Positions 1 to 64,000 of a stretch of DNA of 64,000 nucleotides are shown here, one piece after another. The position numbers and the translations under genes were made by a program. Source of the DNA: Escherichia coli (GTDB taxonomy: Bacteria > Pseudomonadota > Gammaproteobacteria > Enterobacterales > Enterobacteriaceae); NCBI RefSeq assembly GCF_009931435.1, contig NZ_CP043414.1; one strand, written 5' to 3'. The stretch's first letter is position 1; every line of letters starts with the position of its first letter. The notes beneath the pieces are model-generated. The model was given only the letters and a program-made list of their open reading frames with translations, was not told the DNA's origin and did no database searches.

Positions 1-314
1 GTTTGTGCCAGGTGAGCTTCAATTTTGCTCATAATGGCGTCAGCGCGTTTTACCGCGTCGCTGATGTTGACGCGCACAATGGTCTTGCCAGCAAAACGCT
101 CTTCAAACTTGATGCCGATATCTTTGGTCAGAATCACCATATCGGCGCTCGCCACGTCTTCCGCAGTCAGTTCATTTTCCAGACCAATCGAGCCCTGAGT
201 TTCTACTTTCACTTCCCAACCTTTCGCTTTCGCAGCGCTTTCAAGCGCCTCTGCCGCCATATAAGTATGGGCAACACCAGATGGACATGCGGTTACTGCA
301 ATAATTTTCGTCAT
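1..314 (-). CDS. frwB: PTS fructose-like IIB component, 3' end cut by window edge
   Basis: Reverse-complement translation from ATG at 312-314 gives MTKIIAVTACPSGVAHTYMAAEALE..., matching FrwB as recalled; not in ORF track because the stop lies outside the window. Confidence 0.8.
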   Translation of the reverse strand, partial: MTKIIAVTACPSGVAHTYMAAEALESAAKAKGWEVKVETQGSIGLENELTAEDVASADMVILTKDIGIKFEERFAGKTIVRVNISDAVKRADAIMSKIEAHLAQ

Positions 315-328
315 GGCTCGTTCCTCAA

Positions 329-1408
329 TTAATTAATTTCAAAATCCAGATCCAGGTCGTCTTCCTTCTCATCAGTCGAAGGCCCATTTTTACGCGCCAG
401 ACTTTTCAGCACGTTCACACAAACTGCTGTCACTACTGCCCCGACAGCCACTGCTGCGATATAACCCAGCTTGCCTTCAACCACAGGCAGCACAATCAGA
501 CCACCCCAGCCTGCATAGCATTGCGCACCGACCAGCGCCGCAGTCACTGCACCACAAACTGAACCGACCATGATGGAAGGAATGACACGCAGCGGATCGG
601 CAGCGGCGAAAGGAATCGCCCCTTCAGTAACCCCAACACACCCCATCACCAACGCCGCTTTGCCGGTTTCGCGCTCTTCTGCGGAGAAATTTTTACGACC
701 AATCAGCGTCGCCAGCCCCATCCCCAGCGGCGGGATACAAATACCCACGGCAGCAATGGCCACCACGGTATATACACCCTGAGCAACGCAAATCAGCATG
801 AAGGCATAGGCCACTTTGTTAACCGGACCACCCATATCGAACGCCAGCATCAGACCCATGATCACCGCCAGCATGACAATGCTGCCCTGCTGCATCCCCT
901 GTAGCCACTGAGTCAGGCTGTTGGTCAACGCACCCACCGGCTCGCCCAGTCCCCACATCATGACACCAGCGGTAATCAGTGTGCCGACGATCGGAATGAT
1001 GAAGATTGGCATCACCGAGCGCAGAACTTTATGCACCGGAATTTTCTTCAGATAATGCACCACGATGCCGCCGATAATCCCTGCGATCAGCGCACCAAAG
1101 AAGCCCGCGCCAAAGCTGTTACCAACCCAGGCACCGATGGCGCACGGAGCCAGCGCAGAACGTTCTGCAATGGAATAACCGATGTACGCTGCGAGGAAAG
1201 GCACCATCAGCGTCAACCCCGCAACGCCGATATCAAACAGTTTTTTCAGATTCGGATCGGCTACGGCATCCGGCACTGCACCTTTGCCATACAACATGAC
1301 GGAAACCGCCAGCAAAATACCGCCCGATACCACGAAGGGAATCATGTGTGAAACGCCCGTCATTAAATGCTGACGGGTATTTTTCAGGATCTGCACCAAC
1401 TCATTCAT
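329..1408 (-). CDS. frwC: PTS fructose-like IIC permease
   Basis: 359-aa ORF, polytopic membrane protein, position and length match K-12 FrwC. Confidence 0.9.
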   Translation of the reverse strand: MNELVQILKNTRQHLMTGVSHMIPFVVSGGILLAVSVMLYGKGAVPDAVADPNLKKLFDIGVAGLTLMVPFLAAYIGYSIAERSALAPCAIGAWVGNSFGAGFFGALIAGIIGGIVVHYLKKIPVHKVLRSVMPIFIIPIVGTLITAGVMMWGLGEPVGALTNSLTQWLQGMQQGSIVMLAVIMGLMLAFDMGGPVNKVAYAFMLICVAQGVYTVVAIAAVGICIPPLGMGLATLIGRKNFSAEERETGKAALVMGCVGVTEGAIPFAAADPLRVIPSIMVGSVCGAVTAALVGAQCYAGWGGLIVLPVVEGKLGYIAAVAVGAVVTAVCVNVLKSLARKNGPSTDEKEDDLDLDFEIN

Positions 1409-1716
1409 AAGCTGCTCCCGGGCTTGTGAAAGCCCATGTCCATATTTTTGATGAAGGAAACAATAGGCAATCGCAGGCAGAGCAAACAGTGGATAAAAAG
1501 GCCATTTACTGGACTTTTGTAATATCAGTACAAAAATGCGATCCGCCTCATAACTTGCGATAACCCGGAAGCCTGCCGCAAAACGGCGTCTTGTGAGACG
1601 TGTCGCAAATTGACGGTTACATTACATTTGTCCAGCTTTTGGCAGTTTTGTCACATGGCAGGCCGTTGCCGTGCGCTCTTATCCTGTAAACAGAAAACCG
1701 TACCGGGAGAGAGGCA

Positions 1717-4218
1717 ATGGCCCTGATTGTGGAATTTATTTGTGAGCTACCTAACGGCGTACATGCCCGTCCGGCAAGCCACGTTGAAACGCTGTGTAAT
1801 ACTTTTTCATCACAAATTGAGTGGCATAACCTGCGCACTGACCGCAAGGGCAACGCCAAAAGCGCCCTTGCGCTGATTGGCACCGATACGCTGGTGGGCG
1901 ATAGCTGCCAGTTACTGATTTCCGGGGCCGATGAACAGGAAGCGCATCAGCGTTTAAGCCAATGGCTGCGCGATGAATTTCCCCACTGCGACGCGCCGCT
2001 GGCGGAAATAAAATCTGACGAACTGGAGCCGCTGCCGGTATCATTAACCAACCTGAATCCGCGTATTATCCGCGCCCGCACCGTATGCAGTGGTAGCGCA
2101 GGCGGCATTCTGACGCCAATCTCTTCTTTAGATCTCAACGCGCTGGGTAACCTCCCCGCAACCAACGGCGTTGACGCCGAGCAATCCGCGCTGGAAAACG
2201 GCCTGACGCTGGTACTGAAAAATATTGAGTTTCGTCTGCTGGATAGCGACGGTGCTACCAGCGCGATTCTGGAAGCTCACCGCTCCCTGGCTGGCGATAC
2301 TTCCCTGCGCGAACATTTACTGGCAGGCGTCAGCGCCGGATTAAGCTGCGCCGAAGCAATTGTCGCCAGTGCGAATCACTTTTGCGAAGAGTTCGCCCGT
2401 TCCAGCAGCAGCTACCTGCAAGAACGCGCGCTGGATGTGCGCGATGTCTGCTTCCAGTTACTCCAGCAAATCTACGGCGAGAAACGCTTTCCGGCACCGG
2501 GCAAGCTGACGCAGCCCGCCATTTGTATGGCGGATGAACTGACCCCTAGCCAGTTCCTCGAACTGGATAAAAATCACCTCAAAGGATTGTTGCTCAAAAG
2601 TGGCGGCACTACCTCACACACGGTGATCCTTGCCCGTTCGTTCAACATTCCGACGCTGGTTGGTGTGGATATTGATGCCCTTACTCCGTGGCAGCATCAA
2701 ACGATTTATATCGACGGCAACGCTGGGGCGATTGTGGTTGATCCTGGAGAAGCCGTAGCCCGTTATTATCAGCAAGAAGCCCGCGTACAGAACGCCCTTC
2801 GTGAGCAACAGCGTGTCTGGCTGACCCAACAAGCCCGTACCGCTGACGGTATCCGCATTGAAATTGCCGCTAACATCGCTCACTCCGTCGAAGCGCAGGC
2901 CGCATTCGGCAATGGTGCGGAAGGCGTTGGTTTGTTCCGCACTGAAATGCTCTATATGGATCGCACCAGTGCACCGGGCGAAAGCGAGCTGTACAACATT
3001 TTTTGTCAGGCGCTGGAGTCCGCCAACGGACGCAGCATTATTGTGCGCACTATGGATATTGGCGGTGACAAACCCGTTGATTATCTGAATATTCCCGCAG
3101 AGGCAAACCCGTTCCTCGGTTATCGCGCCGTACGTATTTATGAAGAGTACGCCTCGTTGTTTACCACGCAGCTACGATCGATCCTGCGCGCCTCCGCTCA
3201 TGGCAGCCTGAAAATCATGATCCCGATGATCTCTTCAATGGAAGAGATCTTATGGGTGAAAGAAAAACTGGCGGAAGCTAAACAGCAGCTGCGTAACGAA
3301 CACATTCCGTTTGATGAGAAGATCCAGCTCGGTATCATGCTTGAGGTGCCGTCAGTAATGTTCATCATCGATCAATGCTGTGAAGAGATTGATTTCTTTA
3401 GTATTGGTAGTAATGATCTGACGCAATATCTGCTGGCAGTGGATCGCGATAACGCTAAGGTAACTCGTCACTACAACAGCCTGAATCCGGCATTCTTACG
3501 AGCGCTTGATTACGCCGTGCAGGCAGTGCATCGCCAGGGCAAATGGATTGGTCTGTGCGGTGAACTGGGGGCGAAAGGTTCCGTGCTGCCGTTGCTGGTC
3601 GGTTTAGGGCTGGATGAGTTGAGCATGAGTGCACCGTCAATTCCGGCGGCGAAAGCGCGGATGGCGCAACTTGATAGCCGCGAATGCCGCCAGTTACTCA
3701 ACCAGGCAATGGCCTGCCGTACTTCGCTGGAAGTGGAACACCTGCTGGCACAATTCCGCATGACGCAACAGGACGCACCGTTGGTCACCGCCGAGTGCAT
3801 CACGCTGGAAAGCGACTGGCGCAGCAAAGAAGAAGTGCTCAAAGGCATGACCGATAACCTGCTGCTGGCGGGCCGCTGCCGCTATCCGCGTAAACTGGAA
3901 GCCGACTTGTGGGCGCGCGAGGCCGTTTTCTCTACCGGTCTGGGCTTTAGTTTTGCCATTCCACACAGCAAATCAGAACACATTGAGCAGTCCACCATCA
4001 GCGTGGCGCGTCTGCAAGCGCCAGTGCGCTGGGGCGATGATGAAGCACAATTCATCATTATGTTAACCCTTAACAAACACGCTGCCGGCGATCAGCATAT
4101 GCGCATTTTCTCGCGCCTCGCTCGCCGCATCATGCACGAAGAATTCCGTAACGCGCTGGTTAACGCCGCCTCTGCCGACGCTATCGCCAGCCTGCTGCAA
4201 CATGAACTGGAACTGTAA
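1717..4218 (+). CDS. ptsA: Multiphosphoryl transfer protein (HPr/EI/IIA fusion)
   Basis: 833-aa ORF with HPr-like N-terminus, PEP-utilising EI core and IIA-like C-terminus; synteny with frwC and fsaB. Confidence 0.9.
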
Positions 4219-4229
4219 AAGGAAACATC

Positions 4230-4892
4230 ATGGAACTGTATCTGGACACCGCTAACGTCGCAGAAGTCGAACGTCTGGCACGCATATTCCCGATTGCCGG
4301 GGTAACAACTAACCCGAGCATTATCGCGGCCAGCAAGGAGTCCATCTGGGAAGTACTGCCGCGTTTGCAAAAAGCGATTGGTGATGAGGGTATTTTGTTT
4401 GCTCAGACCATGAGTCGTGACGCGCAGGGGATGGTGGAAGAAGCGAAGCGCCTGCGCGACGCCATTCCGGGCATCGTGGTGAAAATCCCGGTGACTTCCG
4501 AAGGTCTGGCCGCCATTAAGATGCTGAAAAAAGAGGGTATTACTACACTTGGCACCGCTGTATATAGCGCCGCACAAGGGTTATTAGCCGCGCTGGCAGG
4601 GGCAAAATATGTTGCTCCGTATGTTAACCGCGTCGACGCCCAGGGCGGTGACGGCATTCGTACGGTTCAGGAGCTGCAAGCGCTGTTGGAAATGCACGCG
4701 CCAGAAAGCATGGTGCTGGCTGCCAGCTTTAAAACACCGCGTCAGGCGCTGGATTGTTTGCTGGCAGGATGTGAGTCCATCACCCTACCCTTAGATGTAG
4801 CGCAACAAATGCTCAACACTCCTGCGGTAGAGTCGGCTATAGAGAAGTTTGAGCACGACTGGAATGCCGCATTTGGCACTACTCATCTCTAA
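4230..4892 (+). CDS. fsaB: Fructose-6-phosphate aldolase 2
   Basis: 220-aa [16 protein letters not shown]..., transaldolase-like; matches FsaB (TalC). Confidence 0.92.
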
Positions 4893-4902
4893 AGGAGCAA
4901 TT

Positions 4903-6006
4903 ATGGACCGCATTATTCAATCACCGGGTAAATACATCCAGGGCGCAGATGTCATTAATCGTCTGGGCGAGTACCTGAAGCCGCTGGCAGAACGCTGGTT
5001 AGTGGTGGGTGACAAATTTGTTTTAGGTTTTGCTCAATCCACTGTCGAGAAAAGCTTTAAAGATGCTGGACTGGTAGTAGAAATTGCGCCGTTTGGCGGT
5101 GAATGTTCGCAAAATGAGATCGACCGTCTGCGTGGCATCGCGGAGACTGCGCAGTGTGGCGCAATTCTCGGTATCGGTGGCGGAAAAACCCTCGATACTG
5201 CCAAAGCACTGGCACATTTCATGGGTGTTCCGGTAGCGATCGCACCGACTATTGCCTCTACCGACGCGCCGTGCAGCGCGCTGTCTGTTATCTACACCGA
5301 TGATGGTGAGTTTGACCGCTATTTGCTGTTGCCAAATAACCCGAATATGGTCATTGTCGACACCAAAATCGTCGCGGGCGCACCTGCACGTCTGTTAGCG
5401 GCGGGTATCGGCGATGCGCTGGCGACCTGGTTTGAAGCGCGTGCTTGCTCTCGTAGCGGTGCGACCACAATGGCGGGCGGTGAGTGTACTCAGGCAGCGC
5501 TGGCGCTGGCTGAACTGTGCTACAACACGCTGCTGGAAGAAGGCGAAAAAGCGATGCTTGCCGCCGAACAGCATGTAGTAACTCCAGCACTGGAACGCGT
5601 GATTGAAGCGAACACCTATTTGAGCGGCGTTGGCTTTGAAAGCGGTGGGCTGGCGGCGGCGCACGCGGTGCATAACGGCCTGACTGCAATCCCTGATGCC
5701 CATCACTATTATCACGGTGAAAAAGTGGCATTCGGTACGCTGACCCAGCTGGTTCTGGAAAATGCGCCGGTGGAAGAAATCGAAACCGTAGCTGCACTTA
5801 GCCATGCGGTAGGTTTGCCAATAACGCTCGCTCAACTGGATATTAAAGAAGATGTCCCGGCGAAAATGCGAATTGTGGCAGAAGCGGCATGTGCAGAAGG
5901 TGAAACCATCCACAACATGCCTGGCGGCGCGACGCCAGATCAGGTTTACGCCGCACTGCTGGTAGCTGACCAATACGGGCAGCGTTTCCTGCAAGAGTGG
6001 GAATAA
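4903..6006 (+). CDS. gldA: Glycerol dehydrogenase
   Basis: Internal start [17 protein letters not shown]... at 4903 preceded by AAGGAG; 367 aa; iron-type alcohol dehydrogenase fold. Confidence 0.92.
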
Positions 6007-6014
6007 CCTATGCC

Positions 6015-6039
6015 AAACTCCCGGCTTGTCCGGGAGTTT
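6015..6039 (+). terminator. Hairpin downstream of gldA (AAACTCCCGG-CTTGT-CCGGGAGTTT)
   Basis: Perfect stem seen directly 3' of the gldA stop; weak U-tract. Confidence 0.45.
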
Positions 6040-6052
6040 GAACGCAAAACTG

Positions 6053-6150
6053 CCTGATGCGCTACGCTTATCAGGCCTACGCAATCTCTGCAATATATTG
6101 AATTTTCGTGCTTTTGTAGGCCAGATAAGGCGTTCACGCCGCATCCGGCA
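6053..6150. repeat. REP/BIME palindromic units
   Basis: GCCTGATGCGCTACGCTTATCAGGCCTAC and GTAGGCCAGATAAGGCGTTCACGCCGCATCCGGCA match the E. coli REP consensus. Confidence 0.75.
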
Positions 6151-6279
6151 CTCTGTGCCAGTAATCTGAAACTCCCACGTTGTTCGGGAGTTTTTTATCC
6201 GCTTCTGGACATTTTCTCCACAGAACAATCGTTAGCCCTGAAGGTCGAATCTGTGAATATTTTTTCACGGACGAAACAG

Positions 6280-6897
6280 ATGAAAGCTTCACTGGCGTTG
6301 TTCAGTCTTCTGACGGTATTTACCAGTTACTCCTTAAAATCTCCCGCTGTTCCACCAACCGTGGTACAAATCCAGGCCAACACCAATCTTGCCATCGCAG
6401 ACGGTGCCAGACAGCAAATTGGCAGCACGCTATTTTACGATCCGGCGTATGTGCAGCTTACTTATCCTGGCGGTGATGTCCCACAAGAACGCGGTGTATG
6501 TTCCGATGTGGTGATCCGTGCTCTGCGCAGCCAGAAGGTCGATTTGCAGAAACTGGTTCACGAAGATATGGCGAAGAATTTTGCCGATTATCCGCAAAAG
6601 TGGCAGTTAAAGCGCCCGGACAGCAACATCGATCACCGTCGGGTGCCTAATCTGGAAACCTGGTTTACCCGCCACGATAAAACGCGCCCCACCAGCAAAA
6701 ACGCCAGTGACTACCAAGCGGGCGATATTGTCTCCTGGCGATTAGATAATGGGCTGGCACATATTGGGGTGGTTTCAGATGGCTTCGCCCGCGACGGTAC
6801 GCCGCTGGTGATACATAACATTGGCGCAGGCGCGCAGGAAGAAGACGTGCTGTTTAGTTGGCAGATGGTGGGGCACTATCGGTATTTTGCTAAATGA
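6280..6897 (+). CDS. yijF: DUF1287-family secreted protein
   Basis: ORF-track 214 aa; start placed at internal MKASLALFSLL signal peptide, giving K-12 length 205 aa. Confidence 0.8.
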   Translation: MKASLALFSLLTVFTSYSLKSPAVPPTVVQIQANTNLAIADGARQQIGSTLFYDPAYVQLTYPGGDVPQERGVCSDVVIRALRSQKVDLQKLVHEDMAKNFADYPQKWQLKRPDSNIDHRRVPNLETWFTRHDKTRPTSKNASDYQAGDIVSWRLDNGLAHIGVVSDGFARDGTPLVIHNIGAGAQEEDVLFSWQMVGHYRYFAK

Positions 6898-6921
6898 GCG
6901 CTCGCCCCACCTGTAAAAAAT

Positions 6922-7827
6922 TCAGATCCTTTTTACGCTGACGGCTTCTTTTTTCTTACGGCTCACCAGCGCCAGTGCCAGCACAATCAGCACAATACCG
7001 CTGCCTTCAACCGCGCCGGGATTTTCACCGAGCAGCCACCAGGAAAAGAGTACGCCGCAAACAGGAACTGCTAACGTGCTTAGGCTGGCGATACTGGCGG
7101 GTAAGTTTTTCAATACAAACAGCCATAAACTCCAGGCCAGCGCTGTCGCCAGAATCGCACTGTAGGCCAGCGCCCAGAACACGGTGGGCTGCCAGTCAAT
7201 TTCACGTTGCGGCACCAGCCAAGCGACTACGCTCATCACCAGCGCCGCATACAGCATCTGCCAGGATGTTAGCGACAATAAATCCACGCGCGGATGGCGG
7301 GCATACAGACGTTTAGCAACAATCGCGCTCGCCCCCCAACTCACACCGGAGAGGATTGCCAGCATGGCACTTTTCATCGAAGATAAATCGAGTTGCCACG
7401 GCTGCAACACCAAAAATAAGCCGAAAGCGGCAATGAGAATCGCGAAATATTGCCCGCGTCGCAGGCGTTCACCGAGAAACAACGCGGCGAAAATCACCAC
7501 CCAGAATGGCATGGTATAGCTCAGGATTGCCACCTTCCCTGCTCCGCCGCTCACCAGCGCCCACTGCGCCAGGCCAACCATCCCGCAGGTTTGTAACAGG
7601 GCAATGGCTAAGGTGTATTTAAAGGGCGTCGGGCGCATGCCGCGACCGCGTAATAAAAGGACGATGAATAAAACGAGAGCGCCGAAAATGCAGCGTAAAG
7701 CGGTAAAGTCGAAGGCACCGATGTAGCTGGTGACTTGCTTCATGAAAATCCAGCTATAACTCCAGATAAGTGTGAGCACAACCAGGCCACTGATTGCCAG
7801 TGGGTTGCTCTTTCCTGCGGCAGACAT
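6922..7827 (-). CDS. yijE: EamA/DMT-family inner-membrane transporter
   Basis: ORF-track 312 aa; start placed at [10 protein letters not shown] (301 aa); ten predicted TM helices. Confidence 0.8.
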
Positions 7828-7920
7828 GAGAGATCCAGTGTGTAGTTTTCCTGTGGACACTATACGCCGGTAAAGAAACTTCAGCGACTGCCTGAAAGAC
7901 AGTCGCTGAAGAAGGTCAGA

Positions 7921-10155
<2,235 letters not shown>

Positions 10156-10428
10156 TTATAATTGAATTAATCCACGGATGCGATAGTTGAGATCTTACAT
10201 ATTGTTGGTTAAAGAGATGTAGATCAAATTGATCGTAATTAAGACTTTTTGATTATGTCCGATTTCGGACAAATGCTTTATAAAAAAGGTTTTAGCTTCG
10301 TATTCTTCAAGAAATGAGGGAGAAAACAAGGCTGACTACCTTATTTTCTCACTCGCATTTCGAGGCAGCATTTTGTGCTCTGTTTAAAATTTGTGATCAC
10401 AGTGTGATTTTCACAAAAGGCACACTAT

Positions 10429-11322
<894 letters not shown>

Positions 11323-11361
11323 TTACCTCATCAATCGCTTGTAGTTATATGTTGTGTTGTG

Positions 11362-11392
11362 CACATCTATCCGTTTAGACGTCCAGATGTAA
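11362..11392 (-). promoter_or_regulatory. MetJ operator (tandem met boxes) in metF promoter
   Basis: Minus-strand reading ACATCTGGACGTCTAAACGGATAGATGT, tandem 8-bp repeats near consensus AGACGTCT, 45-75 bp upstream of metF start. Confidence 0.6.
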
Positions 11393-11701
11393 AGATGAAG
11401 GAAAAGCTGAAGGGCGTCAACCGAAAAATGACCAATGATGGTGAGGAAAAATCAGGGAAGATGAAAAAAACTCATCTTAATTAGAGGTAATAAAGAGATT
11501 TCTTTATAGCGCAATCAACCTCACTCGTTTTGACTGATATACAGGCAACACAACGGCACCTGTTCTCATTCGAAAAACAACGCCCTGCCACCGGATGGTG
11601 ATGCTAAAGCATCTGATTCGGCCTGCGCTCTCGTGTAGGCCGAATACAGAATCTGCGAAATCAACGGGTAACAAACAGTAGAGTCAACTCAGTGCGTACT
11701 T

Positions 11702-13261
11702 TTACTTAATATCTTTCACGCGCATACCGTTGATCTGTTCATCCGTGATGGTATTACCCGCTTTAAAGTAATCAACCACCGCGTGATAAACGTAATAACC
11801 GCCCGTCGTATTGCGCGCTTTACCCTCGGTAAACGCGGTAAAACCATCTCCACCATCAGCAAGGAAACTCTGAGTGGCAATGTGGTAAACCGTCGCATCT
11901 TCAATCGGTTTGCCATTCAGAGTCAGCGAGATAACCCGCTGACCAACCGGCTTGCTGCTGTCGTACTTCATTTCCAGGCCTTTCGATACCTGTAAAACGC
12001 CATTACTCAAACTTGCGCCGTGTTCCATCAAACCGCGTAATTGTTTACCCGTGAGTTCCATCGTCACCAGTTCGTTGGGGAACGGGAAGGTACTGATGAC
12101 GCCACCCATCGTAATTGCACCCGCCGGGATCTCATTGCGAATCCCACCAGAGTTGGTTAACGCCAACTGGGTATTTTTACCCGCCGCTACCAGTAAAGCG
12201 TCCGCCGCCAGGTTCCCCAGGGATGCCGATTCACCATAGGCACGTTTTAATTCAACTGGCGATTGCGCCACCGTTTGCTGCACGACTTCATCCAGCTTTT
12301 TATTCCAACTATCAATCACCTGTTTTGTTTGCGCATCGGGCTTCCACTCGTCGGCGTAAAGGGTTTTAAGCTCGAAGTTTTTCACCGTAAAAGTGTGCGG
12401 TTTCTCTTTGAAGTCGAGAACCAGTTTACCCACATCAATCCCTCCGCTGTCAGTGGAAAGGATGAGCGTATTGCCGACTTTAATCGGTTCCGGCGTACCC
12501 ACATGTGCATGTCCGGTGATCAAAATATCCAGCCCTTTCACCTGACTTGCCGTCTGTATATCTTTATCCAGCGCGCGACGCACATCTGTGCCTCCCATAC
12601 TGGACTGGCGGGCCGGAACACCTTCGTGAATCAGGGCGACGGTCAAATCAACCTTGCCTTTGAGTTCATCGATATAACGTTGTAACCACTTAATTTCATC
12701 ACGCGCTTCAATACCCACTCGCGTGGCAGCGGATACCGTGTCATTAAAGGCAAATACTCCGTGCAAACCAATCACACCAATTTTCACGCCGTCTTTTTCA
12801 ATAATGGTATATGGCTTATCCCAGAATGATTTACTGCTGTTCTGATAAAAAATATTACCCTGCACAATCGGGAATTTTGCCTGACTCAACTGTAATAGGG
12901 TGTTGTCCCAGCCGTGATCAAATTCATGATTCCCTATAGTGACCGCATCGAACGGCATGGTATTCATAATATCGATAATCGCCTTGCCTTTAGTCAGGCT
13001 GCTGATATACGGCCCGGTAAAATAGTCACCCGCATCAAAAAACCAGGTCGCTTTGTTTTTAGCTTTTTCTTGTTTAACAAGCGTAGTGATATTTGCCCAG
13101 CCGCCAATATCCCGTTTACCGTCAGCAATCCACGGCACTTTATAAGGCTCTACATGTGCATGGAGGTCGTTGGTATAAATAATGGTGACATCTTTGGCGC
13201 AGGCCCAAAACGGCAGTGTTAATGCGATACCCGCAGCAAGCATTTTAATTTTCATAAACAA
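11702..13261 (-). CDS. Secreted bifunctional metallophosphatase/5'-nucleotidase family protein (paralog A)
   Basis: 519 aa; N-terminal signal peptide; calcineurin-like motifs DLHAHV, GDYFTG, GNHEFD, HEG, GHAHVG; C-terminal 5'-nucleotidase-like domain (UshA/CpdB architecture). Confidence 0.8.
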
Positions 13262-13313
13262 TCCCTTCCAGTGAGATAAAGGATTGCTACATTACGTTCT
13301 GAAAGGCTTTTTT

Positions 13314-13331
13314 ATGTGAGAATACTCACAT
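13314..13331. promoter_or_regulatory. Perfect palindrome ATGTGAG-AATA-CTCACAT in divergent intergenic region
   Basis: 18-bp dyad seen between the divergently transcribed nucleotidase A and Cys-rich protein genes; candidate operator. Confidence 0.3.
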
Positions 13332-13387
13332 CCAGAGGCGATAACTGTAGGACAAAATCAACGACCTTATGAAATCGTTGGTGATAT

Positions 13388-14515
13388 ATGTCAAATCTGT
13401 TTGCGATTAATGTCTGTAAAACGTTCGGTTGTCGAAATTTGGGATTGGCCTCATCGGAAGATTACAGTTGGCCAGACTATAAACTGGGTTTTCCGGCACT
13501 GCACTGCCAGGCATGCGGAAGTTACCCCCCTTTGTTTGATGAACAACAATTTCGTGACTGGTTGTCAGTTCACATGACTGCGTGTGCCATAGAAACAGGG
13601 CATTTTTGTCCATCATGCTATTGTAAAGAAAAGATTTTTTATGGCCACAACCCGCAGGGAACACAACGCGTTCAATGCCGTTCATGCAAAAAAGTCTGGA
13701 CTCCGAAACAGCAGCCAGCAAGAGAAATTACGTATCCCCAGTCCATTGAAACCGTTCAACTGTTCATGCCCTTTCAAGGAGCCAGCGCAGTACAAAAGCT
13801 CTATGTTTTAGTCAGTCTTGACGCCACTCGTGGCAACATCCTTCATCTCTCCACGAATTATACGCAACATCAGACAGGAGACAGTCTGCGGTACAGTTAC
13901 AGAGGCAATACAGAACCAACTGAGCACCATAGCGATATTGTGCAGAGGGTAGATATGCGTGAAGCGCAATTCTTGCGCCGGAGCCAGTTCGATGAAATTC
14001 AGTATGGCAGTGCTGTGCTCAAGCGCAACGGCAAGGGAGCCATACTACGCCCGGTTATCACGGCACACGGGCATTTCAGAATACTGAAAATCCGCTTTCC
14101 ACATGTCAAAACGCATATCATTTCACACGAATGTTTTCTGAGAGGCGCAATTATTACAGCCTGGGCAGATCAGTTCCGCCAACAACAAGGCGAACTTTGG
14201 TTCGTAGAAGAAGAAATCAGCGACCGTAACGCTGATATTCCCTGGCATTTTCAGGGAACGACATACCATGGTTGGTGGCAAAATCAGTGGCAACGCTGGG
14301 GGCAGGGGAATAACAGCAAGATGGTCTGCCTGCTCACAGGAGTCTCCTTAGAAAGGGGCGCAAATGTTTCTCTGGCAACCAGTCGTTGCTTTATCACATG
14401 GCTGACAGACCAACACGACTTTACCCAAAGCGCGTTATTATCCGCAGGTCGCGTAACGAAAATGCTGACCTCACTGGCGTTAAAATACAATGAATCGCTC
14501 ACTCCATCTTGTTAG
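13388..14515 (+). CDS. Cys-rich (putative zinc-ribbon) protein of unknown function
   Basis: 375-aa ORF; N-terminal clusters C-x2-C...C-x2-C (CQACGS, CPSCYC, CRSCKK) resembling zinc-ribbon modules; no confident family assignment. Confidence 0.55.
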   Translation: MSNLFAINVCKTFGCRNLGLASSEDYSWPDYKLGFPALHCQACGSYPPLFDEQQFRDWLSVHMTACAIETGHFCPSCYCKEKIFYGHNPQGTQRVQCRSCKKVWTPKQQPAREITYPQSIETVQLFMPFQGASAVQKLYVLVSLDATRGNILHLSTNYTQHQTGDSLRYSYRGNTEPTEHHSDIVQRVDMREAQFLRRSQFDEIQYGSAVLKRNGKGAILRPVITAHGHFRILKIRFPHVKTHIISHECFLRGAIITAWADQFRQQQGELWFVEEEISDRNADIPWHFQGTTYHGWWQNQWQRWGQGNNSKMVCLLTGVSLERGANVSLATSRCFITWLTDQHDFTQSALLSAGRVTKMLTSLALKYNESLTPSC

Positions 14516-14744
14516 TCAATACACTCGACAAACGACCATAAATTAATGGGATCACTATTTCTCATTTAATTAAATATATGAATGTATGACTGAAAAATAT
14601 AATCACAGTCAATGTTTAATTAATAACATTATTTGTTACTAAGATCACATAATACTTTCCTGACCTATGCTCTTATAAAAATAAGACACGGTGTTCCTTT
14701 TATTTAAATAATTCAACCAATGTAACAACCCCTATCAAGGAGGG

Positions 14745-16298
14745 ATGATGAGAACTGTATTTACGACTTTATCAGTCATATTCAGCGTGATGTTTTCTCA
14801 CAGTATACTAGCTCAGGACGTTACTATTTATTATACGAATGATATTCACGCACATGTCAATCCGGCAAAAATTCCCGCTGTTGATAAGAACAGACTTGTA
14901 GGTGGTATGGCTAATATTGCAGGCATCGTTAATGAAGCGAAGAAAAAAAACAAAGATGTCTTTTTCTTTGATGCAGGCGACTATTTTACCGGTCCGTATA
15001 TCAGTACCCTGACCAAAGGTGAAGCTATTATTGATATCATGAACACCATGCCCTTTGATGCGGTGTCCGTTGGTAATCACGAGTTCGATCACGGCGTGCC
15101 CAATATGGTATCTCAGTTATCAAAAGCAAAATTCCCCATTCTGCTGGGAAATATTTACTACACCGATACAAATAGACCAGTTTGGGATCATCCGTGGACC
15201 ATTATCGAAAAAGATGGTTTAAAGATTGGTGTGATTGGATTGCATGGTGCATTCGCTTTCTATGATACAGTCGCGGCAAAAGCACGTGAAGGCGTAGAAG
15301 CCAGAGACGAAATTAAATATTTAAATAAAGCACTTGCAGAATTAAAAGGTAAAGTCGACATTACCGTTTTGCTAATTCACGAAGGTGTTCCGGCGCGTCA
15401 ATCAAGCTTTGGTAGTAAAGATGTGGAGCGGCTACTACAGGCAGATATTGAGACAGCTAAAAAAGTGAATGGTGTTGATGTCTTAATTACCGGTCACGCA
15501 CATGTCGGAACACCGCAACCAATAAAAGTTAATAACACATTAATTGTATCTACCGATGCATACGGCACCGACATCGGAAAACTTGTGCTTGATTACAATC
15601 CGAAAACAAAGAAAATTGATAGTTATAATGGTGAGTTAATCACCATCTTTGCAGATCAATTTAAACCTGACACCATCGTTCAAAATACTATCGATAAATG
15701 GAGCGTAAAGCTTAACAAAATCACACAGGAAGTTGTCGGCCATTCTCCCGTAGTTTTAACACGTGAGTATGGCAGTTCTTCTTCTACCGGTAACCTTATT
15801 CTGGATGCAATGATGGAAAAAGCACCTGATGCCATTGCCGGATTTCAAAATAGCGGTGGGATGCGAGCTGATTTTCCTAAAGGTGATATCACACTGGGAG
15901 ATGTTATTAGCACATTCCCCTTTAATAATGACCTCATCGAGATGGATTTGACGGGCCGCGATCTCAAATCATTGATGACGCATGCAACCAATCTAACTAA
16001 CGGTGTGTTACAGGTTTCAAAAAGCGTTGCGGTTGTCTATGACAGCAAAAAACCACTCAACCAGCGGTTAATCTCTTTCACCATTAACGGCAAACCCGTG
16101 GAAGATAATCAAACATATCGTATTGCCACGCACTCCTTTTGTGCCAGTGGTGGTGACGGTTTTGAAGCATTTTTGAATGGAAAAAATGTGAAGACGATAC
16201 CGGGAACAACCTCGGCGGAATCTATCATCGATTATTTCAAAAATCATAAACCTGTCACCCCAGACTTAACTAAACGAGTCATGGACGTCGCCAAATAA
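14745..16298 (+). CDS. Secreted metallophosphatase/5'-nucleotidase family protein (paralog B)
   Basis: 517 aa; signal peptide; same metallophosphatase motif set as paralog A but most divergent of the three. Confidence 0.8.
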   Translation: MMRTVFTTLSVIFSVMFSHSILAQDVTIYYTNDIHAHVNPAKIPAVDKNRLVGGMANIAGIVNEAKKKNKDVFFFDAGDYFTGPYISTLTKGEAIIDIMNTMPFDAVSVGNHEFDHGVPNMVSQLSKAKFPILLGNIYYTDTNRPVWDHPWTIIEKDGLKIGVIGLHGAFAFYDTVAAKAREGVEARDEIKYLNKALAELKGKVDITVLLIHEGVPARQSSFGSKDVERLLQADIETAKKVNGVDVLITGHAHVGTPQPIKVNNTLIVSTDAYGTDIGKLVLDYNPKTKKIDSYNGELITIFADQFKPDTIVQNTIDKWSVKLNKITQEVVGHSPVVLTREYGSSSSTGNLILDAMMEKAPDAIAGFQNSGGMRADFPKGDITLGDVISTFPFNNDLIEMDLTGRDLKSLMTHATNLTNGVLQVSKSVAVVYDSKKPLNQRLISFTINGKPVEDNQTYRIATHSFCASGGDGFEAFLNGKNVKTIPGTTSAESIIDYFKNHKPVTPDLTKRVMDVAK

Positions 16299-16332
16299 AA
16301 TATCATTTATCAGTCTATTTATTTAACAAGGA

Positions 16333-17958
16333 ATGCGAATGAAAACAGTGCAGCGTACTTTACTTGCCGCAACATTGCTGACTATTTTTTCGGTTTCAGT
16401 CATGGCGCAGGATGTCACGATTATTTATACAAATGATCTTCACGCTCATGTGGATTCTTATAAAGTGCCGTATATCGCAGACGGAAAACGCGACATTGGC
16501 GGCTTTGCCAATATATCTACTTTAGTAAAACAAGAGAAAGCGAAAAATAAAGCCACCTTTTATTTTGATGCTGGAGACTATTTCACCGGCCCTTATATCA
16601 GCAGTCTGACAAAGGGCGAAGCAATAATTGACATTATGAATACCATGCCTTTTGACGCAGTATCAATCGGTAATCATGAGTTTGACCATGGCTGGGATAA
16701 TGCCCTGCGACAATTAAGCAAAGCGAATTTTCCTGTTTTATTGGGCAATGTTTATCATAAAGAGAGTGAGAAACCCTTCTGGAACAAGCCCTACACCATC
16801 CTGGAAAAAGATGGCATCAAGATTGGTATTATTGGGCTACACGGCGTATTTGCATTTAATGATACGGTCTCGGAGCTCTCTCTCCAGGGACTCGATAATG
16901 ACAATAATAACCGCTTTGATAAATCTTCCGAGACCCTTAAGAATCAGGGGATTGAAGCACGTGATGAAGTGAAGTATTTGCAACATTATATCGACGAGTT
17001 ACGTGATAAGGTTGACCTCACTGTGGCGCTGGTTCATGAAGGCGTTCCGGCGCGTCAGTCCAGCATTGGCAATACAGATGTTAGACGCGCTCTTGATAAA
17101 GATATTCAAACCGCTAGCAAGGTGAAAGGATTGGATATTCTGATTACCGGGCATGCCCACGTCGGAACGCCAGAACCAATCAAAGTCGGCAACACCTTAA
17201 TCCTTTCAACTGATAGTGGCGGTATCGATATTGGTAAATTAGTCCTTGATGTCAACCCTACAGCTCGTACCCATAAAATGAAGAGCTTTGAGCTGAAAAC
17301 AGTTTATGCCGATGAATGGATACCCGATCCAACGACACAAAAAGTTATCAATGGCTGGAATAAAAAACTGGCGGATATTGTACGCCAACCAGTGGGTGAA
17401 TCATCGATTGCATTAACTCGCGCCTATGGTGAGTCATCGCAACTAGGCAACCTGTTTACCGATGCAATGCTTGTCGCTGCTCCGACTGCACAGATTGCAT
17501 TGATAAACTCCGGCAGCTTACGTGCGGATATAAATGCAGGCACGATTACCTTTGGCGACATTACCAGTACATTCCCCTTCAAGAATGAACTTACTGAAAT
17601 GGATCTCAGCGGTAAGGATCTGCGTAACCTACTGGAACACGGGGCATCGCTTACCAATGGCATCCTGCAAATGTCAAAAGGCGCAGAAATGCGCTATACC
17701 CCGCAGAAACCAGTAGGTCAGCGCATAGTATCTTTTAAAATTAATAGTGAAGAGATCGTTGATACGAATATTTACCATGTTGCAACAACGACTTTCCTTG
17801 CACTGGGGGGCGATGGTTTTCTGGCATTCAAAGAAGGGAAAAATGTTCAGGTCCGCGCCGGAAATAACATGTCCGATGTCGTGATCGATTATTTGAAGAA
17901 AGGCCACAAGATTACGCCTGCACAGGTAAATGAAATGCGGGTGGACGTTAGCAAATAA
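16333..17958 (+). CDS. Secreted metallophosphatase/5'-nucleotidase family protein (paralog C)
   Basis: 541 aa; closely related to paralog A over most of its length, with a 20-aa insertion (ELSLQGLDNDNNNRFDKSSE...). Confidence 0.8.
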   Translation: MRMKTVQRTLLAATLLTIFSVSVMAQDVTIIYTNDLHAHVDSYKVPYIADGKRDIGGFANISTLVKQEKAKNKATFYFDAGDYFTGPYISSLTKGEAIIDIMNTMPFDAVSIGNHEFDHGWDNALRQLSKANFPVLLGNVYHKESEKPFWNKPYTILEKDGIKIGIIGLHGVFAFNDTVSELSLQGLDNDNNNRFDKSSETLKNQGIEARDEVKYLQHYIDELRDKVDLTVALVHEGVPARQSSIGNTDVRRALDKDIQTASKVKGLDILITGHAHVGTPEPIKVGNTLILSTDSGGIDIGKLVLDVNPTARTHKMKSFELKTVYADEWIPDPTTQKVINGWNKKLADIVRQPVGESSIALTRAYGESSQLGNLFTDAMLVAAPTAQIALINSGSLRADINAGTITFGDITSTFPFKNELTEMDLSGKDLRNLLEHGASLTNGILQMSKGAEMRYTPQKPVGQRIVSFKINSEEIVDTNIYHVATTTFLALGGDGFLAFKEGKNVQVRAGNNMSDVVIDYLKKGHKITPAQVNEMRVDVSK

Positions 17959-17970
17959 TAAAAAAATTAT

Positions 17971-18007
17971 AATGCCATTCATTCACTGAATGGCATTATT
18001 TTTCTCT
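17971..18007 (+). terminator. Hairpin plus T-run between nucleotidase C and the tsx-like gene
   Basis: AATGCCATTCA-TTCAC-TGAATGGCATT followed by ATTTTTCTC. Confidence 0.45.
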
Positions 18008-18036
18008 AAATCAACAATAGATAATGAGATATATTT

Positions 18037-18897
18037 ATGTGTATAAAAAAGCACGGGATAGCTTTATCGATTCTATTAATACCTTGCATTGGAAACGCTC
18101 AGGAAATTAAAAGTGAGGAAGGCTGGTTACATCAAAGCTTGAATGTCATTGGTCGCACAGACTCTCGCTTTGGCCCAAGGCTGACTAACGACCTCTACCC
18201 TGAATATACTGTAGCAGGAAGAAAAGACTGGTTTGATTTTTATGGTTATGTTGATCTACCAAAATTCTTTGGCGTCGGCAGTCACTATGATGTTGGGATC
18301 TGGGATGAGGGCTCACCACTATTTACGGAAATAGAACCTCGGTTTTCCATTGACAAATTGACCGGATTAAATCTTGCGTTCGGCCCTTTTAAAGAATGGT
18401 TCATTGCAAACAACTATGTCTATGATATGGGTGACAACCAGTCATCCCGGCAAAGTACATGGTATATGGGGCTTGGTACAGATATCGACACGGGTCTACC
18501 AATTAAGCTTTCTGCCAATATATACGCCAAGTATCAGTGGCAAAACTATGGTGCCGCTAATGAAAATGAATGGGACGGATATCGATTCAAAATAAAATAT
18601 AGCATTCCTCTTACCCATTTATTCGGAGGGCGATTGGTATACAATAGTTTTACTAACTTTGATTTTGGCTCCGATCTTGCGGACAAATCACACAATAATA
18701 AACGAACCAGTAATGCTATTGCTTCAAGCCATATCCTTTCCCTGCTATATGAACACTGGAAATTTGCATTTACACTACGTTATTTTCACAACGGTGGACA
18801 ATGGAATGCTGGGGAGAAAGTTAACTTCGGAGATGGTCCATTTGAATTAAAAAACACAGGATGGGGAACCTATACTACTATTGGTTATCAATTTTAA
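18037..18897 (+). CDS. Tsx-family nucleoside-specific outer-membrane channel paralog
   Basis: 286 aa; signal peptide; long collinear similarity to E. coli Tsx ([72 protein letters not shown]-terminal GY-F). Confidence 0.85.
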
Positions 18898-19078
18898 ATC
18901 AGGTGATGTTTTAGATATTTTTACTTAATGCCATTTTGTAATTGTCATAAATAACTTCACCATTCACACTGTGAATTCATCGCTCAACACAAAAGCCCCC
19001 TTATTACCGGGGCACTGACCAAAGGCAAAATGACAATCAATCACCACCTCCGCAGGAGGTGGTTTAGAGGTGACAACA

Positions 19079-19104
19079 AAAGCTGGCAACTGCCAGCTTT
19101 TGTT
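19079..19104. terminator. Symmetric, bidirectional-type hairpin downstream of metL
   Basis: AAAAGCTGGCA-ACT-GCCAGCTTTT with U-tracts on both strands, immediately 3' of the metL stop. Confidence 0.55.
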
Positions 19105-19113
19105 CAATAATCA

Positions 19114-21546
19114 CTACAACAACTGCGCCAGACGGTTAATATCCGACTGAATCGCCCCGGCGGTGACGTCGCGCCCTGCGCCTGGCCCACGGATCACCAG
19201 CGGGTTGTCGCGATACCAGCGGCTTTCGATGGCAAAGACGTTATCGCACGGTAGTAGTGATGCCAGCGGATGGTCTTCTCGCACCGCTTCCACGCCTACT
19301 CGCGCTTTGCCGTTAGCATCGAAACGCGCCACGTAGCGCAACACCAGCCCCATTTCACGGGCCGCTTCCAACCGTTGTACCATCTGCTCATTAAGTTCAT
19401 CGCCATTTTCAAAGAAATGGTCGATGCTGCCACCTTCGCAATGGGTTGGCACCAGTGATTCAACACGCACCTGGTCCGGTTCAATGTTGTAACCCGCTTC
19501 ACGCGCCAGAATCACCAGCTTGCGCATCACGTCTTTGCCGGAGAGGTCATCACGCGGGTCAGGTTCAGTTAAGCCCTGCTGCCACGCCTGATCCACCAGC
19601 TCGGTAAACGGCACGCTACCGTCGAATTGCAGGAACAGCCAGGAGAGCGTGCCGGAGAAGATCCCGCTGATCGACAAAATAGTGTCGCCGCTGTCGATCA
19701 GATCGCGCACGGTATGGTTGATCGGCAAACCTGCGCCGACGGTGGCGTTGTATAGCCAGTGACGCCCGGTTTTTTCGAACGCGTCGTGGATCTGTCGATA
19801 TTTATTGCTGTCGCTGGCTCCCGCCAGTTTGTTGGCACTGATGACGTGGAAACCGTGGCTGGCGAAATCGAGATACTGATCAGCAAGCTGCTGGCTGGCA
19901 GTAACGTCCAGCACAACTAAATCATCATACGGATGGGCACGCATCCACAGGAACAGCGACTCTTCATCCTGTTCGACGGCTTCATCATTAAAGAAGGCTA
20001 GCGCACGGCTGGCGTCCAGCCCGTCATAGCTCAACAGGCTGCGACGGCTGTCCACCACGCCTGCCAGCACAAATTCAAAGCCGGTGCGCGCCGAGAGTGT
20101 ACTCTGCTCACGGGCGAACAGTTCCAGCCAGCGGGAACCGATATTGCCCTTACCGAACAATACCAGGCCGATGCGTTTTTCTGCGCGGAAGACGGACTGA
20201 TGCAGCCCCTGAATCAGGCTTTCGGTCGGGCCGGTGCGCAGTACTGCCACCAGGCTGATGCCGTCATCGGACTGCCAGGTAAACTCGACCGGCTGGCCTT
20301 TCAGTTGCTGCCAGAAGCGGTGGCAATGCAGCGGGTTACGGGTGACGCCCGCCCCAACCATCGCCACCAGCGCCAGCCCCTGACGCAGACGCAGTTCGCC
20401 GGGTAATCCTGCTTCGTCGAGGATTTTCAGCGCACTGTCGGCCACTTCCGAGGTGTAGCAAAATTGCAGCAACTGGCGATCGTTATGCACGCCAACTGCC
20501 AGTGGGCGCACCTGAGCACGTTTCAGGATTTGGTCGATCTCTTTATGCGCCAGTTTAAAATCCTGACTGGCGGGCACCTGAAACTCAATCAAACAGACAT
20601 CATCGTGGCTGGTGACAATACGCGCGCCAGTACCTGAGGCCAGCACGCGTTCAATGCGCGTGGAACCTTGATCCGGCGTGTAGCTACAGCGCAGCTGCAG
20701 GTCGATTTCGCTGCCAGAAACTGGCTGTAAAGTACGGGCGTGAAGAACGGGGGCCGCCAGACGCGCCAGTTCGCTGGCTTCATCCAGACGCAGCAACGGC
20801 AGCAGGCAGGCGTCTTTCACTTTACGCGGGTCGGCGCTATATACCCCGGCGACATCGCTCCAGATGGTTACGCGGGAAACTCCCGCCAGCGCACCGATTT
20901 GTGTCGCGGAATAGTCGGAACCGTTACGCCCCAGCAGCACCGTTTCACCGGCGTTGTTACGGCTGATAAACCCGGTCACCACCAGACGTTTGCCCGGATG
21001 TTGTACCAGTAGCTGTTGCAGCAACGGGTAAGAAAGCCCTTCATCAACCTGCGGCTGCGCGGCGCGTTCAGCGCGTAAAAACTCGCGGGCATCAAGCCAG
21101 GCCGCTGGCAGCCCTTGTTGATTAAGTACCGCAGACATCAGGCGCGCCGACCACACTTCACCGTGGCCCACCACTTCCGCATACACCGCATCGTTAATAC
21201 CGCTGTCGAGCAGCGCCGCCAGGCGTTCCAGATCGCTGACAAAAGCGCTAATGAGGCTATCGGCTTCTTCAGCGGGTAGCAGGCCGCTAATCAGATCGCA
21301 CTGATAGCGACGCAGCGTTTGTTGAACCTGATGCGCAGAGAGACGATCGGTCTGGCTTAGTTTCAACCAGTTAATCAACTGGTTAGTGGTGCTACCGGCG
21401 GCGGAAACCACCATCATATCGTCAGGCTGAGAGTACTCCGCCATAATGCCCGCGACACGCAAATAACACTTCACATCAGCCAGACTACTGCCACCAAATT
21501 TATGCAGTTGACGACCTTTCGCCCCTGCCTGCGCAATCACACTCAT
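19114..21546 (-). CDS. metL: Bifunctional aspartokinase II / homoserine dehydrogenase II
   Basis: 810-aa ORF; start overlaps metB stop region (operon metBL). Confidence 0.95.
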   Translation of the reverse strand: MSVIAQAGAKGRQLHKFGGSSLADVKCYLRVAGIMAEYSQPDDMMVVSAAGSTTNQLINWLKLSQTDRLSAHQVQQTLRRYQCDLISGLLPAEEADSLISAFVSDLERLAALLDSGINDAVYAEVVGHGEVWSARLMSAVLNQQGLPAAWLDAREFLRAERAAQPQVDEGLSYPLLQQLLVQHPGKRLVVTGFISRNNAGETVLLGRNGSDYSATQIGALAGVSRVTIWSDVAGVYSADPRKVKDACLLPLLRLDEASELARLAAPVLHARTLQPVSGSEIDLQLRCSYTPDQGSTRIERVLASGTGARIVTSHDDVCLIEFQVPASQDFKLAHKEIDQILKRAQVRPLAVGVHNDRQLLQFCYTSEVADSALKILDEAGLPGELRLRQGLALVAMVGAGVTRNPLHCHRFWQQLKGQPVEFTWQSDDGISLVAVLRTGPTESLIQGLHQSVFRAEKRIGLVLFGKGNIGSRWLELFAREQSTLSARTGFEFVLAGVVDSRRSLLSYDGLDASRALAFFNDEAVEQDEESLFLWMRAHPYDDLVVLDVTASQQLADQYLDFASHGFHVISANKLAGASDSNKYRQIHDAFEKTGRHWLYNATVGAGLPINHTVRDLIDSGDTILSISGIFSGTLSWLFLQFDGSVPFTELVDQAWQQGLTEPDPRDDLSGKDVMRKLVILAREAGYNIEPDQVRVESLVPTHCEGGSIDHFFENGDELNEQMVQRLEAAREMGLVLRYVARFDANGKARVGVEAVREDHPLASLLPCDNVFAIESRWYRDNPLVIRGPGAGRDVTAGAIQSDINRLAQLL

Positions 21547-21548
21547 TT

Positions 21549-22709
21549 TTACCCCTTGTTTGCAGCCCGGAAGCCATTTTCCAGGTCGGCAATTAAATCT
21601 TCGCCATCTTCAATACCGGTGGAGATACGCAGCAGCGTCTCGGAGATCCCGGCGGCAGCACGCGCTTCTGGTGCCATGCCTGCATGTGTCATGGTTGCGG
21701 CGTGAGAGATTAAACTTTCCACTCCCCCTAATGATTCCGCCAGCGTAAACAACGACACCCCGCCCAGGAAACGACGCAGCGTCTGCTCATCGCCATCCAG
21801 TTCAAAACTCAACATTGCGCCAAAGCCTTTTTGCTGGCGCGCGGCAATTTCATGCCCCTGATTTTCCGGCAGCGACGGGTGATACAGTTTTTTCACTAAC
21901 GGCTGGGTTTGCAGATATTTCACTATCGCCTGCGCGTTGCGCTGCGCCAGCTCCATACGCGGCACCAGCGTTCGCAAACCGCGCAGCAACAAATAACTGT
22001 CAAACGCGCCGCCCGTCACGCCAATATTGTTTGCCCACCAGGCCAGTTCGGTGACAACGTCCGGGTCTTTAGCAATCACCACGCCAGCCACTACATCTGA
22101 GTGACCGTTCAGATATTTCGTACATGAATGCAACACCAGATCGGCACCTAATGCCAGTGGATTTTGTAATGCCGGGCTTAAGAAGGTGTTATCCACCACG
22201 CTCACCGCCCCAACTTCCCTTGCCAGATGGCAGATTTTCGCAATATCCACGACGCGTAACAATGGATTACTGGGGCTTTCTACCAGTACCAGTTTGGGTT
22301 TTTCTGCCAGCGCCGCCCGTAATGCCTGTTCATCGCCCTGATCAACAAACAACACGCGATAGCAACCACGTTTCGCCAGGCTGTCGAACAGGCGATAGCT
22401 GCCGCCATAGCAGTCGTGCGGCGCAACCAGCAGATCGCCAGGTTTCAAAAAGACGGTCGTTACCAGGTGGATCGCGGACATGCCGGTATTAGTAAGTACT
22501 GCACCAGCACCGCCTTCCAGTTCAGCCAGCGCACGCTGAACCACATCGCGCGTTGGGTTGCCGCGACGCGAGTAATCATGCGCGCGCGGTTCATTAAATC
22601 CGGTAAAGTTATAGGTGCTGGAAAGATGGATTGGAGGGACAACGCAACCATACTGTTCGTCGTCATTTAACCCGCTACGCACTGCGATGGTGGCCTGTTT
22701 ACGCGTCAT
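21549..22709 (-). CDS. metB: Cystathionine gamma-synthase
   Basis: Internal start MTRKQATIAVRSGLNDDEQYG at 22709 gives 386 aa; the longer 445-aa ORF-track extension is rejected. Confidence 0.95.
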   Translation of the reverse strand: MTRKQATIAVRSGLNDDEQYGCVVPPIHLSSTYNFTGFNEPRAHDYSRRGNPTRDVVQRALAELEGGAGAVLTNTGMSAIHLVTTVFLKPGDLLVAPHDCYGGSYRLFDSLAKRGCYRVLFVDQGDEQALRAALAEKPKLVLVESPSNPLLRVVDIAKICHLAREVGAVSVVDNTFLSPALQNPLALGADLVLHSCTKYLNGHSDVVAGVVIAKDPDVVTELAWWANNIGVTGGAFDSYLLLRGLRTLVPRMELAQRNAQAIVKYLQTQPLVKKLYHPSLPENQGHEIAARQQKGFGAMLSFELDGDEQTLRRFLGGVSLFTLAESLGGVESLISHAATMTHAGMAPEARAAAGISETLLRISTGIEDGEDLIADLENGFRAANKG

Positions 22710-22772
22710 GTGATGAAGTTCCCTGGGCTTGGTCGGTGAAATGTCAGGCACCAGAGTAAACATTGTGTTAAT

Positions 22773-22808
22773 GGACGTCAATACATCTGGACATCTAAAC
22801 TTCTTTGC
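22773..22808. promoter_or_regulatory. MetJ operator (tandem met boxes) in metB/metJ divergent promoter region
   Basis: GGACGTCA ATACATCT GGACATCT AAACTTCT, four tandem 8-bp met-box-like repeats. Confidence 0.6.
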
Positions 22809-22985
22809 GTATAGATTGAGCAAATCCCAAATAGCCGTTAAAATTATATGCATTATCACGCCGACAGGTGCATTACACGATGTCACGGTAACGCCTGTAC
22901 GGTAAACTATGCGGGTTTACGGTCAGTACCCACATAAATTGTGTGGTCTGGTCTCAATTTATTGACGAAGAGGATTAAGTATCTC

Positions 22986-23303
22986 ATGGCTGAATGGAGC
23001 GGCGAATATATCAGCCCATACGCTGAGCACGGCAAGAAGAGTGAACAAGTCAAAAAGATTACGGTTTCCATTCCTCTTAAGGTGTTAAAAATCCTCACCG
23101 ATGAACGCACGCGTCGTCAGGTGAACAACCTGCGTCACGCTACCAACAGCGAGCTGCTGTGCGAAGCGTTTCTGCATGCCTTTACCGGGCAACCTCTGCC
23201 GGATGATGCCGACCTGCGTAAAGAGCGCAGTGACGAAATCCCGGAAGCGGCAAAAGAGATCATGCGTGAGATGGGGATTAACCCGGAAACGTGGGAATAC
23301 TAA
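22986..23303 (+). CDS. metJ: Methionine repressor
   Basis: Start [35 protein letters not shown]; 105 aa. Confidence 0.95.
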
Positions 23304-23362
23304 AGCGGAAAAGAGCGGCGCGGAGTTAACCAGCCGCTTTTTTCATACATGGACGTTTAACT

Positions 23363-23971
23363 ATGAAATACAGGCTACTGATCCTCAGCCTGCTGGTTTC
23401 TGTGCCTGCCCTTGCCTGGCAGCCGGAAACTGGCGACATCATCTTTCAGATCTCTCGCTCATCGCAAAGTAAAGCAATCCAACTGGCGACCCATTCCGAT
23501 TACAGCCACACCGGTATGCTGGTGATGCGTAACAAAAAGCCCTACGTTTTTGAAGCGGTCGGCCCGGTGAAATACACCCCGCTCAAGCAGTGGATCGCCC
23601 ATGGTGAAAAGGGCAAATACGTTGTTCGCCGCGTTGAAGGCGGACTGAGTGTTGAACAACAGCAAAAACTGGCGCAAACGGCAAAACGTTATCTCGGAAA
23701 ACCGTACGATTTCAGCTTCTCATGGAGCGACGATCGCCAGTACTGTTCGGAAGTGGTGTGGAAGGTTTACCAGAATGCGCTGGGGATGCGCGTGGGTGAA
23801 CAGCAAAAACTGAAAGAGTTCGATCTCAGCAACCCGCTGGTTCAGGCGAAGCTCAAAGAACGTTACGGGAAAAATATTCCGCTTGAGGAAACGGTGGTCT
23901 CGCCACAAGCCGTTTTCGATGCGCCACAACTCACCACAGTCGCCAAAGAATGGCCGCTGTTTTCGTGGTAA
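23363..23971 (+). CDS. yiiX: Putative lipid-binding hydrolase (permuted papain-like family)
   Basis: 202-aa ORF with signal peptide; synteny next to metJ. Confidence 0.88.
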   Translation: MKYRLLILSLLVSVPALAWQPETGDIIFQISRSSQSKAIQLATHSDYSHTGMLVMRNKKPYVFEAVGPVKYTPLKQWIAHGEKGKYVVRRVEGGLSVEQQQKLAQTAKRYLGKPYDFSFSWSDDRQYCSEVVWKVYQNALGMRVGEQQKLKEFDLSNPLVQAKLKERYGKNIPLEETVVSPQAVFDAPQLTTVAKEWPLFSW

Positions 23972-23974
23972 TGG

Positions 23975-24298
23975 ATGATGAAAAAAATAATTCCCGCCGT
24001 AGTCTGTTTGTTGCTTTGTAGTTGCACGACCTTTCCGCAAGCTGTCGCTCCGGCAGGGAAAGATTACGAAAGCCCGCTCCCCGCAAGGACTGACGCCAGA
24101 TACTTTCTGTCCATGGCTGCTTTTCGCATCTTACGTCTTAACCCTGCCTTGAATACCTTATCATTCGTTAAAATATTAATAGCGATGTGCCGTATCCCTG
24201 AAAATAATTCTGCGGCGTTTCCTCTTCGTATTTTGCAGTCGTCTTCATTCATTACCACGTCCAGACGCCAGTGCAGCTTATTCTCCACGTGCCAGTGA
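23975..24298 (+). other. ORF with lipoprotein-like N-terminus running into the antisense strand of the H-repeat element; probably a truncated or chimeric gene
   Basis: MMKKIIPAVVCLLLCSCTTF lipobox-like start 3 nt after yiiX stop; downstream part is antisense to the transposase pseudogene. Confidence 0.25.
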
Positions 24299-25199
24299 TT
24301 TCGGATCGCTGTGGCGAACTTTTCTGCGGTTAAATCAGCAGAACTGATATAATATCTGACCGTCATTTCTGGCTCTTTCTTTTGTTCTGCTATTATTGAC
24401 CGAAAGGAGAATGCCACGCATAATTTCTTCAGTCCTTTCCATTCAAACGTGAAATCAATAAGTTCATCACGGACATCGCAAACAATATGAAGACGGATTT
24501 CTTCTCTGCCGTGACTCTTTTCACTCATTGCGTAACTGTCATGCTCTGGATTATTTAATTCTTTCAGCGGAAATTTTTCCTCGAAGGCTTTATTTAGCCG
24601 CCCCTGATTTCCTTTTACAGAGAATAAATAATCACCTCCCTGTTTTTGTATCTTCTCTGCAATATCTTTCTGGCAACCCATCGCATCAGTTGTGATAATT
24701 TTTCCTTTATATCCAGCATGTTAAGAAGTTCAGGGATAGCAGTAATCTCATTGGATTTCTCATCCGTCTTGATCTGTCCGATGACCAGACTGTGCATTGT
24801 TGAGAACGCACTAATGACATGAATCGCTCCCCTGCGGCGACTCTTGTCATAAGAATGCCGGAGTGTTTTTCCATCAATTGCGATGACGTCTTTATCATCT
24901 GAAGTATGGCAATCTCGCATCCAGTTAATAAAGCACTCGTGAAATTTTGAAGGACTGATACAGGATACAACTCTGGCGATGGTATCGTGAACAGGAATAC
25001 CATTTTCAAAATCACCATATTGTTTTAAAAAATCGCGATGTGCTTCCCCAAAATCCTCTATATGTTCCCAGCCTTCTGCACCAGAAATAACGGCACAAAT
25101 AGTCAACAGTAGAATATCCGACAATTTATGTTTCACTTTTGCAGGATTGTCTGCAATCGGGAATAACAGAAATATGTTCCATCAATTTTTTAAGTTCCA
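24064..25199 (-). pseudogene. ISAs1-family (H-repeat-associated) transposase, disrupted by frameshifts
   Basis: Three pieces ([11 protein letters not shown]... from 25199; 173-aa ORF 24615-25136; 205-aa ORF 24064-24681) are jointly collinear with the ~378-aa E. coli H-rpt protein (YhhI-like) as recalled. Confidence 0.8.
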
Positions 25200-25350
25200 T
25201 TCTTTTCTCCTTAATTATGTAAGGAGTATTTGATCATGTATAAGCAATAAAAAAACAGCTTCAGGCAATGAGGAATATCTCAATTTTTAAACATAAAATG
25301 CGAATTGTTTAGTACAAAAAAGCAGCGTTAAGTGATCTTTCCCTGTCGGC

Positions 25351-25665
25351 ATGTTGACCACTGACGAATGGGGTAGTTACGCTAGAGAGTTACCAAAGGA
25401 GAAGCATCTGACTGGTAAGATTTTTACTCAGCATATTGAGCGTAACAATCTGACCCTGAGAACCCGAATCAAACGTCTGGCCCGCAGAACCATCTGTTTC
25501 TCGCGTTCTGTAGAACTTCATGAAAAAGTCATCGGTGCTTTTATCGAAAATATATGTTCTACTAATTGGAGTCATCACCCTTCTGATGAGCTTTCCTTGG
25601 ATGATTACCAGACTGAATACATAGCCAAAGATTTTTACCTCATTCTGCTTTTTTTTCTCAAATGA
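25351..25665 (+). pseudogene. IS1-family InsB-like transposase C-terminal fragment
   Basis: TDEWGSY...FTQHIERNNLTLRTRIKRLARRTICFSRSVELHEKVIG parallels the IS1 InsB C-terminus (TDGWPLY...[38 protein letters not shown]); the N-terminal catalytic part is missing. Confidence 0.6.
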
Positions 25666-25958
25666 CATATATTATATTTTATATCATATTCATAGGCATA
25701 TGACATTCCCCCGCCCCCCATTATGTCATTGTGGGTTGATGTTGGGCTTTCATAAAAAAATACATCTTTTTTTGAACTAGCATTAATTATATTTACTTTA
25801 TATATTAAAATATTTTCTCCATCTGGAAATATTTTAGCCACACAATATAAAGCAGCTAAATCCGAATTACTTAAAAATATATTGTCATCACTCATAACTC
25901 CAGCCATTAAATGACTGGAGACTAAAGCAAGGAAATAACAACATTGTATTACCTTCAT
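25635..25958 (-). CDS. Candidate Rhs immunity protein
   Basis: ATG 2 nt after the rhs stop (TAA-a-ATG coupling); 107 aa from MKVIQCCYFLALVSSHLMAG (hydrophobic, signal-like N-terminus); strongly AT-rich. Confidence 0.5.
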   Translation of the reverse strand: MKVIQCCYFLALVSSHLMAGVMSDDNIFLSNSDLAALYCVAKIFPDGENILIYKVNIINASSKKDVFFYESPTSTHNDIMGGGGMSYAYEYDIKYNICHLRKKSRMR

Positions 25959-25959
25959 T

Positions 25960-28900
25960 TTAATTACTCCCTTGCCTGATAATTGTAACTCCATTCCCTT
26001 TAGCTTTGGGATTATATTTTAGATAGGTGTTATTTGGTGTTCCCAAGTAACTACTGTATTCTTTTTTTCCCATTCCATTCATATAAGAATTCGTTAAATC
26101 TTTGCTTGAAAAATTTAGACTATCATAAACATCATTTTCTTTTGTTACTTTATTTCCTTTATCGTCAGAGTAAAAACCGTGAGTGTGATAATCGCCTACT
26201 CTCTCTGAACCTTCAGGGCATTTTATATTTCGCAAGTCTACACTATCATTATCATTTGAACTTATCGGATTCATGGGGAAATATTCACCTTGCTTCTTAC
26301 ATATTAGTCCACCATATTCTTTATTCTCGTTAATTGATTCTCCATTACACATTGCCAATGCAAATATTCCAATATCATCTATATTTTTTGATTTAAATTC
26401 ATATAATCCTAATGGATCCATGCCATTCACCGGGCTCAGCGGATATGTATACAGGTTCCATCCCCCCTTCAGCCCAATCGGATCCTGAGTGATATACCGC
26501 CCCTGCAGCGGGTCATAATAGCGGTGGCGGTTGTAATACAGGCCGGACTCCTCATCATACTGCTGACCCGGCAGGCGGATGAGCTGCTGCAGCTGGTGCG
26601 GGTTCTCTTCATTCAGCAGGTTGCCCCATTCATCGTATTCTGCGCACCATTCTGTTGCCCCTTCCGTGCTGATAAGCACCAGCGGCAGGCCGCGATGGTC
26701 GCAGTGGTACAGGTGGATTTTTCGCGCCGGCGTGTACACCGGTTCCATCTGGTTTTGCATCTGCGCCACCGTCAGGCCGCACGATGCCAGCCAGCGGCGG
26801 CTTTCCTCACTCACCCGGTCAGCCAGGATTTCACTTTCCAGCCGGTCGAGCATCTGCACCAGCACCGGCGGGAACACCACACTGCCACCGTCTTCGCCGC
26901 CGGACTGCTGAAGCGCATCCGCCAGGCTGCGGCGCTGCGTTTTCGCCAGCTCACCGGTGGCGGTTTCGACCCTGATGAGTGGCGTGAAGCTCCCCGGCTG
27001 ATAAACCGTCTGGATGCGGGTTCTGTCGTTCTGTATCGTGGTCAGCCGGTCGCCGTCCCAGCCGTACCAGGTCACTTCCGGTTTCCGTGACAGCGACATC
27101 CAGCCCGTCAGGTCCCGTTCACGCCGCCACACCCGTTTTGCCACCCTGCGGCCCAGCGGGTCGTAAAGATAGCGACTTTCGACCAGCGGCTCTGCATATT
27201 GTGTCCGCGTGTAGTGCACCAGCCGGTGCCGGCTGTCGTAATGGTACCGGTGAGTCCGCTCATCATCCGTGCGGATAACCCCTTCCGGGATGAGGTCGGT
27301 TTTCTCTGTCAGCCTGCCGTGACGGTCATACCGGTAAAGATAGTGCGCGTCACGGGCGATACGGTTATCCGGCCACATGCTGAGGGTGCTGTCCGGGTGC
27401 AGCTCCGGGTCGGGCAGGCGGTTACCTGCCGGGTCCGTGGCATACGGGATGCGGATATCCAGATTCGCTGCGGTGGTGTGAACGCCGGTCAGCCTGCCGG
27501 TGGTGCTGTAGCTGTAACTCCGGGTCTGGCGCGGGCTGCTGATGCGAATGAGTTCGCCGTTGTCGTTCCAGGTGTAATCGCGGTCATACTGCAGGCTGTT
27601 CAGGTGCTGGCTCTGTAACTGCCCGGCAGGGGTGTAAGCGGTGGTGAGTTCATAACGGCCGAAGCTGCGCAGCGTTTCCCGGTGCAGGCGGTCGCGGGTG
27701 AAATCCACCAGCGGTGTGTCGCCGAGTTTCATCCCTGCCAGGTAACCACTGCCATAAGTCAGCCATTCCACGGCGGGCAGGCTGTCCGGTATACAGCGGT
27801 TCGCCAGCCCCTGCGCGTTGTACGCATGTCTGGTTTCATGCTGCCAGAGCAGTGCTTCCGTCTGCGGGTGATGCACCGTCTGGCGCTCACCGGTCAGGCG
27901 GCCTTTCTCATCATACCCGTAATGCACCGTCACCCGGTGCCCTTCGCTGAGATGGCTGATGCCTGTCAGCCAGCCGCGTTCGTCGTACCGCCACTGTTCT
28001 GCGGTTTCACCATTCACCGTTCGCTGCGTGATGCGGTCTGCTTCGTCATAGTGCCAGTGGGTGACCAGTCCCTCATCCTCGCTGCGGATAAGTTTGCCGG
28101 TCAGGTCGTGGTGATAACGCTGTGTGCGGCCGTCAAAGCCGGTTTCCTGTATCAGCCGGTCGAGTACATCGTAACGGAAGGTGGTGTGGCTGCCGTTTTC
28201 GTTTGTCAGGCGGATGACCCGTCCTGCAGCATCGTATTCCATACTGCGGGTCAGCCCGCCCTGCGTGGTACGGACGGCCTTTCCCCACGCATCGTACTGT
28301 GCCCCGTATCTGCTGCCGTCCGGGGCAATGACGGTGGTCAGGTCACCGGCGGCGTTGTATTCATACCGCGTTTCATGGCCCTGCGTGTCTTTCACCGCAA
28401 TTAACTGTCCATGGCTGTCGTATGCGCGGCACTGGCTCAGGCCTTCCTCGCGGTGCACCGCCGTCATCTGCCCGAAGCGGTCATGGTCATAACGGGTCTG
28501 GTAGCCGGAACAGTCGGTGAAGGTCAGCAACTGACCGTAACGGCTCCACGTCATGGTTTTCCGGCTGCCGGTGGCATCTTCCGTTGCGCAGGGGAAGTCA
28601 CTGTGTGGATTATCATAACGGTAGCGGATGATATCGCCGTCAGGGGCAGTTTCCTGAATCAGACGGCCGGATTCATCATATTCCCGGCGTATTTCCAGCC
28701 CGTCAGGCCCGGTGGCTGACGTTAACTGGTTGTGGTGGTTATAGTAAAACGCCGATGCCCTGCCATCCGGCGTGGTGATGCGCGTGATGAGTCCCGTCAC
28801 CACATCCGGGCTGTATTCTGTTGTCCGGCCTGCGGCATCCGTCTGTGTCCTGAGCCTGCCCACCGCGTCAAACTGACTCTGCGTGACGCTGCCGTCCGCG

Positions 28901-30144
28901 TGTTCCTTTTTCACCACCCGCTTCAGCCCGCCTTCGCCTGCGGTATGCAGGACTTCATGGCGGTCCAGGCTGTCGGTGATGGTGATGCGGTCTTTCTCAT
29001 ACTGATACGTGTAGCTTAAGCCTGCCGGGTTTAGCTGTTCTGTCACCCGCCCGTCGCTGTCGTAACGGTAACGGATTTCCGGCCGGCCCGTGTGACGGTG
29101 CGCCACCATCCGGCCCCGGTATTTATCATCGTAAGTAAAGCTGCGCACCTGTGTATTGCTGCGGTCATACACCGCCGCCAGTTCGCCGCGCGGCGTCCAG
29201 CCATAGCGCACCAGCGGCGTGGCTGGCAGGTTGTCCGGGTATTCCGGGTCGTGCGTCAGCCACACGGCAGACAGACGGATACCGTTGTCCCGGCCATATT
29301 CCGTGTAGTCCGGCAGGGTATCAGGAAAAGCGGACTGTTCCGCCCCGCCGGAAGAGGCCTGCTGCCGGGCCTCTTCTGCCCGCTGCGCCTGCGTGGTCAG
29401 TGCCAGCCGGAAGTGACGCCCGGCACCATCCGTCACGCCGGTGATTTCGCCGCTGAATTCACCGGCGGCTTCGCGGTGAAACGTCTGTGTGCGCCCGAAG
29501 CGGTCCACCAGCCCGGTCAGTACCCGGTACGGCGGCAGCGGCGCGGGCAGCACCTCATCCGCCTCCGGCACCCGCTCACACCAGCCGAGTACCCACCACG
29601 GCCCCTGCGGACTGTTCGTCGCCAGATAACGATGCGGACTCAGGCGAAGCTCTTCCGGCAGCGCCTGCCAGAGTGCGGCCAGCCGGTGACCTTCATCCAG
29701 TCTCAGGACGCCGCCGCGCACCAGCCAGAGTGACTCGCTGCGGCTGTAACCGTCCTCACCGGGAAACAGGTGCTCAAAATACAGGCTTCTGCCGCCGTTA
29801 TCACTGAGTATCAGTGTGTTATCGCGCAGCTGTAAGCGGATATCCGCAGGCATTTTCCAGCCGGGGCCGAGAATACCCACCGGCGCGGGCGTTTTTGTCC
29901 GGTAACTGCTGTACGTGCGGGAGAGGATGAACGGCAGCGGTCCGGGCAGGGCAATGTCTGTCTCGCCGGGAAGGACCTTTGCACCGAGCAGGGGATTGAC
30001 CGGATGGCCGGACGTCACCCCGCCGGGGCACACCGAACAGGCCACGCCGGTGGGGGCACCAATACGTACCCCGGCTGAACCCTGAACAATGCTACCGCCA
30101 TACTGCGTCATGTCGCCCTGACGCGCCGCCGGTTTTCCGCTCAT
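25960..30144 (-). CDS. Rhs-family protein with variable C-terminal toxin domain
   Basis: 1394 aa; N-terminus [23 protein letters not shown] typical of E. coli RhsA/B/C-class; YD repeats; DPLGL boundary motif then a 147-aa AT-rich C-terminal tip. Confidence 0.9.
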
Positions 30145-30262
30145 CGTAAAATCCTTTTAAAATAAATAAGAACCAGAAGCCTAGCGCCAGTCAACAACAG
30201 GAAATGATAATGAGTTAACACCCCGGAATTTTTCAGAATTTATAAAAGGCAAATTACAGGCA

Positions 30263-30290
30263 CAAAAAAAGCGCCGTGCGGCGCTTTTTT
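30263..30290 (-). terminator. rpmE intrinsic terminator
   Basis: AAAAAAAGCGCCGTGCGGCGCTTTTTT, a symmetric hairpin with U-tract just 3' of rpmE. Confidence 0.6.
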
Positions 30291-30303
30291 CGGAAATCCG
30301 GTC

Positions 30304-30555
<252 letters not shown>

Positions 30556-30559
30556 CTAA

Positions 30560-32917
<2,358 letters not shown>

Positions 32918-33072
32918 TGCGCAAACGATGCGAGGCGGATCGAAAAATTCAATATTCATCACACTTTTCATGAAAATTCTGTAACCGTTTTCACGCGCTA
33001 TCTGCTAAAAATGTTGCCGATGTGAAGTAAACATGGAAGTAGTACGCCTGCCGTGCCGGGCGAGGAGTGAGT

Positions 33073-34098
33073 GTGAAAGCGAAGAAGCAGGAAACTGCCG
33101 CGACCATGAAAGACGTTGCCCTGAAGGCAAAAGTCTCTACAGCGACCGTCTCCCGAGCATTAATGAATCCCGATAAAGTCTCCCAGGCCACCCGTAATCG
33201 GGTTGAAAAAGCGGCCCGGGAAGTAGGTTATTTGCCGCAGCCTATGGGGCGCAACGTCAAGCGTAATGAATCCCGTACCATTCTGGTGATTGTCCCGGAT
33301 ATCTGCGATCCCTTCTTTAGCGAAATTATTCGCGGTATCGAAGTTACGGCGGCAAATCACGGATATCTGGTGCTGATTGGCGACTGTGCGCATCAAAATC
33401 AGCAGGAAAAAACCTTTATCGATTTGATTATCACCAAGCAAATTGATGGCATGTTGCTGCTGGGTTCAAGGCTGCCGTTTGATGCCAGCATTGAGGAACA
33501 GCGTAATCTGCCGCCGATGGTGATGGCGAACGAATTTGCGCCGGAACTGGAGCTGCCTACAGTTCATATCGACAATTTGACCGCGGCATTTGATGCAGTA
33601 AATTATTTATATGAGCAAGGTCATAAACGGATTGGCTGTATAGCCGGTCCCGAAGAGATGCCGCTGTGTCACTACCGCCTGCAAGGCTACGTTCAGGCGC
33701 TGCGTCGCTGCGGCATTATGGTTGATCCGCAATACATCGCCCGGGGCGACTTCTCCTTTGAAGCCGGAAGCAACGCGATGCAACAGCTGCTTGCTCTTCC
33801 GCAACCGCCTACTGCTGTCTTCTGCCATAGCGATGTAATGGCGCTCGGCGCACTTTCTCAGGCAAAACGCCAGGGGCTGAAAGTCCCGGATGATCTGTCC
33901 ATAATCGGTTTTGATAACATCGACCTGACGCAATTTTGTGATCCGCCGCTGACAACCATCGCGCAGCCGCGTTACGAAATCGGTCGGGAAGCTATGCTGT
34001 TATTGCTTGATCAAATGCAGGGGCAACACGTTGGCAGTGGCTCTCGTTTAATGGACTGCGAACTTATCATCCGGGGATCAACGCGCGCGTTACCTTAA
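33073..34098 (+). CDS. cytR: LacI-family transcriptional repressor CytR
   Basis: GTG start, 341 aa (KAKKQETAATMKDVALKAKVSTATVSRAL HTH). Confidence 0.88.
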   Translation: MKAKKQETAATMKDVALKAKVSTATVSRALMNPDKVSQATRNRVEKAAREVGYLPQPMGRNVKRNESRTILVIVPDICDPFFSEIIRGIEVTAANHGYLVLIGDCAHQNQQEKTFIDLIITKQIDGMLLLGSRLPFDASIEEQRNLPPMVMANEFAPELELPTVHIDNLTAAFDAVNYLYEQGHKRIGCIAGPEEMPLCHYRLQGYVQALRRCGIMVDPQYIARGDFSFEAGSNAMQQLLALPQPPTAVFCHSDVMALGALSQAKRQGLKVPDDLSIIGFDNIDLTQFCDPPLTTIAQPRYEIGREAMLLLLDQMQGQHVGSGSRLMDCELIIRGSTRALP

Positions 34099-34189
34099 AG
34101 TAAACCTTTAAGACTGCCGTGACTGGTCAAAGGCCCGCCGCTTAAGTAACATGGCGGGCTGACGAACGAATAAATACAGCGAAACGATA

Positions 34190-35137
34190 GTGGCACAACG
34201 AGATTATGTACGCCGCAGCCAACCGGCACCTTCGCGGCGAAAAAAAAGCACCTCACGGAAAAAGCAACGAAATCTGCCTGCGGTTTCTCCCGCAATGGTC
34301 GCTATTGCTGCCGCCGTTCTTGTGACCTTTATCGGTGGTCTGTACTTCATTACGCATCACAAGAAAGAAGAGTCCGAGACGCTGCAAAGCCAGAAAGTGA
34401 CCGGAAACGGATTACCACCGAAACCAGAAGAACGCTGGCGCTACATTAAAGAGCTGGAAAGTCGCCAGCCGGGTGTGCGTGCACCAACAGAACCTTCTGC
34501 CGGTGGTGAAGTGAAAACGCCGGAGCAACTGACACCAGAACAACGTCAGCTTCTTGAACAAATGCAGGCTGATATGCGCCAGCAGCCAACGCAGCTGGTT
34601 GAAGTTCCGTGGAATGAACAGACGCCGGAACAGCGTCAGCAAACGCTTCAACGTCAGGCACAACAGCGTCAGATTCAGGCGGCTCAACAGCAGCAGCGTC
34701 AGGCTGAGCAGGCATATCAACAACCGCGTACCGCGCAAGCGCAGCAACCACCGCGCCAGACGCAGCAGACTCGCCAGGCGGCTCAGCAGCCGTACCAGGA
34801 TCTCCTGCAAACGCCAGCACACACTGCCGCGGCGCAGCCGAAGTCACAGCAAGTCGCGCCTGTTAGCCGGGCCGCTGACGCGCCAAAACCGACGGCGGAG
34901 AAAAAAGACGAACGCCGCTGGATGGTGCAGTGCGGTTCGTTCAGAGGCGCGGAACAGGCAGAGACGGTACGTGCTCAGCTGGCGTTTGAAGGCTTTGACT
35001 CGAAAATTACCACCAACAATGGCTGGAATCGTGTGGTGATTGGCCCGATTAAAGGGAAAGAAAATGCCGACGGCACCCTGAATCGCCTGAAGATGGCGGG
35101 TCATACAAACTGTATTCGACTCGCTACCGGGGGTTGA
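34190..35137 (+). CDS. ftsN: Cell division protein FtsN
   Basis: 315 aa; basic N-terminus, TM segment, Q-rich linker, C-terminal SPOR domain. Confidence 0.9.
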   Translation: MAQRDYVRRSQPAPSRRKKSTSRKKQRNLPAVSPAMVAIAAAVLVTFIGGLYFITHHKKEESETLQSQKVTGNGLPPKPEERWRYIKELESRQPGVRAPTEPSAGGEVKTPEQLTPEQRQLLEQMQADMRQQPTQLVEVPWNEQTPEQRQQTLQRQAQQRQIQAAQQQQRQAEQAYQQPRTAQAQQPPRQTQQTRQAAQQPYQDLLQTPAHTAAAQPKSQQVAPVSRAADAPKPTAEKKDERRWMVQCGSFRGAEQAETVRAQLAFEGFDSKITTNNGWNRVVIGPIKGKENADGTLNRLKMAGHTNCIRLATGG

Positions 35138-35163
35138 AACCCTCAAAATCCCCCCCATCTATA
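35134..35163 (+). promoter_or_regulatory. Sigma-32 heat-shock promoter of hslVU
   Basis: TTGAAA ... CCCCATCTA with about 13-bp spacing, close to the sigma-32 consensus, about 70 bp upstream of hslV. Confidence 0.55.
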
Positions 35164-35229
35164 ATTGCATTATGCCCCGTACTTTTGTACGGGGTTTGTA
35201 CTCTGTATTCGTAACCAAGGGGTCAGCTC

Positions 35230-35760
35230 GTGACAACTATAGTAAGCGTACGCCGTAACGGCCATGTGGTCATCGCTGGTGATGGTCAGGCCACGTTGGG
35301 CAATACCGTAATGAAAGGTAACGTGAAAAAGGTCCGCCGTCTGTACAACGACAAAGTCATCGCGGGCTTTGCGGGCGGTACTGCGGATGCTTTTACGCTG
35401 TTCGAACTGTTTGAACGTAAACTGGAAATGCATCAGGGCCATCTGGTCAAAGCCGCCGTTGAGCTGGCAAAAGACTGGCGTACCGATCGCATGTTACGCA
35501 AACTTGAAGCACTGCTGGCAGTCGCGGATGAAACCGCTTCACTGATCATCACCGGTAACGGTGACGTGGTGCAGCCAGAAAACGATCTTATTGCTATCGG
35601 CTCCGGCGGCCCTTACGCCCAGGCTGCGGCGCGCGCGCTGTTAGAAAACACTGAACTAAGCGCCCGTGAAATTGCTGAAAAGGCGTTGGATATTGCAGGC
35701 GACATTTGCATCTATACCAACCATTTCCACACCATCGAAGAATTAAGCTACAAAGCGTAA
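35230..35760 (+). CDS. hslV: ATP-dependent protease subunit HslV
   Basis: 176 aa, N-terminal Thr ([11 protein letters not shown]). Confidence 0.95.
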
Positions 35761-35769
35761 GGATCTCCC

Positions 35770-37101
35770 ATGTCTGAAATGACCCCACGCGAAATCGTCA
35801 GCGAACTGGATAAACACATCATCGGCCAGGATAACGCCAAGCGTTCCGTGGCGATTGCACTGCGTAACCGCTGGCGTCGCATGCAGCTTAACGAAGAGCT
35901 GCGCCATGAAGTGACCCCGAAAAATATCCTGATGATCGGCCCGACCGGTGTCGGTAAAACTGAAATCGCTCGTCGTCTGGCTAAGCTGGCGAATGCGCCG
36001 TTCATTAAAGTTGAAGCGACCAAATTCACCGAAGTGGGCTATGTAGGTAAGGAAGTGGATTCTATTATCCGCGATCTGACCGATGCCGCCGTGAAAATGG
36101 TACGCGTCCAGGCTATTGAGAAAAACCGTTATCGCGCTGAAGAACTGGCAGAAGAACGTATTCTCGACGTGCTGATCCCACCGGCTAAAAACAACTGGGG
36201 ACAGACCGAACAACAGCAGGAACCGTCCGCTGCTCGTCAGGCATTCCGCAAAAAACTGCGTGAAGGCCAGCTCGATGACAAAGAAATCGAGATCGATCTT
36301 GCCGCAGCACCGATGGGCGTTGAAATTATGGCGCCTCCGGGAATGGAAGAGATGACCAGCCAGCTGCAGTCCATGTTCCAGAACCTGGGTGGTCAGAAAC
36401 AAAAAGCGCGTAAGCTGAAAATCAAAGACGCCATGAAGCTGCTGATTGAAGAAGAAGCGGCGAAACTGGTGAATCCGGAAGAGCTGAAGCAAGACGCTAT
36501 CGACGCCGTTGAACAGCACGGGATCGTGTTTATCGACGAAATCGACAAAATCTGTAAGCGCGGCGAGTCTTCCGGTCCGGATGTTTCTCGTGAAGGTGTT
36601 CAGCGTGACCTGCTGCCGCTGGTAGAAGGTTGCACCGTTTCCACCAAACACGGGATGGTCAAAACTGACCACATTCTGTTTATCGCTTCTGGCGCGTTCC
36701 AGATTGCGAAACCGTCTGACCTGATCCCGGAACTGCAAGGTCGTCTGCCAATCCGCGTTGAACTGCAGGCACTGACCACCAGCGACTTCGAGCGTATTCT
36801 GACCGAGCCGAATGCCTCTATCACCGTGCAGTACAAAGCACTGATGGCAACTGAGGGCGTAAATATTGAGTTTACCGACTCCGGTATTAAGCGCATCGCG
36901 GAAGCAGCATGGCAGGTGAACGAATCTACCGAAAACATCGGTGCTCGTCGTTTACATACTGTTCTGGAGCGTTTAATGGAAGAGATTTCCTACGACGCCA
37001 GCGATTTAAGCGGTCAAACTATCACTATTGACGCAGATTATGTGAGCAAACATCTGGATGCGTTGGTGGCAGATGAAGATCTGAGCCGTTTTATCCTATA
37101 A
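35770..37101 (+). CDS. hslU: ATP-dependent protease ATPase subunit HslU
   Basis: 443 aa, Walker A GPTGVGKT. Confidence 0.95.
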
Positions 37102-37130
37102 TCGCGTTCAATCATTTTCATCATTGTTTG

Positions 37131-37155
37131 ATGGGGCTGAAAGGCCCCATTTTTA
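37131..37155 (+). terminator. hslVU intrinsic terminator
   Basis: GGGGCTGAAAGGCCCC followed by ATTTTTATT. Confidence 0.6.
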
Positions 37156-37167
37156 TTGGCGCGTATT

Positions 37168-38094
37168 ATGACTGAACAACAAATTAGCCGAACTCAGGCG
37201 TGGCTGGAAAGTTTACGACCTAAAACCCTTCCCCTCGCCTTTGCTGCAATTATCGTCGGGACGGCGCTGGCATGGTGGCAAGGTCACTTCGATCCGCTGG
37301 TCGCCCTGCTGGCACTGATTACCGCCGGACTGCTTCAAATTCTCTCTAACCTCGCTAATGATTACGGCGATGCAGTAAAAGGCAGCGATAAACCTGACCG
37401 CATTGGCCCGCTACGTGGCATGCAAAAAGGGGTCATTACCCAGCAAGAGATGAAACGGGCGCTCATTATTACCGTCGTGCTCATCTGTCTCTCCGGACTA
37501 GCACTGGTTGCAGTGGCGTGCCATACGCTGGCCGATTTTGTCGGTTTCCTGATTCTTGGCGGGTTGTCGATCATTGCCGCTATCACCTACACCGTGGGCA
37601 ATCGTCCTTATGGTTATATCGGTCTGGGTGATATTTCCGTACTGGTTTTCTTTGGCTGGTTAAGCGTCATGGGCAGCTGGTATTTACAGGCTCATACGTT
37701 GATTCCGGCGTTGATCCTTCCGGCGACCGCATGCGGCCTGCTGGCAACGGCAGTACTGAACATTAATAACCTGCGTGATATCAATAGCGACCGCGAAAAT
37801 GGCAAAAACACGCTGGTGGTGCGCTTAGGTGAAGTGAACGCGCGTCGTTATCATGCCTGCCTGCTGATGGGCTCTCTGGTGTGTCTGGCGCTGTTTAATC
37901 TCTTTTCACTGCATAGCCTGTGGGGCTGGCTGTTCCTGCTGGCGGCACCATTACTGGTGAAGCAAGCCCGTTATGTGATGCGGGAAATGGACCCGGTGGC
38001 GATGCGACCGATGCTGGAACGCACTGTCAAGGGAGCGTTACTGACTAACCTGCTGTTTGTTTTAGGGATATTCCTAAGCCAGTGGGCAGCATAA
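37168..38094 (+). CDS. menA: 1,4-dihydroxy-2-naphthoate octaprenyltransferase
   Basis: Start MTEQQISRTQAWLESLRPKTL; 308 aa; UbiA-family membrane prenyltransferase. Confidence 0.9.
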   Translation: MTEQQISRTQAWLESLRPKTLPLAFAAIIVGTALAWWQGHFDPLVALLALITAGLLQILSNLANDYGDAVKGSDKPDRIGPLRGMQKGVITQQEMKRALIITVVLICLSGLALVAVACHTLADFVGFLILGGLSIIAAITYTVGNRPYGYIGLGDISVLVFFGWLSVMGSWYLQAHTLIPALILPATACGLLATAVLNINNLRDINSDRENGKNTLVVRLGEVNARRYHACLLMGSLVCLALFNLFSLHSLWGWLFLLAAPLLVKQARYVMREMDPVAMRPMLERTVKGALLTNLLFVLGIFLSQWAA

Positions 38095-38186
38095 CTGACA
38101 AATATCAATTAACAATTGATGATTTTGCCAACAGCCCACATAGCGCGATATACTGAAAATTCTCGCAGCAACTGAATGTTAAGCCT

Positions 38187-38672
38187 ATGAAATACGATAC
38201 TTCCGAGCTTTGTGACATCTATCAAGAAGATGTTAACGTCGTGGAACCGCTGTTCTCCAACTTTGGCGGACGGGCGTCGTTTGGCGGACAAATAATCACG
38301 GTAAAATGTTTCGAGGACAACGGGTTGCTGTACGATCTGCTCGAACAGAATGGCCGTGGTCGTGTTCTCGTCGTTGATGGCGGTGGTTCTGTTCGTCGCG
38401 CACTGGTCGATGCTGAGCTGGCGCGTCTGGCAGTACAAAATGAATGGGAAGGCCTGGTCATTTACGGCGCGGTGCGTCAGGTAGATGACCTGGAAGAGCT
38501 GGATATCGGCATCCAGGCGATGGCAGCAATTCCAGTCGGTGCCGCTGGCGAAGGCATTGGCGAAAGCGATGTCCGCGTTAATTTTGGCGGCGTCACCTTC
38601 TTCTCCGGTGACCATCTTTATGCCGACAATACCGGAATTATTCTTTCAGAAGATCCGCTGGATATTGAATAA
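38187..38672 (+). CDS. rraA: RNase E regulator RraA
   Basis: 161 aa [28 protein letters not shown]. Confidence 0.92.
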
Positions 38673-38930
38673 GTACCTGCCATGCGTTAAAAGGGGAATT
38701 AAATTCCCCTTTTTTATATGCAAAATATTCATAAAGACTATCGTTTGTTTTTATTTAATTCATTTTAAATATCAATAGTTCACATCTGACAATATAAATT
38801 AATTATCGATAAATCATTTCATAAAAATATGCAGCATTAAAAATTAATGCTATATGGTAAATTAACTATTCTGGGAATAGGGATATGAATCATCGTTAGT
38901 AGCGAACGTATTATATAATAAGGGATTGAT

Positions 38931-39647
38931 ATGAGATACGTTATCTTATTAATACTATGGATAATAACTACTTTTCTTAGTCATCTTCAGCACAGCAACC
39001 TACTGTCTGGAGATCCTGGCATGGTTGGCGAGTATATCGGTTCAGTATTTCTGGGGCCGTTGTTACTTCCCGTGCTTGTGTCAGGTATTCTGTGCGCATT
39101 TATTAAAAAAAAACGTAACTTCGCCAGTTTTACTCGCGGGTGCTGTTGGGTATTGGGAATCCTGCTTTTATCCAAAGTCGGCAATACGTTTCGTATGTTT
39201 ACCCCGTGGCAATATACCTTTGAGAATGCTGCGATAACCGTGACTATCCCGAACCGACACTGGAATACGGTTTCCATCAGTACTAATAAAACCATTGATA
39301 TAAGAAGTGAGGATAATAGCGTCTTCATTTCTGCTTTCCGCCTGCCCGCAGGACGTAGCGCCGATGACCCGCTGGAAGCGTTAAAGAAGAAGCAGCGAGA
39401 CAATCTCAAGGATCAATACAATGAGGAAGCCTTCCAGTTTCATGATTGTAATGCCAAACATTTCACCTGTAAGTATCAGGATGTGTTGATAAATTTTGAT
39501 GGTCAGCAGAAAAGAACCATCAGTGTTTATCTTGAAGACACCCCCAGGGCTGTGGGGATCATTGCATTAATGGCGCCAGATACGGCAGATAAATATCGCC
39601 AACAGGCGATGGAGATTATGCTTTCCGCTAAAAATGCAGTGAAGTAA
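38931..39647 (+). CDS. Hypothetical membrane-anchored protein (strain-specific)
   Basis: 238-aa ORF; N-terminal hydrophobic segments (predicted TM) then a ~150-aa soluble domain; preceded by ~240 bp of very AT-rich DNA; no family recognised. Confidence 0.5.
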   Translation: MRYVILLILWIITTFLSHLQHSNLLSGDPGMVGEYIGSVFLGPLLLPVLVSGILCAFIKKKRNFASFTRGCCWVLGILLLSKVGNTFRMFTPWQYTFENAAITVTIPNRHWNTVSISTNKTIDIRSEDNSVFISAFRLPAGRSADDPLEALKKKQRDNLKDQYNEEAFQFHDCNAKHFTCKYQDVLINFDGQQKRTISVYLEDTPRAVGIIALMAPDTADKYRQQAMEIMLSAKNAVK

Positions 39648-39653
39648 AAAATA

Positions 39654-39675
39654 AGGCGCCTTGCGGCGCCTCTGC
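39654..39675. terminator. Hairpin shared by the 238-aa ORF and zapB 3' ends
   Basis: AAGGCGCC-TTGC-GGCGCCT between convergent genes. Confidence 0.4.
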
Positions 39676-39685
39676 GTGGAAGAGA

Positions 39686-39994
<309 letters not shown>

Positions 39995-40356
39995 TTAATA
40001 AATACGAGCGCACTTTAGTTAGCTCCGATTGTATGAAGCCGCGCCATCGCTGTCCAGCGGCACGCCTTGCAGATTACGGTTTGCCACACTTTTCATCCTT
40101 CTCCTGGAGACATAATCCACGCAAATCGAAAATGTTAATAAATTTGTTGCGCGAATGATCTAACAAACATGCATCATGTACAATCAGATGGAATAAATGG
40201 CGCGATAACGCTCATTTTATGACGAAGCACACACATTTTAAGTTCGATATTTCTCGTTTTTGCTCGTTAACGATAAGTTTACAGCATGCCTACAAGCATC
40301 GTGGAGGTCCGTGACTTTCACGCATACAACAAACATTAACTCTTCAGGATCCGATT

Positions 40357-42733
<2,377 letters not shown>

Positions 42734-42766
42734 TATCAGGCATCTGAACCAATTGCCTGATACTGA

Positions 42767-42858
42767 TCGCCTGATGCGACGCTTACGCGTCTTATCAGGC
42801 CTACGAGCCGATGCCATTTTGTGTAGGCCGGATAAGGCGTTCACGCCGCATCCGGCAT
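42767..42858. repeat. REP/BIME palindromic units
   Basis: CCTGATGCGACGCTTACGCGTCTTATCAGGCCTAC and GTAGGCCGGATAAGGCGTTCACGCCGCATCCGGCA. Confidence 0.75.
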
Positions 42859-42963
42859 GTCGTAGACTCTGAAATCGTGCGGGGGCAACCCCCGCACACA
42901 TCAATAATCCTGCCCTTCCCCTGTGCTACACTTCGCGCCATTCCTTACTGCTTAGAGTTTGCT

Positions 42964-43974
42964 ATGAGACGAGAACTTGCCATCGAATTTTCCCGCGTCA
43001 CCGAATCTGCGGCGCTGGCTGGCTACAAATGGTTAGGACGCGGCGATAAAAACACCGCGGACGGCGCGGCGGTTAACGCCATGCGTATTATGCTCAACCA
43101 GGTCAACATTGACGGCACCATCGTCATTGGTGAAGGTGAAATCGACGAAGCACCGATGCTCTACATTGGTGAAAAAGTCGGTACCGGTCGCGGTGATGCG
43201 GTAGATATTGCTGTTGATCCGATTGAAGGCACGCGCATGACGGCGATGGGCCAGGCTAACGCGCTGGCGGTGCTGGCAGTAGGCGATAAAGGCTGCTTCC
43301 TCAACGCGCCGGATATGTATATGGAAAAGCTGATCGTCGGGCCGGGAGCGAAAGGCGTCATTGACCTGAATCTGCCGCTGGCGGATAACCTGCGCAATGT
43401 TGCGGCGGCGCTCGGCAAACCGTTGAGCGAACTGACGGTAACGATTCTGGCAAAACCGCGCCACGATGCCGTTATCGCAGAAATGCAGCAACTCGGCGTG
43501 CGCGTATTTGCTATTCCGGATGGCGATGTGGCAGCCTCAATTCTCACCTGTATGCCAGACAGCGAAGTTGACGTGCTGTACGGTATTGGTGGCGCGCCGG
43601 AAGGCGTGGTTTCTGCGGCGGTGATCCGCGCATTAGATGGCGACATGAATGGTCGTCTGCTGGCACGTCATGACGTCAAAGGCGACAACGAAGAAAATCG
43701 CCGCATTGGCGAGCAGGAGCTGGCTCGCTGCAAAGCGATGGGCATCGAAGCGGGTAAAGTGTTGCGTCTGGGCGATATGGCGCGCAGCGACAACGTCATC
43801 TTTTCTGCCACTGGCATCACCAAAGGTGATCTGCTGGAAGGTATTAGCCGCAAAGGCAATATCGCCACCACCGAAACACTGCTGATCCGCGGTAAATCAC
43901 GCACCATTCGTCGCATTCAATCCATCCACTATCTGGATCGTAAAGACCCGGAAATGCAGGTGCACATTCTCTGA
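42964..43974 (+). CDS. glpX: Fructose-1,6-bisphosphatase class II
   Basis: Start MRRELAIEFSRVTESAALAGYKW; 336 aa. Confidence 0.93.
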   Translation: MRRELAIEFSRVTESAALAGYKWLGRGDKNTADGAAVNAMRIMLNQVNIDGTIVIGEGEIDEAPMLYIGEKVGTGRGDAVDIAVDPIEGTRMTAMGQANALAVLAVGDKGCFLNAPDMYMEKLIVGPGAKGVIDLNLPLADNLRNVAAALGKPLSELTVTILAKPRHDAVIAEMQQLGVRVFAIPDGDVAASILTCMPDSEVDVLYGIGGAPEGVVSAAVIRALDGDMNGRLLARHDVKGDNEENRRIGEQELARCKAMGIEAGKVLRLGDMARSDNVIFSATGITKGDLLEGISRKGNIATTETLLIRGKSRTIRRIQSIHYLDRKDPEMQVHIL

Positions 43975-44070
43975 GTGATTTGATCGATTGAGCCTTCCAG
44001 TCCTTCGGGACTGGAATTTTTTTGTTCGGAGAACGAAGATAAGGCAAGTCAATCAAAACAGGAGAAAAAC

Positions 44071-44817
44071 ATGGCTGATTGGGTAACAGGCAAAGTCACT
44101 AAAGTGCAGAACTGGACCGACGCCCTGTTTAGTCTCACCGTTCACGCTCCCGTGCTTCCATTTACTGCCGGGCAATTCACCAAACTAGGCCTTGAAATTG
44201 ACGGCGAACGCGTCCAGCGTGCCTATTCCTACGTTAACTCTCCTGATAATCCCGATCTGGAGTTTTACCTGGTGACCGTCCCCGATGGAAAATTAAGCCC
44301 ACGATTAGCGGCACTGAAACCGGGCGATGAAGTACAGGTGGTTAGCGAAGCAGCTGGCTTCTTTGTGCTGGATGAGGTCCCTGACTGCGAAACACTGTGG
44401 ATGCTGGCAACCGGTACAGCGATTGGCCCTTATTTATCAATTCTGCAACTGGGCAAAGATTTAGATCGCTTCAAAAATCTGGTTCTGGTTCACGCCGCAC
44501 GTTATGCCGCCGACTTAAGTTATCTGCCACTGATGCAAGAACTGGAAAAACGCTACGAAGGGAAACTGCGCATTCAGACGGTGGTCAGTCGGGAAACGGC
44601 GGCGGGTTCGCTCACCGGGCGAATACCGGCGTTAATTGAAAGTGGTGAACTGGAAAGTGAGGTGGGCTTGCCGATGGATAAAGAAACCAGCCATGTGATG
44701 CTGTGCGGCAATCCACAGATGGTTCGCGATACGCAACAGTTGCTAAAAGAAACCCGGCAGATGACGAAACATTTACGTCGTCGACCGGGCCATATGACAG
44801 CGGAGCATTACTGGTAA
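44071..44817 (+). CDS. fpr: Ferredoxin/flavodoxin-NADP+ reductase
   Basis: 248 aa MADWVTGKVTKVQNWTDALFSL. Confidence 0.93.
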   Translation: MADWVTGKVTKVQNWTDALFSLTVHAPVLPFTAGQFTKLGLEIDGERVQRAYSYVNSPDNPDLEFYLVTVPDGKLSPRLAALKPGDEVQVVSEAAGFFVLDEVPDCETLWMLATGTAIGPYLSILQLGKDLDRFKNLVLVHAARYAADLSYLPLMQELEKRYEGKLRIQTVVSRETAAGSLTGRIPALIESGELESEVGLPMDKETSHVMLCGNPQMVRDTQQLLKETRQMTKHLRRRPGHMTAEHYW

Positions 44818-44821
44818 GCGG

Positions 44822-45250
44822 TTACTTATCGATAAACGGCACGATGAGCAGATCCGCTTTCAACTTATTGATCATCCCGCGGTATGCCGGCATCAAACGG
44901 TTGATAAATGAGTGGTGATGACCACAGACAAGGAGGTCGCACTGCTCTTGTTGCATAATATCCAGCAGTGTTTCCGGCATTTCCCCACGTTCAATACGCA
45001 GTTTTGTCTTCGGCCATTGAATATTTTTCGTCAGTTTATACAGCTTGTTATCCGACTTATTCTTCAACAATTGAAGAATATCCTCTGTTGCAGGGAAGTA
45101 GATACCCGGATACAACTCGCTTAAGCCATCATCAATATGAATTAACGTCAGGTGAGCGTCATTATGTCTGGCGAGCTCCAGGGCTTTATTCACCAGTAAG
45201 GCATCTTCTTCATTCCCGGAAATTGCCACGCCAATGTGTTTATAAGCCAT
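44822..45250 (-). CDS. uspD: Universal stress protein D
   Basis: 142 aa [20 protein letters not shown]. Confidence 0.9.
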
Positions 45251-45276
45251 GTTTAACTCCTTCTAAAGCAACTCCA

Positions 45277-45576
45277 TCAAGCTAACGAACGCAGTGATAA
45301 CTCAAAAATAATCATCTCGGCCTGGCATGAGAAGGTGAAGGCCGCATCAAGCTCAACTTGCCCCTCCAGATCCTTAATCTTATAGGCCACGCTGGCCCCT
45401 TCATCCGCAGAGGATGCAGCGGCGGCAAGCTCTTTCAGTTTAGTCATAAAGGACTCTGCTTCTTCGCGGGTGGCAAAAAAGCGCGAAAACTTACTGGTAC
45501 AGTTGTCGTTATCAATCACCGTACCGATATCAATCGCACATCCTTTAGTACTGCATTTATCTACGACATCTTTCAT
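45277..45576 (-). CDS. yiiS: DUF406-family protein
   Basis: 99-aa ORF, synteny. Confidence 0.85.
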
Positions 45577-45787
45577 AGGGCACCTCTGTATATTCGCCTC
45601 TCTGTCGATTACGACTTAAGAATAATGCGCCGTTAAGGGAAGAACAAACAAGTAATGATCTTATGGATTACCATTTTTTTTGATATTGCTTAAGGTGAAG
45701 AGATCAGAAGGATTTTCCGGGCATTGTCATTTTCAACGTGGAAATAACAAACCCGGAAAAAAATAGCAGTAAGAGATATATTAAAGG

Positions 45788-46228
45788 TTAATTACTTGAT
45801 TTATTGTCGGCTTTATACTTCACATCCTGAGTATCTTTACCATATTTATTTTCGCCTTGTGTGCCAACAAACGCCCCAAGATCGATAAGCATCATCACCA
45901 GAATCAACGTCGGGACAAAACGCCCCACCGCCCATTGCCAGACACCAGGTAAAATCGCCCAGTTACCCGCCAGCAGCATCCACGCCACAATCATCAGAAA
46001 TGCCCATGCGCCGGAACGCCCGCGATCATGCAAGCGCTTAACGGTTACTGCCGCTGTTGGCCAAAGCAAGCACACAAGGCAAAACGCCGCGGTCTGAATA
46101 TCGAGTAAATTTTTACCCGCCAGTGAGAAAAGCACCAGCATGCCTGCGAACCACAGGCCTATCCAAATCCAGAAATCACGGCGTCCAATACGCCCTTTAA
46201 ATGAAAATAACCATTGCTGTATGGTCAT
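45788..46228 (-). CDS. yiiR: DUF805-family inner-membrane protein
   Basis: 146-aa ORF, hydrophobic, synteny. Confidence 0.85.
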   Translation of the reverse strand: MTIQQWLFSFKGRIGRRDFWIWIGLWFAGMLVLFSLAGKNLLDIQTAAFCLVCLLWPTAAVTVKRLHDRGRSGAWAFLMIVAWMLLAGNWAILPGVWQWAVGRFVPTLILVMMLIDLGAFVGTQGENKYGKDTQDVKYKADNKSSN

Positions 46229-46328
46229 GTAAGTTCCTTGATGGTTGTCTTTTCCAGGATTCTACCCTTTTGACAAGGGCGACAGATATCGTTTTAATCG
46301 GAGCCAGTCATAACAAAAGGTACTGTCA

Positions 46329-46928
46329 ATGAAGCCAGGGTGTACGCTGTTTTTTCTCTTATGTTCTGCATTAACCGTTACAACAGCGGCGCATGCACAA
46401 ACACCAGATACGGCAACGACCGCGCCTTATCTGCTGGCTGGAGCCCCTACTTTCGATCTCTCCATCAGCCAGTTTCGAGAAGACTTTAACAGCCAGAACC
46501 CCAGCCTGCCACTGAACGAATTTCGTGCCATCGACAGCAGTCCCGACAAAGCCAATCTCACTCGTGCTGCAAGTAAAATTAATGAGAACTTGTATGCTTC
46601 TACAGCGCTGGAGCGCGGTACCTTAAAAATCAAAAGCATTCAAATGACCTGGCTACCCATCCAGGGGCCAGAGCAAAAAGCCGCGAAAGCGAAAGCTCAG
46701 GAATACATGGCAGCGGTGATCCGCACACTCACCCCATTAATGACCAAAACACAAAGCCAGAAAAAACTGCAGTCGCTACTAACGGCGGGGAAAAACAAAC
46801 GTTATTACACCGAGACCGAAGGTGCACTGCGTTATGTTGTCGCGGACAACGGCGAAAAGGGGCTGACCTTCGCTGTTGAACCGATTAAGCTGGCGCTATC
46901 TGAATCGCTTGAAGGTTTGAATAAATGA
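46329..46928 (+). CDS. yiiQ: DUF1454-family periplasmic protein
   Basis: 199-aa ORF with signal peptide, synteny. Confidence 0.85.
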   Translation: MKPGCTLFFLLCSALTVTTAAHAQTPDTATTAPYLLAGAPTFDLSISQFREDFNSQNPSLPLNEFRAIDSSPDKANLTRAASKINENLYASTALERGTLKIKSIQMTWLPIQGPEQKAAKAKAQEYMAAVIRTLTPLMTKTQSQKKLQSLLTAGKNKRYYTETEGALRYVVADNGEKGLTFAVEPIKLALSESLEGLNK

Positions 46929-47035
46929 CAAAAAGCAAAGCCTTTGTGCCGATGAATCTCTATACTGTTTCACAGACCTGCTGCCCTGCGGGGCGGCCAT
47001 CTTCCTTTATTCGCTTATAAGCGTGGAGAATTAAA

Positions 47036-47803
47036 ATGCGACATCCTTTAGTGATGGGTAACTGGAAACTGAACGGCAGCCGCCACATGGTTCACGAGCT
47101 GGTTTCTAACCTGCGTAAAGAGCTGGCAGGTGTTGCTGGCTGTGCGGTTGCAATCGCACCACCGGAAATGTACATCGATATGGCGAAGCGCGAAGCTGAA
47201 GGCAGCCACATCATGCTGGGTGCGCAAAACGTGGACCTGAACCTGTCCGGCGCATTCACCGGTGAAACCTCTGCTGCTATGCTGAAAGACATCGGCGCAC
47301 AGTACATCATCATCGGCCACTCTGAACGTCGTACTTACCACAAAGAGTCTGACGAACTGATCGCGAAAAAATTCGCGGTGCTGAAAGAGCAGGGTCTGAC
47401 TCCGGTTCTGTGCATCGGTGAAACCGAAGCTGAAAACGAAGCGGGCAAAACTGAAGAAGTTTGTGCACGTCAGATCGACGCGGTACTGAAAACTCAGGGT
47501 GCTGCAGCATTCGAAGGTGCGGTAATCGCTTACGAACCAGTATGGGCAATCGGTACTGGCAAATCGGCAACTCCGGCGCAGGCACAGGCTGTTCACAAAT
47601 TCATCCGTGACCACATCGCTAAAGTTGACGCTAACATCGCTGAACAAGTGATCATCCAGTACGGCGGCTCTGTAAACGCGTCTAACGCTGCAGAACTGTT
47701 TGCTCAGCCAGACATCGACGGCGCGCTGGTTGGCGGTGCTTCTCTGAAAGCTGACGCTTTCGCAGTGATCGTTAAAGCTGCAGAAGCGGCTAAACAGGCT
47801 TAA
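47036..47803 (+). CDS. tpiA: Triosephosphate isomerase
   Basis: 255 aa [15 protein letters not shown] ... [11 protein letters not shown]. Confidence 0.96.
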
Positions 47804-47857
47804 GTCTGACAGGTGCCGGATTTCATATCCGGCACTTACTTTCCTTAACTCCTCGCC

Positions 47858-48613
47858 TTAACGCAAAATCTCACACTGATGATCCTGGATTTCCTCGGCT
47901 GAAGCACGGTTCAGCGTCAGTAGATTTCGTTGTGTCGCCAGCAACACAAACGAATTATCACTCTGCCGCACCATCGCCAGCCCGTAGCTTCCCATATGTT
48001 CCCGCGCTTCAGGCACTTCTTCTGCAAGCATCATAAATGGGCTGCGTTGTACCAGTTCGCTTTCCGTTACCCGACGCGCCAGGTATTCATGCCCGTGCAA
48101 ACCACCTGGCAGTGGCAACCAGCGGCTGCTGATGTTCGCCAGATTGTTATCCAGCTGTTCGCGCACATCAGGACGAATACAAGAGATATGAATATGAAAA
48201 TGGTTTTGCGTACGCCCGGTGCGAGAGTTGATCGCCAAAGAAACCGCGCGATCGGGAACCGGCTGGCCGTATTTTTTGCTCATAAAATCACGCGCCTGCC
48301 AGGCCAACCAAAAGAAGTTCGGCGTTGAAGGATCGGTCAACAAAGGACTTTCAGTACCGTTAATACGATACGTTGGCATCAACAGATATTGCAGTGGGCC
48401 ATTAAGATCTTTTAAAACCACGTATCCGGCATTAGGTTTGACTTCCGCACATGGCGAAGGATTTTGATTTTGCTGCTGATTGGGCAAACATTCCTCAAGG
48501 ACAATCTTACGTAATGTATCCGACTCTTCACCGGTTAATTTCCAGTAACCAATACCGGCAGCCACAACGGCGATAACTATCATCACCAAAAAAAGAAGAC
48601 CCGCTTTTTTCAT
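47858..48613 (-). CDS. cdh: CDP-diacylglycerol pyrophosphatase
   Basis: Internal start [20 protein letters not shown] at 48613 (251 aa); the longer 315-aa ORF-track extension is rejected. Confidence 0.9.
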
Positions 48614-48719
48614 CTTTTTTTCCCTGTACCTCAAAGAGATGCAAGGGTAACGCAAAATCGTGACAAATAAAAAACCCGGTCGCGAGAAACCACCGGGTTT
48701 GATAATTATCCTGTGGAAA

Positions 48720-49709
48720 TCAGCGTTTGCTGATCTGATCGAACGTACCGCCGTTAGCAAAATGCTCTTTTTGCGCTTTCGTCCAGCCGCCGAACTCTTC
48801 ATCAATGGTGAATAACTTCAATTTTGGAAACGCATTTTCGTACTTTTTCGCTACCTCAGCGTCGCGCGGACGGTAGTAGTTTTTCGCGGCAATTTCCTGA
48901 CCTTCTGGCGAGTAGAGATATTTCAGGTAGGCTTCCGCCACCTCTTTAGTACCTTTTTTCTCAACCACTTTATCGACCACCGACACGGTTGGCTCTGCGA
49001 GGATAGACTCACTCGGCGTGACGATTTCGAATTTATCTTTCCCCAGTTCATTCGCTGCCAGCAGAGCTTCGTTTTCCCAGGCAATCAGTACATCGCCAAT
49101 TCCGCGCTCGACAAAAGTGTTAGTGGAGCCGCGCGCGCCAGAATCCAGAACTTCGACGTTTTTATACAGTGCCCGAACAAAATCCTGCGCTTTTGCCTGA
49201 TCGTTGTTGTTGTGGTGCAGCGCGTAGCCCCAGGCAGCCAGGTAGTTCCAGCGCGCGCCACCAGAGCTTTTCGGATTAGGCGTGATCACCGAAACACCCG
49301 GTTTAATCAGATCGTTCCAGTCATGGATCTGCTTCGGATTGCCCTTACGTACCAGGAAAACAATGGTGGAAGTGTACGGTGCGGAGTTATCCGGCAGACG
49401 TTTGATCCACTCTTTATCAATCCGCCCGCGTTCCGCAATTGCGTCCACGTCATAGGCCAGAGCCAGAGTGACAACATCAGCTTCAATACCATTGATTACC
49501 GACGTCGCTTGTTTGCCTGAACCACCGTGTGACTGACGAATCACCACGTTATCGCCAGTTTGCTGTTTCCAGTGGGCGCTGAATGCCTTGTTGTACTGTT
49601 CGTACAATTCGCGCGTTGGATCATATGAAACGTTAAGAAGCTGAATATCCTTTGCCATAACGCTGGTTGCCGCCAGCAAAAATGTTAACCCTACGCCCCA
49701 CTTGTTCAT
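48720..49709 (-). CDS. sbp: Periplasmic sulfate-binding protein
   Basis: 329 aa [35 protein letters not shown]. Confidence 0.95.
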
Positions 49710-49874
49710 CGCCCGACTCTCTTATGTTGTGTTGTGATGAGCAAAGCGTGCCAGAAGGTTAACCAAACATTAAAGAATAAAAAAAGATTGGCTATAACTT
49801 GCGGGTATATGTTGGGGGATTAAAAAGGCGGAAGAAATCCGCCTTAGATTGCTGACAAAGTGCGCTTTGTCCAT

Positions 49875-49972
49875 GCCATATGCGGCGCGAACGCCTTATA
49901 CGGCCTACAAAAGTTTGCAAATTCAATAAATTGCAGAATTCATGTAGGCCTGATAAGCGAAGCGCATCAGGC
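49875..49972. repeat. REP/BIME palindromic units
   Basis: GCCATATGCGGCGCGAACGCCTTATACGGCCTAC and GTAGGCCTGATAAGCGAAGCGCATCAGGC. Confidence 0.75.
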
Positions 49973-50028
49973 ATTTTTGCTTCTGTCATCGGTTTCAGGC
50001 TAAAGGAATCTGCCTTTTTCCGAAATCA

Positions 50029-50991
50029 TTAATACAGTTTTTTCGCGCAGTCCAGCCAGTCGCCTTTGAACGGACGCTTCATGTTTTCGATAGCGTCGAT
50101 GATGTCGTGGTGAACCAGCTGTTCGTTCTGGATACCTACACAACGACCGCCGTAACCTGCCAGCAGCAGTTCAATGGCGTAAGCACCCATACGGGAAGCC
50201 AGAATACGGTCGTAAGGCACCGGAGAACCACCACGCTGAATGTGGCCCAACACAGTTGCACGGGTTTCACGACCAGTTTCTTTCTCGATGAAATGCGCCA
50301 GTTCGTCAACATCACACATGTGTTCGGTAATCGCCACAATGGCGTGTTTCTTACCTTTCGCGATACCCGCTTTGATTTCATTTACCAGGTCATCACGGCT
50401 GAATTCAACTTCCGGAACCACAACGAATTCACAACCACCGGCGATGGCCGCAGCCAGGGTCAGATCGCCACAGTAACGCCCCATCACTTCCACCACGGAA
50501 ATACGCTGGTGAGAAGAAGAGGTGTCACGCAGGCGGTCGATCGCTTCTACAACGGTGCTCAGCGCAGTGAAGAAACCGATAGTGTAGTCAGTGCCTTTGA
50601 TGTCGTTGTCGATAGTGCCCGGCAGGCCGATGCACGGGAAGCCCATTTCGGTCAGACGCATTGCACCCATGTAGGAACCGTCACCGCCGATAACCACCAG
50701 CGCGTCGATACCACGTTTTTTCAGGTTTTCGATAGCCACGGCGCGGATGTTCTCGTCGCGGAATTCCGGGAAACGCGCAGAACCGAGGAACGTACCGCCA
50801 CGGTTGATCATGTCAGACACGCTGTAACGGTCTAGCTGTACCATACGGTCTTCATACAGACCCAGATAGCCGTCATAAATACCCATTACTTCCAGACCTT
50901 CTGTCAGCGCAGAACGAACAACCCCGCGAATTGCGGCGTTCATGCCTGGCGCATCACCGCCGCTTGTCAACACACCGATTTTCTTAATCAT
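50029..50991 (-). CDS. pfkA: 6-phosphofructokinase I
   Basis: Internal start [23 protein letters not shown] at 50991; 320 aa. Confidence 0.96.
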
Positions 50992-51171
50992 GACTACCTC
51001 TGAACTTTGGAATGCAAAATGAAATCTGTTGCCGGAAGTCTTCTTGCACATCGAAGTGATCCAACGAATGTGCAAATAGTATAACAATCACTTCCTGCTG
51101 AATTGATTCAGGTCAGGCCAAATGGCGGTATTTTATACACAAAATGCGGGTCTGGCTCTCTTTTATACTGA

Positions 51172-52074
51172 TTATGAAAGCATAGACCGTTTACCCTCCC
51201 TGGGTACGACGGAACAGGGGTCCTGATGGATAATCACATCCGATCCCGGAAAACGCCGTAAAATAGCCTGCTCTACCTGATCCGCCACCATATGTGCCTG
51301 AACCAAAGGCAGAGAGTCTTCCATTTCCAAATGAATCTGAATAAAGCGGGTCGGCCCTGACTGCCGCGTGCGAAGATCGTGAGCGCCGCTAACACCCGGC
51401 CAGGAAATCACGATATCAATAATTTCTTGCCGTTCCTCATCAGGTAATGCGCGATCCAGTAATGACTGTACCGCCTCATATCCCATGCGTAACGCGCTAT
51501 ATAAAATATAGATGCCGATTCCCAATGCAAACAGAGCATCGGCGCGATGCCAGCCGTACCAGGACAACCCCAGCGCCAGCAGAATTGCGCCGTTCATCAT
51601 AACATCAGACTGGTAATGTAGCATATCAGCCCGCACCGCCTGGCTTTGCGTCCGGCGCACCACCCACCGCTGAAACGAGACAAGGATAATCGTACAAATT
51701 AGCGCCACAATTGTCACGATAACCCCGACGCCTGGATCTGTCATCGGTGTTGGAGATACCAGATGTTGAATACCCGTCAAAAACAGGAATAGTGCCGAAC
51801 CGGAGATAAACATACTTTGCGCCAGCGCCGCGAGGGACTCAGCTTTACCGTGACCAAACGAGTGATTATCGTCGGCAGGTTGCAGGGAATATCGCACCAC
51901 CAGTAAATTCGTCAACGACGCGCCGATATCCACCAGCGAATCCACCAGCGCGGCGAGAATACTCACCGACCCGGTATACCACCATGCAAAAATTTTAATC
52001 AGCAATAACAGCGAAGCCATCGCCGTTGCAGCAATCGCCGCCCGACTGACCAGCCGTCCATAAGATTGATTCAT
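51172..52074 (-). CDS. fieF: Cation-diffusion-facilitator ferrous iron/zinc efflux pump
   Basis: Start [13 protein letters not shown]; 300 aa. Confidence 0.92.
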
Positions 52075-52153
52075 AAATACTCCCGCTATCAACTGACGGT
52101 AGTATAACGGAAGCAAATCATCTGCAATGCATTAAGCAGTAGGCAAATTGAGG

Positions 52154-52222
52154 ATAAAAAAAACCCCCACATCATGTGGGGGAAGACAGGGATGGTGTCT
52201 ATGGCAAGGAAAACAGGGTTTA
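52154..52222 (-). ncRNA. cpxQ: CpxQ sRNA (processed 3' UTR of cpxP) with its intrinsic terminator
   Basis: Directly 3' of the cpxP stop: ...CCUUGCCAUAGACACCAUCCCUGUCUUCCCCCACAUGAUGUGGGGGUUUUUUUU, matching the known CpxQ 3' region as recalled. Confidence 0.5.
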
Positions 52223-52723
52223 CTACTGGGAACGTGAGTTGCTACTACTCAATAGCTTCAACGATGAACTTTTTTGCCATTGCGTCACGTCGCGCAACTG
52301 CTCCATTCGTTGTTGATGTTTCTCGTTTAAAACCGCTTGCTGCTCCGGCGTTAACAGGCGATACATTTGGTTGCGGACTTTTGCCATCTCAACCTGACGA
52401 GCAATTTGCTCATTCGCCATTTTTTCTGCCTGTGCGCGCACAGCGTTTTCATCAAAATTTTCTGCGGTGACAAGGCGATGCATTGTCTCCAGTTCGCTAA
52501 CATTAACAGGAGGCTGTTCGTGCCGGGCCTGTTGCATAAGATCTCGCATCTGCTGACGCTGATGTTCGGTTAAACTTATGCCGTCGAACATATGGCTCTG
52601 CGTACTGCGCTGCGTAAGTTCTTCACCCGGATGCCAGTTATCGCCTGAACCGACTTCAGCAGCGTGGCTTAATGAACTGACTGCCAGCGTTGAGGCCATG
52701 ACGGCAGCGGTAACTATGCGCAT
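52223..52723 (-). CDS. cpxP: Periplasmic Cpx pathway inhibitor/chaperone CpxP
   Basis: 166 aa [21 protein letters not shown], two LTxxQ motifs. Confidence 0.93.
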
Positions 52724-52802
52724 CATTTGCTCCCAAAATCTTTCTGTCGCGATTCAACGATAGAGAGTTTACGATTCAGGCTGCAAACATGCGTCAGGGG
52801 GT

Positions 52803-52817
52803 GTAAAACAACGTAAA
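52803..52817. promoter_or_regulatory. CpxR-P binding site in cpxP/cpxR divergent promoter
   Basis: GTAAA-acaac-GTAAA, an exact match to the GTAAA-N5-GTAAA consensus. Confidence 0.7.
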
Positions 52818-52872
52818 GTCATGGATTAGCGACGTCTGATGACGTAATTTCTGCCTCGGAGGTATTTAAACA

Positions 52873-53571
52873 ATGAATAAAATCCTGTTAGTTGATGATG
52901 ACCGAGAGCTGACTTCCCTGTTAAAGGAGCTGCTCGAGATGGAAGGCTTCAACGTGATTGTTGCCCACGATGGGGAGCAGGCGCTTGATCTTCTGGACGA
53001 CAGCATTGATTTACTTTTGCTTGATGTCATGATGCCGAAGAAAAATGGTATCGACACATTAAAAGCACTTCGCCAGACACACCAGACGCCTGTCATTATG
53101 TTGACGGCGCGCGGCAGTGAACTTGATCGCGTTCTCGGCCTTGAGCTGGGCGCAGATGACTATCTCCCGAAACCGTTTAATGATCGTGAGCTGGTGGCAC
53201 GTATTCGCGCGATCCTGCGCCGTTCGCACTGGAGCGAGCAACAGCAAAACAACGACAACGGTTCACCGACACTGGAAGTTGATGCCTTAGTGCTGAATCC
53301 AGGCCGTCAGGAAGCCAGCTTCGACGGGCAAACGCTGGAGTTAACCGGCACTGAGTTTACCCTGCTCTATTTGCTGGCACAGCATCTGGGTCAGGTGGTT
53401 TCCCGTGAGCATTTAAGCCAGGAAGTGCTGGGCAAACGCCTGACGCCTTTCGACCGCGCTATCGATATGCACATTTCCAACCTGCGTCGTAAACTGCCGG
53501 ATCGTAAAGATGGTCACCCGTGGTTTAAAACCTTGCGTGGTCGCGGCTATCTGATGGTTTCTGCTTCATGA
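52873..53571 (+). CDS. cpxR: Envelope stress response regulator CpxR
   Basis: 232 aa MNKILLVDDDRELTSLLKELLEMEGF. Confidence 0.96.
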   Translation: MNKILLVDDDRELTSLLKELLEMEGFNVIVAHDGEQALDLLDDSIDLLLLDVMMPKKNGIDTLKALRQTHQTPVIMLTARGSELDRVLGLELGADDYLPKPFNDRELVARIRAILRRSHWSEQQQNNDNGSPTLEVDALVLNPGRQEASFDGQTLELTGTEFTLLYLLAQHLGQVVSREHLSQEVLGKRLTPFDRAIDMHISNLRRKLPDRKDGHPWFKTLRGRGYLMVSAS

Positions 53572-54941
53572 TAGGCAGCTTAACCGCGCGCATCTTCGCC
53601 ATCTTCTGGCTGACGCTGGCGCTGGTGTTGATGTTGGTTTTGATGTTACCCAAGCTCGATTCACGCCAGATGACCGAGCTTCTGGATAGCGAACAGCGTC
53701 AGGGGCTGATGATTGAGCAGCATGTCGAAGCGGAACTGGCGAACGATCCGCCCAACGATTTAATGTGGTGGCGGCGTCTGTTCCGGGCGATTGATAAGTG
53801 GGCACCGCCAGGACAGCGTTTGTTATTGGTGACCACCGAGGGCCGCGTGATCGGCGCTGAACGCAGCGAAATGCAGATCATTCGTAACTTTATTGGTCAG
53901 GCCGATAACGCCGATCATCCGCAAAAGAAAAAGTATGGCCGCGTGGAACTGGTCGGTCCGTTCTCCGTGCGTGATGGCGAAGATAATTACCAACTGTATC
54001 TGATTCGTCCAGCCAGCAGTTCTCAATCCGATTTCATTAACTTACTGTTTGACCGCCCGCTATTACTGCTGATTGTCACCATGCTGGTCAGTACGCCGCT
54101 GCTGTTGTGGTTGGCCTGGAGTCTGGCAAAACCGGCGCGTAAGCTGAAAAACGCGGCCGATGAAGTTGCCCAGGGAAACTTACGCCAGCACCCGGAACTT
54201 GAAGCGGGGCCACAGGAATTCCTTGCCGCTGGTGCCAGTTTTAACCAGATGGTCACCGCGCTGGAGCGCATGATGACCTCTCAGCAGCGTCTGCTTTCTG
54301 ATATCTCTCACGAACTGCGCACGCCACTGACGCGCCTGCAACTGGGTACGGCGTTATTGCGCCGTCGTAGTGGTGAAAGCAAGGAACTGGAGCGTATTGA
54401 AACCGAAGCCCAGCGTCTGGACAGCATGATCAACGACCTGTTGGTGATGTCACGTAATCAGCAGAAAAACGCGCTGGTGAGCGAGACATTGAAAGCTAAC
54501 CAGTTGTGGGGTGAAGTGCTGGATAACGCGGCGTTCGAAGCGGAACAAATGGGCAAGTCGTTTACGGTTAACTTCCCGCCTGGGCCGTGGCCTCTGTATG
54601 GCAACCCGAACGCTCTGGAAAGTGCGCTGGAAAACATTGTTCGTAATGCTCTGCGTTATTCCCATACGAAGATTGAGGTGGGCTTTGCGGTAGATAAAGA
54701 TGGTATCACCATTACGGTGGACGACGATGGTCCTGGCGTTAGCCCGGAAGATCGCGAGCAGATTTTCCGTCCGTTCTATCGCACCGATGAAGCGCGCGAT
54801 CGTGAATCTGGCGGTACGGGCTTAGGGCTGGCGATTGTCGAAACAGCTATCCAGCAGCACCGTGGTTGGGTGAAGGCAGAAGACAGCCCGCTGGGCGGTT
54901 TGCGGCTGGTGATTTGGCTGCCGCTGTATAAGCGGAGTTAA
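53568..54941 (+). CDS. cpxA: Envelope stress sensor histidine kinase CpxA
   Basis: 457 aa; ATGA overlap with cpxR; H-box SHELRTPLTR. Confidence 0.96.
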   Translation: MIGSLTARIFAIFWLTLALVLMLVLMLPKLDSRQMTELLDSEQRQGLMIEQHVEAELANDPPNDLMWWRRLFRAIDKWAPPGQRLLLVTTEGRVIGAERSEMQIIRNFIGQADNADHPQKKKYGRVELVGPFSVRDGEDNYQLYLIRPASSSQSDFINLLFDRPLLLLIVTMLVSTPLLLWLAWSLAKPARKLKNAADEVAQGNLRQHPELEAGPQEFLAAGASFNQMVTALERMMTSQQRLLSDISHELRTPLTRLQLGTALLRRRSGESKELERIETEAQRLDSMINDLLVMSRNQQKNALVSETLKANQLWGEVLDNAAFEAEQMGKSFTVNFPPGPWPLYGNPNALESALENIVRNALRYSHTKIEVGFAVDKDGITITVDDDGPGVSPEDREQIFRPFYRTDEARDRESGGTGLGLAIVETAIQQHRGWVKAEDSPLGGLRLVIWLPLYKRS

Positions 54942-54950
54942 ACTCCGCAT

Positions 54951-55040
54951 TTGTAGGCCAGATAAGGCGTTACGCCGCATCCGGCGTTTGAGCAGAATGC
55001 CTGATGCGACGCTGATAGCGTCTTATCAGGCCTACTCTCC
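54951..55040. repeat. REP/BIME palindromic units
   Basis: GTAGGCCAGATAAGGCGTTACGCCGCATCCGGCG and GCCTGATGCGACGCTGATAGCGTCTTATCAGGCCTAC. Confidence 0.75.
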
Positions 55041-55045
55041 GGGGG

Positions 55046-55720
55046 TTATTTTCCCCACAACCGCCGTGAAAAATCTTCGATTTTGCCGCTCAGTCGGCGT
55101 TTCTGCATCGTCCGCGTCCAGCTTTTCGATAACCCGGCAGCGGAGAGTAAACGGTGATACTGCTCGTCATCAAACGGCATATGCCATGCGATGGCAGCAG
55201 CCTCCTGCACGGTCAAATCGCTGACACGGGAAACCAACTCCAGCGGCGCATCAGCAGATACCAACCCTGGCGCAATCACGCTATACAACCACCCCACTTT
55301 ACCCGTGTTTTGCATCAACTGCGCTATATCGTTGATATCAAAATGGTAATTGAGTTTATAGCAAGGGGAGCGTGGCTGGCTGACCTGAATTAATGCCTCT
55401 CCCCAGCGGAAAATATCGCCAATATAAACATTACTTTCCGTCAGACCGTCGGTTGAGAGATTTTCGCCAAACGCAGGCGCAACAAACAACTCCGCCTGTT
55501 CCGGAAATTCCCGCGCCCAGTAGAGATAGTGCTCACGAGGATAATGACACAGCGCTCTGTCTGGCCCGCCGTGAACCTTCTTCTCCGCCTGCTCGTCACC
55601 TTCCAGCCCCAGCTCCGTCAGCATCAACTCACCATCAACCTGGATTTTGGCAATTGCGCTGGGTTTGCCTTCGGGATAAGCCTGAATCTTGCCTGTGTAT
55701 ACATCAACCGGATATCGCAT
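55046..55720 (-). CDS. yiiM: MOSC-domain protein (6-N-hydroxylaminopurine resistance)
   Basis: Start MRYPVDVYTGKIQAYPEGKPSAIAK; 224 aa. Confidence 0.88.
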   Translation of the reverse strand: MRYPVDVYTGKIQAYPEGKPSAIAKIQVDGELMLTELGLEGDEQAEKKVHGGPDRALCHYPREHYLYWAREFPEQAELFVAPAFGENLSTDGLTESNVYIGDIFRWGEALIQVSQPRSPCYKLNYHFDINDIAQLMQNTGKVGWLYSVIAPGLVSADAPLELVSRVSDLTVQEAAAIAWHMPFDDEQYHRLLSAAGLSKSWTRTMQKRRLSGKIEDFSRRLWGK

Positions 55721-55868
55721 CTGTTCCCTCTCCACGAGAAATTTCCCCATTAGACCATATTTATTTTATGTCAGGCGTGCTGTTTTCGCGGTATGTATCC
55801 AGGCAGGAGCTCAATCGCAAACCGGACGAACGTTAGTTCATCCGGCTGTGGGGATTAAGGAAGCAGGT

Positions 55869-56852
55869 TTATTTTACCGTGCCTAAAATTTCGATTTTCG
55901 CCACTCTGGCTTTGACTTTACGTGACCAGATAGAGGTAAGAATTGGCACCAGAATCGAAGTCACAATGACCGCCGTCGCGACCAGCGAAGTTGCTGCCGG
56001 AGCCATCGGTTTAAACGCAGGCACCATTTCTGCAATCAGCACAGGTGTCGCTACCGCGGCCCCTGCGGAACTGGAAGCGGCAATTCCGGCAGTACCATCG
56101 CCACCGCCAATCAATTTATCGGCGATAATCAACGGAATACCGGTCACGATAATTACTGCCACACCCAACAGGATCCCCAGCAAACCTGTCTGGGCAATTA
56201 CAGTCAAATCAATGGTATTGCCCAGCGCGAAGGCAAAGAATGGAATCAGCGTCTGCACCGCTTTGCTGAAAAATTCTCGTAATTCAGGGTCAAGGTTCCC
56301 AAGGGCAAAGCCCACCAGGAACGGTAATACTGCACCGACGAAAACATGCGGTTCAAACGAGGCAATCCCGGCAGTGCCCAGAATAATCATCGTCATGAGC
56401 GGCCCGGACTCCAATGACATCAACACAAATGCCCCAGCTTCTTCTTTCGTGCCGTACTGCTGCATGATGGAAGCGTAAAGTCCGCCGTTGGTCATATCCA
56501 TCGCCGCCACCAGCGCCAACGTTGAAAGTCCGGCAAAAAATCCAACTTCAATACCATGTTCCGGAATAATGCGCGAGGCAATTGTCGCAACCACCCACGC
56601 GACGGCAATTTTTGTTACCACCAGCGTACCGGATTTACGCAATACCGTTCCCGTCGCGCTTAATTTTATTGACGCCCCCATGCAAAAAAACCACACCGCC
56701 AGAATGGGCACCGTACCGGTAATCATCCCGTTGGTGAATGATCCAAAATATTTCCCCGCCCCCGGCGAGAAGGTGTGGCACAGTGCGCCAAGGAATAGCG
56801 GGACGAGCATCATCCCCCCCGGGATTTTCTCAATCGAGCGTTTTATCTGCAT
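55869..56852 (-). CDS. kdgT: 2-keto-3-deoxygluconate permease
   Basis: Start [23 protein letters not shown]; 327 aa; polytopic. Confidence 0.9.
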
Positions 56853-57111
56853 TTCCATCACCTGTCGGCATATTTTTAAGGGCTGATGCGTAATTCCTCA
56901 ACGGAGCATCAGTGTTGATGAAAACGAAGATAGACATTCATTTAATCAATAAAAGTGATCAAAACCACTTCAATTGAAGCACTGTTTTATTTTTATCGGA
57001 TCATTGTTTTTATTTTGAAATTGATCACAAAAAAACCACCGCCGTTGGCGATGGTTCATTTTTTAAGCTGATATGCGGCGTAAACGCCTCATATCAGCAG
57101 GCGGCAAATGA

Positions 57112-57732
57112 TTATTTTTTCGCCGCGAAACGTGCCGCTGCTTCATCCCAGTTCACCACGTTCCAGAACTCTTTGATGTAGTCAGGACGGCGGTTCTGGA
57201 ATTTCAGGTAGTAAGCATGTTCCCACACATCCAGGCCCAGAATCGGGAAGCCGGAAGCGCCAGAAATAGCTTCGCCCATCAGCGGGGAGTCCTGGTTAGC
57301 AGTAGAAACCACCGCCAGTTTATCGCCTTTCAGCACCAGCCATGCCCAGCCGGAACCAAAGCGGGAAGCTGCCGCTTTTTCAAATTCTGCTTTGAAGTTA
57401 TCTACGGAACCGAAATCACGTTCGATAGCCGCTTTCAGGTCACCCTGTAAGGTGGTGCCTTTTTTCAGACCTTTCCAGAACAGGCTGTGGTTAGCGTGAC
57501 CGCCAGCGTTGTTGCGCAGTACGGTTTTCTTGTCTGCTGGCAGCTGGTCCAGTTTGGTGATCAGCTCTTCAACCGGCAGGTTGGCAAATTCTGGCAGGCT
57601 TTCCAGCGCCGCGTTGGCGTTGTTGACGTAGGTCTGATGGTGTTTGGTGTGGTGGATTTCCATGGTCTGCTTATCGAAGTGCGGTTCCAGGGCATCGTAA
57701 GCATACGGCAGGGATGGCAGGGTATAGCTCAT
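57112..57732 (-). CDS. sodA: Manganese superoxide dismutase
   Basis: Start [32 protein letters not shown]; 206 aa. Confidence 0.96.
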
Positions 57733-57803
57733 ATTCATCTCCAGTATTGTCGGGCGGCCGATTGTTAATGCCGCGTAAGCAGTTGGTTCATTATAGTTAA
57801 TTA

Positions 57804-57828
57804 AATGATATTGAAAATGATTATCAAT
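57804..57828. promoter_or_regulatory. Fur-box-like site in sodA promoter
   Basis: AATGATATTGAAAATGATTATCAAT resembles the GATAATGATAATCATTATC consensus, about 75-100 bp upstream of sodA. Confidence 0.4.
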
Positions 57829-58016
57829 GCCGTACTTTTCGTAAGGGTATGGTTTTGCAGGAAAATGCCCGAGATGTGAAGCAAATCACCCACTTAATGC
57901 CGTGATTGCCAGTAAATCGACAACGGCGGCAACAGGCGAAAGGTTAATCGACAGCACGATTTTTACACTCATCTCGTCGGAGAAGTGACGCGACGAAAAA
58001 TGATGAGGATAAGAAG

Positions 58017-59051
58017 ATGAGTAACGCGATTACGATGGGGATATTTTGGCATTTGATCGGCGCGGCCAGTGCAGCCTGTTTTTACGCGCCGTTCAAAAAA
58101 GTAAAAAAATGGTCATGGGAAACCATGTGGTCAGTCGGTGGGATTGTTTCGTGGATTATTCTGCCGTGGGCCATCAGCGCCCTGTTACTACCGAATTTCT
58201 GGGCGTATTACAGCTCGTTTAGTCTCTCTACGCTGCTGCCTGTTTTTCTGTTCGGCGCTATGTGGGGGATCGGTAATATCAACTACGGCCTGACCATGCG
58301 TTATCTCGGCATGTCGATGGGAATTGGCATCGCCATTGGCATTACGTTGATTGTCGGTACGCTGATGACGCCAATTATCAACGGCAATTTCGATGTTCTG
58401 ATTAATACCGAAGGCGGACGCATGACGTTGCTCGGCGTTCTGGTGGCGCTGATTGGCGTAGGGATTGTAACCCGCGCCGGGCAGTTGAAAGAGCGCAAGA
58501 TGGGCATAAAAGCCGAAGAGTTCAACCTGAAAAAAGGGCTGGTGCTGGCGGTGATGTGCGGCATTTTCTCTGCCGGGATGTCCTTTGCGATGAACGCCGC
58601 AAAACCGATGCATGAAGCAGCTGCCGCACTGGGCGTCGATCCACTGTATGTCGCTCTGCCAAGCTATGTTGTCATCATGGGAGGCGGCGCGATCATCAAC
58701 CTCGGTTTCTGCTTCATTCGTCTGGCAAAAGTGAAGGATTTGTCGCTAAAAGCCGACTTTTCGCTGGCAAAACCGCTGATCATTCACAACGTGTTACTCT
58801 CGGCACTGGGCGGTTTGATGTGGTATCTGCAATTCTTTTTCTATGCCTGGGGCCACGCCCGCATTCCGGCGCAGTATGACTACATCAGCTGGATGCTGCA
58901 TATGAGCTTCTATGTATTGTGCGGCGGTATCGTCGGGCTGTTGCTGAAAGAGTGGAACAATGCAGGTCGCCGTCCGGTAACGGTGTTGAGCCTCGGTTGT
59001 GTGGTGATTATTGTCGCCGCCAACATCGTCGGCATGGGCATGGCGAATTAA
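58017..59051 (+). CDS. rhaT: L-rhamnose-proton symporter
   Basis: 344-aa polytopic ORF, synteny with rhaRS. Confidence 0.93.
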
Positions 59052-59986
59052 TCTTTCTGCGAATTGAGATGACGCCACTGGCTGGGCGTCATCCCGGTTT
59101 CCCGGGTAAACACCACCGAAAAATAGTTACTATCTTCAAAGCCACATTCGGTTGAAATATCACTGATTAACAGGCGGCTATGCTGGAGAAGATATTGCGC
59201 ATGACACACTCTGACCTGCCGCAGATATTGATTGATGGTCATTCCAGTCTGCTGGCGAAATTGCTGACGCAAAACGCGCTCACTGCACGATGCCTCATCA
59301 CAAAATTCATCCAGCGCAAAGGGACTTTTCAGGCTGGCCGCCAGCCGGGTAATCAGCTTATCCAGCAACGTTTCGCTGGATGTTGGCGGCAACGAATCAC
59401 TGGTGTAACGATGGCGATTCAGCAACATCACCAACTGCCCGAACAGCAACTCTGCCATTTCGTTAGCAAACGGCACATGCTGACTACTTTCATGCTCAAG
59501 CTGACCGATAACCTGCCGCGCCTGTGCCATCCCCATGCTACCTAAGCGCCAGTGTGGTTGCCCTGCGCTGGCGCTAAATCCCGGAATCGCCCCCTGCCAG
59601 TCAAGATTCAGCTTCAGCCGCTCCGGGCAATAAATAATATTCTGCAAAACCAGATCGTTAACGGAAGCGTAGGAGTGTTTATCGTCAGCATGAATGTAAA
59701 AGAGATCGCCACGGGTAATGCGATAAGGGCGATCGTTGAGTACATGCAGACCATTACCGCGCCAGACAATTACCAGCTCACAAAAATCATGTGTATGTTC
59801 AGCAAAGACATCTTGCGGATAACGGTCAGCCACAGCGACTGCCTGCTGGTCGCTGGCAAAAAAATCATCTTTGAGAAGTTTTAACTGATGCGCCACCGTG
59901 GCTACCTCGGCCAGAGAACGAAGTTGATTATTCGCAATATGGCGTACAAATACGTTGAGAAGATTCGCGTTATTGCAGAAAGCCAT
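59048..59986 (-). CDS. rhaR: AraC-family activator RhaR
   Basis: Start chosen at [16 protein letters not shown] (312 aa); 17-nt overlap with rhaS 3' end. Confidence 0.85.
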
Positions 59987-60806
59987 CCCGTCCCTGGCGA
60001 ATATCACGCGGTGACCAGTTAAACTCTCGGCGAAAAAGCGTCGAAAAGTGGTTACTGTCACTAAATCCGCAACGATAGGCGATGTCAGTAACGCTGGCCT
60101 CGCTGTGGCGTAGCAGATGTCGGGCTTTCATCAGTCGCAGGCGGTTCAGGTAACGCTGAGGCGTCAGTCCCGTTTTCTGCTTAAGCTGCCGATGTAGCGT
60201 ACGCAGCGAAAGAGAAAATTGATCCGCCACGGCATCCCAATTTACCTCATCGGCAAAATGGTCCTCCAGCCAGGCCAGAAGCAAGTTGAGACGTGATGCG
60301 CTGTTTTCCAGGTTCTCCTGCAAACTGCTTTTACGCAGCAAGAGCAGTAATTGCATAAACAAGATCTCGCGACTGGCGGTCGAGGGTAAATCATTTTCCC
60401 CTTCCTGCTGTTCCATCTGTGCAACCAGCTGTCGCACCTGCTGCAACACGCTGTGGTTAACGCGCCAGTGAGACGGATACTGCCCATCCTGCTCTTGTGG
60501 CAGCAACTGATTCAGCCCGGCGAGAAACTGAAATCGATCCGGCGAGCGATACAGCACATTGGTCAGACACAGATTATCGGTATGTTCATACAGATGCCGA
60601 TCATGATCGCGTACGAAACAGACAGTCCCACCGGTGATGGTATAGGGCTGCCCATTAAACACATGAATACCCGTGCCATGTTCGACAATCACAATTTCAT
60701 GAAAATCATGATGATGTTCAGGAAAATCCGCCTGCGGGAGCCGGGGTTCTATCGCCACGGACGCGTTACCAGACGGAAAAAAATCCACACTATGTAATAC
60801 GGTCAT
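59970..60806 (-). CDS. rhaS: AraC-family activator RhaS
   Basis: 278 aa [37 protein letters not shown]. Confidence 0.93.
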
Positions 60807-60966
60807 ACTGGCCTCCTGATGTCGTCAACACGGCGAAATAGTAATCACGAGGTCAGGTTCTTACCTTAAATTTTCGACGGAAAACCACGTAAAAAACGTC
60901 GATTTTTCAAGATACAGCGTGAATTTTCAGGAAATGCGGTAAGCATCACATCACCACAATTCAGCA

Positions 60967-60988
60967 AATTGTGAACATCATCACGTTC
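60967..60988. promoter_or_regulatory. CRP site of the rhaBAD promoter (RhaS half-sites follow downstream)
   Basis: TGTGA-acatca-TCACG in the sequence CACCACAATTCAGCAAATTGTGAACATCATCACGTTCATCTTTCCCTGG, recognised as the classic PrhaBAD. Confidence 0.65.
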
Positions 60989-61060
60989 ATCTTTCCCTGG
61001 TTGCCAATGGCCCATTTTCCTGTCAGTAACGAGAAGGTCGCGAATTCAGGCGCTTTTTAG

Positions 61061-63819
<2,759 letters not shown>

Positions 63820-63821
63820 AC

Positions 63822-63880
63822 ACTGCCGGATGCGGCGCGAGCGCCTTATCCGGCCTACGGGTCGTGCATCCGACAACACC
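63822..63880. repeat. REP palindromic unit between rhaA and rhaD
   Basis: GCCGGATGCGGCGCGAGCGCCTTATCCGGCCTAC. Confidence 0.7.
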
Positions 63881-63901
63881 GAATTTACAGGAACACAGAA
63901 C

Positions 63902-64000
63902 ATGCAAAACATTACCCAGTCCTGGTTTGTCCAGGGAATGATCAAAGCCACCACCGACGCCTGGCTGAAAGGCTGGGACGAGCGCAATGGTGGTAACCTG
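63902..64000 (+). CDS. rhaD: Rhamnulose-1-phosphate aldolase, 5' fragment cut by window edge
   Basis: [33 protein letters not shown]... Confidence 0.85.

Follow-up and report, generated by a model that had tools for sequence, protein, structure and literature searches.

In the 64,000-nucleotide stretch of E. coli DNA analysed here (hereafter the window), the segment 52213..52156 on the minus strand almost certainly encodes CpxQ, the Hfq-dependent small RNA (sRNA) that originates in the 3' UTR of cpxP. The 3' part of the same segment coincides with an unoccupied attachment site for P2-like phages of the Wphi type.

Identification of CpxQ and its gene context

The curated record of K-12 MG1655 contains an ncRNA gene, cpxQ (b4716, "small regulatory RNA CpxQ"), which is 58 nt long and located at 4106330-4106387 between cpxP and fieF. 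An ungapped alignment of this gene to the window showed identity at 57 of the 58 nucleotides. The sole difference falls in the terminator loop, where CpxQ nt 42 (window position 52172) is an A in the window and a C in K-12, while nt 1-41, and with them the entire seed, are identical. We number CpxQ such that nt n corresponds to window position 52214-n. The preliminary description of this segment had matched it to the known CpxQ, proposed a comparison with the cpxP 3' UTR of K-12, and named a mismatch in the seed region as the observation that would speak against the match. The comparison, in the same gene context, bears the match out; because the seed is unchanged relative to K-12, the seed-mismatch test does not refute CpxQ, and the sequence provided no evidence against the assignment. 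CpxQ at this locus is thus already known, with a curated gene in K-12 and a literature of its own, as the description had also recognized, and it represents no new biology.

The window allele was recovered with 100% identity in 4192 of 5424 E. coli records, and another 1223 records fell in the 95-99% identity band, which is where one mismatch, such as the loop change in K-12, places a record. The A at 52172 appears to be the majority allele in E. coli, and the C in K-12 is apparently a minority variant. The locus, the strand, the length of 58 nt and the parental gene are the same as for the CpxQ of K-12 (b4716) and Salmonella (Chao & Vogel 2016; Grabowicz et al. 2016), and the seed, the terminator, the U8 tail and the CpxR box are shared as well, with the single loop nucleotide distinguishing the window from K-12.

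An 801-nt query covering the cpxP and fieF locus matched 5425 of 5426 complete E. coli genomes, with at least 99% identity in almost every one. In the window, the plus strand encodes cpxA and cpxR (52873-54941), and the minus strand encodes cpxP, fieF, pfkA and sbp. The stop codon of cpxP, UAG, occupies 52225..52223 (minus), and the 3' UTR begins directly after it; read from 5' to 3' on the minus strand, 52222..52154 is UAAACCCUGUUUUCCUUGCCAUAGACACCAUCCCUGUCUUCCCCCACAUGAUGUGGGGGUUUUUUUUAU. CpxQ is encoded on the cpxP strand, directly 3' of the stop codon of that gene and upstream of fieF, whose ATG at 52074 is 81 nt further downstream of the sRNA. The earlier placement of the RNA within the cpxP 3' UTR upstream of fieF therefore holds. 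The interval first assigned to it, 52154-52222, covers the entire cpxP 3' UTR, but is wider than CpxQ by 9 nt on the 5' side and by 2 nt past the U tract, and was given with no strand. The features of the locus are listed in Table 1.

Table 1. Features of the cpxP-CpxQ-fieF locus and copies of the phage attachment core. Positions refer to the window unless another record is named.
Feature	Position	Strand	Basis or remark
CpxR box, GTAAAACAACGTAAA, in the cpxR-cpxP divergent promoter region	52803..52817		Perfect GTAAA-N5-GTAAA
cpxP CDS, parental mRNA of CpxQ	52726..52223	minus	ORF list; annotated cpxP in 5425/5426 E. coli genomes and K-12
Linker from cpxP stop to processing site, 9 nt, UAAACCCUG	52222..52214	minus	5' end taken from K-12 annotation
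Mature CpxQ sRNA, 58 nt, UUUUCCUUGCCAUAGACACCAUCCCUGUCUUCCCCCACAUGAUGUGGGGGUUUUUUUU	52213..52156	minus	57/58 identical to K-12 b4716
5' single-stranded seed, CpxQ nt 1-14, UUUUCCUUGCCAUA	52213..52200	minus	Unpaired in MFE fold
Predicted hairpin 1, AGACA / loop CCAUCCC / UGUCU	52200..52184	minus	MFE and centroid fold
Rho-independent terminator hairpin, CCCCCACA-UGA-UGUGGGGG, 8 bp, 6 G-C, loop 3	52182..52164	minus	Terminator scan
U8 tail, transcript 3' end	52163..52156	minus	Terminator scan
Unoccupied 47-bp attB core of Wphi-type P2-like phages (CpxQ nt 15-58 and AUC)	52199..52153	minus	Identity to phage attP
fieF, downstream gene, marks locus end, outside the sRNA	52074..51172	minus	ORF list and K-12
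Further core copies	L087 915-956, 32372-32413; L085 1801-1847 (Wphi attP)		Orientation in phage same as ogr

Structure of the RNA

The RNA was predicted to fold with -17.4 kcal/mol (z = -2.3 relative to shuffled sequences) into a structure in which the 5' third is unpaired and is followed by a small hairpin and then by the terminator. CpxQ is said to have two seed regions, R1 and R2, described by Chao and Vogel in 2016. The preliminary description had pointed to a hairpin followed by an 8-U tract, and a terminator scan recovered exactly this combination, an 8-bp stem with six G-C pairs and the U8 run, a signal far stronger than chance would give. The hairpin doubles as the terminator of cpxP. 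The U8 run is expected to be the Hfq-binding tail, a role taken from published work (PMC9438474).

Transcription and RNase E processing

The CpxR box is the only perfect match to GTAAA-N5-GTAAA in the 64-kb window and is located 77-91 nt upstream of the cpxP ATG. At the level of the sequence, this fits Cpx-dependent expression through the cpxP promoter. Since some sRNAs from 3' UTRs are independently transcribed, CpxQ might instead originate from a promoter of its own inside cpxP, as MicL does, and owe nothing to RNase E. A promoter scan of the minus strand between 52214 and 52330, at the end of cpxP, found no sigma-70-like promoter. That the last 100 nt of cpxP have no such site fits processing and not independent transcription, and the 5' end of the RNA, UUUU, is a poor initiating sequence (PMC10250213), so that we consider a separate promoter very unlikely.

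Processing from the cpxP mRNA, as proposed in the preliminary description, agrees with the published work, in which RNase E cuts the cpxP mRNA into CpxQ (PMC9438474, PMC5222698, PMC5736990), and an RNase E- and Hfq-dependent CpxQ of about 58 nt with a 5'-P end has been reported for both K-12 and Salmonella (PMC9438474, PMC10250213). In the window, cleavage is predicted to occur between G52214 and U52213, in the context UG↓UUUU (the arrow marks the cut). The RNase E motif is RN↓WUU with a critical U at +2 (PMC5222698). The window retains this U and fits the motif at W+1, U+2 and U+3, but has a U at position -2 rather than the preferred purine. The context CCCUG↓UUUU was conserved in 81 of the 81 sequences of the alignment described below. 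Cleavage, expression and Hfq binding in this strain would be as in K-12 and Salmonella, from which they are carried over.

Other sRNAs that RNase E releases from 3' UTRs, such as SroC, SdhX, NarS and GlnZ, are likewise cut near the stop codon, are bound by Hfq and have the mRNA's own terminator as their 3' end (PMC9438474, PMC5222698). They differ from CpxQ in their parental operons, their seeds and their regulons.

Conservation across the Enterobacteriaceae

The window was aligned with the cpxP loci of 80 other species of Enterobacteriaceae, giving 81 sequences from genera that include Citrobacter, Salmonella, Klebsiella, Enterobacter, Kosakonia, Raoultella, Kluyvera, Atlantibacter and Franconibacter. 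In CpxQ the majority base had a frequency of 0.96; the value fell to 0.62 in the final 60 nt of cpxP and to 0.46 in the 60 nt downstream, in agreement with the report that no part of cpxP is better conserved than its 3' UTR (PMC9438474). A 31-nt core of CpxQ was invariant in all 81 sequences, as was CCUUGCCAUAGACACCAUCCCUGUCUUCCCC, and the seed (nt 1-14) was invariant in all of them except for a change in length between U4 and U5. The linker that joins the cpxP stop codon to the processing site differed from species to species in both length and sequence.

Within CpxQ, it is the terminator stem that varies, and its changes are compensatory, with A-U pairs replaced by U-A or C-G and C-G pairs replaced by U-A or G-C. 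Two pairs of the stem were changed on both sides, in 10 cells of the alignment, and 95.9% of the cells were paired, as compared to at most 61% when the 3' partners were slid. All five pairs of hairpin 1 were invariant in the alignment; since these pairs never vary, covariation speaks neither for nor against this hairpin.

Target pairing

CpxQ is a very stable 5'-P sRNA whose targets nhaB, skp, agp, ydjN, fimA and cfa are repressed by occlusion of the ribosome binding site or by RNase E-dependent decay (PMC9438474, PMC5736990, PMC4817254, PMC6755755, PMC10250213). For cfa, a compensatory pair of mutations, C11G/G135C, has been published, and a site near 312 is described for nhaB (PMC6755755, PMC10250213). 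We paired the CpxQ of the window in silico against the target sequences of K-12. Nucleotides 4-11 are predicted to pair with cfa -135..-128, including the C11:G-135 pair, and CpxQ nt 1-36 bound the cfa leader better than 100 of 100 shuffled sequences (z = -3.6). Pairing of nt 6-13 with nhaB +307..+314 was obtained solely in a search restricted to that region. An unbiased duplex search over nhaB -150..+500 placed the best duplex at the translation start, where it was no better than those of shuffled seeds (z = -0.17), and for this reason we regard the nhaB pairing as a consistency check and not as independent support.

The conservation and the pairing together bear on the question of whether the segment might be the intrinsic terminator of cpxP and nothing else, a 3' UTR with no function in trans. 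A canonical terminator is indeed present and must end cpxP transcription. Against this reading, the 35 nt on the 5' side of the hairpin are unneeded for termination and are nevertheless invariant across the 81 sequences, while the hairpin itself changes by compensation. The seed also matches target sites that have been validated experimentally (PMC6755755), and regulation by CpxQ has been demonstrated genetically (PMC4817254, PMC9438474). Point mutations in the seed that spare the terminator abolish target regulation, as already reported for K-12 and Salmonella. A terminator with no further role is accordingly so improbable that it can hardly be entertained, and the assignment to CpxQ stands.

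A phage attachment site within CpxQ

Searches with the 58-nt CpxQ query returned about 670 extra partial matches among the E. coli genomes. One of these adjoined the integrase gene of a 32-kb circular "plasmid" that represents an entire P2-like phage genome. The region was matched by 62 phage records. In the ones examined, among them Wphi, L-413C and fiAA91-ss, a segment of 47 bp is identical to window 52199..52153. In Wphi (AY135739, 22550-22596), all 47 positions are identical to the window core, and the segment is located between ogr and int, which is the position of attP in the P2 family.

A four-way alignment displayed the exchange of arms that is associated with integration: cpxP-core-fieF in attB, ogr-core-int in attP, cpxP-core-int in attL and ogr-core-fieF in attR. 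E. coli O103 RM8385 has two direct copies of the core, 31,457 bp apart, which flank a complete prophage of about 31.4 kb in the order cpxP-core-int ... ogr-core-fieF. The junction of cpxP, CpxQ and an integrase gene was identified in 793 of 5426 complete E. coli genomes (about 15%), and prophages also occupy the site in representatives of Citrobacter, Kosakonia and Enterobacter. The window contains a single copy of the core, from which it follows that its attB is unoccupied; that 52199..52153 would serve as attB for recombination by Int in this strain is a prediction. In several E. coli genomes (H57, H58 and H61-H63), the cpxP-CpxQ-integrase junction was present together with only one copy of the core in the record, which suggests that they carry prophage remnants that have lost attR.

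The site has been published as cpxP-fieF for Wphi1 in E. coli W (PMC3032704) and as position 4104392 of MG1655 (PMC3448106), and was treated as intergenic because CpxQ was not known at the time. Among the papers that could be searched, none was found that links CpxQ with this attB. Since the core spans CpxQ nt 15-58 and three additional nucleotides, CpxQ is whole again at the cpxP end after insertion, and a copy that lacks the 5' part follows ogr. The arrangement resembles the other attB sites of the P2/186 family in RNA genes, namely tRNA-Ile for 186, ssrA for Fels-2, and cyaR and rybB for P2-type prophages, in which a long core is identical to the 3' part of the RNA gene and the gene is kept intact (PMC3448106, PMC3032704). 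It differs from the sites of 186, Fels-2 and the P2-type prophages in having been described as intergenic and, in the window, in being empty. An attB inside the sRNA gene is a modest reinterpretation and not a new system.

The presence of attB offers another account of the conservation, in which repeated insertion and excision of P2-type phages would have homogenised the sequence irrespective of any sRNA function. The 47-bp core is identical between hosts and phages, as seen in the 62 matching phage records, and the site is occupied in several genera and in the 793 E. coli genomes mentioned above. However, nt 1-14 of CpxQ are located outside the core and are just as invariant, and the terminator stem, which is inside the core, does vary between species. 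The consensus of Hrs1, an sRNA from Erwinia that is described in the next section, keeps the internal motif, and equal conservation of nt 15-41 in clades that never carry Wphi-type phages argues against phage passage as the sole cause. The attB role alone cannot explain the conservation, given the invariance of nt 1-14 outside the core and the internal motif in Erwinia, and we consider it very improbable that the sRNA function has no part in it. The two roles are not exclusive: attB is real but secondary to CpxQ.

Three further observations concern the sequences around the core. In unoccupied loci of E. coli, E. albertii and S. enterica subsp. diarizonae, the U tract is followed by AUC (52153-52155), giving UUUUUUUU-AUC as in the phage core, and most other genera have GCC or GUC at this place and not AUC. 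The final three base pairs of the core may be a scar that earlier phage passage left behind, or they may determine host range. In the left arm of the Wphi attP (L085 1746-1800), GTGGACAGTG is located upstream of the core and matches the arm-site consensus of P2-type Int, tgTGGaCa (PMC3448106). Immediately before the CpxQ-identical core, the Wphi attP has a U-rich run, UGCUUUUUUGUG.

In Wphi-type phages, CpxQ nt 15-58 are placed directly downstream of the late activator gene ogr and in the same orientation, and the same is seen at attR in lysogens. The segment carried by the phage comprises the internal conserved region and the complete Hfq-binding terminator with its U tail. Read-through from ogr could conceivably yield a 5'-truncated CpxQ-like RNA of phage origin that would compete with CpxQ for Hfq or affect the targets of the internal region, although we consider this unlikely.

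Hrs1 and the annotation of CpxQ

A search of the whole window against Rfam 15 at gathering thresholds returned nothing at the CpxQ locus. The preliminary description had also suggested an alignment to the Rfam model of CpxQ, but no CpxQ family matched. With permissive settings, cmscan gave one match at the locus, to Hrs1 (RF02628), at 52156-52228 on the plus strand, antisense to cpxP, with 44.5 bits and E = 2e-6. The gathering score of this family is 56.4 bits; the window falls short of it and matches on the wrong strand, so that it is not assigned to the family. Hrs1 is a 74-nt Hfq-dependent sRNA from Erwinia amylovora that is encoded between cpxP and fieF and was detected by Northern blot; it is co-oriented with both genes ("> > >"), has a rho-independent terminator and was described as Erwinia-specific (PMC4070566).

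Taken at face value, the match could indicate a plus-strand RNA gene that is antisense to the 3' UTR of cpxP. Apart from its subthreshold score, the consensus of the family looks like a reversed terminator: it opens with A7 followed by a hairpin, as a terminator does when read backwards. When compared to the cpxP-sense strand of the window, the reverse complement of the consensus agreed at 58 of 74 positions and the given orientation at 37. Both hrs1, as noted above, and the annotated cpxQ of K-12 are on the strand of cpxP, and scans of the plus strand at the locus found no terminator and no promoter. A plus-strand RNA gene is thus exceedingly improbable. Two plus-strand ORFs of 98 and 46 aa at 52174/52176, antisense to cpxP, were rejected, as they were supported by neither a terminator nor a promoter on that strand.

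The reverse-complemented Rfam consensus shares CCUUGCCA, UCCCUGUCU and the U8 tail with the window, and Hrs1 is evidently the Erwinia orthologue of CpxQ. The orientation of the Rfam model is opposite to that of CpxQ. Judging by the printed consensus and the table in the source paper, the RF02628 model appears to be stored reverse-complemented, and the score of the E. coli sequence below the gathering threshold reflects the orientation of the model and the narrow range of seed taxa and not a missing homology.

The RefSeq/PGAP records of E. coli that were listed contain no feature under the CpxQ match, and the manually curated K-12 record has the gene. This is in line with the earlier remark that an annotation based on ORFs would miss CpxQ. 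As there is no working CpxQ model in Rfam, pipelines that rely on it, including PGAP/RefSeq, leave CpxQ unannotated.

Other Rfam matches in the window were ES036/CssrF in the spacer between sbp and pfkA (49910-49951, plus, 48.2 bits) and naRNA4/CssrE after cpxA (54956-55032, plus, 72.6 bits), both above gathering, and a weak naRNA4/CssrE match beside ES036 (49869-49905, minus). The ClpQY (hslVU) heat-shock promoter element (35175-35232, plus) and a gammaproteobacterial leader of the L31 ribosomal protein (30523-30575, minus) were recovered at gathering level and belong to families that are already in Rfam.

Discussion

CpxQ is a textbook example of an sRNA derived from a 3' UTR and forms the non-coding branch of the Cpx response to envelope stress. 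In the scheme that we propose for this locus, the steps downstream of the sequence features are taken from published work in E. coli and Salmonella. Envelope stress would activate CpxA/CpxR, and CpxR-P would drive transcription of cpxP, which would halt at the CpxQ terminator. RNase E, guided by Hfq, would cut between the G and the UUUU shortly after the stop codon, giving a stable, Hfq-bound sRNA with a 5'-monophosphate. The 5' seed (UUUUCCUUGCC...) and the second conserved, internal region would pair with the mRNAs of nhaB, skp, agp, fimA, ydjN and cfa, and the pairing would block translation or promote decay by RNase E, resulting in fewer membrane proteins while CpxP handles the misfolded ones.

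For annotation, the locus exposes a gap, with Rfam 15 having no working CpxQ model and the related Hrs1 model being apparently reversed and too narrowly seeded. For the phages, if an RNA read from ogr into the core were indeed produced, they would gain a handle on the inner-membrane stress response of the host. Finally, the placement of the "intergenic" cpxP-fieF site of Wphi inside an sRNA gene means that P2-type phages obey the rule by which temperate elements target, and rebuild, the 3' ends of RNA genes.
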